DNA of 64,000 nt from Chlorokybus atmophyticus (taxonomy: Eukaryota > Plantae > Mesostigma and Chlorokybus algae): the NCBI GenBank assembly GCA_009103225.1, contig RHPI01003244.1, positions 186,001-250,000 on the forward strand, in the 5' to 3' direction. The position numbers and the translations under genes are program-made. Shown one piece after another: positions 1 through 64,000 of this stretch. The notes beneath the pieces are model-generated. The model was not told where the DNA came from. It did not search any database and was given only the letters and a program-made list of their open reading frames with translations. Numbering within the stretch: the first letter of the stretch is position 1; the number at the start of each line of letters is the position of its first letter.

Positions 1-216
1 GACGCGGCGTCCCCATCGCCGTCGCGCCTCCATCGCGACTCCATCGCCGTCGCGCCTCCATCGCCGTCACGCCTCCACCGCGACTCCATCGCCGTCGCGC
101 CTCCATCGCCGTCACGCCTCCATCAACGCCGCGCATGAACAAATCACGACCTAGCAACGCGATATCGCGTCCCCATCGCCGTCGCGCCTCCATCGCGCCT
201 CCACCGCGCCTCCATC
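1..216. repeat. GC-rich minisatellite of interleaved 17-bp (CCATCGCCGTCGCGCCT) and 11-bp (CCATCGCGACT/CCACCGCGCCT) units, truncated by window edge
   Basis: Units read directly at 13-122 and again at 171-216; GCGTCCCCATCGCCGTCGCGCCTCCATCGCG occurs at about 7 and about 166. Confidence 0.85.
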
Positions 217-877
217 GCCAAGGGTGCTGAATAAATCAAACGATAAAAGAACCGCGAACGCCGTGATATCGATATTCATTGGATGGACCAAATAAACCAC
301 CACCATCCAGTTGATTCAACGCCGCGTTCAGCCTCCATGCTAGTTAAGCGGAGAGGATCTAATGCAAAACAACTTTGAACAAACGAAGGGGAGGAAAGCG
401 TAAACTAAGCATTCAGTCAGCATGCACTCATCCACCAACGTGCTCGTGTACTCTTGTGCCTGCGCAATGCTGCTCATGCAAAAAAGTGTGCACCATCAGA
501 ACCATATTTCAGTGTTGAAAGGAGCTTACCCACGCAATGTTTGCTCAACAATGAAAATGCTACCAACGCTGACCCTTTCCGCCTAGGCCGCCCTACGACA
601 ATGGCAGTAGGTTACCAATGAGGTCAACAAGTCGGCGATGCCATTGCTGCGGTGGCACCTAAGCTTTAGTTAAGCTCAACTCGCAAAGTCAGCACACCAG
701 ACAAATGCTGCGCTCAGCACGTTGCACAAAGGTGTGCTGTCGCGTCCGTCCAAACTTCGTCACCCCCAACCGTGAATGTTCTCCCGGTTCAGTCGTCTCG
801 AACCGGGTTTCGTCAATATTCGTCGACAGAAGTGGTGATTTCGCCAAAGCAAACGTGACGCAGCTGAGAGGCAAGCC

Positions 878-3800
878 ATGGCGGCGGCGGCGGCAGCGGC
901 GGCGGCGGTTGGCGTGGGCCTGGCGAGCCGCACTGGGACAGGTGAGCAGTAGGAGGGTTTGGTTGCTTGTTGCGTGATAACTGGGAGCTTGACTTTTGCC
1001 GGGGCACCAATGCCGTTTCGCGGGAACGTGTCTGGCTGCCACGTTGCGAACCGGTCCATGCAAGTGGTCGTGTCATATTGCTGCGTGTCACATCGGTTAG
1101 TATGCTAGTCAGGAAACAAAGCACGTACATAAGATGGTGTAGTGTTGTTTCGTATGACTGTGCGGCAGCAGAGCTATCATACGAAAGAATGTCTGTTCAA
1201 CACATCTTTGCTGCTGCAGAGCTGTCAGACGATATATTTTGTTGAACAAGCCTTGCACTTTGTAGACGATGCTTACACAATGCGGCAATGTTGGTTTGCT
1301 CGCAACAGGAAGTTCCCTTCCCTCTACGCATGCTTCATCATCAACGTTTGGCGGTTGCAAGGTCTCAGATTTTACACGGAGCAAACAGCCTGGTGGCCCT
1401 CTCAGGTGAGCACAGCTGGAGTACTGCAGCTGCTTGTTTTGCATGAGGCCGGCAGCATCTCATTTGTTGTCAGTTGGTTTGCATTGCCACAAACCAGGAA
1501 AAGATCGTGTATGCTGTAACTGCTGGTAAGATAAACCCTGCACATTATGTGCCAGTCGCTGCCCGTATCGCGAATCCAATCAACAACTGCTGGTCAGGTT
1601 GTCAAGAGCAGCAGTGCCAGCTGTGGCTGCCGTCAGCACAGAGCACTCGTGGAGTCTTCTGAACACGCCGGATGAGTCGCTGCAGCAACAGGCCGCGCGT
1701 GACCTGTGGGCAGATAGTCAATCAGCGACGAGCACAGCCGACAGGTGAGTTTGTTGTCACAGAGACAAAGCACAGCTCGTTATCACGACTCTGGAGTGAA
1801 TGTTGCTAATGATGGATGACACAGTCGTGTGTCTCATACATTGCTGTTGTCCATGTAACAGAGATGATTTGGCCAACCATCCTGGCAGCAAACCCGTGCC
1901 ATCCACCAGTGACATCGCCCTGCTCCAAAAGCTTGCCGCCGAGCGCACTGACTTTCTTTATCAATTTGATCTGCCCAGAAGGAAATTTGCAATGCCAGGT
2001 ACAGGTCTCCTGTTCACTCCGGCGCAACAGTCCTGCATGGTAGAGGGTCATTGATTGAGCCATAATAGTACTTTCTCTTCTTCAGGGGTGCGTGGAGTAG
2101 ACCACATGGGTTTGACTGTGCCGGATTTGGCGGAAGCTATTGCTTTCTTTGTCGACGTACTTGGGTGCGAGGAATGCTTCGCTGTTGGCCCATTCAAAGC
2201 CTCTGACGACTGGATGCAAACACACCTGAATGTCCATCCAGCAGCACAGGTTGGTAATTCGTGTTATATGGGGCTCTGCTCATAGGGTGGTGCATATCGC
2301 CACTTGATCGCTCAGTATTGGTGTAGTGTCCTCTCAGTGCAGCTCTGTACGCAAGGCTATCACTAACTCCATTTCTAACACCACGGCAGATTGCACAGCT
2401 TCGCATGTTGCGCTGCGGAAACGGCAGCAACTTTGAGCTGTTTGAGTTTGTTGCTCCGGGCGAGCAGGTGCTTGTGTGTTTTTATATCTGTATAGACACA
2501 ATGGCATGCACGGCAGCAACCATATCCATGCTTGCTGCCATGTATGTCTTGTTGCCCATCTTGGGCTTGCAAACAGGATCCTGAGCCTCGTATAGCTGAC
2601 TGCGGCGGCAAGGCACCAACCTTCTTCGTTGACGACATTGACGAAGCTGTAGCACACCTCAAGTCTCGCGGCATCGAAGTGCTTGGAGACGTGATCACCA
2701 TGCAGGCTGGTCCAACAGCACCCAGGCCGGAAGTGAGTGCTGTTTGCTTGGTGGACAGTGATTGCCCATTGCCCGTTCGTCTGACTATGTGTGATGACGC
2801 GCAATGCTTGCGCAGGTGAAAGGTGTAAAAGGTTTGCAATTCATCTACTTCAAAGCTCCATGGGGACTACAGTTGAGGCTGTGCTCTTACACACCGGACA
2901 GCATGGCGTACGTGATCATCTTATTTGGCATGTATGACCAATTGGACCTGATTTACCATGCAGAATAACAACATATTGCTGCAGCTATCTTCACCAGCAT
3001 CCTGGTCAAGAGCTGCCAGTGGGTGGGAATATGAGTGCTGCAGGCCAGACGAAACTGCGCGTTCACAAGCTCAAAGAGGCATGTATATTGGCTGTGGTTC
3101 AGTCATTCAGTCATTGCATTGTTGTTTGCTTGTTGCTGAGCGCCAGCCAGTCGTTGCTGAGCAAAACTGCAGCACTGCAGCACTACGTGCTTCAGCCAAG
3201 CTGTAGTGATGGTTGTTTCGTGGGTCATGTAACGGATACAGTTTGGTACAGGGAAATATGCGCCAGTGGTGTCCGAAGCCGTTCCACAGCTACCAAAGTA
3301 GACGTGGCATCTTTCATACACTGCATCCCGAGGCAACAGGCATGATGATGCATGCATGTGCGCACAGACACATGGTCTGCTCTGATACCCCTATTGACCA
3401 ATCGCTGTGCCAGTCGTCACAAGTACACGCCTTGAACAATGTTATGGTGACTTGTCTACCAACCGTTTCTCTGTTGGGACGACAGGTGTGCAGGACTACA
3501 ACTGGGATTATGGTGGTAAGGATGTCAAAAACAGCCTGTTCTTCCAGTCCACACTGGATAACCTCAGGGCATACTGGCAGCCGCAGCACCCTGGCCAGGC
3601 TGGTGAGTCCTACAGCCAGCCAACTCTTGCTGCAGTAACACATACCAGTTGAACCTGCTGCAGACAGGTTTTTCACTTAAAGTTGGCAAGAACAGTCAGA
3701 CTCAGCGCTTGTGTGCTTGTGCCAACTCTAGAGGGTAGAGTGATCAACTCAAGTCTCGAGGTGGCCAACTTAGCGGAGAAGCGCGCTGATGAGCTTCACG

Positions 3801-5520
3801 AATTCCAGTTTCCGCTGCCGCCCACACCGCCCGTGCCCGGGTTGTGGGGCGTTGACAACTTCCTGTTGCAAGTGCCGGACATGGTGCAGGTGAGCACACC
3901 CCGACAATTGCATATTGTCGCCTAACGCTAGCAGCGCCTCTAATTTCATCGTGGCACTGCTAGTAGCGACATATAGCGTAGTGATGTCATGCGGCTTCTG
4001 CTGCTGCTGATACTAGCTCTCGCAGCCTGTCGTTGCTGTTGTTATCGCTCCTGTCATCGTTAGCAGCGGCAGCAGCAGACAGCTCAGCTGCCACCAGCAG
4101 CGGCGCTAGCCCAATAGTAGTGCTGTTGGGCTAGCGCCACTGCTGCTTGTGTTTAACAGTTTACTACTGGTAATACTGTCAATGGCAACAGCAGCCCGAC
4201 GTCGTCAACTGCTGCTGCTGTGTGGCTGCTGGCCATGCTGCCTCTGCCGGTAGTGGTGCTGGCCGCCACTAAAGCGGCTAGCAGTAGTGCATGAAATGGT
4301 GGTGGTACTGATATGGAAATCCATGTGAAGAAGTGGCACCCCGACGCTGCTGCATGTGGTCGGCTGCTGACATCACCACATCCAACACATGCTGAACTTG
4401 TGCTGACACGCTTGTATTGTGGCAACGGTGCAGGCGCTGGACTTCTTCATCAACGTCATGGGTTGCGAGCAGTGTTATGTAGAGGGTCCTTTCATGGCGG
4501 AGGACGACTTTATCCACAAGCAACTTGGCCTTCACCCACGCGCACAGGTGCATATAACTCTAGTACAATGAGGAGCATAGGATGGGTGCGTCTGGTTTTG
4601 TCCTGCCGTGAGTGCTCACAGGACAAAGGATACTCTTTTCACGCAGATTGTGCAAACTCGTCTGCTGCGCTGTCACACGGGCAGCAACATTCAGCTATTG
4701 GAATTCGCTTCCCCAGACCAAAATCAAAAATGGCCCTCTAACAGCGACATTGGCGGGTAGGGAAAGCAGGGAGATGTGGAATTGATGGTGTACAATGCAG
4801 CGCGCATTGCTTGTCGTGCATTCTCGCCACTGCTTCAAACCGAAACCAGTATGTGATGCTTAGACATAACTCTCTTCCTCAGGTACCATCTATGCTTCTT
4901 CGTTGATGACATCCATGTTGCGTGCGACTTCCTCAAGGCTCGCGGCATTACGATTTTGGGAGAAGTCACTACTATGCAGGCCGGCCCAACTGGTACAGCT
5001 GCTCGGTGCGGGAAGTAGTTGTTGTTGCAATCTACTTGTGGGAGTGACAACTGTTGTTTGCGCAGGACCTCGACCAGAATTCCCAGAAGCGCAAGGTATG
5101 TACACAACATCACACTGGGTTTACAAACTCGCATCGTTCTATGCCCAGTCGTAACCCCTCCGCTCCAACAAGGTCATACTTTGAATCCTCATTTTCAGGT
5201 TTGCAATGGCTTTACTTTTTTACTCCTTGGGGTGCTCAGGTACATTTGCTGCCATGTCGAGACCCTCTATTGATTGCATATCAATGGAGTGTGCCATGTG
5301 TGACTGCCAGTATGACAAGCTGTGATGCCTGTTTTATCAAGTTGTGCTTTGCGCGTGTCTGCAGATGGAGCTGTGCACATATGGGCCAGATGGAATGGCG
5401 TACTTGCATCAGAGCGGAGGTTACGAAGGGCAGGGCGGCAAGTCTGGAATTTCAGGGATCCGCTCGCACGTGTTAAAGCTTGGGAATGTACGCCAGTGGT
5501 GTCCGAAGCCATTCTGGTGA
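878..5520 (+). CDS. Tandem (two-domain) VOC/glyoxalase-bleomycin-resistance-fold protein with probable plastid transit peptide; about 18 exons
   Basis: Phase-consistent splicing from ATG 878. The Ala/Ser/Arg-rich N-terminus is [33 protein letters not shown]...LRLSRAAVPAVAA. Domain 1: GVRGVDHMGLTVPDLAEAIAFFVDVLGCEEC...LRCGNGSNFELFEF...FFVDDIDEAVAHLKSRGIEVLG...FIYFKAPWGLQLRLCSY (2086-2912). Domain 2: GLWGVDNFLLQVPDMVQALDFFINVMGCEQC...LRCHTGSNIQLLEF...SDIGGYHLCFFVDD...WLYFFTPWGAQMELCTY (3840-5390). Both repeats end in GNxRQWCPKPF; stop TGA at 5518-5520. Confidence 0.85.
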
Positions 5521-6482
5521 CGACTGTTTGGGTGTTGCGAGGTGGTGGCCTAGTATGCCATTCCATGTGGTCTGCAGTGTTGGTTGGTGAGGTTGACTTT
5601 AGCCAAAGACTTGAACCGTTGTTGTCTTGCTGCTTTCTGGGGTCCATTGGAAGGTGATGATGATCCTGATCCTGGTGGGATTGGAAGGTAACTGTGCAAT
5701 GCAAGGCAAGTTTGCTGCCACTGGCCCCCACCCTGGCATGGTCGCCAGCGCCGCAGTGTCAAACTTCATCACAGCCAGCGCTGGTCTCATTGCAGGGTGC
5801 AGGCCCCAGACTGAAATGCATGCCCTATAACTGCCTAGACTATCCTGTACATTAGCTGCGCGGCTGCATACCCTGCAAGGCAGCCGCCCGACGCGCGAAT
5901 GTAATGAATGCAATGCGCTGCTCCAGTTGCCCAGCGTCCCATGGGGCTGCTGTTGCCCCAAGTCCAAGGCACCCACGCCCGCCTGCGCTTGCACATATCT
6001 ATGCGCGTGGACAGCGACAGCTGGCTATGGAAGCAGAACAAACCGGCCACAGCCTCTCAACCCACCCTGCCCACTCTACTCTCACATTAGCTAGCTGCTT
6101 AGCTAGGGGCAATGGCAAAACAGCAGCAATAGCATGCAACTATCTGCAGAAGCAGTACGAGCGGCAGCAGCTTAATTACTTGCAGTGCAGGGAGTATACC
6201 AAGCTGTTGGTCTCTCTTAGCGCCCCGCACAAATTTCACTCTACTCAAGTTACGCTCTTGAAGCACAATATGTGTTGCTACTTATGTTCATAGGGGTTGT
6301 GGTAGGACGTACGGCGCCGGCGCATCACAACCTCATGTTTACACATAATGATGTGCAAAGACCGAATCAAGTAGACCGTGCAAGACTTGACCACCTGCTT
6401 CAAGCAACATAGTGTAAAGAATAACAGTTTCAACAGCGTAAATGGTGCCTCGTTGCACATATCCGCGCGAAGAGGGGGGGGG

Positions 6483-6708
6483 NNNNNNNNNNNNNNNNNN
6501 NNNNNNNNNNNNNNNNNNNNNNNNNNNNNNNNNNNNNNNNNNNNNNNNNNNNNNNNNNNNNNNNNNNNNNNNNNNNNNNNNNNNNNNNNNNNNNNNNNNN
6601 NNNNNNNNNNNNNNNNNNNNNNNNNNNNNNNNNNNNNNNNNNNNNNNNNNNNNNNNNNNNNNNNNNNNNNNNNNNNNNNNNNNNNNNNNNNNNNNNNNNN
6701 NNNNNNNN
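6483..6708. other. Assembly gap (N run) flanked by G homopolymers
   Basis: N bases in the sequence. Confidence 1.
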
Positions 6709-7543
6709 GGGGGCTACGTAGGGGCTACCGGTATCAGGCGTCATTTTCATAGATGGGGGGGAATACTATTATGTGGCATTGGTGATCGCCAAGTACAATT
6801 TATTCAAAGAGATCCACCTCATAGTGGGCATCGCGAGACTACAAAACCTACTATTGTCGTGCGTATATTCCCTACCAAGCAATGTTTACGGCGGAAAAAC
6901 CTTCCTCATGAGTTGAGACAGCAAACACATCTCAAATAAGGTTTGCTTGCTTGGTCAGCTACCGTTTCTCCTTTCCTCCTTTGCCCTTTTTCCCACCAAC
7001 ATGTCAAGGGCACCATACACAAAGAGACATAATATAGTTCAACACAATACCACTATGGGGCTCTCCAAGAAGTATTAGGGGGTTGTGTGTTTCCTGATAA
7101 CACTGTGCTTTCTGAGAAGACCGTACACTGTCATTGTCACAATGCACGGTTGGTGACGGTCATCAAATCTCCTCATCGCTTTGGGATGCCAGCAACTCAT
7201 TACAATCAACACTGCTAACGCCAACTACGCTTCACGTTTGAACCCTCGTCGTCTACTTTTGCATCCATGCATGTGCGCATGCGTGAAGCTCGGGTGTGTT
7301 TTTACATTATTACAGTAACACTATCTAAACGTGTACACTACCCGCCGGGACACGTTAGCAGTATGAACACTATCGGGTAGTACCTGGTAGTGTTCATACT
7401 GCTACATAAGACATTACACTCACAGGCAGCAGATGCCACACCTTCTTTCGCTGGTGCTTCCGTTTTGAGAACGTAGTAGACCTCATTACGTAACTTTGTA
7501 CTTATTGACGAGCACGCTGATAGTTACGATGAGTTACCGTAGT

Positions 7544-7880
7544 TGTCAGGAGGGGAGTGCACCTCCTCCCTCTAATTTCCTACCCCAACACCACCACCAG
7601 CCACGCCGACCACACCGCCGCCGCCGCCGGGGCAGCTGCCAGAGCCGAATATCCTCTGGCTATGGCGAATGCTGTGTTAGCAGCGCCGCCATACGGCTGA
7701 TATCGGCATGAGACTCATGTCTCATGCCGATATCAATGTTAAAGATAAGTAACACTACATTAGGGCCTTAACACTAGGTTAACGGCCCTAATACGGCTCA
7801 ATTGGCTGTTTACCCGCTGGGACCCTTAATTAATCCTAAATAAGGGCGGGGAACCTCTATGCGGGTAGCACTCCGTTACA
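7544..7880 (-). repeat. 3' LTR of Gypsy element 1 (337 bp)
   Basis: TGTCAGGAGG...CCGTTACA; collinear with 14764-15118, roughly 80-90% identical by eye. Confidence 0.93.
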
Positions 7881-7890
7881 TTCCCCCCAC
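7881..7890 (-). promoter_or_regulatory. Polypurine tract (GTGGGGGGAA on minus strand)
   Basis: Directly precedes the 3' LTR start TGTAACGG on the minus strand. Confidence 0.85.
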
Positions 7891-10169
7891 TTGGGTTTCG
7901 TTGTCTTTACTAAAGGGTTAGCAAAGCCCCACTACGAGCACTGAAAAGAAAAGCAGTGAGAGATTCAGGGCCGAAGCGGTAAAAAACGTCTGCCAGCACC
8001 CTTTTGCCGTCCGCGTGTGGACACAGCACTCCAATACCTCGAAAAATCTCCTGGCAATCCGCAAGAAGCTTCCTTTCTCGGCTCCCATGTGTTGTGCTCA
8101 ACACCATACCCTTTCCATTTCACCAAGTAGAACGACGCGCATCCGCGTCGAGGCTGATGGTGACTCGGGGTTGCTTCCACCTTATACTCAAAAGTATCGT
8201 CGCCACTGCACCCGGGGGTGGAGGAGGTTGAACCCGACTGTCAGAATGGTATGGTTTCAGTACACTCTTATGAAACACATTGTGCGTATCGACTTTGGCA
8301 AGTTTAAACGATGCGCGCGAGTGCCGACCTTAATCACTTTAATAGGGAAATTTACGGATACCCACTCCCTTAATGGATATGTTTTTGGTACTCAGAAGTA
8401 CCAAACAGCCCATATCGTAGTTGGCCTCTCTACGATGTGCATCAGCTTGGGCCTTTTGTCTGTCTTGCACTGCGCGCAGACAGTTGGTCCTTTGCTAATG
8501 CTAACCTATCCCGCATGGCCGAAGCCATCTCGCGCGCTGCAGGTATGCGAGTTATGTCAATAGCGGGCAACTTAATGTTTGCAGGACTTAGTGGATGCAC
8601 TCCGTAACATAAGAAAAACGGAGTTTCCTGCACACTCTCTTGCCATGCATTATTGATTGTGAACTCGGATGGTTTCCTCAACCACTTGATTGGCGCTTCC
8701 TGTCTGACCATCTGTTTGCGGATGGTAAGCTGTGCTCATGTTCTGTTGAATCTGTAAGAAGCTGCATAGCGACTTTCAGAACTGAGCTACAAAACACGGA
8801 TCGCAATCAGACACAAAATTGCGAGGTAAGGCATGCAACTTGAACACAGACGCAACAATAACTATCGTCAACTCACGGGAACCTATTTCCGTGCAACAAG
8901 GGACAATGTGAACCATTTTTGTTAAACGGTCCACAAAAACCGCAATGTGACCTTATGTTGTTTGTGGGAGCTCTGTAGTAAAGTCCATACTCACACTTTC
9001 CCATTTGCCATCACGAACAGGCAATGGTCGCAGCAACTTAGTGGGTTTCTGACGTAACGGCTTGTCATGCGTGCTTACATTTGTCACACGTGTCTACATA
9101 CCGCTTTACGTCAACAGGCAACGATGGCCACCAATACAACTATTGCGCTGCCTTAACAATCTTGCGACTGCCAAAGTGCCCAGCGTATGGTGGATCGTGT
9201 GCATCAGCTATGCATTGTACACGCAACTCAGCATGGTTTGGTATGACCAAACAGGTGCCCATATAATACATGTTGTCCCGTTTGTCAAGCTTTTGCACAT
9301 TGTCCTCGGACGAGAACCATGGGTCAAAAGCATACCCTTGCACAACAGCTTGCACAAACTCATCATTAGGTGGCAATGTACCGCGCGTTGCAAGCAAGTG
9401 TGCACGCATGACCGCTAGCAATGACGGACATTGACTCACAGAATCAGCGACATTGGCTTGCTTGGCCGGTGTACTAACTCAAAAGTAAACCGGGAAAGAA
9501 ATTGTATCTAGCAAGCTTGCTTTCGTGACAAGTCTTGCTACTTTAAGAGATACACCAATGGATTATGATCAATCACCACTGTGAACTGAACCCCTTCTTG
9601 GTAACATCGCCATGTTTCCAGCGCATGTACTATACGAAGCAACTCTTGCTCAGTGGTAGTGTAGTTCACCTCTGCTGGCATACTACTCTCATAAGCACAT
9701 GGTCTGCCATCTTGCAACAGAACTGCACCACATCAAAGGGTGGACGCATCGCTGACCACAGTAAAATGCTTGTCCCAATTCGGCAATGCCAACCGTTGTG
9801 ACACTGGAGCTGAAGTTAAAGCTAGCTTCACCTGTTGCGTAGCAGCTTTTTGTTCATTGAACGGCTGGCAGCCGTCGACATGAATGCAGCATCTTTTTGC
9901 AACAGTTTTAATAAAGGCACCAATATTGTGGAATTCCCCATCATAAACTTGAAAAAGTAGTTTGCCAATTTTAAAAATGATCGCAGTTGATGAATATTTT
10001 GAGGTTGAGGCCAATCCACTACAGCTTGCACTTTGCGAGGGTCAGGTCTAACACTCGCACCGCTCACAATGTGCCCCATAAATGGCATCTCCGTCTTGCA
10101 AAATCATTTTGCAAAATTGGCAAACAAGCGATGTTTACGCAGCAAGGCAAACACCGCTTCCAAGTGCTA

Positions 10170-10988
10170 CTTATGCTCTTGGTTTTACTGAAGACCATGA
10201 TGTCATCCAAGTAAACCATAACATACTTGCCAAGTATGCCACTGAAGATTTTACTCATTTCCTTCTGAAACACTGCAGGTGCTGCTTATGCTCTTGGTTT
10301 TACTGAAGACCATGATGTCATCCAAGTAAACCATAACATACTTGCCAAGTATGCCACTGAAGATTTTACTCATTTCCTTCTGAAACACTGCAGGTGCATT
10401 AGTCAATCCAAAAGGCTTATGCTCTTGGTTTTACTGAAGACCATGATGTCATCCAAGTAAACCATAACATACTTGCCAAGTATGCCACTGAAGATTTTAC
10501 TCATTTCCTTCTGAAACACTGCAGGTGCTGCTTATGCTCTTGGTTTTACTGAAGACCATGATGTCATCCAAGTAAACCATAACATACTTGCCAAGTATGC
10601 CACTGAAGATTTTACTCATTTCCTTCTGAAACACTGCAGGTGCTGCTTATGCTCTTGGTTTTACTGAAGACCATGATGTCATCCAAGTAAACCATAACAT
10701 ACTTGCCAAGTATGCCACTGAAGATTTTACTCATTTCCTTCTGAAACACTGCAGGTGCTGCTTATGCTCTTGGTTTTACTGAAGACCATGATGTCATCCA
10801 AGTAAACCATAACATACTTGCCAAGTATGCCACTGAAGATTTTACTCATTTCCTTCTGAAACACTGCAGGTGCTGCTTATGCTCTTGGTTTTACTGAAGA
10901 CCATGATGTCATCCAAGTAAACCATAACATACTTGCCAAGTATGCCACTGAAGATTTTACTCATTTCCTTCTGAAACACTGCAGGTGC
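10170..10988. repeat. Seven-copy tandem array of a 115-bp unit (one unit 131 bp) covering the RT YLDD motif
   Basis: Units start at 10170, 10285, 10416, 10531, 10646, 10761 and 10876 (CTTATGCTCTTGG...CACTGCAGGTGCTG); copies identical by eye; no spacers. Confidence 0.95.
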
Positions 10989-13900
10989 ATTAGTCAATCC
11001 AAAAGGTAACACTTTGTACTGATAATGGCCTGAGGGTGTTCTAAACGCTGTTTTGTAAACATCAGAAGGATGAATCCGGAAATGATGATACCCACTTGTC
11101 AAGTCCAGCGTATTAAAGTATTCATTTCTTAATAGTTTATTAAACACATCATCAATTCAGGGTAACGGGTATCGATTCTTACCGTAATCTTGTTTAGTGC
11201 ATGGTAATCCACACACATGCATAGCTTCCCATTCTTCATCATCATCACAAACAAGTTGGGCGCGCCAAAAGGTGAAGAAGTCCGTTCAATCAATCCCTTT
11301 TCCAATAATTCCTTAATTTGAATTTCCATCCCCCCCTCTCTCGGGGGCTCAGCCTATGTATAGGCCGAAACGGAGGCTCACTATCAGGAATGAGTGGAAT
11401 TGTGTGTCCGACACCTCGATCAAGAGGTAAGCCTAGCAAGCTCATGTGAGAACACATTTTGGTACTTCTTTATGAGGTCTGCAACACCTGCGGTTTTGCC
11501 CGGCACAAAGTCGTCCGACAACGTCAAGCGTACAACAAAACTAATGTGTTTTTGCGCAACGCACGCTGCACTTGCAGTGCAGTGAGTAGCACAAGGTCGC
11601 GCTGCTGGTGCTCCAAGCTATGCGACTCTTTTACAGACAATGTTACACGCTTACGACCCCTCTTTACTCTGCACAATCGTGCGCCAGTATCTAATGTCAT
11701 TTTTACATTTTCCTGCCATTCATGTCCAAATACCACATCAACACCGGATATGTTGATTGATACCACTATACAGGTTTGATTGGCATGATAACTACCAATC
11801 TTGACTTTGATTGAATTGGTTCTTTCACTTGCAACGCACCCCCAGCATCGGCGGATAAAAATGCCGAGGGTTTACACATTATTGTATTGCGCACAACCCA
11901 TTGTTCCTCAACAGAGTTGTATGTCGCACCAGTGTCAATCAAGAAGGAACTGTTTACACCTTGCATTGTGCCACTGAATGTCCACAACAGAGGTGTTACT
12001 CGTCCTTGAAACGTAGCCAAGAGTCCGTGACTAATGCGCGGGTTAATTAGAATTGCTGACAATCGCACTGTCCCTGTTTCATGCTTGCTGAATTGTTTTA
12101 GCACATTTCTCCCTCCAGTATGCTTTAACCATGGGCCATGATACTTTGGCACCATGACGACCACACTCAGGTTTTTGTGCTTGGTTTGCAACTCATTCAA
12201 TGCGTGCAACACATCCGTAAGCATGTTGAATTCCACATGTACCAGCACACAAGTGTTTTCTTCCACTTATTCAACGTTAAATAGTGGCAACTTGTCATGT
12301 GCATGCCATGCATGTGTCATTACATTACACTTGGAATAAATCATCAAACCAGTTTGCTGCCTGTATCTCAAGCAACTGGCTATCAACCCCATCTACATCG
12401 GTCACGTCGTAATCCTATTCAACCTTCTTGCCCTTGGCCGTGTTGGCGGGGCAGTTCTTCAATGTGGCCCGGCTGATGACAGACGTAACAAGTGCGAGCC
12501 GCAGCAGGTGTAGCACCATCAGCGGATGTGCCACCAGTATGAGTCGTGAATGTCTTCACCTTCTTTACCGTGCGCACTCGGATAAGGGTAACGCGTTCCT
12601 CCCACCCCCTGCGGCTTGGCCGCAGCTGCCACATGTGCCTTCTCCTGCACCGCTGTGTCATTGTACAGATACACGCTCAACTTTTGCAGGTTGGCCAAGT
12701 CCTCACGAACCCAAAGAAGTCCCGTTGCCGTGTTGTTTGCAGCTGATCACGCACACGCGTATTTAAGCCGCGCTTGTACAACTCAAACTGCTCAGCCTTG
12801 TTCATGGGCATGAGGCCACTGTTCACGCAACCCACCAATGCTTGCAACTCCTGCAAATAGATGAAGGCCGCCCGACTATTCTGTCGCAACCTGTTAAGCT
12901 TGTTGCGAGTCCGCGTAGCTGGATCCATGCCACCATAACGCTCCACAAGGAACTTAATAGCGCTTCCACTGTCTTGGCCGCACCATCCTCTGTCTGCCTC
13001 GCTCACTCGGCAAGAGCGTCAGATGGCACGAGCAACTCAGCAACAGCAATGTGCTCACCAACTGGGCGCTTCAGCGCTGTCAAGTAGTGCTCGACAGTGA
13101 CCACCTAGTCATGGATGCTGACACTGCCGTTGCCCAGTGGGCTTGAACTTTTCAGGCTTGTTCAGCGCGTGTAATCGGCAGCCCCGCTGATGCACCAGCT
13201 GCTGAAGTAGCACCCGCCACCTGTTGGCGCAGCGCCACCAACTCAGATTGCATATCATCGAGGCGTGCCATCAACTTCACTCGGCCTAACAACTTGTTTT
13301 CCAAGTCAGGTTCCAAGTATCAAAACACGTCCTTGCAACGCTGTGAGGTTTCTACGACAAAGTTGGTCAAAGTCTCAAACGCCATGCGCTTCCCTTTGTA
13401 TGGAAGTGGCTTACTATATATGGTCATGAGAGCAGCCATTCTCGGATCACCTCGCACGAGTGGCGAGATGTTGTTTGTCAACTCGTACTCAAGCATGCGG
13501 ATCACCATCTCTTGGCTTGCGCGAGGGAGTGTGGCAAAGTTCGTCTCCTACCCATCACAAACCTTCTGCGCCCATGCATCTCACGTTTCCTGACGAAGGT
13601 GAGGGTGGGCAGCAAGCAGAGCCTTACGCTCTGAGGCATACTTCTCGATGGCCCGCCAATGACACTCTAAGTGTCCACTGGTCCACCATGAGAAGAGTGA
13701 TTGAGAGAAGCATTGCTCTTCTGCGTGCCTTCTTCGTCCTTGTCACTGCCAGTAAGCTTATAGCTTTCACTCGTGTCCACGTCCTTCACTTCCTCATAAC
13801 TAGATGGCTCGAATAATGTTGACGTCTCAGCCATTGAAGGATACCCCACACGTTCCTCTCCTTAGTCAGACATCTGCACAAGGATAAGAGCCGTCTATAC

Positions 13901-14750
13901 TGGAAGTGTGCCAGTCCACACACACACAAGGTGTGCACTTCAAAAGTGTCATAATTTATTGATTTTGCCTCATCAAGTCTTAAGTGCTTAATGTGAAGTA
14001 TTCAGCCCAAACAAAAGCTTTCCACACACCTTTCAAGTAAACACTTGCATTAAAACAAATCGCACGAGGATCCACACGACGGTTCACAAGTTATACCCAC
14101 TCAAAGTTTTCACTTTGTACGACTCAACTCATAATTGCAATTGATACACAAGATGCCAAAATCTCATTGAATCAGCCCTACAGGCCGATATCGATAAGTT
14201 GTGAGTCGTGAGTTTGATATCGATCGCACATAAATGACTATGGCAGCCCCACCGCACTGACTGACGGCACGACAGCCGATATTGCCACCAGACTGCCTCA
14301 CAAGGGTTGATAACGTGAAATTAACAAGTTCAAACCCTTCACACCACCACAAATTTACGTGGTGGCAAGCTCACAAGCCCATACAAGTATTCATTGTTGT
14401 TATGATTCATCATATGAAATGCTGGGCATGCAATGCTTAGATGAGAGGCCTGAGTGGCCGCCTCCCCTAACAGCAAGCTAGGCTAGGCCATGGCAACTAC
14501 GCTAGGTTAGGCTAGGCTAAGCAAGCTAGTTAGCAAGCAAGCATGGCCAAGCTAAGCTACACTAGCAGCATCGTTTATTCATACACAACAACAACAACTA
14601 ACACCACTACCCACCGTAACTTGTGGGTAGCGGCTGCTTCTGTCGCCGCCGCTGCTACTGGCTGCCAGGCCGCCAACTGCTCAGTGCCGTTGCTGCTGCC
14701 TCCACGCCACCGCCGCCACCGTCCCTCCCACAGGTCCCCTCGGTGCCCTT

Positions 14751-14762
14751 GCTCCGATACCA
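14751..14762 (-). promoter_or_regulatory. Primer binding site, initiator tRNA-Met type (TGGTATCGGAGC)
   Basis: Begins 1 nt inside the 5' LTR end; differs from the canonical TGGTATCAGAGC at one position. Confidence 0.9.
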
Positions 14763-14763
14763 A

Positions 14764-15118
14764 TGTCAGGAGGGGGGTGCACCTCCTCCCTCAAATCCCC
14801 AACCCCAACCCCATCACCAGCCACGCCGACCACACCGCCGCCGCTGCCGGGGCAGCTGCCAGAGCCGAAGATCCTCTGCTTATGGCGTTTGCTGCTTTAG
14901 CAGCGCCGCCATGCGGCTGATATCGGCATGAGACTTGTGTCTCATGTCGATATCAATGTTACAGTTAAGTAACACTACATTATATATATAGGGCTTTATC
15001 ATTAGGTTAACGGCCCTAATATGGCTTACTTGGCTGTTTACTCGTGGGACCCTTGACCCTTGTTTAAATCTCAAATAAGGGCGGGGAACCTCTCCTCTGG
15101 AGGAAGCACTCCATTACA
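14764..15118 (-). repeat. 5' LTR of Gypsy element 1 (355 bp) with TATA-like (TA)n
   Basis: TGTCAGGAGG...CCATTACA; TATATATATA near 14981-14990, absent from the 3' LTR. Confidence 0.93.
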
Positions 15119-16437
15119 ATAGTTATCATATCTACACGGGCCACCCCTTGCTTTGAAGCAAATTTGCGCATCAAAAACTTGCGGCATGTGAAAACACTAT
15201 CAGGCTGCATAATGCTTGTCTACAACGGTTTATTCGACAGGGATGGCGGCGCCGCTTGGTGGCAGCAGTCAGCTGCTTTCGGCAAGGCTTATGCCATGCT
15301 AAAAGTAGTTGTCCGCTCGATTAACAAAAAGTCATGCTCGACCACGCAGCCATAAGTTAATTGTGATTTAGCAATAACTTGTTGCCGAATCTCTTGACAG
15401 TAAGTGTGGTGTCACTTTTATAACTCGCGTTACTCTTTCTTCATGACAAGTTCCACGATTGTTCGTATCTCATTTATGTGCGCATGCCTGAGAATCCAGC
15501 ATAGAGAGTCTTATCTCATCTGGTGTGTTAATAATAAAAGTTGTAAGCGCTATCTTGGCCTCCGCTTAGTTTGTCGCTTGCTTGAGCATGTTGCATGCCA
15601 CGCGTGTCATGTATTTGCACAAACCCTCTTGAAGACCGTAAGTGTGCTTTGCACAGCTCTAATGTAAGTTGCTTATATGTAAGATATGTAAAATGCCGGT
15701 ATGTGAGCAGCATTGAAGCAGGCTTAGCGATAATAGCCTATCAGCACTGCTAGTAGCACTGCTTCTTTAGCAGGAGGCCTAGCAGCTTGCAACTTGCTGC
15801 TAAGCCACGAACCCATGCGTTCTCATGTAACACACTTCATGCAATGCAAGGTCGCTTGCATCGCGACGTGGCAGGTGGCCGCGCTTCCAGCATCTGTGCT
15901 GGGCTTGCGCAGCACAAGTGGAGGGTAGCCCTCAAATAGAGTAGCACTGTGAAGTTCACTATTGACTCAACACTAGTATTGAGCAAATGATCACCATCTA
16001 GCAAGAAAGCTGACCCAGCACTAGCTGCCACAGTGGGCGGGGTCCCGCCGCGAGGACACTGTCCAGGGGAATCTACACCCTGATTCCGAGTGTAGAGCAG
16101 CGACAACAGAGACGAACAGCAGACAGCGCGTTTGGCATAGGGGCCTAGTTACAGTCATCATGGCGCCAGTACGATGCAGCACACCGTTGCAATGCATGGG
16201 GTTCGAGCATGCATCGTCAAGTTGTAGGCCCGAATGTGCCCTCGCCGCCGTCATGCCGTCGCTACGTCCACCGCCGCCTGCGGCACAAGAGGAAGATGCT
16301 CTCCCTTCGCTCTCTCGACCGAAAAACGGCATCTTCTTCGTCCAGCCTCTGATGCTCAATGCCACCAGTTTCAGCATGGCATGCTGCTGTAAGCAAGAAG
16401 AAGCTTCGGCAGCTTGGGGTGTGTACATTCCGCTGTC

Positions 16438-19400
16438 ATGGCGGCGAGGTGGGCGTCGTCGTCGCTGGCGGCGATCGCCGTCCTGTTGTGCTGCTTCGCC
16501 GCAGGTGCTCTGGCCCACAACCCTGGCACGCAGTTCCCGCTCCTCCCAGGCTGCGGCTACCGCAATGGAGCCTGCCTGCTGCCCCAAGACGGCAGCTCTT
16601 TCCTTGCCGGCCAACTGTTTGATGCTGAGATTGAGGTAAGCAAGCTAGCAGCCATGCATACAAGCATGCATAGATGCATGCATATGCATGGCTGCATGCA
16701 AATACAACAACAGAAGAAGCAGCGCTTAACGTAGCCTCCGTCAGGTGTTTGCTGATTCGCCGCCGGATGTCCGGGTGACCCTCACACCGCCCAACTCCAA
16801 CACCGCCAGGGATGCCGCCTCGGTGCTTGGCGTACCTCTTACAAGCCCAGGCGTGCCTCACTCTTACCTCTACTTCACTGACGTCAAGTCAGCGCTTGCC
16901 GGTCAATACAAGAACCAAACTGTAAGTCAATTCTAGCACTTACAGTTGCATGCAATCACGCAGCCCATGCATTGCTTTCGCGTTAGCATGAGCTGCTCGC
17001 ACATAGTTAGCCAATATGTGCTGGTTGCATGGACGCATATTCACCGCAACCCCTGCCCAGGTCTATCAATACTTCTACCGGAATGTTACACTCACCACGC
17101 CCGGCACGTATAGCGTCGGTGTGTCTGTCAATGGCAAGTTTATCTACCTGAGGTGGTTGGTGAGGCCTGCCGCTAGCCAGTCTGCCAAGAATGTCATCCT
17201 CTTCATTGGTGATGGCATGAACCATGGTATTGTCACCGCCACGCGGCTGGTGTCTCGAGGCCAGTACTTTGGCAAGTGGCGTGGGTATGTGGTTTGTCCA
17301 GTTGTTGCATGCATGTCACCTTTCATGCTTATTGATTTGCGCCGTGATGTTTTTCCTGCAGCCTGCTGAACATGGACCGGTTGGGTACCATTGGTCTTGT
17401 CTCCACTGCCGGCGTTGACTCAATCATCACTGACTCAGCCAACTCCGCAAGGTACACTGCGCTGTTGCCATGTGCTTAAGTGCGCAGTGTGTGATCAATG
17501 GCGAGCAATGCTGAAGCTGTGTGCCTTGCTGGCAGTGCATACAACTCTGGCTTCAAGACAAGTGTCAACTGCCTCAACGTGCAAGCTGATACGAGCCCAA
17601 GCACTTTTGATGATCCAAAGGTACACTGCGCGGTTGCAATGTGCTTGGGTGCGCAGTGTGTGATACATGGCGAGAAGTGCTAAAGCTATGTGATGTGCGT
17701 TCTGAAGGCTGAGACACTGCCGGAGCTGCTGCGCCGTCTCCGACCCAAGGCGGCAGTCGGTGTTGTTACCACGGCTGAGATTCAAGATGCTACTCCTGCT
17801 GCGCTTTACGGACAGTAAGTGCTGTGCGTTTGCTTTGGTGGAGTTGCTGTTGATGGTACTTTGTGGGGGAGCGGGTGTAGTTCAGAAGGTGCTGGGAGAG
17901 AGACACGCAGGGTTGATGGGCGAGGTGGGAGCAAACCGTTCCCATGTGGTCTAAACTTGTTGCCGGCAATAACATTTGTCTTGCTCGCAGCACTCGCCGC
18001 CGCGATGACAAGGCCCAGCTCACTGACCAGATGCTGTATGGCACGAAGAACTTCTCAGCTGATCCTTGGAGCGTTGTGTCGAATGGCAAGGGTGTTCAGC
18101 CCGAAGTCATCTTGGGTGGTGGAGGCAGGTATTTCAACCCTTCGTCCAGCATTGACAACAGTGACTATTACGCTCGCTATGCCAAGGAAGGCTACAACGT
18201 TGTCTATGACCGCGCCGGCATGGTGGCAAATGAGAAGGTCAAGAAGCTGCTCGGCATCTTCCACTGGGGTATGGTCTCAAGACTACTGCACTCCACTTGT
18301 GATTTGCAACATGCAGCATGAAACGGTGGTTCTGCAGGCAACATGGACGTCTGGTTGGATCGCCACATCTACACGCAGAACCTTATTGGAGCAAACTACC
18401 CCACTGATGCTGGACGTGCGGCCAACACCGCCCCTACCGATCAGCCTGACCTGGTTGAGATGACCAAGGCTGCACTCTCTGTGCTCGAGCAGTACGATGA
18501 AGGCTTCTACCTCATGGTCGAGGGTGCGTCCATTGACAAGCAGGCTCACCGCAATGACTGGGTATGGCCGTCTGGCTGTTGCTATGCCGGCAAGTTTACC
18601 AATGGTACGTCCTTGAACTTGTTAAAAGAGGTTCTCATACTCATGTCATGTGTGACAGGAGCGCATGTTCGGTGAGGCCATTGACTTTGACAATGCCATT
18701 GGCTACGCGAAGGACTGGGCACGCGGCCGCTCTGATACCCTCATCGTTGTCACAGCTGACCACGCGCATGGCTTCGATGTGTGTGCACAGCACACCTGTT
18801 CCGTAGGCTGTGGGGGCAGTATGTGCAGAGTACTGACTCGTAACTCGCCTCCAGGTTCATGGCTCTGTTGACACGGACTTCTTGAATGAGGTCTCTCAGG
18901 CGTTCCCAACTGCACCACGCACCACTGCCGGCATCCCTGATGTCGGTGATCTCACCAAGCGCCAAGCAATTGGCGAGTACCAACAGGTGTGTGCACTTTT
19001 GGCTCACACGAACAGCAGTTGCTGTGTGTGCCTCAAGCGCCCTGATAGACAAAACGCTGGTGCGCACTCGTTTGCAGGCTGGACGCGTGGGTTACTGGGA
19101 TGACAACGGTGACAACTTCCCAGATGATTGGTCACCCCGTTATACCCTTGCCGCCTCTTCCACCAACCACCCTGATCTTTACCAGAACTTCTCCATCCAT
19201 AACAGTACGTCTGTATTGCGCTGCCTCTTGCGGTCGCTCTCTGCAAGTAGTTCTCGCACATGTCCCTGAGTAACTTGGACTCTTGCTTTTACTGCTTGCA
19301 GCCCAGAGGAACCCTGCCATTGGAGGTGCTGCTGGTGTGGCATCCTGGAATCAGGTATAGTTGCATACAAAAATAATGCATTGAATCATTGTTCAACCAC

Positions 19401-19744
19401 TTGCTCAGATCGTCATGTGTTGCACTGCAGGCCAACCCTTCAGAGGATCCTAACGGCATCTATCGGAGTGGCAACCTCTCTCCTGTCCAGGCTCAGTCTG
19501 TACACACCATGTCGGATGTGCCGTTGTTCGCTTGGGGTAAACTTTGTGTGACGTGCTTGATGCATGTTGGTGTGCACAACCAACTAACTATCCGCTGCTG
19601 ACAGGTCCCAATGCCAACGCATTCGGCAGGGTGCAGAACAACATCAATGTCTTCTTTGGAATGGCTGATGCCCTCGGTCTCGGAACTGGCAAGGAGCCTA
19701 AGCGCCGCCGTCGCCCTTTGCTTGGTAAGCGTAGCTATTGCTGA
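16438..19744 (+). CDS. Secreted PhoA-family (Zn/Mg) alkaline phosphatase with N-terminal extension; multi-exon
   Basis: Signal peptide MAARWASSSLAAIAVLLCCFAAGALA. Motifs KNVILFIGDGM, catalytic ITDSANSA (Ser codon 17435-17437), VGVVTTAEIQDATPA, VILGGG, GFYLMVEGASIDKQAH, TLIVVTADHAHGF and SVHTMSDVPLFA; these match the E. coli PhoA ligand set (D51, S102, T155, E322, D327, H331, D369, H370, H412). The exact 3' end is uncertain. Confidence 0.92.
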
Positions 19745-21779
19745 TTGGGCTGCTTTCCGTGCACCAAGGTACAGTTATGTACTCATCTGGTTGTTGGGCA
19801 GGTTAAAGAACTAACTGCTCCTTTTGGAGCATCGGCATTTGAAAGCTCTGGTTAAGCAGATTGCGATTGTAGCCAAGGGCACGTTAGACAATTCCGTGCC
19901 AATCAATTCTTCTCAGTAACCTTTTTTCTCCATTCTAATTCCCGTTGACGGTGCAATGCGTAATGAGACGAGCGTTGCAGTTGTTTAGCTAGTGTTGTGA
20001 AGGCAACAGTGCAAAGCCGCCATCAAGGTGAGCTGGGACGCTGAATATAGGTGTGGTGTAGCACATAAGCGTTTGGTTGTGGCATGGGTTAAAGCTTGAT
20101 ACGGACGGTGCACTATGGGTAGTTGCTGGCATCAGCCTCTGGTTGTAAGTGTGTAACATTGCTGCTGGCTTTGTAACAGACTTGTTCGACATGCGTGCAC
20201 CAAAGGAACTAACATACGCTTGGGGTCAGGTTCAGCAGAACCAGCTGCTGGTAATTATCTCACGTGCAGTACACTCATCGCATGCATAGCGTGTGTCAAA
20301 CATGTTTGTAATCCGACGATAATACCTAAACCGCCACAGCCACAGTCGCCACCAACCATTGCCCTTGTCCTCAGAGCTAATCACTGCGTTGCATCACCCG
20401 GTTGCCTCAGCGCTGCGGCGGATGCTGCTAATGCTGCGCGCATTACAGTGCGTGTGGACATTTGGCACTCAAGCGCATGCACCAATGTAAATGACTAGTG
20501 TGACCATCTGTATAGGAGGGGTACAGGATACATGTGTTGTGTGTGCTTCACTGATTTGCCACTGATTTGTGACGATCTTGGCAGCATCAGAGACAGACAG
20601 ACACACAAGCCACTTCAAACCTCCCTTGAGAGCTGATGTGGTTTGATACATCTACAGTCGTGCCCATATGGTCACGTCAGTACACACACCAGGAGATGCA
20701 AATGCTGGCATAGTGATGGCGAAATGGCTAGTGAAGGCATGAACCATAACAGTGCTCATATAGTTTGCCCTATGTGCACACGAATGATCATATATAGTAC
20801 ACTAGTTGAATACAATGCCGTGAAAGTAAATAACATGCTACTGCACCAGTATACTATAATACTGTACACAGCCAGTTGTGTAGCAAGGTGTAGCATACAT
20901 CTGTATCAAAATCTACCTAATAGTATGTACCATACATGCTCTGCACTCCGTGCAATACATGGTAGCACAGGTGCAGGCGATAGGCCAGCACAAAACACAA
21001 AACGCTATCAACCCATCAGAGGGCTCAGCTAGGGGCCTGATGCATCTGAGTGCTAGTGGCGCTGCTGGTGGTCACCGTCATTCTAGAAGATGATGGCGGT
21101 GACCAGCAGCAGCGGCAGGATGCAGCTAACATTACAGCTTGTACCTGCAGCGCCTGTGTGTCAGCTTTCCCAGCGCAACTGCCACCCTCTGACAGGACCA
21201 CGACACAACTGTGCCCCCGCCCCACTTGTGAATCCTCGGCTTTGGTTGCCCTGCATTGCGTGGTTTTTCATGGCCACTGGGGTTAGCGTTTGACTGCTTA
21301 GTGAATGGACATTCATCACTCACAGGTTGTTCAGCGCACTCCCTGACAAGCCCTCTGTTAGTGTGTCATGCAGTGCATTTGCCGACCAGCATGCGCGCCG
21401 TCCTCACATGTCTGCACTCAGCTGCTCACCTGTTTGTTGGTGTTGTTGATGCCTGCAGCATGTTGGACCAAAACTACAACAATATATTTGACGCAATATA
21501 CAGGGATTCGCAGCTTGGGCAGACACTGGCACCTTATTTGCAAGGTTCAAGAGCAGGCTGGTATGGCCAAGCACACAACTCAGCAGCCACTTGCATGCTC
21601 TGTGACTTGCAGTGACTCCGCATATGCCTAGCCGGAGTTAATCCCTAACGATCAACCTTGATAAGCATCCTGTAGCTGGAGGCTCGCTCTGACCAGCTTG
21701 ATCTGTCACATACTTACAACTCCTTCCCTCCTTATTGAGAAAGCGGTTTTCTGCCCATGTTCCTGGACACACACAACAC

Positions 21780-23706
21780 TTACGTCATTGGCATCAAGCT
21801 CAAAATGGCTCGCTGTGCCACACAAAGAGAGCTCATTTTCCAAATGTCACTCAGTACGCGGCAAGTAGGCAACTGCTCCCATACCACATGGTTATGCTTG
21901 TGCAGCGTAGCGCAGCACTCCTCGGACCCAGGTGTTCTGGTCAGAAGCAACCTTGCGTGTGGAACGCTGTGCCACACTTCACCAAGTGCAGGCTTTGTTT
22001 CGCCGTCATCCAGTTCTATGGCGTTGTTTGTGACCTGCAACAGTAGGTCATCAACATGTCATGTGTAGAAGTCAGCCATGAGACTACTAACATACGCCAC
22101 CAGCAAGTGCTGCCGCAGCTCACCAGCACAGCAACTTGACATGATTCTGCTAGCTGCCTGAGTTCACGCCCAATGCTGGCAAACAAAGCAAGGCCTGCAT
22201 TCCAAGTCACCTCATCAGTCGCGTAGCTGTCAGTGCAATGCTCACAGTCGCCAATAAAACCACAGCAAACTGCCCATCACCTTGAACTCCAGCAGGGCCT
22301 GTCCGTACGATAGGGCTGAGGACCGCAGCAACAGAGTCGATGACAACAAGGCGCAGCATGCGAAAGAACTCCCACTGCGTAACAATATGCACCCAGAATT
22401 ACATTTTTATGCATGTAAGCGATCAGGATGAAATAGAAACCGACAGTACCTGGCTGTTTGGTGCGCAGTACTTGCGAAGCTGTTGCAGCAGCTCAAGCAA
22501 AGACCATGCGTCATAAGCTTGAAATCGTGCAATGCTCTTCAAAGTGCTGTTCAGGCTCTTGCCCGGAGACTCTGTACTCTCTTTCTACAGATTGCAATCA
22601 TCAGCAGGTGACGACCAACAGAACGGCATGCCGACAAGGCAAGAAACCTTTCCTGATACTGCACAAGCGCCAACCTTACGTCAGGAGCAGACGTATGCAG
22701 CTGCGCAATGCGTCGTGCAGAGAAGGCTCCACACGTGTCGACATACGCCACTGTGCACTCTTTCTGCCTGGCGACCTTTGCCACCGCAGCCAAACAGATC
22801 TGCCCAGCGCACACATCTCACACGGTGTCGTACAAAACCGTTGTGCGCAGCGAGTATAGTGGACTTTGAGTGCATAGCAGCCAACCCTGCAAGCATACCT
22901 GTGTTTTGCCGGCGGATGATACGCCCGCCAGCTCCGTAACTGTGCCGGCCCACAGGCCCCCTTGCAGCAAATTGTCTATGCTGTGTGTCGGCAGACAGGT
23001 TAGTAAGTGAGTGGTTGGAACCACAAGCTGTTCGCCCAGGCTTGTGCGAGCTTTGTGTGCATGCGCACCTGCTGCAGCCTGTGCTGTAAACTTTCGTTGC
23101 CTGCAGCGTCGCCAGCAACTGCAGCCCGTCACGGCCTCCCGCATCGCAGAGGCGGGCCAAGCTGCGCATCACGGCAGCAACCGCCTGCATTGTGCGGCGT
23201 TTCTCAGGAACGGTTCACAGGCCAGCGAGTATTGATACACAGCAGCATGTAAACATGCATGTGCCTCAACGCTTGTCAGCAGGAAGGCCATGCCATTGCC
23301 GACACTCACATTTCCAGGAACGCATGCATGTCATCATCACATTGCACCACACCAGGCCTCCGGCAGCAGGAATTGCCGTAGATTGGCACAAACTGAAAGC
23401 ATGGACAGCTCCATACGCTAAGCAAGCCTTGTTGAAACACACTCATGCCTAACTCCTCCTGACCTGGTGTTTCTGCGGGCCATCGGCAGTGTTGTCCCCA
23501 GGCACCCGCAGCGCCTCCAAGTCAGCGAGGAGAACGTCCTCGACTGCACCAGCAGCAGGTCAACCGCCAGGCAGTCGTTACAGCTACCTGCATGAACGGC
23601 AGCCAGCCGGTGTTATGACAAGCACGGTCTCACCAGAGGCCAGCCCGGCAGCTGCCAGCACCTCCGCCGTCTCGGGCAGAAGGTCGTTCAGTTCCGTCAG
23701 CTGCAT
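21780..23706 (-). CDS. RAD51D: RAD51 paralogue D (RecA-family recombination mediator)
   Basis: N-terminus MQLTELNDLLPETAEVLAAAGLASVEDVLLADLEAL; IDNLLQGGLWAGTVTELAGVSSAGKTQ (Walker A); AYVDTCGAFSARRIAQ; LVVIDSVAAVLSPI (Walker B); KPALGEVWHSVPHARLLL, a C-terminal signature typical of RAD51D. Confidence 0.88.
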
Positions 23707-24099
23707 GCCCTCGCCTCGCCTCGCTGAAGCTCTCACTGGACCCTACCCCATGAGCAGCACCAGCAGGACCGTCCTGCCGCCGCTCATGCCAAGGTCGCCA
23801 ACCACCTCCACCTCGCCGCCGCTGCAGCCAGTGTTCGATAATTTTTGCCCAATTGGGATGCTTGTTGCTGAGCAGAGCCAGCAGTGAGCTTGCGCGAAGC
23901 GGCACAAGAGAACGCACACTGTCTACTATGTCAACGCTCTTCTGATGACGTACTGTGCACTCATACGTAAGCAAGCACCTCGTGCGTGCAAGAGTTGTAT
24001 GGTATATAGGTATAGCAATCCAATGGCGGCAATGGCGTCGGTGCTCACTGAGCATTGCTAAGCAACACAAACCATTACCGCACAACCAACTCCACCACC

Positions 24100-24290
24100 G
24101 CCAGCATATTGGGATCGCTAACTTGCATAAATGCGAATGCCAATGCGTGCTCAGCACAGGTGTACCGAGTATGCAATGCAGGGTTGACCTGCAACGCAAG
24201 CCAAGGTTGCGGTGGCGCACCACATGTGTACATAAAACTGAAGGTGCTATTGTGTCAGTGCTTATGTATGGCGTGGTATGCAAGCTGCTC
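24100..24290 (+). mobile_element. Possible highly degenerate non-LTR (RTE-like) retrotransposon 3' RT fragment
   Basis: Frameshifted pieces ILGSL...IKLKV / AIVSVLMYG resemble the RTE consensus YLGS...TKLxVYxAIVxSVLLYG; weak. Confidence 0.3.
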
Positions 24291-24437
24291 ACGTAAACTT
24301 TTAGCCAACAGTGTCACCCAGCTTGCGTATACTCAATGCACCGCTGTGCAAGCGCTTGCAAATGCCTTGTAACAACATGTGCGCTTCACAAGCGTTTTAC
24401 ATTATTATTGCAATTCTAAACGAGGGTGGTGACGGAT

Positions 24438-25680
24438 TTACAACGATCCCCATGCCTGGGTGCAACTAAGTGACATGAAGTAGTGTGAGGCAACAGGGGT
24501 AAGCCTGTTCAGCATGTCGTAGGCCTGCTTTTGCCATATTGATTCGTCCCATGCACGCTTGCGGTTTGACTTCCAACTTCCATGGCATCTACCAAATTCA
24601 ACTCGAAATGGCATCCTTGTCACCGGCATGGTGTATTGAAAAAGCACGTCAAGAAATGCGTGCTTCAATTGCGGCGTCAGCTGCCAATCTGCCATCAGAG
24701 GTCTATGAAGACTGAACTTCACAGCCCAACCCTCAATGATAATGTACTGGTTGGTGTACGAAGTCTCGTAGCTAACACGTGTTTCCAGTCTTCGCGCAGA
24801 TGCAACCACCCACTGTTGCTGCAGCAATGATATTCATGTCCAATAGCTACACATGCACATGTCGCAGGTTTGGCGCAAGCTCCAAGTGCTTTGTCACAGT
24901 CTTTCCAACCACATGGACCCTGTTCATAATGAACCAACATGTTGATGACAATCAAGCACTCACATGCTTTTTGAAGTGGGCGTCAAGTTTCCTCGGCTCC
25001 TCCGCCAACTTTCTTCTCGTTGATCCACTCCATGAATCCTCTGGGAGACCGTTGCTGCCAACACTCTTGAACTCCTTTGGAGTCCTAAGCAATGGCTCGA
25101 GGAACCTATCTGCAGGACACCATCACAGTAGGGCGGTTTTGCAACAGATGCGAGCATGCGCGCACGCACCCACGCATGCATGCGCACATGCACATGACGT
25201 TGCAACCTCTACCAAACACTTCACTGTGTGCTTGTAGGAAATACTTCTCCATTCAGTATCGGACAATCTTTTCAAAGTCCTGGATCCATTTCCAACTGTC
25301 GCGGAGCACATGCCTCAACCCAAATTCTCTTTGATGAAGTAGTCTGGCTTGTTCTGGTTGGGCCCCTCATGTACGTAGACTTGTATACACTTATCTAGTG
25401 TCAGGTACACACGCTGGGAGAAAGGGCCTGCAATGCACATCGTACGCACGCCACATCTGTTACTACAACTCAGCATCAACCGCCCTTGCCAGAAGAAGCT
25501 ACTGCACGCACGACCTCGCCCTGAGCTGTTCTGATCAACACAAATGGAATCGACCAGCACCAACCAGCAAAGCTGCGTGCAGACTGTCAGTGTGTACAGT
25601 ATCCTTGCTTGGTTGGCGGAGTCCCAGGCCAGGCCTTGCCAAACGTCACGGTCCATGGAGCCAGCCGGTGTAGAGGTGCC
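24438..25680 (-). pseudogene. Intron-containing gene remnant of unknown family with an in-frame stop
   Basis: Spliceable exons give ...LRHVLRDSWKWIQDFEKIVRY*MEKYFLQAHSEVF|DRFLEPLLRTPKEFKSVG...AHFKKH|...LETRVSYETSYTNQYIIIEGWAVKFSLHRP...WQKQAYDMLNRL; TGA at 25253-25255; 5' exons are not cleanly in frame. Confidence 0.4.
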
Positions 25681-25947
25681 CATCCGAACTACTATTTCCT
25701 CAGCTACGCGCAACCCCCGCACGCCTGACGCTGCTGCTACCAGCAAGCAATTCTAACACCGCACCGGCTGTGCTCAACGCCGCCGCCTCTGCATGCTGCT
25801 GCCGCTGCTGCCCGCCGCCGCCACTCCACCGCACCCTAGTCGTGGCACCTAGCCGTGGCAACGGATAAGGCCGACAACGGCTCTACCGGCGACAATCGCG
25901 TCGCAGCTGACGTGGAGGGCGACTCTGGCCGACGTGGCACTTAGTCT

Positions 25948-25983
25948 GGGGTTTAGGCCGGGTTTGGGCTGGGGTTTAGGGGG
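25948..25983 (+). promoter_or_regulatory. Telomere-like (telo-box type) G-rich repeats upstream of the polymerase start
   Basis: GGGGTTTAGG CC GGGTTTGGG CT GGGGTTTAGGGGG, about 50-80 nt upstream of ATG 26030. Confidence 0.5.
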
Positions 25984-26029
25984 CTCTGTGTGGTGTAGGG
26001 CCAGCTTGAGGACCACGCTTGGTGGCACA

Positions 26030-29000
26030 ATGGATGGCTTCTACCCGCAGCGGCGGCGGCGGCCGCCGCAGGCACAAGAGAAGGTCTTGGGGGAGAGCCA
26101 AGGGGTGAGTAAGCGTCTGCGGGCTGCTGCTTCGCCGAGCAGGGAGGTTCCGGACGGCGAGGATGAGGACGCGAACTTTGTCCAGGACCGCCCTGTGGTC
26201 GTTGTGGACAGCGAGGAAGACGTGGGTGGAGCTGATGATGATGACGACCTTCGATTCATGATTGTTGACGTCGTGGTGGAAAACGGAGGACGCACTCCGT
26301 TGGTATGACTCATGCACTAAGCACCGAATATGAGTACTTCGCGAACTGCGAAGACAATGCAAATACAACAATGAGGCATGTTCCAATCTTAACACAGGCG
26401 TTACCTCGAGTCTGTTTGTGTACAATAACGGTCGCTTTTGAGCACGTTCATGCACGCACCTGTGAAGGGCATTGGGGTTAAACTTGGGAGCAATGCCAGA
26501 CAACCAAGAGTAAGCTAAACCGTTGTAGCGTTGCGCGTCTTTTGTTACGTGCTAGGTTACGAGGGAAAGGGNNNNNNNNNNNNNNNNNNNNNNNNNNNNN
26601 NNNNNNNNNNNNNNCCCCCCAAATGAAAACAACCAATGAAAACAAAAGTACCAAAACAATACAAACACACCACTACCAACCAACATGCTCACCAGTCACC
26701 AGCATGCACTGAGTTGTAGACGCGCATGAACGCACACATGCAACTTCTTGACAACAATCTGGGTTCATTACAACTTGCTGTAGATACTGCTCTATGGATT
26801 GAAGGCGGACGGACACAGCGTGTGCTGTCACGTAACAGGTGCAGAAGCAAACTGCTTACTTTAGTGTGGCAACCCATCACCTTGCACTGATGTGCCTTCG
26901 TTGTTGCAGATTTCCGCCCTTACTTCTGGTTCCCTGCGCCAGTACTTGGCAGTAATGGCAGCTCGAGAGCGTGTAACCAGGTAACCACTATTTCTGTCCT
27001 TGCTCAAAGTAGTTACAATGAGCTTTCGTACCTTCCTCGTACACATGCTCTGTGCAGGATGACTTGCGAGGACTCAAAGCAGAGCTTTGCAAAGGCTTGC
27101 AACGCAGAAACCCAACACTCACCGGTGAGGCGGTAAGTGTTCTGTAGTAAGTAATGTCGGTCAGGAGGCAGGCGATATGCCTTACTTTGCCTTTGAAATG
27201 GTGTTCATTGCTTGCAGGTGGCCGGCATATCATTGCACCAGAAGCAGCCCATCATGTACTATCGTCCCGATGGAGCGTCATCTTTTGTTAAGGTACGGTA
27301 CAGACCGCAACGCAGCTCATATCAAATCACTGGCATATGCCAATATGTATGGCTGTACTGCAGGTGGAGCTCTATCGTCATGAAGAAGTGAATGGCGCAG
27401 TTCGAGAAATGCTAGAGTTGGCTGGCACGAATGCATTGAAAGCCACAGATGGACTCAGCTGGCCCTTTACGCCACAGGTTGCAATGCTTAACACTTGCGC
27501 ACGCTCCTTGTGGCTTTCTCCACAACGTGCTCGTTGAATTGTTGGGAATGTTTATGGCACCTGTCCACCAGGCTTATGAGGAAGACATAGGCATCGCGCA
27601 GCGGTTTCTTTGTGACGCCAAGCTCGCAGGAGGCGCATGGCTAAGAATACCATCGCAGTCAGTCGAACCGGTGGCAAATAACGCCAGGCTCTCCCGTTGC
27701 AAGATGGAAGTCAGTCCTGCAGCTGCGTGTCTCATCAATAGCAACATAGTTTGGAGTATGATTCTCCCGTCTTAAAGATTGCATCCGTTTGGCTGGCATG
27801 CAGGTGTCGGCAAACTGGCAGGCGATTGTACCGTTGACGCCCGATGCCACCTGGCAGCTGGAAGGTCCTCTTCCCACCCCACCAGCTGCACAACAGGCTT
27901 CTTCCAAAGATGGGTCAAAGGGTGGTAGTAGGTCTGATGCCCGTGCACCAGGCAGCAAAGAGTGGCTTACAGTGCCGCCGCTGAAGATACTCACGTTGCA
28001 TGTTGAGGTAAGAACTTTGACTTGTTGGATAGCACCCTTAAGTCCCTCCTGCTTGTATTGCCTTTGGCTGTGTTCAAACACCTTCAAAGGCAATCAGCAA
28101 GTCTGGCATGACGCCGTCATCTCAAGTCGATCCTGTCGCAATGATCACGTGCCGGCTGTCGCGCAAAGGCAGCAGCGTTCAGGAGCAGGAACGACCTCAA
28201 ATAACTACTTTCACAACCAGCATTCAGCGCTCTCCTCCAGGTACGGTGTCTTTTGTAGGCCATGCTGCGACACTTGAATGCAAGCTTCTTCTTTAATTTG
28301 CTTTTGCATGTCTGCTGGATGAAGGAGGTTGCGACTGTTGATATTAACGCAAGTGTCACAATCGCAGGTGTCACAGTGCGCATGTTTGACGGGGAGGCCG
28401 TCATGTTGTCGGTGTGGCAGAAATGGCTCGCGGACGAGATTGACCCAGATGTGATATGCGTGTTCGACATCAAGCACAGCTTGCGTTATCTGTCTGATCG
28501 GTATAAGGTACAGTTGCGCTTGAGCGATTACCTTCACACAATACAAGCCGAGGGTTGTCACGGATACAGCTGCAAGTTGAACTCAACTTGCTAGGCAGCG
28601 CGGTTGGGAGTACTCGATCTTGGGCGCAGACTTAACCAAGACTTGAAAGTGAAATCTGTCGTATCGTATAACAAGAATTGGGTGCGCAGCCAGTCACGCA
28701 TGAGCTCAACATCTAACCAGGAAGTCTTTCGGGTGAGTGTCAGGCCGATCGTGCGCGTTGCTTGCCAAGTGCTCAGCATGCATCTGTTTATGGATGTCTG
28801 AAGATATCAGTCCTTTGCAGGCTGATGTTGAAGGAAGGCTGGTGTTGGACGTTCTGCGGCCTGTTCTGGTTGGCCACACCTTGTCTGCATTTACTCTGCC
28901 GGAATGCTCCGCCGTGTTCCTGAAGAAGCCTCTGGAAGTACTCAACTCGCAAGCTTTGTGCGCCCTCTGGAATGGTAAGGAGTCAAACAGTTCCATATTG

Positions 29001-32000
29001 TCTTGTGTAAACATCGTAGCCCATCACCCCTTACTTTTTGCAGGTCAAGTACAGGGCCCTCCGGATGGCATGAGCGGCCCTGAGCGTATAGCTAATTATG
29101 GGTTAAAGCGGGTAGAAACTGTCTTTGCACTGCTTGAGCACCTGCAGGTACGCTGCGTGCATACCACTTAGTAGCTGCAGTGCTTGAGGCTTTGTCATGT
29201 GCTGAAAGTGTCTCTGCAGGTAATTGCAGAGACATTAGAAATGGCACGCGTGACTGGAATAACCCTTCCTGAAGTGCAGTACAAAGCACAGATGCATAGA
29301 GTAAGCACACTTATGTAATTTTACTCATCACTTTCCCCTATCACGCTTGTGTAGGTCGCTGAACATTCACACAACGTCTTACAGGTGTTCTCGTTGCTGC
29401 TGCGCGCAGCAAGTCGTGATGGTTTGATAATTGGACAAGACAGGGTGGAGGGCACTTTGAGCGAGTCGCCCTTTCTCTTGCACCCTATTAAAAACAATAA
29501 TGCTGGTCTTCATGAGGACCCCGTGGCGATTCTCGACTTCGCCTCACTCTACCCTTCCTTGTACATGGCGCACAACCTGTGTTACACAACCCTCGTGCAC
29601 GCCGCCGACGCGCCTAACTTGACTGCGGAGAACGTCTTTACGACCCCGACGGGCGCCAAGTTTGTCAAGAATAATGTCATCAAAGGGGTCCTTCCCCGCA
29701 TCTGCAAAGCCCTGATATCTGCGAGGGCCGAAGCGCGTGCCCTCCTGGCTGTAGCAACAAGGCAAGCCCAATGCTGACAGGTTGATTTTAGTATGAGACA
29801 TGCTTTTTGGTCTGGTGACCTGGTCGTGTTGCACAACAGCCCGATAGAGCGTGCAGTGTTGGATGGGCGGCAGAAGGCGCTGAAGCTGTGCGCCAACGCA
29901 TTGTACGGGTACACGGGAGCTGGCGCTTCACGCCTGCAGGCTGTGCCTATCGCTGACTCGTGCCTGGCTCTAGGTTCACAGGTAAATCCCATACTCACAA
30001 AACACTATCAGTGGTTAGTATAGAGCGTCATAACAGCGTACAAGTACATTGTCATACGGTTCTGTTGTCAAGGTCACATTCATGGTCAAGCCGCAGTCAA
30101 TCGTAGCTGCAACCAGTTGCCTGGGCTCAGCTGAGCGTCTCGGTCGGAATGCCGATGCTTGCATTGAATCGTAGCATGGCTAAGTGCATCACAATGCTAG
30201 TGGCGAATATTGCTGCACATGGACGCGCCAAGGATTCTGCAAGCACTTCACAGCAGTTTACAGTGCCTCATGTTGATGCATCACGTACTGACCTGCTGAT
30301 TGAACGTTAAGCCATGCCAACAGTCTTGCCAGAAAGCCATGGCGGTTGTGGAGGCCACCCTGCCTTCAGCCAAGGTGATCTACTGTCAGACGGACAGCGT
30401 GTTCGTGCGTTTTGCTGGCGCTTCCGTGCAGGACGCTATCAGACTTGGCCATGAGGCCGCCAAAGCCGCAACAGCCCAGTTTCCGCAACCCATCAGCCTC
30501 AAGTTTGAACGTGTCATGCATCCGTTCCTCCTGCTCCAGGTCAACAGGTACACCTGAGTATTACTTCATTGGACATTGTTGGTGCCGCATGCGCACTGAG
30601 CTGCAAGCGAGCAAGCATTTGCCTGTATGGGAATATGCACCGCTGGTAGTAGCAACTCGGATGTTCGTACACTTGCAGACAAGTTAATGCTTCGGTTGTA
30701 AACCCACGGAGGCATTGATGCTTGATGTGTGTTGTTTGCTAATTGCCTTGGTGAGCATGCAACCGGAGATTGAATGTTCTGTTGCTGGTAGCCCGCTGCT
30801 TGTTTATATTCTGGAATTGCGCATGCTATTCACAGCGAGTGTCCAGCACAACTCAGTAGCTTTGCTCTGGCTTCCAAAGGTATGCTGGAGTGGGCTACAC
30901 ATCTGAGAGCGACACAAAAGGTAACCTTGTGGTCAAGGGCCTGGAGAGTGAGCGCCGTGACGTGCCCCCGCTTCTACGAACAACTGCTGCAGAGGTGTGT
31001 TTTTCGTGCTTTGCCCCATTCAGCGCACAACAACGCCGAGCGCAGTTATCTGGAATGCGGCATGCGGGCTTGCAGCGCCTCATGTAGGATGGATTGATGT
31101 TGCTCAGGTATTGAAAAGGATCCTGGTGGAGAGGGACGTAGAAGGGGCATTGGCAGCAGCTCAGCGATCGATATCTCTGCTGTTATCGGGTTCCGTGTCG
31201 CTGTTTGACGTGTTGATGACAGAGGGGCTGTGGCGGGTCGATGGAGATGACATTAAGCGTGCAGCGGGCTTACTGCCCGCTGCTCCAAGGTGTGTCCCCT
31301 TTTCATAATCGTGCATAGTAACACATAACAGCAACACGTTGTCGCAACACTTCACGAGCAGGAGTGACACTACGGTGGCTTCCATAGAGGAGCTTCGAGG
31401 CCCACATGCTGCTCTTGCCGTCCGGTTGCAAAAGCGCGATCCCAGTCGAGCTTTTCACATAGGTAACAGGCGCTACAAAGCTACTGCTGTTTCTGTAGCA
31501 GGTAAAGTGTGTTACTCATAACTTGTCCATTACAGGAGAGCGCATTCCATACGCGCTGCTGAGTGGAAGGGGCACCAAGCAGGACGACATGGCCGAGGAC
31601 CCGATGCGCGCTCTTGAGGAAGGGTCATGGCCCAACTATTACGTCTACTGGGAGAACAAGATGCGCCGGCCGCTGGAGAACCTGTTTGAGCATGTTCTCA
31701 GCAAGGCCCAGACAAAGGAACTCTTTGCGGGGACTCACACGCGGCAGAGACCCACGCAAAATCCCAACTTCCAACTTGAGGAGGAGGAGAGGAAAGAAGG
31801 AACGGGCAGTGCTAGGAAAGGCCAGCTGTCGGGGTACTTCAAGCCCAAACCCACTTGTGTGTGCTGCCGCCAGCCGCTGGCTTCCCATAAGGGACCCGGA
31901 CCTGCGCCTGTCCTCTGCTCCAACTGCAGGTGTGACTCACAACAACTGCCGTGACAACTTGCTTTGTGCCTGGTGTGCTTGTGGGTCAGCTACCTGCGCC

Positions 32001-32352
32001 GTTCATGAAAACCAGTATAGTTGTCCTTCAACATTGAGGGAAGAATCCTTGCACCACCTGAATGCTGTGGCATGCCAGGCTAGTTATGACACATATGTAT
32101 GATGGGCACTGCAGGGAAGGCGATGCTGTGCAGCGTTTAACTCTTCAGCAGCTGTCGCTTCAGCAGCAGCACGAGGTGGAGCTGTCAGTTGCGTTATCGC
32201 AATGCGCGCGGTGCCACTCCGGCGGCTTGATGGGCACCGTTCTCTGCACAAACTGGGTGTGCCCAGCGCTCTACATGCGCACAGAGGGATCTCGCCACGC
32301 CCGCGCGCATGCTGCCACACTCGACCAGCTGGGGCGTGCTGACTGCATATAG
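26030..32352 (+). CDS. Divergent DNA polymerase delta catalytic-subunit-like B-family polymerase with degenerate 3'-5' exonuclease; multi-exon
   Basis: [29 protein letters not shown] (Pol delta N-terminal domain); [15 protein letters not shown]; motif [22 protein letters not shown] (29535); motif [18 protein letters not shown]; motif [12 protein letters not shown] (30381); [10 protein letters not shown]; GERIPY; CysA CVCC...LCSNC (31856 onward); CysB QCARCH...CTNWVCP; stop at 32352. Intron 1 contains an N gap. Confidence 0.92.
26572..26614. other. Assembly gap (N run) inside polymerase intron 1
   Basis: N bases flanked by G and C runs. Confidence 1.
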
Positions 32353-33143
32353 TGCATGATCGTCAGTTGTAGTGGACGCTGTATGCATAGTGCCAGTTAT
32401 CTCGTGTGAACGCAAGTGTGAAGTGCTGTACAGAATGTCTTGCTATATGATTTGTATAGCAAGATAGTGTATACAAAAGATGCAAGAAGGGATTCATACA
32501 TGCAAACCTCTGTGCAAATATATTGTAGCAATTTTGGCAGACTGTAGATGGCAGGATATAACACCAGGTTCTTGTGAATGCTATGGACTACTACGGACTT
32601 TAAGCTCAGGTAGTGCTAGCAACCTTGTGTCACCATGTGCTGGCTAACGCTCTGGTAGGGAAGTACCTGCACTTGTTTGTAGGGTTTGGAGGCAACTGTT
32701 TGACCATTGTGTAGGACCCACAAAAGGACGCTTATGGCACTTTGCTCTTCCTCGGCGGCCCTGGAATTCCCAGTGATCGCGGATACTGAGCAGAGCCAAC
32801 GCCTCTCCCCTGCGCGATGCGAACAAAGGTGATACAGCTACCCTGCTACCTTGCTCGGCCTTAGCTTGGGTGAGTCCCGCGTGCTGATGTGCTGAGTTCA
32901 TGGAAGCCCTCTGTTGCCTGCTTTGCAGTGCAGGTGTGCACGTTGCTGTGTGAACACTCCAGTCATTGTGCTGTACACACAGTGCACGCAAGCACCGATT
33001 CCAAGCAGTGCGCATTGAAACTAAACTAGCTAACAACAATTGCATTCTAACGCTCAACCTATGCAAGAATACAAGTGTCCCACCACGAAAGGTGATGAAG
33101 ACCTATCTTGAAGCATGAAGATTATGGCTGAATCTGACAACAG

Positions 33144-36100
33144 TCATCGTTGTCTGACACCGATGTCCACCGATGCCCCAGCAACAAGAGCTGTCCACTC
33201 TGCGAACACGACAAATTTGCCTGCCATGAGCAAAATGACCGGTGTGTTGCTGCAGTGGCCCAAGGGGAACCTTGCCATGGCAAATGGCGAGCACATGTAC
33301 CTCTGTGCCTGCCACGATATCATCAGTGGCTGGGTGGACAGCAACAGACGACACGGGTGACGCCGTGGGTATCGAGATTGGTGTCGCCTTGTTGCCTTCC
33401 AGCGTGCACCCTCTGCAACAAGCGTTGAGTGACTTCATGGTTTGGCATGGATGACAGAGATATACTGCGACTGCAGGAGAGGTCATTACCTTGCGTTGTG
33501 CAGGTACGACTGCGACAGGGGGTGTCTTGCAAAGTCAATGACAACCACGGCATTGTCAGCTGCACTTGGTGCGCAAAACATCTGTACACGACAAGCAACG
33601 TTGTGAGACATTGCTGGAACTCACACAACAGAGCATGTTTATTTTGCATGCACCAAAACAAAAACGCGTGTAATTTACCGATTCCGTCTTCACCCAGGTC
33701 GGGCGCCGTGGACACCTAGCCCGCATCACGCCAGCGCACTGGTTTTCTTGCCTGCAACATGGCGGGTTCTTACCACTACTGCAAACTTGACTTGTAGACT
33801 GCTAGTCAGTCGCAGCAGACTACTAACCCAATGTCGTCAATGCAGTCCCATGGTGGAGGAGGGCAATGCACGTGGGCAATGCTCCAGGTGTTCAGGTCTA
33901 TGCTACCACTCCTGTACAAAAGCAGTCTGAAACCATGGTGTGGCAGGCATGTAGGCTAAGCGCACTGTTGGTCATCAAGACAGCGTGAGCACACACTGGA
34001 GTTGGACTCACCAGCCATTGTTCAGATGAAATCCCAACTGCCGATGATCCCAAGGGTCCAAGTTGATTGCATGGATAGCACTACTTGCGATGATTGCTTG
34101 ATCCTGGAAACACAACAGCACCGCGGTATTGTGTTACAGTGTGGTGAAGTTCAGTGGTGAAACTGAAGAGTTGCTTACCCGCAACGTAGGCACAGCATCC
34201 AAGCCGCTCGAGATGTTTAATGAACTCAGTGGCGGGTGATACTCCTGCAAAAGGTCACTTGGCTTTGCAACGTGCAGCAAAGGTAGTTGCAGGACGTGTG
34301 CAAAAACTACGCTTGCATAACAGTGTTCAAGGGTTTACACTGCTAAGTCCAGTGGCTGAGACTGTGCTCGCATGCAATCTGAACCACGCACTGTGAAGCG
34401 GAGAGCCAGACATATGGTGCAGACTGGCATCACTCACCTCCCACGTACTGCTGAATGCGGCACTGCGGCCACCGCGAATATCCCAGCTGTACACTACACC
34501 ATTTGCGCCTCCAGCAAACACCACCTGCAAAGGATAGTCGAGTCTGAGACCGCGTTGCCTGCCGCAAGCGTCATCAGCAAGTCACAAAGTGTGACAAGGT
34601 TAAGTTGGTTTTGCACCTGCTCATCGGCAGACAGCTCGACGGTGTTCAGAGTATCAGCACCCCTAACCGCCTCCAGCTTAGACGATCTGTGAGCTGTTCG
34701 GGTATCCCACAGATAAACAGCGCCACTCTCACTGGCAGCTGCCACCCTAACACAGCGATGCCATGGCTTAAGTCGCCACGACGATGACTGCACTGACTGC
34801 ACACAGCAGCCCTAGACTACCAAGCAATTCAACACTACCTGTGACGTCCCAACTTGAAGCATGCGACATCCTGCACCCGCGCGCGTTCACCTGGGCTGCG
34901 AGTTGATGTCCGTTGGCTTCACTTCCATCGCCTATACAGCATGCGACAAGAAGAGAGCCTTGTGCTACTTACGCATTACTCTTGTCTTTTTGACGCAGCA
35001 CCTGATGTTCACAGCAAATACAGCATCAGCTGGCGCACACCACAAGAGCTGCCATTGGAGCTTGTGCTACCTCACAGTCATTGCACTGTGCTTGTCGGCA
35101 ACTACCTGGCAGGGGGTGTCTTGGGCAAGGCCGAAGTTGTAGATCCAAACCTCCGAGCTGAACGGGCCAGCGCAGACAACCTTCACAAGGTGCAATGTGC
35201 TCAGCGAATAATAGCAACCATTGCACAGAACCTACTACTTACTATTTACTTACTACTACCTACTTACCTCGTCCTGGTTTGTGGGATTCCAGTACGCACA
35301 TGCCAAGTCGTCAGGCGCTTGTGCAGTGGCCTCCGGCTGACAGGCTGCACCGACATCACTTTATTCAGTAAATGTTGCTTGTTTGGTCATCGCATAAAGC
35401 AGCGGCAGCTCACATGTGATTGCTAGCTGTGTACACAACACCTGATGATGAGGGTGCAGGCCCTGCTGAAGCTGCTAGTTTGTCATGATTGAACACAGCG
35501 AGTCGACCATCGGCACGAGCTGCCACCAGGAGATACCCCTGCAAAAGGCAGTTTGTTGGTGTCTCAGGTAACCCGTGGCGCTTTGAATCGCGTGTGCTCA
35601 GGGCACATGCGTACTATGGAAGGACTCACGCCATACTATGCAAGGACTCACTCACGCCATCCAGCTGCCTATCTGCATGCATGTACGCTTGCTTACTTGT
35701 TCATCAAACTCAACGCTTCGGACAGTGCCTCTGCAGCGGGTCTCAGGTGAGCACAGTGACTAGAGGTTGCTGTTCAAAGGTGCTCACCCGGCACTAGCTG
35801 CAACATACCTCGCCCATCTGTTGAAGGAGAACTGTCTGGCGGCATGCGGCAGCACCTGCGCCTGCCAGGTCTACAAGCAGGACATAATGTTAGCGGAATC
35901 TGGTAGTGGCTGTCGCAATCTAGAGGGAGGGAAATGCACTGCAGCTTACTTGGTTGGTTGCAAGCAACCGACCGCTTGCAACAGGACATACCAGCAGCTG
36001 CGTGAACACACGTGTACGCCGTAAGAACATAGACAAAGGGGGTTTGCTTGTGACAAGCGCTATTGGCAGCCACAATGCATGCAAGTGCGCAAGCTTGCAC

Positions 36101-36460
36101 TGCACCTGTTGATATGCTTGAAACGACTTGCGTATGAAATAGTGCTTGTGCCAAATGGCGAGGCTGCCTTTCAGCTCAGGATGAGTGTATGAGAACCGCC
36201 TGCAGAAGTATGCATTTACTTTGCAATGCTGTTGGAGCACTTTTCACTCGCAGCACCACTGGCACAAATCACGAGCAATTGCCAAGCAGTGTCACACACC
36301 AGTCACTGCCTCCCCGCAGCGCGGAGCTGCCCTGGCGAACTAGCACAGGTGTTGCACCAATCGCATGGCATTCTGTTGACAGCCGGCACTCAGCAGCATC
36401 CTCGAATACATCTTCAATTACATCGGCGGGCTTGGGCAGCCTAACAACAAACTTGTCCAT
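33144..36460 (-). CDS. WD40-repeat protein resembling an uncharacterised green-plant family; multi-exon
   Basis: Probable start MDKFVVRLPKP; GYLLVAARADGRLAVFNH; VAAASESGAVYLWDTR; LNTVELSADEQVVFAGGANGVVYSWDIRGGRSAAF; IHAINLDPWDHRQLGFHLNNGW; AHVHCPPPPW; SVAVHPATDDIVAGT. The start could lie further upstream. Confidence 0.75.
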
Positions 36461-37401
36461 CCAGTGGATGGACTGAGCACACTGGGATAAGCACACAGAG
36501 CACAGTCGCCTCTCAGAACACTCTTAGGCGGTTGAGCAGCAGGGACGCCCTCTTCAGCCAGGTGCGTGCAAAGACCAGTGCCAGCGCTACGATGGACAGC
36601 ACCCAGAGCAGGTGTCCGAGAAGCAGCAGCGACGCCAGCCACATCCAAAACCGGCCAGAGCGAGGAGGAAACCGTTCAGCGCTGGTCATGTTGCCTCACA
36701 CAGTGCAGCAGCGGTAGTGGTTATTCACTCTGCTGCTTACACCAGCATACCCTTGCCACAGCGGTAACAGGCGTGGGTGTTGTTCCACTTGCACTCCACT
36801 GTTTGCTACCTGATTGCAATGCAACAGCAGAGCAATGAGAGCAGCCTTTGCATACAAGCAAGCAGCTGTCGAGCATGCCCATTGTGCTAATCCTCACTAT
36901 TCGTGTAGCCTCAAGTGCATGCCAACTAGCACGAACGTGTACGCCAAGCTGAGCTCGGGCAAAAGCCTGCCAGGCTCACATGATATGCTCAGCTGCCGCA
37001 CAGCAACCTACCAGCGGCTGTGGGTCTCAAGCTCAGCGCATTCGGCAGCCGAACAGAAGAGGGCTTCTACGTTTCCGCACGCATGTGAGCTCCCGTCATG
37101 CAAACCACGTTCTCCTACTCCTCCTCTACCACCTCTACCGCCACCGCAACTGCCGCCGCCTCCATTGCGCAGCAATCAACCCCTCTGCACTGCAATTTTG
37201 GCGCCAACAGGAGTGGCGCACTGCTTGTGTGGCAGAGCACAAGAGGCACAAGCAGTCTGCCTGCTACTGACCAAAACGCAGCACGTGCAGTGTTGTGGGT
37301 CAAGTGGGGTGGGCGGCGGCGGCGGCGGCGGGGGCGATGGAGGTGTTGATGAGGAGGTGGCGTGGGAGGCGCAGGTGTGAGATTTAAGGAGACACTAACG
37401 G

Positions 37402-40400
37402 ATGGGACAGAACGTTGATACTGGGACGCCGACGCCGCCTGCCACCCCGCCCACTCCCAGGTTTGACTTGATACGCACGGTGAACCAATGCTAACCTAAG
37501 CAAGCGTAACATGCTGGCCGAGAGGGTGACATGCTGCCTAGGCTGTGTATAAACTTCTGAAAGGTGACTGAGCTTGTGGTATCAACGTACACTGTTCTCG
37601 CCGTGAGCTCTTGGCCTGCGCTGCTCGTGGTGGCCACCTCTCTCAATTGCAACGCAAGGGCACAAATTACCTAACACTGAAAACGCTAGAGCTAAGACTG
37701 CTCACGCAACAAATTTTAGAAGCAACAACACGAGTCACTGAGTGTGGCACGCGCAATTGTTGTCACTTGCGACATGGTAATGCTGCTGACAGTCTCTCTT
37801 TCGCACGTACACATGTCAAGGCTCAAGGGAAACTGACTAATGCAAGCCAGCCAGCCAGGGGGCTGGCGTTCTGCGTGCTTGTGCGCTTGAAGCATGCATA
37901 TTCAACCACTATTTGTGTGCGCACATGCGCACGTAGTATGTGTGCGTGCACACAACTGTTAATCCCAAGCTGCCATGTTTTCAGCCCTACAACACGAGCA
38001 AAGCTGGAAGGGTGTTCGCGGCTGATCAGCAACGGCATCTACCGCTCCCCGTACACCCACTGGTGGGAAGTCGCGGTACGCACTCCTACTCTCACTGCTT
38101 CTCCCCAACACAGTCGTCACCCTTTGGTACTAGCAGTGGAGTAGTAGCTCTTACAGCCAGCATGCATGCACGCAGGCCTCCCCGCGCCACCCGGGATCAG
38201 GGTTAGTGACATCACCGCCACGGGCGCTGTCGTCGTTGTCATCGTCCACGCCGGTGACACCGGCCTCGACGCCAGCAGCTACACCACCGCGCAGGGTGGC
38301 TTGGCCAGAAGAGGCGCCGACAGTTGTGTTGTTGCCTCTAAAACCAAAAACAACCACAACAGCGTGTTATGATCTCCGTGACGACCAGAGCAGAACACAA
38401 CAGCAAAACTCTGTTGAGGGCCAGGATGGCGATGGCCTGGCCAACGTTGACAAGATTGCCGGTAAGCCAGCATTGCTTCTTTGCAAGTGCATGTTCAATC
38501 AGCTGCTCTGTGTGTGACGCAAAAGAGTGTGTGCAGAGCGAAAGAAGAGAATGGAGGCTTTTCGTCAGCGCCGCGCACAGGTGCTTGCTATCCACGACAC
38601 TGCCAGTCGAGGCACCGGTGGCGATGATGATACTGTTGTACCGGAGGTCGTCACGCATCATGTTGAGAGGGCAACCGCCTCCACCCCTGGAAGCAATGTC
38701 ACAATGGATGCAGCGGAGACCCCCGACGAGCAGAGAATAGCGGGTAGAGATCTGAGGATTCAATCGTGTAATAATAAAGCTGATGCTGTGCATGCGGCAA
38801 TTGTTTCGTGGCACACGCATGACTGGGTGTTGTTTTTTCCAGACCGAAGGCGGCGCTTGGAGCAGGTTCGGCTGCGCCGTGAGCAGCTCCTCCTTCTTGC
38901 GTCTGAGAGAGCATCACGCAATGTCGATGTGTTGCAAGAGGCCTCCTCAGCAGAGACGGGTTCGTTGCAAGAGCATACAGAAACAGCTCTCCCGTACACA
39001 GAAGGAAGCTTACATGGACGCGAAAACAGTGGTGTGCATGCAATGGGTCTTGAAGAAGGCTATCATGGGCAGCGTGTTGAGATTGAGCGGCAGTGGGGCG
39101 ATGCACTGCAGCAGCACCTGTCTTCTTTGGACACATCATCTGAACTTGATGCTGTGATGTTGGCACGGGGAGTTAACGCACAGGAGCAGCTGGAGGCATC
39201 GCCTTCTGGCAAACAAGACTGGCGAGATGGTGATGGGAGGATTGTGGATGCGCAGCAACAGCACTCGTCAATGATGCGCGAACAACACGATGAGGACACG
39301 CACGCAACGTCACTTGTTTGGAGCAAAGCTACAGCTTCAAGGAGGCAGTTTGACCCTGGGGACGTTACTTGGGACACTCAGGCTGTGCCCAGCAACCCCG
39401 GTAATACGTGCACACCTTATCATCCCCTTGCTTGCTTGCCAACTTCAGCAGCCTCACCTATGCTGTTATGACACTGCAGGTCCGCGTGCTCGAGCCGGCC
39501 ACGCATCCGCTTCGTGGGGCGAGAACCTCCTCATCACTGGCGGGGCCGGCTTGTCTCTATTCAGCACGTGGCAGCTGGACGCATGCACGTTAAGCTGGCG
39601 GAAGCGTCGAGCTGAGGGTGACGTGGACCCCGCTGCCACTAACACCGCCGCCTCCGCATACACCTCGGCTACATATGTCCCGGGCAACGCAGCGGCCGAG
39701 CTTGAGGCCTGCGTCATGCTTTTTGGCGGCTGGCGGGAACCTGATGGTGGTGGTGGTGGTGGTAATGTTGGTGTTGCAGTCAGTGCGGACCTCTATGTGC
39801 TTGAGGGCCTGAACGACAGTCCCGACACGCCCCTTACCTGGAGCAAGATACCACACGAGGGTGAGTCTCGGTGGGGTGCGGGTACCGCACACAGAAATGT
39901 TGGGTTTTGCAACCGACAAGCCTGTCTCACACTTGCTCACAGGTAGGGACAAGTGGCCGCAGGCTCGTGCCATGCATGCAGCGGAGCTCCTGAATGACCG
40001 CATCCTTGTGGTTGGCGGCTGGACAGGTGAGCGTGACACGGCAACAGAGGCCTTGGCTGAGATTGGCATGCGCTGTACCTTGTGTACCAAAAAGTCTACG
40101 TGATTGTTTTGTGTACGCAGGTGGTGGGGCAGCCAGACGCGACTTCTTATCAGACGTGTGGCAACTTGATGTTGTCACTCTGCAATGTGAGTGCCTCTTT
40201 TGTTCTCCCAACAAGGTGCGAGTCAGTTGGTCCTGTGTGCAACGAAGTGTTGCATGCACAGGGGAGCGCGTGGAATTAAAGGGCGTGAACTTGCCAGTGG
40301 GTCGCGCCGGCCACACCGCCACACATGTGCACGAGACAGGCCAGGTGTACATACTTGGCGGCCACAACGAGCTCGGTCCCGTCGCCATCGTGGGCGTATT

Positions 40401-41496
40401 CGACCCCGCCACACGCCACTGGATAGAGCAACCATCCACCATGTTCGGCCCATGCGCTCGCTCCGGTCACGCCGCCATCGCATGCAGAGGCACCATCCTC
40501 ATCCACGGCGGCTGCGACGCCGTTGGCAACGTGCTGTCGGACATGTGGATATTGCATACAACATCGCTCACGTTGTCGCGGGTGGAGATTGAACAAAACC
40601 ACCCGAGGTCCGGACACAGCGCAATCCTGATCGGCGGGCACCGTGTTGTTATTGTCGGTGGGCTGGTTGACGCACACCGCGGCGTGTGCGCTGCTGGCAA
40701 TGATGTGGTAGTGTGTCTACGCACACACCGGCCGTGCGTAAAGCAACTCAGGGTGATTGGAGGGCCTCTACACTCCACTGTGAGGGCCGCAAGCTATGCA
40801 TTGACAAAGCATGAGTCGCCACAACTGCGGTTTCAGTGGTACCGCCAACGAAATGGTGAGTGACGAACGCATGCAACCAAACGTGGTTGTGTTGATGCGG
40901 ACCGTGTGTTGGTGCCTTCAGGATGCCCATGTGAAGTCGTAGCGGGTGCAACCTTGGCAGGATATTTGCCCACCGCGGACGACATCGGCTGCTTGCTCGG
41001 TGTGTCTTGCCGTGCTGGCGACAGCTCCTTCTTCGCGCGCAGCGACGACGTTGTCCAGCTCGACCCGCACGTCGCCAGCATCATAAACGACTGGTTGGCC
41101 CGCGGGTATGCCGAGTTCTCTATAGATGTGTCCGTGACTCAACGACAGCAACACCAAGAACACAAAGACAAAGCTCTCTCTTCTTCCTTGCGTGCTGCCA
41201 CACTGCGGCTGTTCATGGACCGCGTGAAGCTGAAGCTATGTGGCGCGGGAGGAGGAGGGGCCACAGCGTACAACGGTGCGTGGAGGCCCGGCTTTGTGGT
41301 GTCATTGCTGCATAAAGGTGATCAAGGTGCGACATTTGAAGTTAGGTTTGATGTGCGAGGGCCAGTTGTGCATGCCGTTGTGCTCGATGCAGCACAGCGG
41401 GACCTGCTTGCGCTTGCGTGTCGGGCCTTCTGGGCTGCGGCGATGGCACGGCCACAAAGCGTGCCGTATACGCGGGTGTTGGCCATGCAAGTGTAA
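37402..41496 (+). CDS. Kelch-repeat beta-propeller protein with low-complexity/coiled N-terminus and unassigned C-terminal domain
   Basis: Kelch motifs PRARAGHAS...LLITGG, PQARAMHAA...ILVVGG...FLSDVW, PVGRAGHTA...VYILGG, PCARSGHAA...ILIHGG...LSDMW, PRSGHSA...VVIVGG. Phase-consistent 5' exons from ATG 37402; stop at 41496. Confidence 0.82.
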
Positions 41497-42009
41497 AGGC
41501 TGTCATGCGAGAGCAACTTAATGGAGATCATGTATGTTAAGGCTGTACACAGTTGTAGACAAGTAGTCAGGATATGACATAACTTTGCAACCTTTGTCAA
41601 ATTGGGAGTTGCGCATGTTTGCACCATTCGTTGGTATTTGTGAAAGAGTAGTAGCAGAATGTCGAGCGAGCAGTATACAATGCAACCAAGAGAGAGACAC
41701 CTTGGTGGAGTCCAGCTGACTGTCAGGACTCCTACCAGCACATTTAGCGTGGGTGGGTAGGTGCGAGTGATGATGAGCAGGGAGCAGCAGCGCAAATTGC
41801 ATTGCTGTGCTAGTCAACCTTTCAATCCAACAATGGCATATTGCAAGTGTGCAGAGACCTGTTCGTACTCTCTATATATCCAAAGGAAAGCTTGTAAGTA
41901 AAACAAGGAGGAACACACAATCCTCACACAGTAACGCATAGAGTTACACTCATTCCGAACTACACTACCACCACTCCTATGTATATGCAACACCACCTTG
42001 CCACACACT

Positions 42010-44303
42010 TTACGCAACGCACATGAGGGCGCGCTCTGCAGCATCGCGTCGAGCCAAGCTAGCCGACTGGCCATGCCCCAGAGAAAGCTGTCGATTCTGT
42101 ATGCGAAGCTCCACAGTGAACATGCTCTTATTGCCTTCCATTTGCTGCTGGTTTATCAACCGAAACACGGGCATCTCCTTGTACCGCTTTGAAATCCTGG
42201 TGTTGATCTGCGATATAGGGTCATTGACCTTGCCGGTCAATGCGCACTGCTCCAACCAAGGCAACAGCTTGTCTTCACAGAACTGACAAGCAACTGCAGC
42301 GCCCTGCCAGTGCAAAGCCTTTAGTTAACCCATAGTCCAGAGGAGGTACAATAAGCCACTACAAACCATGTATCTTCGGGAGGGGAAAAGCAGAAGTGTG
42401 ATATGACGTTTGCGTCGTGAAATGTACAGGCAGTACGTACCTTGTACGCATAGATAGCTCCAAGTATCGTTTCAATGCAGTCAGCAAGGATGTTGTCGAC
42501 TCCTTTGCTGTCCCAGCCAACATCTGCCAGTGATGTCACGCTAGCATCATATCGACACCTGAATTGGGCTGCCAGCACCACATGCATGAGATCCATTGGT
42601 CCCCGCCCAACTTGCGCAAGTGCACGATTGCTGCGCATATGCGACTTCATAATAGTCAGCTGCCCGATCTGTAGGCGCGGCCGAGCACGGGTGAAGTAGT
42701 CCACTGCCACCAAGTTAAGGAGGGCATCACCAACCTGCTCAAGCTGACGCCTGATCTGAAAACAACCAAGCATCGCTGTTAGGATGTGAGCTTTTCACTC
42801 AATGCTTGCACCCAACTGCTGCTCACTCAACAAAGCTCAGCCAAAAGAAGCCGAGCAGTGATCACACAAACACGGCGCTGACATGCCCACCAGCCACATA
42901 CCAGAGTATGCTCTGCATGAGCGTCCCGCGGCACCAACTCTGCTTGATCATCTCCATTGTGAAGCTGTGCAAACATGGATGCCACATCTTGGGAGTTACC
43001 CTTGGGCTGACTGTCGACAGTGCCATCATGATGGCCAGCAACGCCAGTGGACTGGCCTTCAATGTCCATATCTGCGGGGAGCTCAAGCTGGCGAGGCATA
43101 TGCCTATTGTAATAGCTCTCGTGTACCAATGCTCGCATGAGGAGCTCCTTCTCCGCAAAGCGAAGGCCAACAAGCTCTTCTAACGCCTGCTCAATGTGAA
43201 AGGATGAGCCCATGCTCTGACACAAGCATGTACTTGACTACAACCAACCAACGCACCTCCACCTGCGCCCACCAACCCTCTGGTACACGCAAGCGCGTAG
43301 TAATGTTGTCAGGATATGACCATCTATTTGAGCAACTGGGTAGTGACAGGGGGCGAGGCGAAGCAACTGCAGGTTCCTCAAAGGGTACAGACCTGTCCTC
43401 AGCATGCACACTTGAGCTCTGTGCCGCACCGTTGGTATCTGTCAATGGTGACTTGCGAGGCTTTGTCTCCTGGAGAACTTTAGCAGACGCAGTCACCGCT
43501 GGCGCTGCTAGATCCAAGGTCTGCACGAAAAACCAACTTTTAAGTCATCACCGCGCTATCAACATGCTCTGCAGTCCTTCCAGAACCACAAACAACACAT
43601 TGTCCTCGCACGACGGGACAATGCACACAACCTGCAGCACCCCGGATCAAACAGCGAGCATGAGCGGCTGAGCTGCAGCACCTGCCGGCTGGGCCAGCGG
43701 TCCACCGGAGGCGATGGTGCGCGAGGCGGCTGTTGTCGCGGGAGAGGAGGTTGCTGAACCTGCTGCGGGTATGCTTGCAAATGCGGGTACGCAGGAGGTA
43801 GCTGCTGTTGATACTGCTGCTGAGGGTAGTTTGGAAATGGGGGTGGCAATGGAGGCCCTGGTGGCGGGGGCGGTAGCTGTACATGATACTGATACTGCTG
43901 CTGCTGCTGCTGCTCCTGCCATTGGTTGTACTGCTGTGCTTGATAATGCCATTCTGCTAAGCCGTACTCCTCCGCTGCAAAAGCCTGAGCTTGTAGGTAG
44001 GCATCATACTGCACAAATTACAACAGCGAAACACAACAGTCAAATACATGAAAAACAACAAGCAACTTGTACTTTTGTACAAAGCAACTGTGACAAGAAC
44101 ACTGCACCAATGCGCATAGGGCAGCTGGCTCGATCTCAAGGCAATCAGATCACCTCATCAGTAGCGTAACAGGCCTGATCACCGGGCTCTGAAGAAGGGG
44201 CACCACCGACCGCAGCCTTACCCTTTGCAGCTGCGCCCTGGCCATACAGAGCATAGAGACTTCGCGCAGCTACGGCTGACTTCCGACGCAGAACACCCTT
44301 CAT
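42010..44303 (-). CDS. Ribonuclease III-family protein (single RNase III domain + C-terminal dsRBD) with Pro/Gln-rich N-terminus
   Basis: LEELVGLRFAEKELLMRALVHESY; signature RQLEQVGDALL; ILADCIETILGAIY; dsRBD-like DPISQINTRISKRYKEMPVFRL...FTVELRIQNRQLSLGHGQSASLARRDAAERAL; stop at 42010. Confidence 0.88.
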
Positions 44304-44928
44304 GCCTATGTCACTTACTTCTCACAATCACTAGGCTGCAGGCAGCAGCTAAGAGCAGCTGCGCTCTCCAACACCTGTGCTCCACAAATTCAGCCAGGTC
44401 CTAGCCTCGCTCATCAACCTGCCGCCGCCCGCACTCCTCCACCGCCGGCGGCGGCTTGGATGCCTACGCCATGGAGCCAATCCGTCACGCCGCCGCCTCC
44501 TCCGACGCCGCCGCCGACAACACTGTGCTGCCCACCACAAACCCTACGCCGCCAGCTGGCAGCCAAGTTGGAGTGCATACGGTACACGTACCAGGTACAC
44601 GTACCGGTACGTGAAAAGTGTACATTTTACCACATTGGGGTCCCTCACCCGACGTGATGCCGTCAAAGTCACGACCTATAACCGAAACCCGGTTAAGAGA
44701 CATTTGATTTTGACATTCTATAACTTTGGCTATGGTTACTTGTTTGTGACGGGAGAACAACCACGACGTTCCTTGTGAAGTATGGTTTACCGGAATGTAT
44801 ATCACTTGGTTAGAAACTAACTCAGATTAACACAGCAGGCCGCGCAACTACCATGTCTAAAAGTTGTCATTTTTCAAAACTGTGCCGAACTTGAGACAGT
44901 CACTGTATCACTGTATCAGGCTTGTATA

Positions 44929-45346
44929 CAGTCTAATCTCGATTAGTGCTTGTTCAATTAGTGCATATCCGCGTTTAATGCATGAAATCGGCCATCACCG
45001 ACGTCTTCAGGGGTGAAGACCTGTGCGTTAAGAGCATATGCATAGAATGCTAAGTGCATACTATGAGATGCCTAACCTTTGGTGTGTCTATACACTTATT
45101 AAGGTGGATTGCGCCTGAGTTACGGATAGATTACAGTGTATGGTAGGTACGGTTGTACACGTTATAGCGTAATTCAGGGTTAGGATAACTCAATAAGTGC
45201 ATAGGTTATGCACTTATGCCAACCCTAAGTGCATAATACATGCACTTAAAGCGGGTGCATAAAATATGCACTTAACGAGGATGCATAAACGATATAAGTG
45301 CATACATGCCCGTTCCTGATGGTATGCACTTATCGAGGTTAGACTG
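44929..45346. mobile_element. Tc1/mariner-type MITE (418 bp)
   Basis: TA TSD at 44927-28 and 45347-48; 21-bp TIR CAGTCTAATCTCGATTAGTGC vs CAGTCTAACCTCGATAAGTGC (19/21); internal AAGTGCATA/TATGCACTT repeats. Confidence 0.88.
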
Positions 45347-47405
45347 TAGCTTATTGGGCTGTCACTAGGCATTGCAAATATGTTGAAGATCATCAGATAA
45401 GCTATTGGCTATCATTTGGTGATGTGCCGCCCGGTACATTAGTAGTTCTACGCGTGTTATGCATGACCCTTACTAGCTTGGCACTTTTTAAGCACAAACA
45501 TAGAAACTTTAACAACGCATCTCTTACTACGCTAATTTAACCGAGACTTGTACATAATGTGTGTAAGCATCAATTGTAACACGACTCACTAACCGAGGCG
45601 CCAGCAACACGTGTAAACGGCGGAGTTTACACATGTCGTTGAAAAGGCGCATGTCGCTGATTCGGGTCACTTTCCTTAAGTCCCTCAAGCTAGCTGATCC
45701 GTCCTTCCGCGGCTGGACTCACGACTACTTTATCCGTTTTAAGACAGAACCGACCACTATCGAACGCTAGTGAAAATGTGTGATTACACATGCTCGCTGA
45801 ACTCGTGAAGTTCCTTTGTTTATGCTTGAGTACAAGTAGTCACAATGGTCATTGGTACATATGATGAAACCGTAAGTGTATATTAAGTTTGGGAGTTCAT
45901 ATCCTGGACTCAAGATTGCTGTGTAAGCGAGCATTAAGTTATTCTTGGACTCGGTGCTAGCAGAATGTAAATGTGTGTGATTATGCACGACAAGCTGTTG
46001 CGATACCAAGAAAACCTACAGCCTGTGAGAGAATGCAATGCTTGCGCATCGAATTGCTTGACACTAGTGTGTACTTAGTTGCTCTCTATGGAATAGTGTG
46101 ACAGGTATATCCGAGTATAGCATCTTTTGTTGCTGCATTCATTCACCTTACCTAATAGTAGCTGCATCTTTGAACTCATGCACGAAATTATGAAAAAGCC
46201 TTATAGTAATGGCTTATTGACTTTGTCATTCACTGACATTATGTGTAATATATCATATAGCAATAGCCATAGCGTGCGTGCTTGCATTCGTAAATTTATC
46301 ATGCTGTCACATAACACCCGCTATTCTTCTTGCATAGCATGACACAATCATTGGTTGTTATTACACGTACACCTAGCAGGGGGGTGTTCTTTCGCCTTCA
46401 CCCGCGTGTCCACCAGCACTACAGCCAAGGAATTTCGAGGAGGATCCGCCCTCAACCTTGCGAAGCTCGACATTTATATCGTACTATGTTACATACTGTA
46501 CATCTCGGGCTATGTGCCTCATTGCACAGCACCTGCACACTGCCACTAAAGTAACCAGCGATGTCTTTCATTCATATGGTGGCAATATATGCTTTATCAA
46601 AACCCACAAACCAATTGTGACCCTAAGTATTGTGAGGGCCTCGTGTCTGCTGATGTGTCTGCTGATCAAATGGACAGCGCACATTATGTCCATCTCCACT
46701 TTTGACTCGATGTTTGTGCATATATGCAAACAGGTCAATGATGTGACTTGCGAATGATGTGGGTCATAGTGTGGGCAGCAGGTTGGACTCCAAACCCAGT
46801 CATGGCGCGCGTGCGTGTGTGTGTATCGACATCTCTCTTGTTGTCTCTCTTGTTGGGCCTTGGTTTATGTAACAGCACAAGCATGTCTATATCTCTCTAG
46901 ATTATAGCAACACAATGCAAAGCCACAGCGGCATGTGTCCATACCTATCAACACACTCTACACCACACATACAGCACACCGGGCAACAGCAGCAGTCAAA
47001 GGCAGTGCTTACACGATTAGGCATAGAAATATGCCTATATGCACAGAACCTACCTACTACCTAGCTATTACCAAGCAAGATCCTACTGCAGCCTTTTGAT
47101 GTATGGAGTATAACCATAGTGTCTAACCATCCCCAATGCAGGTTATTGGAGCCAGGCAGAGGCTTTCCCATAGGTAGCAGTGAATAGCTATGCACAGAAA
47201 TTACAAATACTTGGCAAGTGTTTTACTGCTTACGGGTGGTAGATGCCCCTGCCGCTGCCCAGCATGCCAAGTCGAGTTCAGATCAGCATTGAGATGAAAC
47301 CGATCCGGGAGGCCTTGCAACTGGACTTGTGTGACCGTCTCAGCCTGGGTGCCAACCTGCGCATGTAACATGAGACAAGTAAGAAGATGAGCAGATCAAG
47401 GCAGA

Positions 47406-50400
47406 TCAACATGAACAGGGCCGTGTCAACACCCTTGCCTGTGTGCTCTTTAGGCCTGAAGTCAATGCCTCCGACTCCTTTGCTTCCTCTGAATCACGGT
47501 GGACGATGGCATCTGCTTTAGACGGTTGTAGCGTTCCTCCAACCATGTCCATTAAACCTCTTTGCCACGCATCAAGAATAGCATCTATGTCCGCCTTGTC
47601 CTCACTGTGGTGCTGTCCCAGCGAATGTCTTGGTGAGTCGTCAGGCTTCGGGTGCTGCGAGATGTGTTTGCGCTTAGAGGTCAGAAAATGTGCGTGTAGA
47701 AAAGGCTCACATCCGATCCAGCACAAGTGCCAGCAATTGCACAGGTGGCCTGTAATATCCATTGCAGACAATTACCTGCTGGCGGTTTTGCAACCACCGT
47801 GTGAGAGAGGGCGTCTGTTTCGTTCTCTTGGTTTGGGATGCGGCTAGTTTGATACCCAACCTGAACACCTTGACTGTTGTAGCGTCCCTTGTCAACGGCA
47901 CGGGCACCTGCAATGCCCTCCATGAGTAATATTGTTGACTTGGGAAACTCCAGACCCCCTTTTTCATGACTGATACCTTGAGTATTGATGGAGGCTGCAG
48001 GTTGCTTATTGCCTGCACCAGTTGCTTCATGTCCTCAATTTGCAAAGCCCGCCGCTGTGTCCAATCATCCGCATCGCTTGTCGAGGCCTGTTGGCTATGT
48101 GCATCATTTGCGTGCATGTACACGGCAACCGGCAGTTGCACAGCCAACTCTGCCGCAGCGGATTTGGCGCTTGTCGCGCTTGTGGATTCAAAGGACGCTT
48201 CCACGCTGATCTGTTCATTCATCAAAGATAGTCTCACTGGACCGGGAGATGGCGCAAGTGGTGTTCCAGGATCAACTTCAGTGACTCCATCATCAGTAAT
48301 AACCTTTGGTGCCCACGGCAGGTCTCGCGGCGACCGTCTCAATGCGCTCGGACTGCGCGAGTACGTGTCACTCGCACTCGCACTATCCGGCGAAGGACTC
48401 GTGCCCGGCAACATCAGTCTCTCAATCTGAGAAGCAGGCTCTTGGTTGGCCATCATAGCAGCTCTCAGTCCCAGAGTGTGTCTTCCGGCCTTCTCCTTTG
48501 CTGCGGCCGCGGCGTGCATGGCGTCCAAGTACTGGTATGAGGAATGCAAAGACATGGCGTAATGCTTCACCAAGCCGCCCGCTCGGTCGAGTTCTTGCAT
48601 CAACGTGGTCACGTTGCCGGCCATCTCCTCGCGTAAGGACGTCTGCAACGCACGCTCTTGCCTCACGGCATCTTCAACAGCTGTCCTGATAAGCGACTCT
48701 TGGCGTTCCAAGTTTTCCTGCAGAAGAATATGCAAGACCATTAATTGATAGATTAACAGAAACATAAACATTGCCACACCCAATGGCACCCTGGTTACCA
48801 ACCTTGGAGAGGACGACAATGTCTGCCATGGCCTTGATTTGCGCCTGAAGCTTCTCAACCTCTACATTCGACTTGACCTTGTCACGATTCCGAGCTGTCT
48901 TGAACTCATCTACTTGGACTTGCAAGCTTGCTTTGCTCTCCTGCTCGTCCAAAACATAAGCAATGAGTGCTACACATCGCCGACCATTCTCAACCCATTC
49001 AGGTGATGGTCGTGCGCAGTTACCTGCGCACTGCGTGCCATCTCCTCTGCATGCTCAACAGCCCTCTGCATTTGCGTAACACTTAGCTTGCATTGCTGCT
49101 CCTTTTTGCGCAAATCTTCCATCTGTCAATAAGTAAGTGCTGAGCGTTCATCAAACAGGAGTTGCAAGCACTATGCTGTCCACATGCGCGTTGCAACAGA
49201 CAAAGCATTACTGACCTTCTGCTCTATCTCATACTGCATTTCTGCCCACTTTCGATCCAGGTCTTCCTGCGCACTCGACTGCGCCTCCTGCTGCTTGTGC
49301 AGCAGTGCTTTATAGTGTGCCACCTCCTGTCAAAGTCATGCTTGTTGGTTGTTCACCATGATAATTGCCAATGATCTGGCAGATATCAACCATGGACAAA
49401 ACGCTCACCTCATTGCCCTTTGCCACGGCTGCTGCCACCTCTTCACGTAGTCCTTGCATGCACTGCTCGTGCTCCTGTGCATATGCACGCAATAAATGTC
49501 AACCAACTTGACCTGTTAAGTACCTTGCACTGCGCATTGCAGTACAACCACCACCTACCTCCTGCAGTTTCTGTTCGCGCTCGCCTGCAGCACGGATCAA
49601 CTGAGCATACTCTTCACGCTGCTGCTTCGCTTGCTTGGCAGCAGTGGCAGCAGCTTGCCCAGCTGCCAATGACTGCATCACAAACACAACACATGTGAGA
49701 AACAACCTGTTCTACCAGGGTGACTGCTTCTAAGCAAATTACCCTACCTTTGCATCAAGGTCTTGCCGCGTCGTTGCATGCGCGACTACTTCCGCTGCAA
49801 GCTCTCCGCTCGTGCGTGCCAACTCCTGCTTCAACTTGTTGGACAGAACCTCAAACTCCTTGGCTGACTTGCGCAGTTGGTCCGTTTCCGTCTGGCAAAC
49901 GGAAGGGACATTGTGTTAGCGTGCACGCATGCCTGTTTGCACACACATACATCATAATCACAGCTCCACCTTGTAGCTCGATTCAACTTGCTGCAGTCGT
50001 TTTGTCGTTATCTCCAGTCTTTCTTTGGCCTCAAGGTGCAATGCACGCTGTTCTGCCAGCGCAGCATGTTGGGTCGCGGCGTCTTCATTACGGACTTGGC
50101 GTTCCTTGAACAGCTCATCCGACAGTTGCGTCACCTGCAATCCATGGTGAGTTCACTATCGACTTGCGATTACATACACGTGCACGCAGACACACTAGCA
50201 TGATTATGCAAGCATTGCTGGCACGGACTGTATACAGTGAATACATCACTCACTCGAGCGGTAAATGTCTTCAATCCTTCCGCTTGCCGATCCAGCTGTG
50301 TTTTCTGCTCTGCATTCAGCGTGGTCAGGTTCTCAACGTCTTTCTCCAGCTGCTTCTTCGTGCGTTGAGATTCCTTGACGAGTTGCTGCAGTACCTGCTC

Positions 50401-53298
50401 AGTGGTCCACCCACGCTTACCTCATCGCACACGTTGGACTGTCACATATTGCAGTCAATTGTGGTTTCTCAGTCATATAACAGCTAACTTACCTCGCCCT
50501 CTTCGTTTGCTCGTGCCTCAGCTTCAGCTGCTGCTGCTTTCTCTTCCACAGCAACTTGCAGCGACTGCTGCAAACTGCGTGCCTGCTTTTGCGCTGCATC
50601 GATCTCGGCTGCCATGGCTGCCTGCGCATTAAAACGCGCATTGTCACGCACAGGCTCAAGGGACAACAGCTATTGGTTATCATATACAACACTTGTTTTC
50701 GCCTTAGTGATAGCAGACCAAGCAGTACCTTGACAGCTTCTAGCTCCGACAGTCTGTCGTGGAGACCTTCATTGGCCTGCAGCGCACCATGATGCTCTTG
50801 TTGGAGGTGGTCATACCTGCAGACAGCTACATGATGTTGAAGATGTAGCGTGCGGCTTGGTAGCCAGCCAGGCATGAGTATATATAAGCCACAACAAAAC
50901 GCAACAACTACCTCATGGACAGCTCCCAGATTTGCTGCTGGGCGTTCTGCAGCTGCTGTGGCAAGACTTGCAGCTCGGCAAGTTCCTCTTCCGCCCTCTC
51001 CAGGTGGCACCTGTTGATGGTAATGCCAGCACGCTAACATCAGTATGCAACAACTGCTGCTGATGTGTCTTTCCAAGTATGTATCCAATGCACACCTGTC
51101 CTCAGCAGCGCGTCGGTCTGCTCGCGCAACAGCATGCGCTGCCTGCGAACTGTTGGCTTCTGCCATCTGTCGGAAGCGATACGCATTGTCCAATTCGGTG
51201 CGTGATGCCTGCAAACAATTGTACCGTCATGACCTTTGCAAGCCCATTTGAGCCCAATCATCGCATGCAAGATGATATAAGATGTTAGCAAACAGAGTTG
51301 CTTGGACGGATACCCGAGTCACCTTACCTGCAACTGTGCATGTAGCAATACCAACAGGTTCTCCTTCCTGTTGCAATCATCCCGCATGTGCTCTACCTGT
51401 TGCAGCAAGTTGTTGTTTATCTCTAATCTGTGTTATCCAAGCAGCACTCATCAGACGGCTGTACCGGCAAACCTGTGCATTTGCGTCTGCAAGGCGGGCA
51501 TCGGTGTCAACAAGCAGCTGCGTCAACTCTGTGCGACAACCCACCTGCCATAAGGAGAGCAGCACAAGCTTTTCGTGTTGCGATCTGCAGCAACTTGTAC
51601 AGTTTAGTATTTGTATGTGTATATGTGGCCTACCACAAGCTTATGCTCTGCACTGCGCACGAACGCCATCCAGATCTTAGGTATGAGCTCCGCAGGCTCT
51701 GCGTACGTGCATGTGCTCAGCAGCTCCAACAGTACGTTGTGGAACCCCGAGCTGAAGAGAGACAGGAGGCGATAGACGCGGGACATGTAGCGTGCTTCCA
51801 TGCCCTGCAAGCCCACTGCGGTTAATGTTATTGTTGGTACATAGTGACGCATAAGCAACTCCTCAAGGGGTAGCGAACACACATCAAGCACAGTGTACTC
51901 AAGCAATAGGCGTGACGCAACAACCTGCAAGGCTGCTTCTGGAAGCAAGTCCCTGAAGTCCAACTCATGCGTTCGGTCTGCCCCGCGCTCTCTGAACCAC
52001 TATCAGCACGCAGCACCAAGACACAGCTGAGATGATGGAAAAACACAGCGTGTGTGTAAACCACGCTGGACAACACGCTATTCTTACAATGAAGGCCAAC
52101 CTGCATGCCTTGATGGCTGGGTAGGCTCATATCCTGCAGACACCGGAAACAAGTTGGTTTTTGTGCAATGCCGTTTTGTTGTGCAACGCTTCACTTCACA
52201 ATTGAGAAACACCTACAACACATACGGCTGTAAGTCTTGCTTGTTGTAACCTTTGCTCTCGTTGCATGTTCGGCTGCCGCCCTCATCTGGCTGTCCCTTC
52301 TGCGCGGGGAGTTCTGGCGCGAGCTCAACTGGCTGTCTGTCGCAAACGTACTGCGCGGGGAGCTCCAGGCCGTCTTCGGCTGCCAGGAATGCAAGTTTTG
52401 AAAAACTGTGGAGATAACAAAATGCATCATCATACAGCTGCGGTAAGAGCGTTAACTTGAAATGGCATTGAGGTGGGGTAGCGCACTGATGTGTATGTGT
52501 AAGCCACAGTGCAAAAATGTATACGCGTCGCGCTCTAAGCTGTACAGCGTGAAGCGTATACATGTATGCGAGCGTACAATGACACGTCTTCACAACAAGT
52601 TGGGTGTAAATCTCTGACAGGAGTGTTTCTGTCGCTGACATCGCTTTCAATTCGCTCACGCGCTCCTTACCCCTCATTCAAGCATTGCTTAGACAGAAAG
52701 CGTACGTTGGCAAGGCTCTCACCTTGACCCGAGGCAGGCTAAAGTGCGGCTCGTCGCTGTGTTCCCCAGAGTCATGCTGAAGAACGCTGGCACGCAGGTC
52801 CTGCACGTAGCTACAATGACAAAAAACTTGTTATTCGTGTTATATACAAGACACGCTATCATTCCTGTTATCTGTGTTTGTGTACTACAAACATGTCATA
52901 ACAACCTCACATGATTGTCCACGCTATGCACAATCGTAACACGGATGCAAACAACGTCATTTGCATGGGCTTTATTATTTTTCGTATTTTTTAAACACAC
53001 TTTGGTACACTTTGGACAACATAGCACCTGGCGCATGCAAAGCCAACGCTGAGACTCAAACCAAACACAACACCAGTCTTGTCCTGCTGCTGCATGCATT
53101 GTGTACCACAAGCCACTGCTTTCTGTTTAATTGTTGCTAATACTTGTGCATGCGCAGCAAGTCCCTTGGCTGTTCCGGCCCCATGTTGCCAACGTCGTCA
53201 CCGCCTTGGTGATGGGGGTGGATGGGCCGGACAGTAGTGCCACCACCCCCACCGCCTCCAATTGGCAGCGGTGGCACCGCATTTCCACCATGAGCCAT
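47406..53298 (-). CDS. Long coiled-coil protein of unknown function (possibly ciliary or centrosomal); many exons
   Basis: Consistent GT-AG exons encoding E/Q/A/R/K heptad-rich segments (ASRTELDNAYRFRQMAEANS, QVDEFKTARNRDKVKSNVEVEKLQAQIKAM, ENLERQESLIRTAVEDAVRQERALQ); probable start MAHGGNAVPPLP; stop at 47406. Confidence 0.75.
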
Positions 53299-54926
53299 GA
53301 CACCAACTAGTTGTGATGAATTGAGCTCAACATCTGATTGAGACAAGCATTGGCGACGCCGCCGCCCACCTCGCCGCCGACGTAGCCAGCAACAGGGCTG
53401 GTCCGGTCAACGGTCTGTGCGCACAAGCGCACAAGGCTGTGCGCACTCGGGATCGCTTGTGGATTTTGACTTAATGCAATCATTCAATTCAGTTCGAGAC
53501 TCTCAAGTTCAGAGTCTCAACTTGAGAGGTAAAGGTTGATGACTTGAGTGACTTGAGTGACTCAAGTTGAGAGTCTGTCAGCTTGTTGCAATGGTTCCAT
53601 CATAGGACAATATTGTGAGCCACAATCTGTGGCCGGCGTGGCGAGCCAACAGCTGGTTATGCTTTCCTATACCATGTGCTGAGAGGCAGTGCGAGCTGTT
53701 GTTAGCAAAGACAAAAAATTTGCTGATGTGTTCAAAGAGCTTGAGGCATTTAAATACTATAGCTAGCACTTGCACGCATATAAAACCCTCTATAACTAGT
53801 TAAGCTCAAGTTGCTAGTGTGTATAGGCAAACCAAGTAAGGCTGATGGAAGTTCACATGCAAAGACACTCTGATGCACACGCACACAGCAGCACTCGTAA
53901 CAACCGAGGCAGACGCAATCAAGTGTATGTTGAATTGATGGAAACTTGACGGGAACTTGTTTGCGGATCATCAATGCTCTATCTTATGCATACTATTGCC
54001 TAATATTTCTTTGACTTATGGATGTCGCGTCTCAAGCACTGGCTTAAGTCACTCTCAGTTCCTTACTCATAAGGTAAGTAAGAAGGACTAAGTGAGGATT
54101 CCGCATAGTCATGGTGAGTGTAGCATCTGGCATACGTGCTCATGAAGTCAGTTCTTATGCATTTAGTGTATGAGGACCTAGCTACTACCGTGTCATGTGA
54201 CACAAGACACTGTCTACCAGTATGTACAGAACTGGTCAGTGTTAAGCGCACAGTTGTTAACTTGAAGGCACCAACAGTGTTGCCTATGTTGATGTGTCCG
54301 AGGGTGGACAAGTCGGCCTATGCTGACAGGTCAGCGCATAGGCGGTGAGGTCTTATTGGCCTTGGACATGCTATGTGCCAGGTGGGAGAGCAGCAGCTAG
54401 TATAAAGGCGTGACAACCACCTTGTGGTGGCAGTCAGTTGCTAGCCTGGCAGAGCTACTTGTGTGTGGGGTGCCTGGCTGAAGCTGTTGGGTGCTCTTCC
54501 CATCAACTCCTTGTGGGGTGTTGGTTGCTGCATGGAGTGCTGTAAGTTAAACTGCTTGTGCAGAATTTTGTGACGCTCTCAACTGGTAAGTTGAGAGGTT
54601 CAATGTGACATTGGGATCGTCGCGGTCACCAACACGGTGCTCCAAGCCCTGCATGCTTGTGCATCAGCTTGCACATCTGTTGCTAGCATATGCGTTGCAT
54701 TCTTTGCTTGCATACGCTTTGTAGCAGTGTTGTTGGCTAAGAGTGCATGCTAGTTGGTTGTTACAACTGTGTGCACACTTGCATATCAGGTGTGGGCTGT
54801 GTTTCACGCTGTCTCTGGCAACTGATTGTGTGCATCACTGTTGCATACACACGAAGCAGTGTTAAGAGGGTTTGATTATTGCATTCACTCTCATTTTGTG
54901 CTTGTGCATGATGAAAAAAAGGTTAG

Positions 54927-55593
54927 CACTAGGGATGTAACTGTACATGTACACCTAAGTGTACATTCAAATGGCCCTCCTCCTTAAGTGTACATGTACA
55001 CTTAAGTACATCAAAATGGCCCTCCTTGGCACGGCCTTCTTTGCTGATGGTGATGTGACAATGCAACATGTAACATATCGTTGGATAGCTCTCCACGTGA
55101 CGTATCCAAGAAAAGTAACCGCGTCGCAATCGGCGCAGTGGTTTAAAAGTTATACATTTTGATGTCTGATACTGTGGTTAGGGTTTGCTGATCGGACCCG
55201 TCGAAGGACCCGTCGTGTTCACTTAATAGAAATAATTTCTTATACAGAAGGAATCTTGTGACAAGTTGCCAATGAAAGTTGTTCTACTCGATGAGAGCTA
55301 TCCAACGCGCTCATAAATGCCGCGGAATTTCTACAAATGCAGCCATAAGGACACTTCAAAGGCCCTTGCATAACCGTACACAAAAGAGTATAATGACTTT
55401 TGCCATTTTAGTCGTTTACCAAGGTGTAACTTGTAACACAAGTGGCCAATCAAGCTGAATGTTTGCACATGAGTTGCTTACAATGTGTGTACAAACTTTC
55501 AGCTTAAAATGTAAGGGTTTGCAATTGTTATGGCAATGCCCAGCATATGAGATAAATGTACACTTAAGTGTACATTTATCTACATCCCTAGTG
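54927..55593. mobile_element. Non-autonomous TIR element (MITE-like, 667 bp) inserted just upstream of gag
   Basis: Perfect 13-bp TIR CACTAGGGATGTA / TACATCCCTAGTG; subterminal TGTACACTTAAGTGTACA palindrome and variants at both ends; no clear TSD. Confidence 0.8.
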
Positions 55594-56951
55594 TTACAAT
55601 GGATCTGGCTGATGGAAAAGCCGCCAACCCGCTAGCAGCTCAGGTAGCTGATCTCCAAAACCTGGTGCAGGCCATGTTGGTCCCAACACAACCATGAAAG
55701 AATAGCATGAGCAGCAGCTGGCTAAGTTGATAGCTGCAAACGCTCACAAAATGATGCCACGCCTTGAATTCTTTCCAGGCGCTTATGAACGGAAAAGCAA
55801 AGATTTTAGTGTCGCTGTGCGTGATTGGTTGTTTGGATGTAATTGAGTGTTGAGTGCTGCTGAGGTGTTGCCTGGGCATTAGGCTAAAGCAGTTGCACTG
55901 TTAGCATCCTACTTGCGTGGTAGTGCTGCACGTATGTGGGAAGGGGCTTTGTTATGCCTAGAAGCCGCTGGCAAGGATGTCGCGAGGTTGGGTGTGTTTG
56001 AGAGTGCTATGTTGCATGCCTATAGGGGTGTGAACCCATCGCAGACAGCACGTGTCAAGCGTAGGCACCTGAAAGTTAGGCTCGAGCAGTCAGTGTAAGA
56101 CTTTACTATCTAATTCGAGCCAGTGTGTGCCGAGGTCGGCCCTGATATCATGATGCCGCTGGCTGATGCGGAGACGATGGACAAGTATTGAGCTGCTGTG
56201 CCGCAGAGCAGAGGACACGCAGAAGCAGTTGACCTTTAAGGAGGGCCTTGAATCTTTCACGCATGCTGACTTCGATGTGATGAAGTGCACAGCTGTGCAA
56301 TATGACAACCGGCACCGCATGATCAATTAGGCAAAACGTTTGCCTCTTGTGAACAGCTATCAGCCCTCCTCGTCCACCACCACAGCTGCTAGTGGCAATG
56401 GCAGAGGCAACAACCGCAAGCGCGGTTGCTCAGACAGCAAAGGCAAGCAATCCTTCTAGCCTGCCCATAAGAAGCGCACCAACAACCTTGCAGAGGTCAG
56501 CCCGGAGCTGAAGGGTGCTCACTTCAAGGCCGGAGTATGCCTCAAGATCGGGGAGAAGGGCCCTCGAGTGGTCACCTGCCCCAACCCCGCTTATGACAAG
56601 CCCGTTGCATAGAATGACGGGGTGGAGAGCTGCTCGACTAGCAGCAAGACCCTGCCAGCTACCAACATTGTGTTGAACTTTGTTGGTAATGTACACCCTT
56701 CCCTGCGCACATGTGATGTTGTGGTGTGGGACAATAATATGGGTGTGCCTGTTGACTCCGACTTAATGCATGATTGTGTGGGCAAGCAAGTGCTTCTCAA
56801 TGCGCCCTTTGACAAGTTGTCAACGGTGCTCAAGCACTATGTAAAGTGCAAGAGCAAGAATTTGAGTTCGCATAATACAGTGCATGTCATTATGTCATTA
56901 TGCTCAGGTTTGTTGTTGTTGTTGTTGTTGACTTTGCTATGTTATCCGCAG

Positions 56952-57825
56952 ACTTGGGTTGGCGGCACAGCCATTCACCGCCTCGTTAGCGCCCTCACTG
57001 GCAACAACATTGCGCAAGCATCAACCAACATCATGTCCATATCCCTCTCGCAGTTTGCTTGCTTCATGGTCTTCTGGGCCATACAGGTAGAAACTACTGT
57101 CGTACATGCATCAAGTTCAAAGGCAGGAACATGGATGACAATCAATCTAAAACCATTGTAGGTTGCAATCATTGTGCGGCATCGAGTCCATATGCCAAGT
57201 GGAGGAGTACGCTGCGCCCGTTGATTGCAATGGGCTTGGCTCTCCTTGCATGGGCATACCTCAGGTACAACACGTGATGTAGTCTGCAAGCGGCGTTGAT
57301 GATGTATCGGCAACGCGTCATATTGCAACATGATCAGGGCAGGAGGATTTGGTAGCATGCTATCAGCGCCATCGCAGTTTGCTCCCGGGTTTCCGAAGCA
57401 TGGCGAGTTCTGGCCAGTATTCTTTGCAAGTCTGACCGGTAAGTCCCGAATAGCAGCAGCTCGTGAAGATGTCAACGCAGTAACTCTAATTGTGATTGTG
57501 TGTAGCAAATGTTGGATTTTGGGCGACGCTGTCGCTGAACATCCCGGACTTCACACGATATGCACGCAGCCAGACCGAACAGCTCCTCGGCCAAGCCATT
57601 GACCTGCCGGTATGCTATCTCTGTTACACACACACTGCGATGCATTTCCTTGACAGCTGCATGAAAGCCTTGAGCGCCTGTCATTTTGTAACGCAAAATG
57701 CACGTGTGACACTGTGTCTTGAGTCTCTCCTTGGCGTGCAGTTGTTCATGGCGCTTTTCACATTTATTGGACTGGCGGTGACCTCAGCCACGGTCGTCAT
57801 ATTGGGCCATGCCATAGCTGATCCG
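56952..57825 (+). pseudogene. Internal 5-exon fragment of an NCS1 nucleobase/allantoin:cation symporter gene, frameshifted, introns retained
   Basis: TWVGGTAIHRL...LSQFACFMVFWAIQ|VAII..GIESI.QVEEYAAPV.IAMGLALLAWAYLR|AGGFGSMLSAPSQF...FWPVFFASLT|ANVGFWATLSLNIPDFTRYARSQTEQLLGQAIDLP|LFMALFTFIGLAVTSATVVILGHAIADP. WATLSLNIPDFTRY is a hallmark of plant/bacterial NCS1. Two frameshifts in exon 2. Confidence 0.92.
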
Positions 57826-58057
57826 GTGAGTATCCTCTGTAACCCAGCCAACATTTAACTCAACAGTCTATGGTAGGCTGCTTGCATGCGGAGCCTCGGT
57901 ATTCTGTTCATTGTATTTGATCACTGCATACCAGCAAATACGGATTACCCCAAAAGATGTGCCTAAGACAGCGTTCGAAACGCCTGTGTTCTAGAATACA
58001 ATATTCTCTACTGGGCTCTCGAAAGCGCCGGCCACCTTTCAAGCTATGATGAACCGA

Positions 58058-59530
58058 CACCGGTGGAAATGGGTTTCGGCAAATCAGGTTCGATCCGCAA
58101 CTTTGTAATGGATGAAGCCGGACGTTACTTGCGGATTTTGCAAATTTTATGGCGGATTCGTACGTATGTTGTAGCTGCAGCCAGAAGTTTATTGCGACCT
58201 GTCACAAACGGCAATCCGCCGGTGACGATCGAAAGTACCGGATCCTCTACAATGTTGAGGATTTCGGTGTTTACGTAATCAAGGGTTCAGCCGTGAGAAA
58301 GACTTGTTTAAGTCGCAATTACAATTGTGACCAATTCGTTAATAATGCGTCTTTACTCCCTGACGCAATTGAGGACTCGACGATAACATTAAAATGCATT
58401 CAGGTTGCATGCTAAAGCTGCACACATTATTGAATTGGTGACCGGTTCCATGGACGATACGAGACTTTATACTTAATAAACTCGGAACGCTGGGATCGAT
58501 CCTTCTATTATTAAACCATAATTATTTTGCGACCTCATCATTGACAAATTGCCGTTTCAACCCCGCGGCCTGTTCATGGCTTGCCCCGCAGCCTGCTAGT
58601 CGCGGGGCAAGCAAGTAGAAGGCTGCGACTTGCATGTATATTCATTGGTAAACCGTGGTAGCACATGAGGTAAACATGTAAAGACTTGACCCCAACTCCG
58701 CAAACAACCTTGCGCCAGCAGGTGACGCAGGGCGCGTAATGCAAAGAATGCTGGTGATCTCGCGCTGTGATTGGACAGAACGGCAAGTCGAACAAAGTCT
58801 TCCTCCTCAAGTCACCTTTACGTTGGTAAATTCCACCTTCACCGTTATCTTTTTTGATACAAGTGGTACATATAAATATATATATATACCGCGGCATATA
58901 TACATATGTATATAATATATATGTATGCATATATATGTATATGTGTATATACATGTGTATGTACATATACCGGTAGTGCCGTTGTATGCAGCTGTTGGTG
59001 CATGCGTAATGCATGCATTGCGGCACGTGAGATAATTGAGGCAGCCACTGTTAATACTTTTTGCAAACGCGTAGCAGGATGTCTTGTGTCGTCATAGTCT
59101 AACCGGTCAATGTTTAGGTCGTATGCTGTTGCTTGCTAACCGAACAGAGTCTTCCGCGCAGATTTGAAACTCGGCGATGGAAACACGAAAACCCCTGTGC
59201 TGTGGCTCTTTTGATTTTTCGCCGCGAACTGCGGCCATAACATTTCTGATCAGATCACACATTGAGGTTAATACCCTTAATACATGATCTAAGCAAAAAT
59301 TTGTTCAAGATGTGGCCATTATCAAGATTAAGAAAAGACGGATACCGAACACAATGCACACAAGCTAGTTGACCTTGATGGCAGCTCGATACCAAACAAA
59401 GTTGTGGCTGCAGCAGCAAAAAGTGCCAAAACGGATATGCTGCCTGCATATGGATCTTTAATAAGTTATAGCTGGATCTCCATTCATTTGTGGGCAAGGC
59501 CGAACTGCTGAGGGGCCATATCTACGGGTG
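58058..59530. mobile_element. Non-autonomous CACTA/EnSpm-like DNA transposon (1473 bp) inserted in RT
   Basis: 3-bp TSD CGA (58055-57, 59531-33); TIR CACCGGTGGAAATGG vs CACCCGTAGATATGG (12/15); excision restores MMNRVSYELIEKSVLVYLD; internal (TA)-rich microsatellite at about 58870-58970. Confidence 0.85.
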
Positions 59531-61460
59531 CGAGTTTCCTACGAATTGATCGAAAAATCAGTACTTGTGTACTTGGATAACACCATGTAGTGCAGATAGG
59601 ACCTTAAGTCACATGTTGAACATGTGCATGAGGTGTTGAACACGTTGTGTGTCAACAAGTTCTTTGCGTACATGCTCAAATGTGAATTCGGGAAAATTGG
59701 ACTGCAATTCTTTAAGCACATTGTGAGTGCGAAGGGCGTGTGCCCTGATCCCAAGAAGGTTGCAAAGGTCAAAGAGTGGCCTGCTCCTAAGAATACGCAC
59801 GGGTTGCGGGCCTTCTTGGGTCTGAGCAACTATTTGCAAAAGTATCTCTTGGGTTGCTCATCCAAAGTGGCACCCCTCACCAACTTGTTACATGAGAAAG
59901 TCGTGTGGAGGTGGGCATACCGATAAGAAAGAGCCTTTAAGTCCATCAAAGAGGCCTTGGTGACAACACTGTGTTACAACCTGAATTGCCTGACTTCACA
60001 AAACACATTCAGGTTGTGAGTGATGCATCCCTTGATGGCACTGGTGCAGTACTGCTCTTGGAGGGACACCCGCTTGCATATTTGAGCAAGAAGTTCTCTC
60101 CTGCTGAGAGACTCTATACCACAACTGAGCAAGAGTTGTTGGGGGTGGTCCATGCGCTACAAGAGTGGCGCTGCTATTTGGAAGGGGATGGAAGGAGCGT
60201 TTGCAGTGGTGACATACCACAACCCCCGTGTTTTCTTGCAGACCCAACCAACCCTGTCGAGGAGGCAAAAACGGTGAGTACTTGTCACAATTCAACTTAA
60301 CTTGGCCCAAGTCTGTATACCGGGTATACAGACCAATGAGAGTGAATGTGGAAGATCCTTTGAGTCGCTTACCTCTGTTGTTGGCAGCGATGACACGGGC
60401 TAGTGTGCATTCAAAGGGAGCATAACCCAAGAATGGGAGCAACAACTAGGTCTCAGCAGCAAAGGCTGTCTAATTCGCAACCAAGTGAGGCTTGTGCCGA
60501 AGAGTTACCAATTGCAAGTGGATCAGGTTGAGAAACCAATGGTTGCTGATGCAAATGTGGAGGACTCGCTTAAGCTTGCTGATGATGTGCAAGACATTGC
60601 TGCTCGTCTACTGCAGGCTTATGCACTTGACACTTGGTTTGTCGAGCTGCTGAAGCAAAGAGACGACAAGATCACTTGACACAGGTATGTGGTACCGTGA
60701 GGGCAAGCTAATCGTGCCAGATGCACTCAATCTCAGTGAATATTGCTTGTTGGAAGCACACAACGCAGTGTATAGTGGTCACATGGGTATGACCAAAATC
60801 ATCAAGCTACTACAGCGTCAGTACTGGTGGCCTACTCTGACTGCTGATGCAACCAACTAGTATGTATAGACATGTGATGCTTGTCAACGTAACAAGGCCT
60901 CACACCGTGAACCGGTCGGGCTGTTGAAGCCGCTAGCTATCCGATGGGAAAGTGTGAGCATGAATGTGATAACAGATTTGCCCGAAACACAGAGAGGGCA
61001 TGATGCCATCATTGTCTTTGTTGCCCATCTTACAAAGATCACCATGATAGTCCGGTTTGAACTCTGTCGCACTAGCATCAGTGCGCAAGAGTTTGCGTAT
61101 GCTTTTGTAAACACGGTGTTCAAGCTGCACGGGGTACCTAAGGAGGTGGTGTCTGACCGGGACCCCTAATTTACCAATCGGTTGAGCAAGCTGTGTGTCA
61201 GTACTTCAGGACTAAGCAGAGCTTGAGCACTGCTTACCATCCACAAAGTGATGGGCAGACGGCGCGTGCAAACCAGGTGCTGGAAGACGTGCTGCGACGC
61301 TACACTTCACCAGGTTTGATGACTTGGATATGCATCTTGCAGCAGCTGAGTTTGCAGTGAACAATGCATGGCAAAAGTCATTGCACTCCATTCTTGAATA
61401 ATGGTAGGCATCCTGTGACACTTATGTCTTTGCAAGTTCAGCCGTTTAAAAAAGTGCCTA

Positions 61461-62989
61461 CGTCGAAAAATGTTTCCCCTGCCGGCCGATTAAATACTGG
61501 TAACGGCCGTGCACCTTAGGATACTCATTTGGACTGTCGTAGCTCAGTCCACTTGTAATCTCGATACAGAAACCTGAGTATAACGGCCGTCCCCGGCCGT
61601 TTACACAAAGGAACTGACCTAGATGGACAGGTACCTGTCTGGTACTTATTAGTCAAGCAAAAGGGACTTGATCAAACTAACCGGTACCTGTAAGATACCT
61701 ATCAAGCAAAGGTGACTTAGCCTAACCAACAAGTATCTGACCGGTACTTATCAGTTGGGTACCGGCAATTTTATGGTAACTGTCCCTAACTGCCAGGTAC
61801 CTAGTTATGACTAACGGTACCTTAGAGTACCGTCAGTGATGAGTACGTACCGCGTTTGTGTGACATCGACTGTGCAAGATGGCAATCATATGTCACAACT
61901 TAATTACATCATAGTCATATACATGTCACCTACACAGTACAAGCCCCTCTACTAACATACTACGAGATACTACTACACTACTACGGTAGTAGTACTACCT
62001 ACCACACTACAGTCTGCCGCCGCTAAGTCTTGTGCTGCCGCTTGCCTGCTGCTTTCGCACTCCTAGCCTGGCCGTCCCGCGGAAAGAGGGGCGGTCAGCT
62101 AGGGCGGCGCAACGCATTATATACACCACCACCACCACCACCACCACCACAACAACAACAGCGCACCTGCTGGCGGCGGCCGCCGCCGCCGCCGCCGCCG
62201 CCGCCTGGCCTGATGGCCGCCCTGCAACACAAAGGGTGGAAGGGCGGTTGGGCTGCGCTGCTGCGCACTACACGACAAGACATGCACAAGCACATACCTG
62301 CCGCCGCCGCAGCAGCACAACGCTCAACTGCGCAAGTCAACTTGCACAGTTGAGCGTTGTGTTGCGGCTTAGCGTTTAAATTCACAAGGGGGCCGTTGAG
62401 TTTGAAAACCCAACGGCTTTCCTTATGACACCATCGTACCATTATGATGGTACTTTTGTACCATCGTAATGGTACAAAAGTACCAATATAATAGTACCTT
62501 TGTAATGGTACTGCTGTACCATATTGATGGTACGATCGTACCATTATTCTGAGACGAAACTTCCATCGTATCATATATCAGTACTTGTCCCAACTCACCG
62601 CCACCGCTCGTCCCTAAGTTGGGACTGATAAGTCACTTGCTTGCCATTTTTGATATATCACCGTCGTAAAATGCTATACGACCGGCGGTCGGTCGTATTA
62701 ACTACGTAAATATTTCGTATCATTGCCATAACAGGTAGGTCGCCGCCGCGGGTGCTGTACGACCGGCGGTTGGCCGTCGACATATATTACAAGCAAGTCA
62801 TGACAGGCAGGCAGCAGTCCATTATATTGTACGATAGGCCATCAGCCGTTGATTGTTATCCACGATATACACCGACAGTCCAGTCAGTCCCTTTATGGCC
62901 CAAGTCGTCAGGGTTAGGTACGGTCAGGTAGGGTCAGGCACTCGTCAGTCCCGCAATCCCTAGTCAGTCACCGTGTAAAATTTGCGACG
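61461..62989. mobile_element. Non-autonomous Tc1/mariner-like element (1529 bp) inserted in the integrase C-terminal region
   Basis: TA TSD (61459-60, 62990-91); short TIR CGTCGAAAAAT vs CGTCGCAAATT; excision restores KVPTARGFME*MHAALACAKDCLRAAQDR; internal GGTACC-rich and trinucleotide repeats. Confidence 0.75.
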
Positions 62990-64000
62990 TACGGCTAGAG
63001 GCTTTATGGAGTAGATGCACGCTGCATTGGCTTGTGCCAAAGATTGCCTGAGAGCAGCTCAGGATCGGCATAAGTTGTATGCTAATCGGCAGCGCAGGCC
63101 TGAAAAAGGTCTAAAGGTTGAGGACAAGGTGTCACGCTTAAAAGGCTGGGCAAAGTCATTCTCTGTTCCTTATTTATATTCATAAGAAGGGACTGGTGGG
63201 TTTTCCATATTACAAGCGAGTGTAATGCTTATGGGGTGTGCTCTCATGCGGTCCGCTCTTGAGCATATGCGGCTTTGAGTAACGATAAAACTACACAAGG
63301 CATTGATGGAGGCTAGGACAGAGCTGGTCAATGCCTATGGCATGTGAGCCTTCGTTATTGCATGGCGAGTTGCCACATGCATTGGCGGTTATGCGATTGT
63401 AAGCCAAGTTGGCAAACCATGATATATACCATGGTAGTGCGATTTGCCACAGGTGTGACAAAGCAAGGCAAGTGGTGCCTGTTGGCAATCCGTAAGTACA
63501 TGTGTACAAGGATAGCATAAGTTTGTGATTTTGAGGTAGAATTGTTCCTATAAGAATCCGAGGTGGTTTGATACTTTAAAGGTGGAGTTTGTAGGTTATG
63601 TTGTTGGAAGAAGGTGAGCGCGTAGTGAATAGGCCTAGGTGGCCTTGAAAATCCTGTGTGCGTGGGGTGCCGGGTTGTTAGCTGTTAAAGGGGCTCTCCC
63701 CTCATCCCTTGTGTGGGGTGCGGTGTTGTGGTGTGGTGCACATGGGTGTGTTGAGCGTGCGTGGGTGCCTTCGACTGGAGCTGAGTGGAGAGGCCGGTTA
63801 CTCTCATGGAATCCTCTCCTCCCTTGGTGCTGAGCTAAAACTTCCATTGCACCGTGGTGCTGGTGGGACTTCTGCTGCAAGTCCTTGGTGCTTGTGCATA
63901 AGTTTGCCAAGACCCGACCAGCAAGCAAGTAGTAGTATCATTACATAAGGTCTTAAAGAGCACTAAAAACATTCCGCTCAAGACCAGTGGTGTACATAGG

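Follow-up and report, generated by a model that had tools for sequence, protein, structure and literature searches.

Gene structure and expression

We analyzed a window of 64,000 nucleotides from the alga Chlorokybus atmophyticus (contig RHPI01003244.1, positions 186,001 to 250,000); all positions below are those of the window. Its forward strand carries a gene that encodes two fused VOC domains, D1 and D2, behind an N-terminal presequence (Table 1). A preliminary description of this DNA began the gene at 2086. The start had to be moved to the ATG at 878, four exons further upstream, and the stop codon is the TGA at 5518-5520. Splicing is confirmed by transcripts for 16 introns, which appear as joints in contigs of runs X1 and X2 from two studies, and the seventeenth (1999-2085) was deduced from neighbouring pieces of X2 record 5. 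Because the D1-D2 junction is spanned in one open frame by X2 record 5 (1592 nt) and X1 record 2 (2043 nt), the two domains belong to a single gene with a single reading frame, and this gene is expressed. No second VOC copy was found in the 64-kb window, and an Rfam scan of positions 1-9000 returned no match. An assembly gap (6483-6708) lies near the gene, outside it.

Table 1. Features of the VOC fusion gene; positions are those of the window.
Feature	Position	Strand	Evidence or remark
Whole coding region	878..5520	+	18 exons, 650 aa; exon joints in X1/X2 transcript contigs, open frame checked
Coding exons 1-6	878-941, 1309-1405, 1598-1744, 1862-1998, 2086-2249, 2390-2467	+	
Coding exons 7-12	2577-2732, 2816-2907, 2985-3078, 3252-3339, 3486-3602, 3732-3889	+	
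Coding exons 13-18	4434-4547, 4647-4756, 4883-4992, 5066-5095, 5199-5239, 5365-5520	+	
N-terminal presequence, residues 1 to ~66	878..1634	+	Translation; Ala/Ser/Arg-rich, poly-Ala run at start
Repeat 1 (D1), residues 109-355	1878..3287	+	BLASTP D1 vs D2; Pfam PF00903 on exon 2088-2249
His155, D1 ligand 1, kept, site A	2103..2105	+	
Glu219, D1 ligand 2, kept, site A	2435..2437	+	
Ala242, D1 ligand-3 position, lost, site B	2613..2615	+	His in the family
Arg302, D1 ligand-4 position, lost, site B	2876..2878	+	Glu in the family
GC-AG intron in D1 C-tail, starts GCATGT	3079..3251	+	Joint 3076->3250, 3 ambiguous letters, X1 and X2
GC-AG intron in D1-D2 linker, starts GCATGA	3340..3485	+	Joint 3335->3482, 5 ambiguous letters, X1 and X2
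Repeat 2 (D2), residues 407-650; layout like D1, VOC core residues 446-612	3587..5517	+	BLASTP D1 vs D2; Pfam matches below cut-off
Asn454, D2 ligand-1 position, lost, site B	3857..3859	+	His in the family
Gln518, D2 ligand-2 position, lost, site B	4692..4694	+	Glu in the family
His541, D2 ligand 3, kept, site A	4887..4889	+	
Glu601, D2 ligand 4, kept, site A	5368..5370	+	
Stop codon TGA	5518-5520	+	
3' untranslated region, reaching at least 6100	5521..6100	+	X1 record 2 unbroken from 5362 to 6100

Two repeats of one VOC domain

The presequence has no VOC similarity and resembles none of the relatives compared; it is probably an organelle-targeting peptide. D1 consists of a lineage-specific N-extension, a VOC core (MPG...MAY, residues 147-313) and a C-tail ending in RQWCPKPF, and is joined to D2 by a linker of about 90 residues. 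The two repeats are 48% identical over 247 residues (BLASTP, E 3e-82). We scanned the algal gene against Pfam exon by exon. The match of PF00903 to exon 2088-2249 alone (22.7 bits, cut-off 20.6) places the protein in the VOC superfamily. Exon 4884-4991 matched PF00903 and PF13669 below the curated cut-off, exon 2577-2732 also gave matches below it, and both families are present in all relatives.

D1 and D2 are sisters in the domain tree (SH-aLRT 88, a value at which the tree alone gives the branch no strong support). They also share an N-extension of about 40 residues and two inserts, one of 9 residues in a loop and one of 27 residues in the tail, none of which occurs in any bacterial relative in the alignment. 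Since the repeats are sisters with three common insertions that the bacterial relatives lack, the duplication and fusion took place within the algal lineage, in agreement with the whole-gene duplication proposed in the preliminary description. That description also suggested that the extensions form a new accessory module. This does not hold for GNxRQWCPKPF, because it aligns with the ordinary C-terminal tail of the VOC subfamily (R-LW-N/H-P), preceded by the 27-residue insert; the N-extension and the two inserts do stand as additions, as lineage-specific sequence only.

Reciprocal loss of metal ligands

In VOC proteins of this type, a metal cleft would combine one domain's N-module with the C-module of its partner domain. 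Because such clefts form between domains, there are two of them in a dimer or in a fused chain. We refer to the predicted cleft of D1-N and D2-C as site A, and to that of D2-N and D1-C as site B. All eight ligand codons reported earlier were recovered at the same positions in the spliced frame (Table 1). At the ligand positions, repeat 1 has H,E,A,R and repeat 2 has N,Q,H,E. Random loss of four of the eight ligands could take 70 forms, and in only 2 of these would one inter-domain site be stripped completely while the other stayed intact. The N-modules differ beyond their ligands as well: of 28 columns conserved in the family, D1-N keeps 27 and D2-N 18 (Fisher p 0.005). The C-modules are without clear asymmetry (22/30 in D1-C, 24/30 in D2-C, p 0.76).

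Bacterial relatives

The nearest relatives that we found are bacterial "VOC family proteins" with at most 54% identity; with phmmer, the algal model scored up to 222 bits against the relatives. The ancestral ligand pattern of this bacterial subfamily is H-E-H-E in each domain. Its members, typified by P0006, P0001 and P0035, share an initial motif PG-x-R-G-x-D-H, the motifs N-x-E-L-F-E, NSD-x-GG-H-H and P-W-G-x-x-x-E-L and a tail AY...R-LW-x-P. In the alignment these motifs are near-intact in the algal D1-N and D2-C, which assigns the algal protein to the subfamily.

In order to find algal orthologues, we searched a representative library with a profile built from both C-half exons. None of the 148 matches was an algal orthologue, exceeded 55% identity or carried the algal inserts. 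Three of the matches (P0066, P0090 and P0093) were repeat-protein false positives. An alignment of four full-length proteins and ten exon rows was set aside, being too gappy to serve as a profile. Two metagenome scans yielded no algal orthologue, and in a word search with a mixed alignment the best 120 of 2139 matches were all actinobacterial. Because the closest relatives are bacterial and these searches found no algal orthologue, we regard bacterial ancestry of the algal gene as a candidate origin. The gene would since have gained 17 introns, the presequence and the tandem duplication.

Ligand survey of fused family members

We surveyed the ligand positions of 230 fused members of the family. 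Both composite sites are intact in 155 of them. Only site A is intact in 68, and only site B in 3. Both domains are altered in 31 proteins, and for 25 of these all changes fall in site B. The site states changed at least 14 times on the tree.

The bacterial fused members include P0023, P0134 and P0458 from Streptomyces and other actinobacteria, and P0035 from Gaiellaceae-like metagenome contigs. They belong to the alga's family (45-50% identity to the algal domains) and have the same two-domain layout, and 68 of the 229 bacterial proteins keep and lose the same sites as the alga. For instance, P0134 is a close match, with H,E,E,G in its first domain and R,Q,H,E in its second. According to the domain tree, their fusions arose independently of the algal one. 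Unlike the algal protein, they are 300-400 residues long and have neither the inserts nor introns, and most of those that lose site B ligands lost just one to three. Loss of one site is what usually happens to fused proteins of this VOC family and represents no new principle.

Cleft topology in homologue models

We read the topology of the clefts from alignment ranges on AF2 models of two bacterial homologues with 45-54% identity to the alga, namely P0023 (pLDDT 89.1, pTM 0.90) and the independently fused P0035 (pLDDT 89.4, pTM 0.87). Both models consist of four paired beta-alpha-beta-beta-beta modules, with matches to VOC structures of up to Z 23.8. The best whole-chain match to both is maize GLX1 (5d7z), with Z 23.0 over 268 residues and Z 23.8 over 270 residues. 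Single-cleft chains of methylmalonyl-CoA epimerase (MMCE), some 130 residues long, are aligned with 15..344 and 44..381 of the models, which correspond to D1-N plus D2-C. For chain 3gm5 the aligned range is 129..305, corresponding to D1-C plus D2-N. For extradiol dioxygenases and HPPD, whose sites are intra-domain, the whole-chain TM is just 0.25-0.30.

Both homologue models thus pair D1-N with D2-C and, together with the ligand pattern across the family, indicate an inter-domain site in the manner of glyoxalase I, a shared way of working and not a sign of membership. The earlier proposal that only the D1-N/D2-C site was retained is consistent with this pairing and with the survey, in which this is almost always the set that is kept. 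The reading of one live and one dead site is well supported, though indirectly, through models of homologues.

Comparison with known systems

Plant monomeric Ni-glyoxalase I (Zea mays GLX1, PDB 5d7z; rice OsGLYI-11.2) has two VOC domains per chain and two lateral clefts, with one functional metal site and the other cryptic (PMC5412262). The algal protein would likewise have two clefts and one working site in a single chain. It belongs to a different subfamily, however, with a core of about 165 residues versus about 120, and the homologue models show 17% structural-alignment identity to maize GLX1. ZmGLX1 was not among the sequence-search matches of P0006 at E <= 0.01, and we saw no sign of glutathione use. 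Identity with glyoxalase I was rejected on the closest bacterial relatives, whose TIGR00068 scores of 24-41 bits fall short of the cut-off of 120. Identity with MMCE was rejected likewise, as TIGR03081 scores 35-68 bits on the relatives against a cut-off of 115.

Of the solved structures, MMCE (1jc5, 6wf6) is nearest in sequence, and its four-ligand metal chemistry with proton transfer is what we propose for the alga. Its single cleft lies within one two-module chain of 145 residues, whereas the part of the models that this cleft matches is D1-N plus D2-C (Z ~13) and not one contiguous domain.

ValD, the 2-epi-5-epi-valiolone epimerase of validamycin biosynthesis, is "a large protein of the VOC superfamily" according to its title as cited in PMC7081202 (Xu et al. 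2009, Chem Biol 16:567). Several bacterial relatives carry its name as a source label, and P0001 has a DHQ-synthase-like neighbour. Unlike in the ValD context, no cyclitol-pathway (sugar phosphate cyclase) genes occur in the 64-kb window. Mutagenesis of ValD reportedly pointed to N-terminal His44 and Glu107 and C-terminal His315 and Glu366. The resulting spacings of 63 and 51 would fit those of the present VOC family (64 and 51 without the algal insert).

A probable single-site enzyme and its alternatives

We consider it probable that the algal protein is a pseudo-dimer in which site A (His155/Glu219/His541/Glu601) is live and site B was emptied after the algal tandem duplication, and that it is an enzyme of the isomerase or epimerase type. 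The protein carries a bacterial-type VOC domain twice in tandem, behind a probable targeting peptide. After the duplication, all four site B ligands were replaced (by Asn, Gln, Ala and Arg), and the N-module of site B also diverged from the family consensus. With site A whole and site B without ligands, a pseudo-dimer binding one metal per chain is expected. By analogy with known VOC enzymes, the most likely chemistry is that of an isomerase or epimerase: a divalent metal would chelate two adjacent substrate oxygens, and a ligand glutamate would transfer a proton. Site B would be mainly a structural remnant.

The enzyme with live site A could instead be an oxygen-using ring-cleavage dioxygenase or a lyase, which we consider unlikely. 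The hydroquinone dioxygenase PcpA (4huz) is among the whole-chain matches of the homologue models (Z 21.8-23.7), but at 12-14% identity. PcpA (2,6-dichlorohydroquinone 1,2-dioxygenase) has four modules per chain and a single Fe site, with His11 from the first module and His227 and Glu276 from the last (PMC3204407). This three-ligand Fe(II) dioxygenase site differs from the four ligands of site A. The gene neighbourhoods of the bacterial relatives are heterogeneous. P0006, the closest single-domain relative, lies in a hydroquinone-pathway-like cluster with PnpD-like, aldehyde dehydrogenase, CoA-transferase and Fe-ADH genes, and muconolactone isomerase is fused to some relatives, both of which favor ring cleavage. 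Against it, a DHQ-synthase-like cyclase adjoins P0001, and several fused relatives are labelled at their source as 2-epi-5-epi-valiolone epimerase. None of these partner genes was found in the 64-kb window. The ligands themselves also argue against a dioxygenase: a four-ligand 2His-2Glu set like that of site A characterizes glyoxalase I and MMCE, and VOC dioxygenases have 2His-1Glu.

A second possibility concerns the emptied D2-N/D1-C pocket, which might be under selection as a ligand-binding or allosteric site that acts in concert with the N-extension and inserts specific to the alga. We hold this to be rather improbable. If true, this would be a single-site enzyme under regulation, whose gene came from a bacterial VOC gene by horizontal transfer and so far has no other eukaryotic orthologue.

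Were each domain instead to fold its own MMCE-like cleft, the two sites (H,E,A,R and N,Q,H,E) would both be crippled, leaving a non-catalytic binder or scaffold. The long linker permits either topology, and among solved structures an MMCE with an intra-chain site (1jc4, E 1e-5) comes nearest in sequence to a single-domain relative. The pairing in both homologue models speaks against this, as does the survey: 25 of the 31 doubly changed fused relatives confine their changes to one inter-domain site and leave the other H-E-H-E, which is unexpected for intra-domain sites. In addition, chain 1ss4 aligns to contiguous D1 (14..167 and 50..199), so an open chain fold can accommodate swapping. Taken with these points, intra-domain clefts are very unlikely. 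That the fusion is an artefact of two adjacent genes or of mis-assembly, a general risk beside an assembly gap that lies outside the gene, has a negligible chance given the in-frame contigs from two studies (X2 record 5 and X1 record 2) across the junction.

Significance

The pseudo-dimer with a live site A does not open a new mechanism. It would be a clean, independently evolved eukaryotic case of a general rule, by which fusion of a VOC homodimer into one chain makes one interface site dispensable. In the present family the loss nearly always strikes the site that the two inner modules form: among the 230 fused proteins, 68 keep only the outer site and 3 only the inner one. This bias toward inner-site loss may aid the annotation of two-domain VOC proteins and protein engineering.

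Gene structure and transcript evidence

The gene is intron-rich, eukaryotic and on the + strand. Exon boundaries were drawn from reading frames and splice signals, and then from transcript contigs of four public runs placed on window positions 300-6100 (5801 letters). The runs X1 and X2, from two separate studies, gave sampled-word shares of 0.43 and 0.37, about what exons alone would yield. The splicing is borne out by these RNA data: sixteen introns appear as joints in X1 or X2 contigs, and the seventeenth was deduced from neighbouring pieces of X2 record 5. Because two contigs (X2 record 5 and X1 record 2) span the junction between the first (D1) and second (D2) VOC domain, both halves belong to a single transcript. 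The preliminary description was thus right to propose a spliced two-domain gene, but its start at 2086 was wrong. The four upstream exons that it missed code for a presequence rich in Ala, Ser and Arg, together with the N-extension of repeat 1.

Coordinates of features in and around the gene (window positions)
Feature	Position	Strand	Remarks
Tandem repeats	13-218		period 45/17/11 (CCATCGCCGTC... units); left edge of window
Coding region	878-5520	+	ATG 878, TGA 5518-5520; 18 exons, 650 residues
Deduced intron	1999-2085	+	
GC-AG intron	3079-3251	+	begins GCATG; contigs from two studies
GC-AG intron	3340-3485	+	begins GCATG; contigs from two studies
Largest intron	3890-4433	+	544 nt; repeat 2 only; GCT/CAG runs abundant
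Hairpin in largest intron	4095-4145		23 nt, near-perfect
Assembly gap	6483-6708		run of N, ~1 kb 3' of stop codon

Two of the 17 introns are of the GC-AG type, and the largest intron may be an inserted element. The T at window position 1902 is C in X1, which would replace Ser115 by Pro in the N-extension, a part that is not conserved; since X2 matches the window, the discrepancy probably reflects a difference between strains or alleles. The assembly gap explains the low G+C at 6501-7000 in the composition profile.

An uncharacterised VOC subfamily

We searched the algal protein one exon at a time. Pfam reported VOC matches (PF00903, PF13669) on three exons, one exceeding the curated cut-off, and the VOC matches from PDB sequence searches by exon were only weak. 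Searching 1.84 billion representatives with a profile of the two C-half exons yielded 148 proteins, which scored up to 222 bits against the algal model in local comparison. None of the 148 was >55% identical to that model, and none carried the algal inserts described below. These relatives are either single-domain proteins of ~180-200 residues or fused two-domain proteins of ~300-400 residues. Named sources are Streptomyces and other actinobacteria, Gaiellaceae, Burkholderiales and Sphingomonadaceae; labels include "VOC family protein" and, for a few, "2-epi-5-epi-valiolone epimerase".

When the relatives were scored with curated NCBIfam models, none attained a cut-off, which indicates, at the level of sequence, an uncharacterised VOC subfamily that is neither glyoxalase I (24-41 bits against a cut-off of 120) nor methylmalonyl-CoA epimerase (MMCE; 35-68 bits against 115). 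Two metagenome scans yielded no orthologue of the algal gene. Several bacterial relatives, P0006, P0019 and P0035 among them, begin with export-like signals, for instance a hydrophobic leader ending in AHA (P0006) or a twin-arginine-like RRTFL motif (P0035), so members of the subfamily may often act outside the cytoplasm.

Duplication and fusion in the algal lineage

Repeat 1 (residues 109-355) and repeat 2 (407-650) are 48% identical over 247 residues (E 3e-82). In a single-domain tree they are sisters (SH-aLRT 88), placed among bacterial single-domain proteins (P0006 and P0019, for instance), and the Streptomyces-type, Gaiellaceae-type, P0055 and P0002 fusions have separate origins. Both repeats share three features absent from every bacterial sequence in the alignment: an N-extension of ~40 residues (HPG...QF-LP), an insert of 9 residues following GPT and another of 27 residues in the C-tail. 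They have one intron position in common (phase 0, following HP-x-AQ), and the rest differ. Taken together, these observations uphold the proposed duplication and fusion, and indicate an old duplication within the algal lineage, later than the inserts. The suggestion that GNxRQWCPKPF forms a new accessory module did not hold, as it aligns with the family C-terminal tail (R-LW-N/H-P); the PG preceding the first strand is likewise a family motif.

Two predicted inter-domain clefts and the loss of one ligand set

The ancestral state in the family is H-E-H-E at the four ligand positions of each domain. All eight ligand codons lie in the spliced frame where the preliminary description had placed them: His155, Glu219, Ala242 and Arg302 in repeat 1, and Asn454, Gln518, His541 and Glu601 in repeat 2. 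The retained ligands fall in the N-module of D1 and the C-module of D2 (modules 1 and 4; site A), and the lost ones in the N-module of D2 and the C-module of D1 (modules 3 and 2; site B). D1-N keeps 27/28 family-conserved columns versus 18/28 in D2-N (p 0.005), with little difference between the C-modules (22/30 in D1-C, 24/30 in D2-C).

Cleft topology was deduced from structural-alignment ranges on AF2 models of two bacterial fused homologues: P0023 (H,E,Y,A / G,E,H,E in D1 / D2; built with 57 fused sequences; pLDDT 89.1, pTM 0.90) and the independent fusion P0035 (pLDDT 89.4, pTM 0.87). Monomeric maize glyoxalase I (5d7z) matched both over the whole chain (Z 23.0, 268 residues; Z 23.8, 270 residues), and PcpA, GLOD4 and 1zsw were further matches. 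Extradiol dioxygenases and HPPD, with one site inside each domain, gave whole-chain superpositions of only TM 0.25-0.30. An MMCE chain forms a single cleft from its own two modules. MMCE chains aligned over ~130 residues to model ranges 15..344 and 44..381 (modules 1+4), chain 3gm5 to 129..305 (modules 2+3) and chain 1ss4 to one contiguous domain. The ranges spanning modules 1+4 and 2+3 support, on these models, the proposed inter-domain topology, in which the subfamily forms clefts A and B.

For 230 fused proteins, each half was aligned with a family profile. Both composite sites were H-E-H-E in 155; site A was intact and site B changed in 68, the reverse held for 3, and 4 were in other states. 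Changes were confined to site B in 25 of the 31 proteins altered in both domains, for example P0134 (H,E,E,G / R,Q,H,E) and P0445 (H,E,L,L / F,V,H,E). Sites built within each domain, the rival topology, would leave both crippled in those 25. A FastTree phylogeny built from 216 bacterial fusions requires at least 14 changes of site state. Together with the 68 site-A-only proteins, this indicates that the algal pattern is the common outcome in the subfamily, here reached independently. The directional bias is strong (68 versus 3), and the inner site, built by modules 2 and 3, may be handicapped by the linker.

Predicted activity and genomic context

The complete His/Glu/His/Glu set of site A would bind one divalent metal. 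Two established VOC enzymes with four metal ligands, E. coli glyoxalase I and MMCE, suggest by analogy that the substrate would chelate the metal via two neighbouring oxygens while a ligand glutamate shifts a proton. This analogy points to isomerase or epimerase activity, with a dioxygenase role as a live alternative.

Bacterial gene contexts are mixed. P0001 neighbours a DHQ-synthase-like cyclase, cupins and dehydrogenases, and P0006 lies within a cluster resembling a hydroquinone pathway. Single-domain relatives (loci L006-L012; P0314, P0324, P0336) repeatedly adjoin TPP-dependent E1 dehydrogenase genes, with an EthD gene upstream or a fused muconolactone-isomerase domain; a conserved functional partnership is possible from this gene order. 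None of the partner genes occurs within the 64-kb window.

Relation to known systems

ValD is reportedly a large VOC epimerase. In the plant monomeric glyoxalases I ZmGLX1 and OsGLYI-11.2, one site is functional and the other cryptic (PMC5412262). The algal protein resembles them as a two-domain single chain in which one of two sites is predicted to be functional. Two-domain Ni-glyoxalase I is general among eukaryotes, algae included (PMC3826101), and in PcpA the first module supplies His11 and the last supplies His227/Glu276 (PMC3204407). Given these precedents, the principle of one live site is already known; what is new is an independently evolved member, in an unstudied VOC subfamily, in an alga.

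What the first reader, a model, noticed from the sequence alone, without database searches (positions are those of the whole stretch)
26030..32352. Pol delta paralogue with dead proofreading, QTD motif C and intact Fe-S/Zn C-terminal motifs
Seen: ExoI SFDIE becomes TLHVE (His at 27999), ExoII GYN...FDLPYL becomes [12 protein letters not shown] (about 28455-28490), and ExoIII YCLKD becomes YGLKR (29097-29111), so catalytic carboxylates are lost in all three motifs. Polymerase residues remain: motif A Asp (29535), motif B Lys/Tyr, and the second Asp of motif C (YCQTDS). CysA and CysB, which bind the B subunit in Pol delta/zeta, are kept. Established: the second DTD Asp is the essential one, and Pol zeta is likewise an exonuclease-dead delta relative. 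Inference: this is neither canonical POLD1 nor REV3 (no REV3-type long insert, delta-like N-terminal domain) but a likely active, error-prone polymerase that could use POLD2/POLD3. A divergent delta-like clade has, from memory, been noted in PolB surveys, but no function is known to me.
Basis: partly seen in the sequence, partly recalled or inferred. Interest (0 to 1): 0.75.

Follow-up and report, generated by a model that had tools for sequence, protein, structure and literature searches.

The report
Fifth green-lineage B-family DNA polymerase
This Chlorokybus gene is expressed and encodes a relative of the replicative DNA polymerase delta with no working proofreading site and an altered catalytic motif; it belongs to an old, uncharacterised polymerase family found from green algae to ferns but not found in seed plants, most likely used for DNA damage tolerance or repair.

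Summary
Spliced transcript contigs from two studies give a 22-exon, 1181-aa gene (26030-32352, +). The assembly gap lies inside intron 1 and does not touch the coding sequence.

Proofreading carboxylates are lost in Exo I, II and III. Motif C reads YCQTDS. Motif A, motif B and all eight CysA/CysB cysteines are kept.

These are not private decay. They mark a monophyletic family (100/100 support) found in Chlorokybus, Klebsormidium, Closterium, moss, a lycophyte, ferns and many chlorophytes. No seed plant appeared among the hits.

Across 36 members the polymerase catalytic residues are invariant. The first motif-C Asp is always Gln or His, and KKRY is always VNRY. Twenty-six of 34 members carry a canonical PCNA-binding box just before CysA.

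The family lies outside crown Pol delta (99/99, green algae included) and outside animal REV3 (100/100). Its deeper position is unresolved.

Bryopsis has both this gene and a canonical Pol delta. Moss is annotated with other POLD1 genes and a separate Pol zeta. The probable moss orthologue is induced by bleomycin and gamma rays.

I could not retrieve Chlorokybus's own canonical POLD1 or REV3. Catalytic activity and partners are inferred, not shown.

The parts
26030..32352 (+). Whole CDS: 22 exons, 1181 aa, delta-like B-family polymerase of the QTD family
   Evidence: Spliced transcript contigs from two studies. Model built. 99% identical to JGI model Chlat1/5669 (P0001).
26303..26783 (+). Intron 1 (GT..AG), which contains the assembly gap 26572-26614
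   Evidence: Joint 26301->26783 in both contigs. Exon 2 encodes the expected N-terminal-domain strand.
27858..27965 (+). Disordered linker between the N-terminal domain and the exonuclease domain (aa 286-321)
   Evidence: pLDDT below 50 at residues 290-316. Linker is 7-101 aa in the family against a fixed 9 aa in Pol delta.
27990..28007 (+). Exo I remnant LTLHVE: human D316 becomes His333, Glu335 kept
   Evidence: Alignment to human POLD1. In the family the Glu is lost in 35 of 36 members; the target instead lost the Asp.
28008..28089 (+). Intron 8 (82 nt), spliced in contig X1 and retained in contig X2
   Evidence: Depth and piece coordinates; GT..AG ends.
28442..28492 (+). Exo II remnant [17 protein letters not shown]: human D402 becomes Ser, with a one-residue deletion
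29097..29111 (+). Exo III remnant YGLKR: human D515 becomes Arg552
   Evidence: Arg in 28 of 36 family members.
29535..29594 (+). Motif [21 protein letters not shown], with catalytic Asp642
   Evidence: D, F, S, L, Y, P and S are invariant in 36 of 36. Aligns to human D602.
29762..29839 (+). GC-AG intron; the public JGI model mis-splices here and loses 11 aa of the fingers
   Evidence: Joint 29759->29838 with 2-nt ambiguity. P0001 lacks these residues.
29868..29918 (+). Motif [18 protein letters not shown] (Lys732, Asn736, Tyr739)
   Evidence: K, N, Y and G invariant in 36 of 36; NS becomes NA throughout the family.
30381..30398 (+). Motif C, YCQTDS: first Asp becomes Gln786, second Asp788 kept
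   Evidence: Q in 29 and H in 7 of 36; the second D in 36 of 36.
30528..30889 (+). [10 protein letters not shown] in place of the KKRY primer-contact motif (split by intron 30548-30879)
   Evidence: V in 33 and N in 35 of 36 family members; KK in 16 of 16 Pol delta.
31817..31840 (+). PCNA-box-like KGQLSGYF, five residues before CysA
   Evidence: Canonical Qxx[LMIV]xx[FY][FY] at this place in 26 of 34 family members and 0 of 16 Pol delta. The target is degenerate, with Lys in place of Gln.
31856..31927 (+). CysA, CxxC...CxxC zinc motif
   Evidence: Cysteines conserved in at least 90% of A1 rows. Pfam zf-C4pol hit.
32203..32262 (+). CysB, CxxC-x10-C-x4-C, the Fe-S-type motif

Best explanation
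The gene encodes the Chlorokybus member of an ancient family of Pol delta/zeta-type B-family catalytic subunits, inherited vertically across the green lineage (here called the QTD clade). It is distinct from canonical POLD1 and from REV3.

**Shown.**
- The gene is expressed and correctly spliced.
- The proofreading site is destroyed.
- The polymerase catalytic set is kept: motif A Asp, fingers Arg/Lys/Asn/Tyr, and the second motif-C Asp.
- The first motif-C Asp is Gln, and the KK of the KKRY primer-contact motif is Val-Asn.
- A PCNA-box-like motif, the CysA zinc motif and the CysB Fe-S-type motif are kept.

**Inferred.**
- It is an active, non-proofreading polymerase.
- It docks through its C-terminal domain on the POLD2/POLD3 module and on PCNA, as Pol delta and Pol zeta do.
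- With weakened checking of the primer terminus, it serves in DNA damage tolerance or repair synthesis, for example by extending mismatched or lesion-paired termini.
- It does not carry out bulk replication.
For: **Expression and gene model.** Spliced contigs from two studies (model).

**A real family.** It is monophyletic at 100/100, and its internal topology follows the species tree, with streptophytes and chlorophytes apart. Members come from Chlorokybus, Klebsormidium, Closterium, Physcomitrium, Diphasiastrum, ferns and many chlorophytes.

**Distinct from Pol delta.**
- The Pol delta clade is 99/99 and includes green algae.
- A clade of the family plus green-algal Pol delta is rejected, p-AU 0.012.
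- Bryopsis has both P0318 (family) and P0343 (canonical).

**Constraint on catalysis.**
- D642, R705, K732, N736, Y739 and D788 are invariant in 36 of 36.
- Positions at least 90% conserved, family against Pol delta: 121 v 175 of 490 in the polymerase domain, but only 32 v 77 of 234 in the exonuclease domain.

**Partner motifs.** The cysteines are conserved in at least 90% of rows. A canonical PCNA box occurs in 26 of 34 family members and 0 of 16 Pol delta.

**Fold.** AlphaFold2 pLDDT 85. Best matches are Pol delta at TM 0.82-0.89, ahead of Pol zeta at 0.64.

**Precedent.** Archaeal PolB2/Dpo2 lacks proofreading and has the first Asp of YGDTDS substituted. It was once called inactive and is now shown to be an efficient translesion extender (PMC7390963, PMC8764526).

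**Damage link.** Moss member P0416 maps to a 15.99-Mb chromosome at 12.66 Mb. This fits Pp3c17_18800, which is 5x induced by bleomycin (PMC4990234) and sits in the SOG1-dependent gamma-ray cluster (PMC8711748).
Against: - No biochemical or genetic data exist for any member.
- The first motif-C Asp and the KK of KKRY are near-universal in active B-family enzymes, so activity could be low or absent.
- Chlorokybus's own PCNA box is degenerate, with Lys instead of Gln.
- The Klebsormidium and Diphasiastrum models lack some CysB cysteines.
No sequence match to the Pp3c identifier was made.
- Canonical POLD1 and REV3 of Chlorokybus were not retrieved.
- Deep placement is unresolved: family+REV3 gets 64/24, and a family+delta tree is equally good (p-AU 0.56).
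Confidence: 0.6

Rival explanations
1. It is the green-lineage orthologue of REV3: a short Pol zeta that never gained, or later lost, the long insert.
For: - The exonuclease site is dead, as in REV3.
- The ML tree joins the family with animal REV3, weakly (64/24).
- The family has a variable insertion of 7-101 aa exactly where REV3 carries its large insert, between the N-terminal and exonuclease domains, against a fixed 9 aa in Pol delta.
Against: - It scores 403 bits to human POLD1 against 174 to yeast Rev3, and its fold is closest to Pol delta.
- REV3 keeps YGDTDS, KKRY and DFQSLYPS; this family does not.
- A family+delta tree is slightly better (p-AU 0.56).
- Moss is annotated with a separate Pol zeta, Pp3c2_33440 (PMC4990234, PMC8711748).
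- Arabidopsis has REV3, yet no seed-plant member of this family appeared in a search with the fern protein.
- The REV7-binding-like string in the linker is not conserved.
Confidence: 0.1
2. It is a catalytically dead pseudo-polymerase kept as a scaffold or competitor for PCNA and the POLD2/POLD3 module, like the inactive C-terminal half of Pol epsilon.
For: - The first motif-C Asp, the KK of KKRY and an invariant Arg after motif B (GR becomes GA) are all replaced.
- The C-terminal domain and PCNA box are kept, and the PCNA box is stronger than in Pol delta.
Against: - All direct catalytic and dNTP-binding residues are invariant in 36 sequences spanning the chlorophyte-streptophyte split: D642, Y647, R705, K732, N736, Y739, D788.
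- The polymerase domain is much better conserved than the exonuclease domain.
- Dpo2, with the same first-Asp loss, is active (PMC8764526).
Confidence: 0.2
3. It is Chlorokybus's only Pol delta catalytic subunit, so the alga replicates without Pol delta proofreading.
For: I could not retrieve a second POLD1 from this genome with the tools left.
Against: - The family coexists with a canonical Pol delta in Bryopsis and with two further POLD1 genes in moss (PMC8711748).
- It lies outside the 99/99 Pol delta clade.
- Canonical POLD1 is universal in eukaryotes (established knowledge).
Confidence: 0.03
4. It is a decaying, lineage-specific duplicate on its way to becoming a pseudogene.
For: Many conserved Pol delta residues are lost. 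One transcript contig retains an intron that would shift the frame.
Against: - The 1181-codon frame is intact across 22 exons and is properly spliced in X1.
- Orthologues with the same substitutions occur across the green lineage, with catalytic motifs invariant.
Confidence: 0.02

Closest known systems
DNA polymerase delta catalytic subunit (POLD1 / Pol3)
   Same: - Same domain order and fold: N-terminal domain, exonuclease fold, palm, fingers, thumb, and a C-terminal domain with CysA and CysB.
- Best sequence match (403 bits to human POLD1) and best structural match (TM 0.82-0.89).
- Motif A is almost identical.
- About 1100-1200 aa, with no long insert.
   Different: - Exo I, II and III carboxylates are lost.
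- YGDTDS becomes Y[ACGS][QH]TDS, and KKRY becomes VNRY.
- NS becomes NA in motif B, and the GR after motif B becomes GA.
- Most members have a canonical PCNA box instead of Pol delta's degenerate one.
- The linker between the N-terminal and exonuclease domains varies in length.
- It lies outside the 99/99 Pol delta clade, at only 27-36% identity.
DNA polymerase zeta catalytic subunit (REV3 / REV3L)
   Same: - A Pol delta relative with dead proofreading.
- It shares the CysA/CysB C-terminal domain, which in yeast binds Pol31/Pol32 (PMC3526297).
- It carries an insertion at the junction of the N-terminal and exonuclease domains.
- It has a damage-tolerance role; that role is inferred here.
   Different: - REV3 has a very large insert with REV7-binding motifs and keeps YGDTDS and KKRY.
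- This family has neither feature.
- It scores lower to Rev3 (174 bits; TM 0.64).
- It lies outside the animal REV3 clade.
- It coexists with an annotated Pol zeta gene in moss.
Archaeal PolB2 / Dpo2
   Same: A B-family enzyme without proofreading and with the first Asp of YGDTDS substituted. It was long predicted inactive, but it is damage-inducible and an efficient extender of mismatched and lesion-paired termini (PMC7390963, PMC8764526). It is the best functional analogue.
   Different: Dpo2 is archaeal, about 555 aa, and lacks the exonuclease fold and the eukaryotic C-terminal domain altogether. It has no specific phylogenetic link to this family; the resemblance is convergent.

Membership tests
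Canonical Pol delta catalytic subunit (POLD1) | B-family fold with N-terminal, exonuclease, palm, fingers and thumb domains plus a CysA/CysB C-terminal domain | tested here: met
   Pfam DNA_pol_B_exo1, DNA_pol_B and zf-C4pol. AlphaFold2 pLDDT 85. Foldseek top hits are Pol delta. All eight cysteines present.
Canonical Pol delta catalytic subunit (POLD1) | Active 3'-5' exonuclease site (human D316, E318, D402, D515) | tested here: not met
   D316 becomes H, D402 becomes S, D515 becomes R. The loss is family-wide.
Canonical Pol delta catalytic subunit (POLD1) | Motif C YGDTDS and the KKRY primer-contact motif | tested here: not met
   The target has YCQTDS and VNRY. All canonical Pol delta sequences examined have DTD and KKRY.
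Canonical Pol delta catalytic subunit (POLD1) | Branches inside the eukaryotic Pol delta clade | tested here: not met
   The Pol delta clade (99/99) excludes it. A clade with green-algal Pol delta is rejected, p-AU 0.012.
REV3 / Pol zeta catalytic subunit | Inactive exonuclease domain in a delta-like polymerase with a CysA/CysB C-terminal domain | tested here: met
REV3 / Pol zeta catalytic subunit | Large insertion between the N-terminal and exonuclease domains, carrying REV7-binding motif(s) | tested here: not met
   The target has only a 42-aa disordered linker. A single motif-like string, LEGPLPTPP, is not conserved in the family.
REV3 / Pol zeta catalytic subunit | Branches inside the REV3 clade | tested here: inconclusive
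   It lies outside the 100/100 animal REV3 clade. A sister relation gets only 64/24, and a family+delta tree is equally likely. No plant or algal REV3 could be fetched.
Green-lineage QTD clade (defined here) | Y[ACGS][QH]TDS, [HQ]VNRY and NAxYG; the Exo II Asn and Asp lost (most members Q and T/S, the target D and S), with a one-residue deletion; Exo III Asp lost; CysA/CysB kept | tested here: met
   The target carries all of them. Its only peculiarity is Exo I: D becomes H with the Glu kept, whereas 35 of 36 members lose the Glu. It branches at the base of the streptophyte part of the clade.
Archaeal PolB2/Dpo2-type extender | Efficient mismatch and lesion extension with poor insertion, and no exonuclease activity | not testable with these tools
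   It shares the sequence hallmarks (no proofreading, first motif-C Asp substituted). The activity needs biochemistry.

The most novel reading that the evidence does not exclude
Green algae and non-seed land plants have a fifth class of nuclear B-family DNA polymerase catalytic subunit. It is as old as the green lineage or older. It forms a third holoenzyme on the shared POLD2/POLD3-PCNA platform, beside Pol delta and Pol zeta, and acts as a damage-induced, non-proofreading extender or repair polymerase. Seed plants have lost it.
Probability: 0.35. Interest if true: 0.85.

Novelty: new variant of a known kind. Interest (0 to 1): 0.7.

Why it matters
Textbooks and recent surveys list four eukaryotic B-family polymerases: alpha, delta, epsilon and zeta (PMC7544198; PMC6794406 for Arabidopsis). 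A conserved fifth catalytic subunit would change that list for a major eukaryotic lineage. It appears throughout green algae, mosses, lycophytes and ferns, and databases label it 'Pol delta catalytic subunit'.

It would also add a third competitor for the Pol31/Pol32-type accessory module.

It offers a natural test of what the first motif-C aspartate and the KKRY lysines do.

It bears on why seed plants could lose it.

It can be tested directly in Physcomitrium, by gene targeting, and in green algae. Existing moss data already hint at induction by DNA damage.

On a practical level, the name 'POLD1' on these genes misleads annotation and expression studies.

Tried and rejected
- **Chlorokybus POLD1 and REV3.** I tried to find them through the scan's notes. 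Word and sequence look-ups were blank. No tool route was left after the capped searches.
- **REV3 search.** A search seeded with a nematode REV3 (P0114) listed only animal sequences. No plant or algal REV3 entered the tree.
- **Protein Atlas look-alikes.** These gave only generic 'DNA polymerase' clusters.
- **Wrong frame.** It was corrected.
- **Moss isoform.** The look-up of encoding contigs for isoform P0314 was not on record. The longest isoform, P0416, worked.
- **REV7-binding motif.** I looked for one in the linker. A single match in the target is not conserved, so I dropped it.
- **Prior descriptions.** Literature searches found none of the family. The only trace is a moss table listing 'POLD subunit 1a/1b/1c'.
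- **Rejected readings:**
  - A hidden exon in the assembly gap. The gap is intronic.
  - Pseudogene.
  - Giant-virus-derived PolB. The gene has the cellular delta/zeta-type C-terminal domain, and it did not group with any divergent sequence in the first tree.
Full report
**1. Gene model and the assembly gap**

The region has no long open frame, so the gene is split by many introns. Two public runs from different studies (X1 of 2021, X2 of 2013) hold about half of the sampled words of the locus.

Laid on the window, each run gives one long contig (3768 and 3761 nt) at 100% identity that skips short GT..AG segments. These contigs are spliced mRNA. The run type is only a guess in the record. The removal of 20 or 21 introns is what shows that these are transcripts.

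From the 15 listed joints, the contig coordinates and the depth bins, I derived all 21 introns. The CDS runs 26030-32352 on the + strand, with 22 exons and 3546 nt. It encodes 1181 aa and has a single terminal stop.

The N gap (26572-26614) lies inside intron 1 (26303-26783). Exon 2 (26784-26838) supplies the Pol delta-like strand [18 protein letters not shown] that joins exon 1 to [11 protein letters not shown]. The 582 nt of the X1 contig upstream of 27362 match the summed exon lengths back to about 25995. Nothing coding is therefore hidden in the gap.

- Intron 8 (28008-28089, 82 nt) is spliced in X1 and retained in X2.
- Intron 15 (29762-29839) is GC-AG.
- The public model of this gene is P0001, named jgi/Chlat1/5669, which identifies the organism as Chlorokybus. 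It is 99% identical to my model but lacks 11 residues at the GC-AG intron.
- The transcript-supported version aligns better to human POLD1 in the fingers.

**2. The observation**

Aligned to human POLD1:

| Site | Human residue | Target |
|---|---|---|
| Exo I | D316 | His333 |
| Exo I | E318 | Glu335, kept |
| Exo II | D402 | Ser, with a one-residue deletion |
| Exo III | D515 | Arg552 |
| Motif A | D602 | Asp642, kept |
| Motif C | G754, D755 | Cys, Gln |
| Motif C | D757 | Asp788, kept |
| KKRY | K-K | V-N |

- The fingers Arg705 and the motif B residues Lys732, Asn736 and Tyr739 are kept.
- CysA (CxxC...CxxC) and CysB (CxxC-x10-C-x4-C) are complete.
- Pfam finds DNA_pol_B_exo1, DNA_pol_B and zf-C4pol.
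- The Pfam scores are about half those of canonical Pol delta.

**3. It is a family, not a private oddity**

- A full-database HMMER search with exon 15 returned the gene itself and then a set of full-length proteins. These are 38-43% identical over their whole length; canonical Pol delta is only 27-30% identical.
- All of them share the same changes: dead Exo motifs, Y[ACGS][QH]TDS, [HQ]VNRY, and both cysteine motifs kept.
- Word-based searches with the Chlorokybus and fern proteins, plus cluster look-ups, named the following:
  - Streptophyte algae: Klebsormidium and Closterium.
  - Non-seed land plants: Physcomitrium, Diphasiastrum, Adiantum and Ceratopteris.
  - Chlorophytes: Bryopsis, Coccomyxa, Myrmecia, Trebouxia, Symbiochloris, Chlorella, Auxenochlorella, Micractinium, Scenedesmus, Tetradesmus, Monoraphidium, Volvox, Dunaliella and Haematococcus.
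- No seed plant appeared among the 120 best hits of the fern query, and no organism outside the green lineage among the named family members. After the family, that list runs straight into canonical Pol delta.
- This absence is limited by the sensitivity of a word-based search.

**4. Phylogeny**

I aligned the exonuclease-plus-polymerase core (699 columns). The set held 26 family members, 19 canonical Pol delta, 12 animal REV3 and 4 archaeal PolB as outgroup. The canonical Pol delta sequences included Chlamydomonas eustigma, Bryopsis, Galdieria, Naegleria, fungi and animals.

IQ-TREE under LG+C20+F+G4 (PMSF) gave:

| Group | Support (bootstrap / SH-aLRT) |
|---|---|
| Family | 100/100 |
| Pol delta | 99/99 |
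| REV3 | 100/100 |

- Inside the family, Chlorokybus, then Klebsormidium, then moss, lycophyte and ferns stand apart from the chlorophytes, as in the species tree. This argues for vertical descent from the common ancestor of green plants.
- The ML tree joins the family to REV3 only weakly (64/24).
- A tree joining the family to Pol delta is 1.2 log-likelihood units better (p-AU 0.56).
- A tree joining the family to the green-algal Pol delta is rejected (27.96 units worse, p-AU 0.012).

The family is therefore neither inside crown Pol delta nor inside animal REV3, and it does not look like a recent green-lineage copy of POLD1. Long-branch effects on its 1.2-unit stem cannot be excluded. No plant REV3 or streptophyte POLD1 was available.

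**5. Coexistence with POLD1 and REV3**

- Bryopsis sp. KO-2023 has a family member (BSKO_03972) and a canonical Pol delta (BSKO_05402: YGDTDS, KKRY, YCLKD) on different large contigs.
- For moss, a published table lists POLD subunit 1a (Pp3c6_19160), 1b (Pp3c17_18800) and 1c (Pp3c27_3350), plus a separate Pol zeta subunit 1 (Pp3c2_33440) (PMC8711748).
- Arabidopsis is described with only alpha, delta, epsilon and zeta, and its REV3 has a REV7-binding motif (PMC6794406).
- Chlorokybus's own POLD1 and REV3 were not retrieved. This is the main gap in the case.

**6. Constraint pattern**

Across 36 family members:
- **Invariant:** motif A (DFxSLYPS), Arg705, Lys732, Asn736, Tyr739-Gly, and Tyr784/Thr787/Asp788/Ser789 of motif C.
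- **First motif-C Asp:** Gln in 29 and His in 7.
- **Family-specific fixed residues:** Ala737, Ser747, Cys758-Leu759, Asp756 (34 of 36) and Asn838.

Positions at least 90% conserved, family against Pol delta:

| Domain | Family | Pol delta | Positions |
|---|---|---|---|
| Polymerase | 121 | 175 | 490 |
| Exonuclease | 32 | 77 | 234 |

- Selection has therefore kept the polymerase centre and released the proofreading domain. A scaffold-only protein should not keep every catalytic ligand.
- The family evolves faster than Pol delta. Bryopsis v Scenedesmus is 51% identical in the family; Bryopsis v Chlamydomonas eustigma is 73% identical in Pol delta.

**7. Partner motifs**

- The eight CysA/CysB cysteines are conserved in at least 90% of the 42 aligned rows.
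- Five residues before CysA, 26 of 34 family members have a canonical PCNA box, Qxx[LMIV]xx[FY][FY]. None of 16 Pol delta sequences does.
- Chlorokybus has the degenerate KGQLSGYF.
- In yeast, the same type of C-terminal domain binds Pol31/Pol32 in both Pol delta and Pol zeta (PMC3526297).
- Use of the POLD2/POLD3 module by this family is an inference.

**8. Structure**

- AlphaFold2 on the family alignment gave pLDDT 85 and pTM 0.85.
- Disorder is confined to residues 1-71, the linker 290-316, and 1037-1059 just before the PCNA box.
- Foldseek ranks human and yeast Pol delta first (TM by target 0.82-0.89, 26-29% identity). Yeast Pol zeta follows at 0.64.
- The linker between the N-terminal and exonuclease domains is 7-101 aa in the family and exactly 9 aa in Pol delta. 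REV3 carries its large insert at this same site (PMC6895278).

**9. Function**

No member has been studied. Two leads exist.

First, archaeal PolB2/Dpo2 shares the two hallmarks: no proofreading, and the first Asp of YGDTDS substituted. It was predicted inactive, yet it is damage-inducible and efficiently extends mismatched and lesion-paired primer ends (PMC7390963, PMC8764526).

Second, there is the moss member P0416 (XP_024401114; YAQTDS, QVNRYAG).
- It lies at 12.66 Mb on the 15.99-Mb record CM009332.2.
The size ranking and the accession numbering are from my memory, not from a tool.
- Only one moss cluster of the family was found, so the other two annotated POLD1 genes are probably canonical.
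- Pp3c17_18800 is listed as 5x induced by bleomycin (PMC4990234). It also sits in the gamma-ray cluster that depends on SOG1a/b (PMC8711748).
- I put this mapping at about 75%.

Together with the loss of the KK pair of KKRY, these leads favour a damage-tolerance or repair polymerase. From memory, those lysines contact the primer-terminal minor groove in other B-family enzymes.

**10. Novelty**

Databases name these proteins 'DNA polymerase delta catalytic subunit' or 'hypothetical protein'. The PolB survey I read lists four eukaryotic classes and no such clade (PMC7544198). Six other literature searches found no description. I rate it a new variant of a known kind: a distinct, conserved branch of the delta/zeta group.

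Noticed in passing
window 29762-29839: A GC-AG intron. The public JGI gene model (Chlat1/5669, P0001) uses other splice sites here and lacks 11 residues of the fingers that the transcript contigs support.
   Followed up: yes
window 28008-28089: The 82-nt intron 8 is retained in the 2013 transcript contig (X2) and removed in the 2021 one (X1). Retention would shift the frame just after Exo I.
   Followed up: partly
P0091 (1881 aa, eukprot gene3232-4076_t), residues 21-189: One family member is modelled as a fusion with an N-terminal Exo_endo_phos (AP-endonuclease-type) nuclease domain. This could hint at a repair role, or it could be two neighbouring genes merged by the annotator.
   Followed up: no
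P0151 (Klebsormidium) and P0154 (Diphasiastrum), CysB region: The Klebsormidium model lacks three of the four CysB cysteines, and the lycophyte model lacks one. This is either real loss of the Fe-S site or errors in the gene models.
   Followed up: no
window 39290-40860 (+): Long open frames with Kelch-repeat Pfam hits (Kelch_4, Kelch_1, KLHDC2-type), so a Kelch-repeat gene lies about 7 kb downstream of the polymerase.
   Followed up: no
window 29988-30280: A low-depth 293-nt contig in X1 lies wholly inside the 342-nt intron 16. It is probably pre-mRNA or genomic carry-over.
   Followed up: no
window 6483-6708: A second assembly gap, of 226 N, far from the gene.
   Followed up: no
L001 (Physcomitrium CM009332.2: 12656119-12669479): The moss orthologue spans about 9.4 kb and has at least six annotated isoforms, some of which lack the C-terminal Cys motifs (P0314 ends before CysA).
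   Followed up: no
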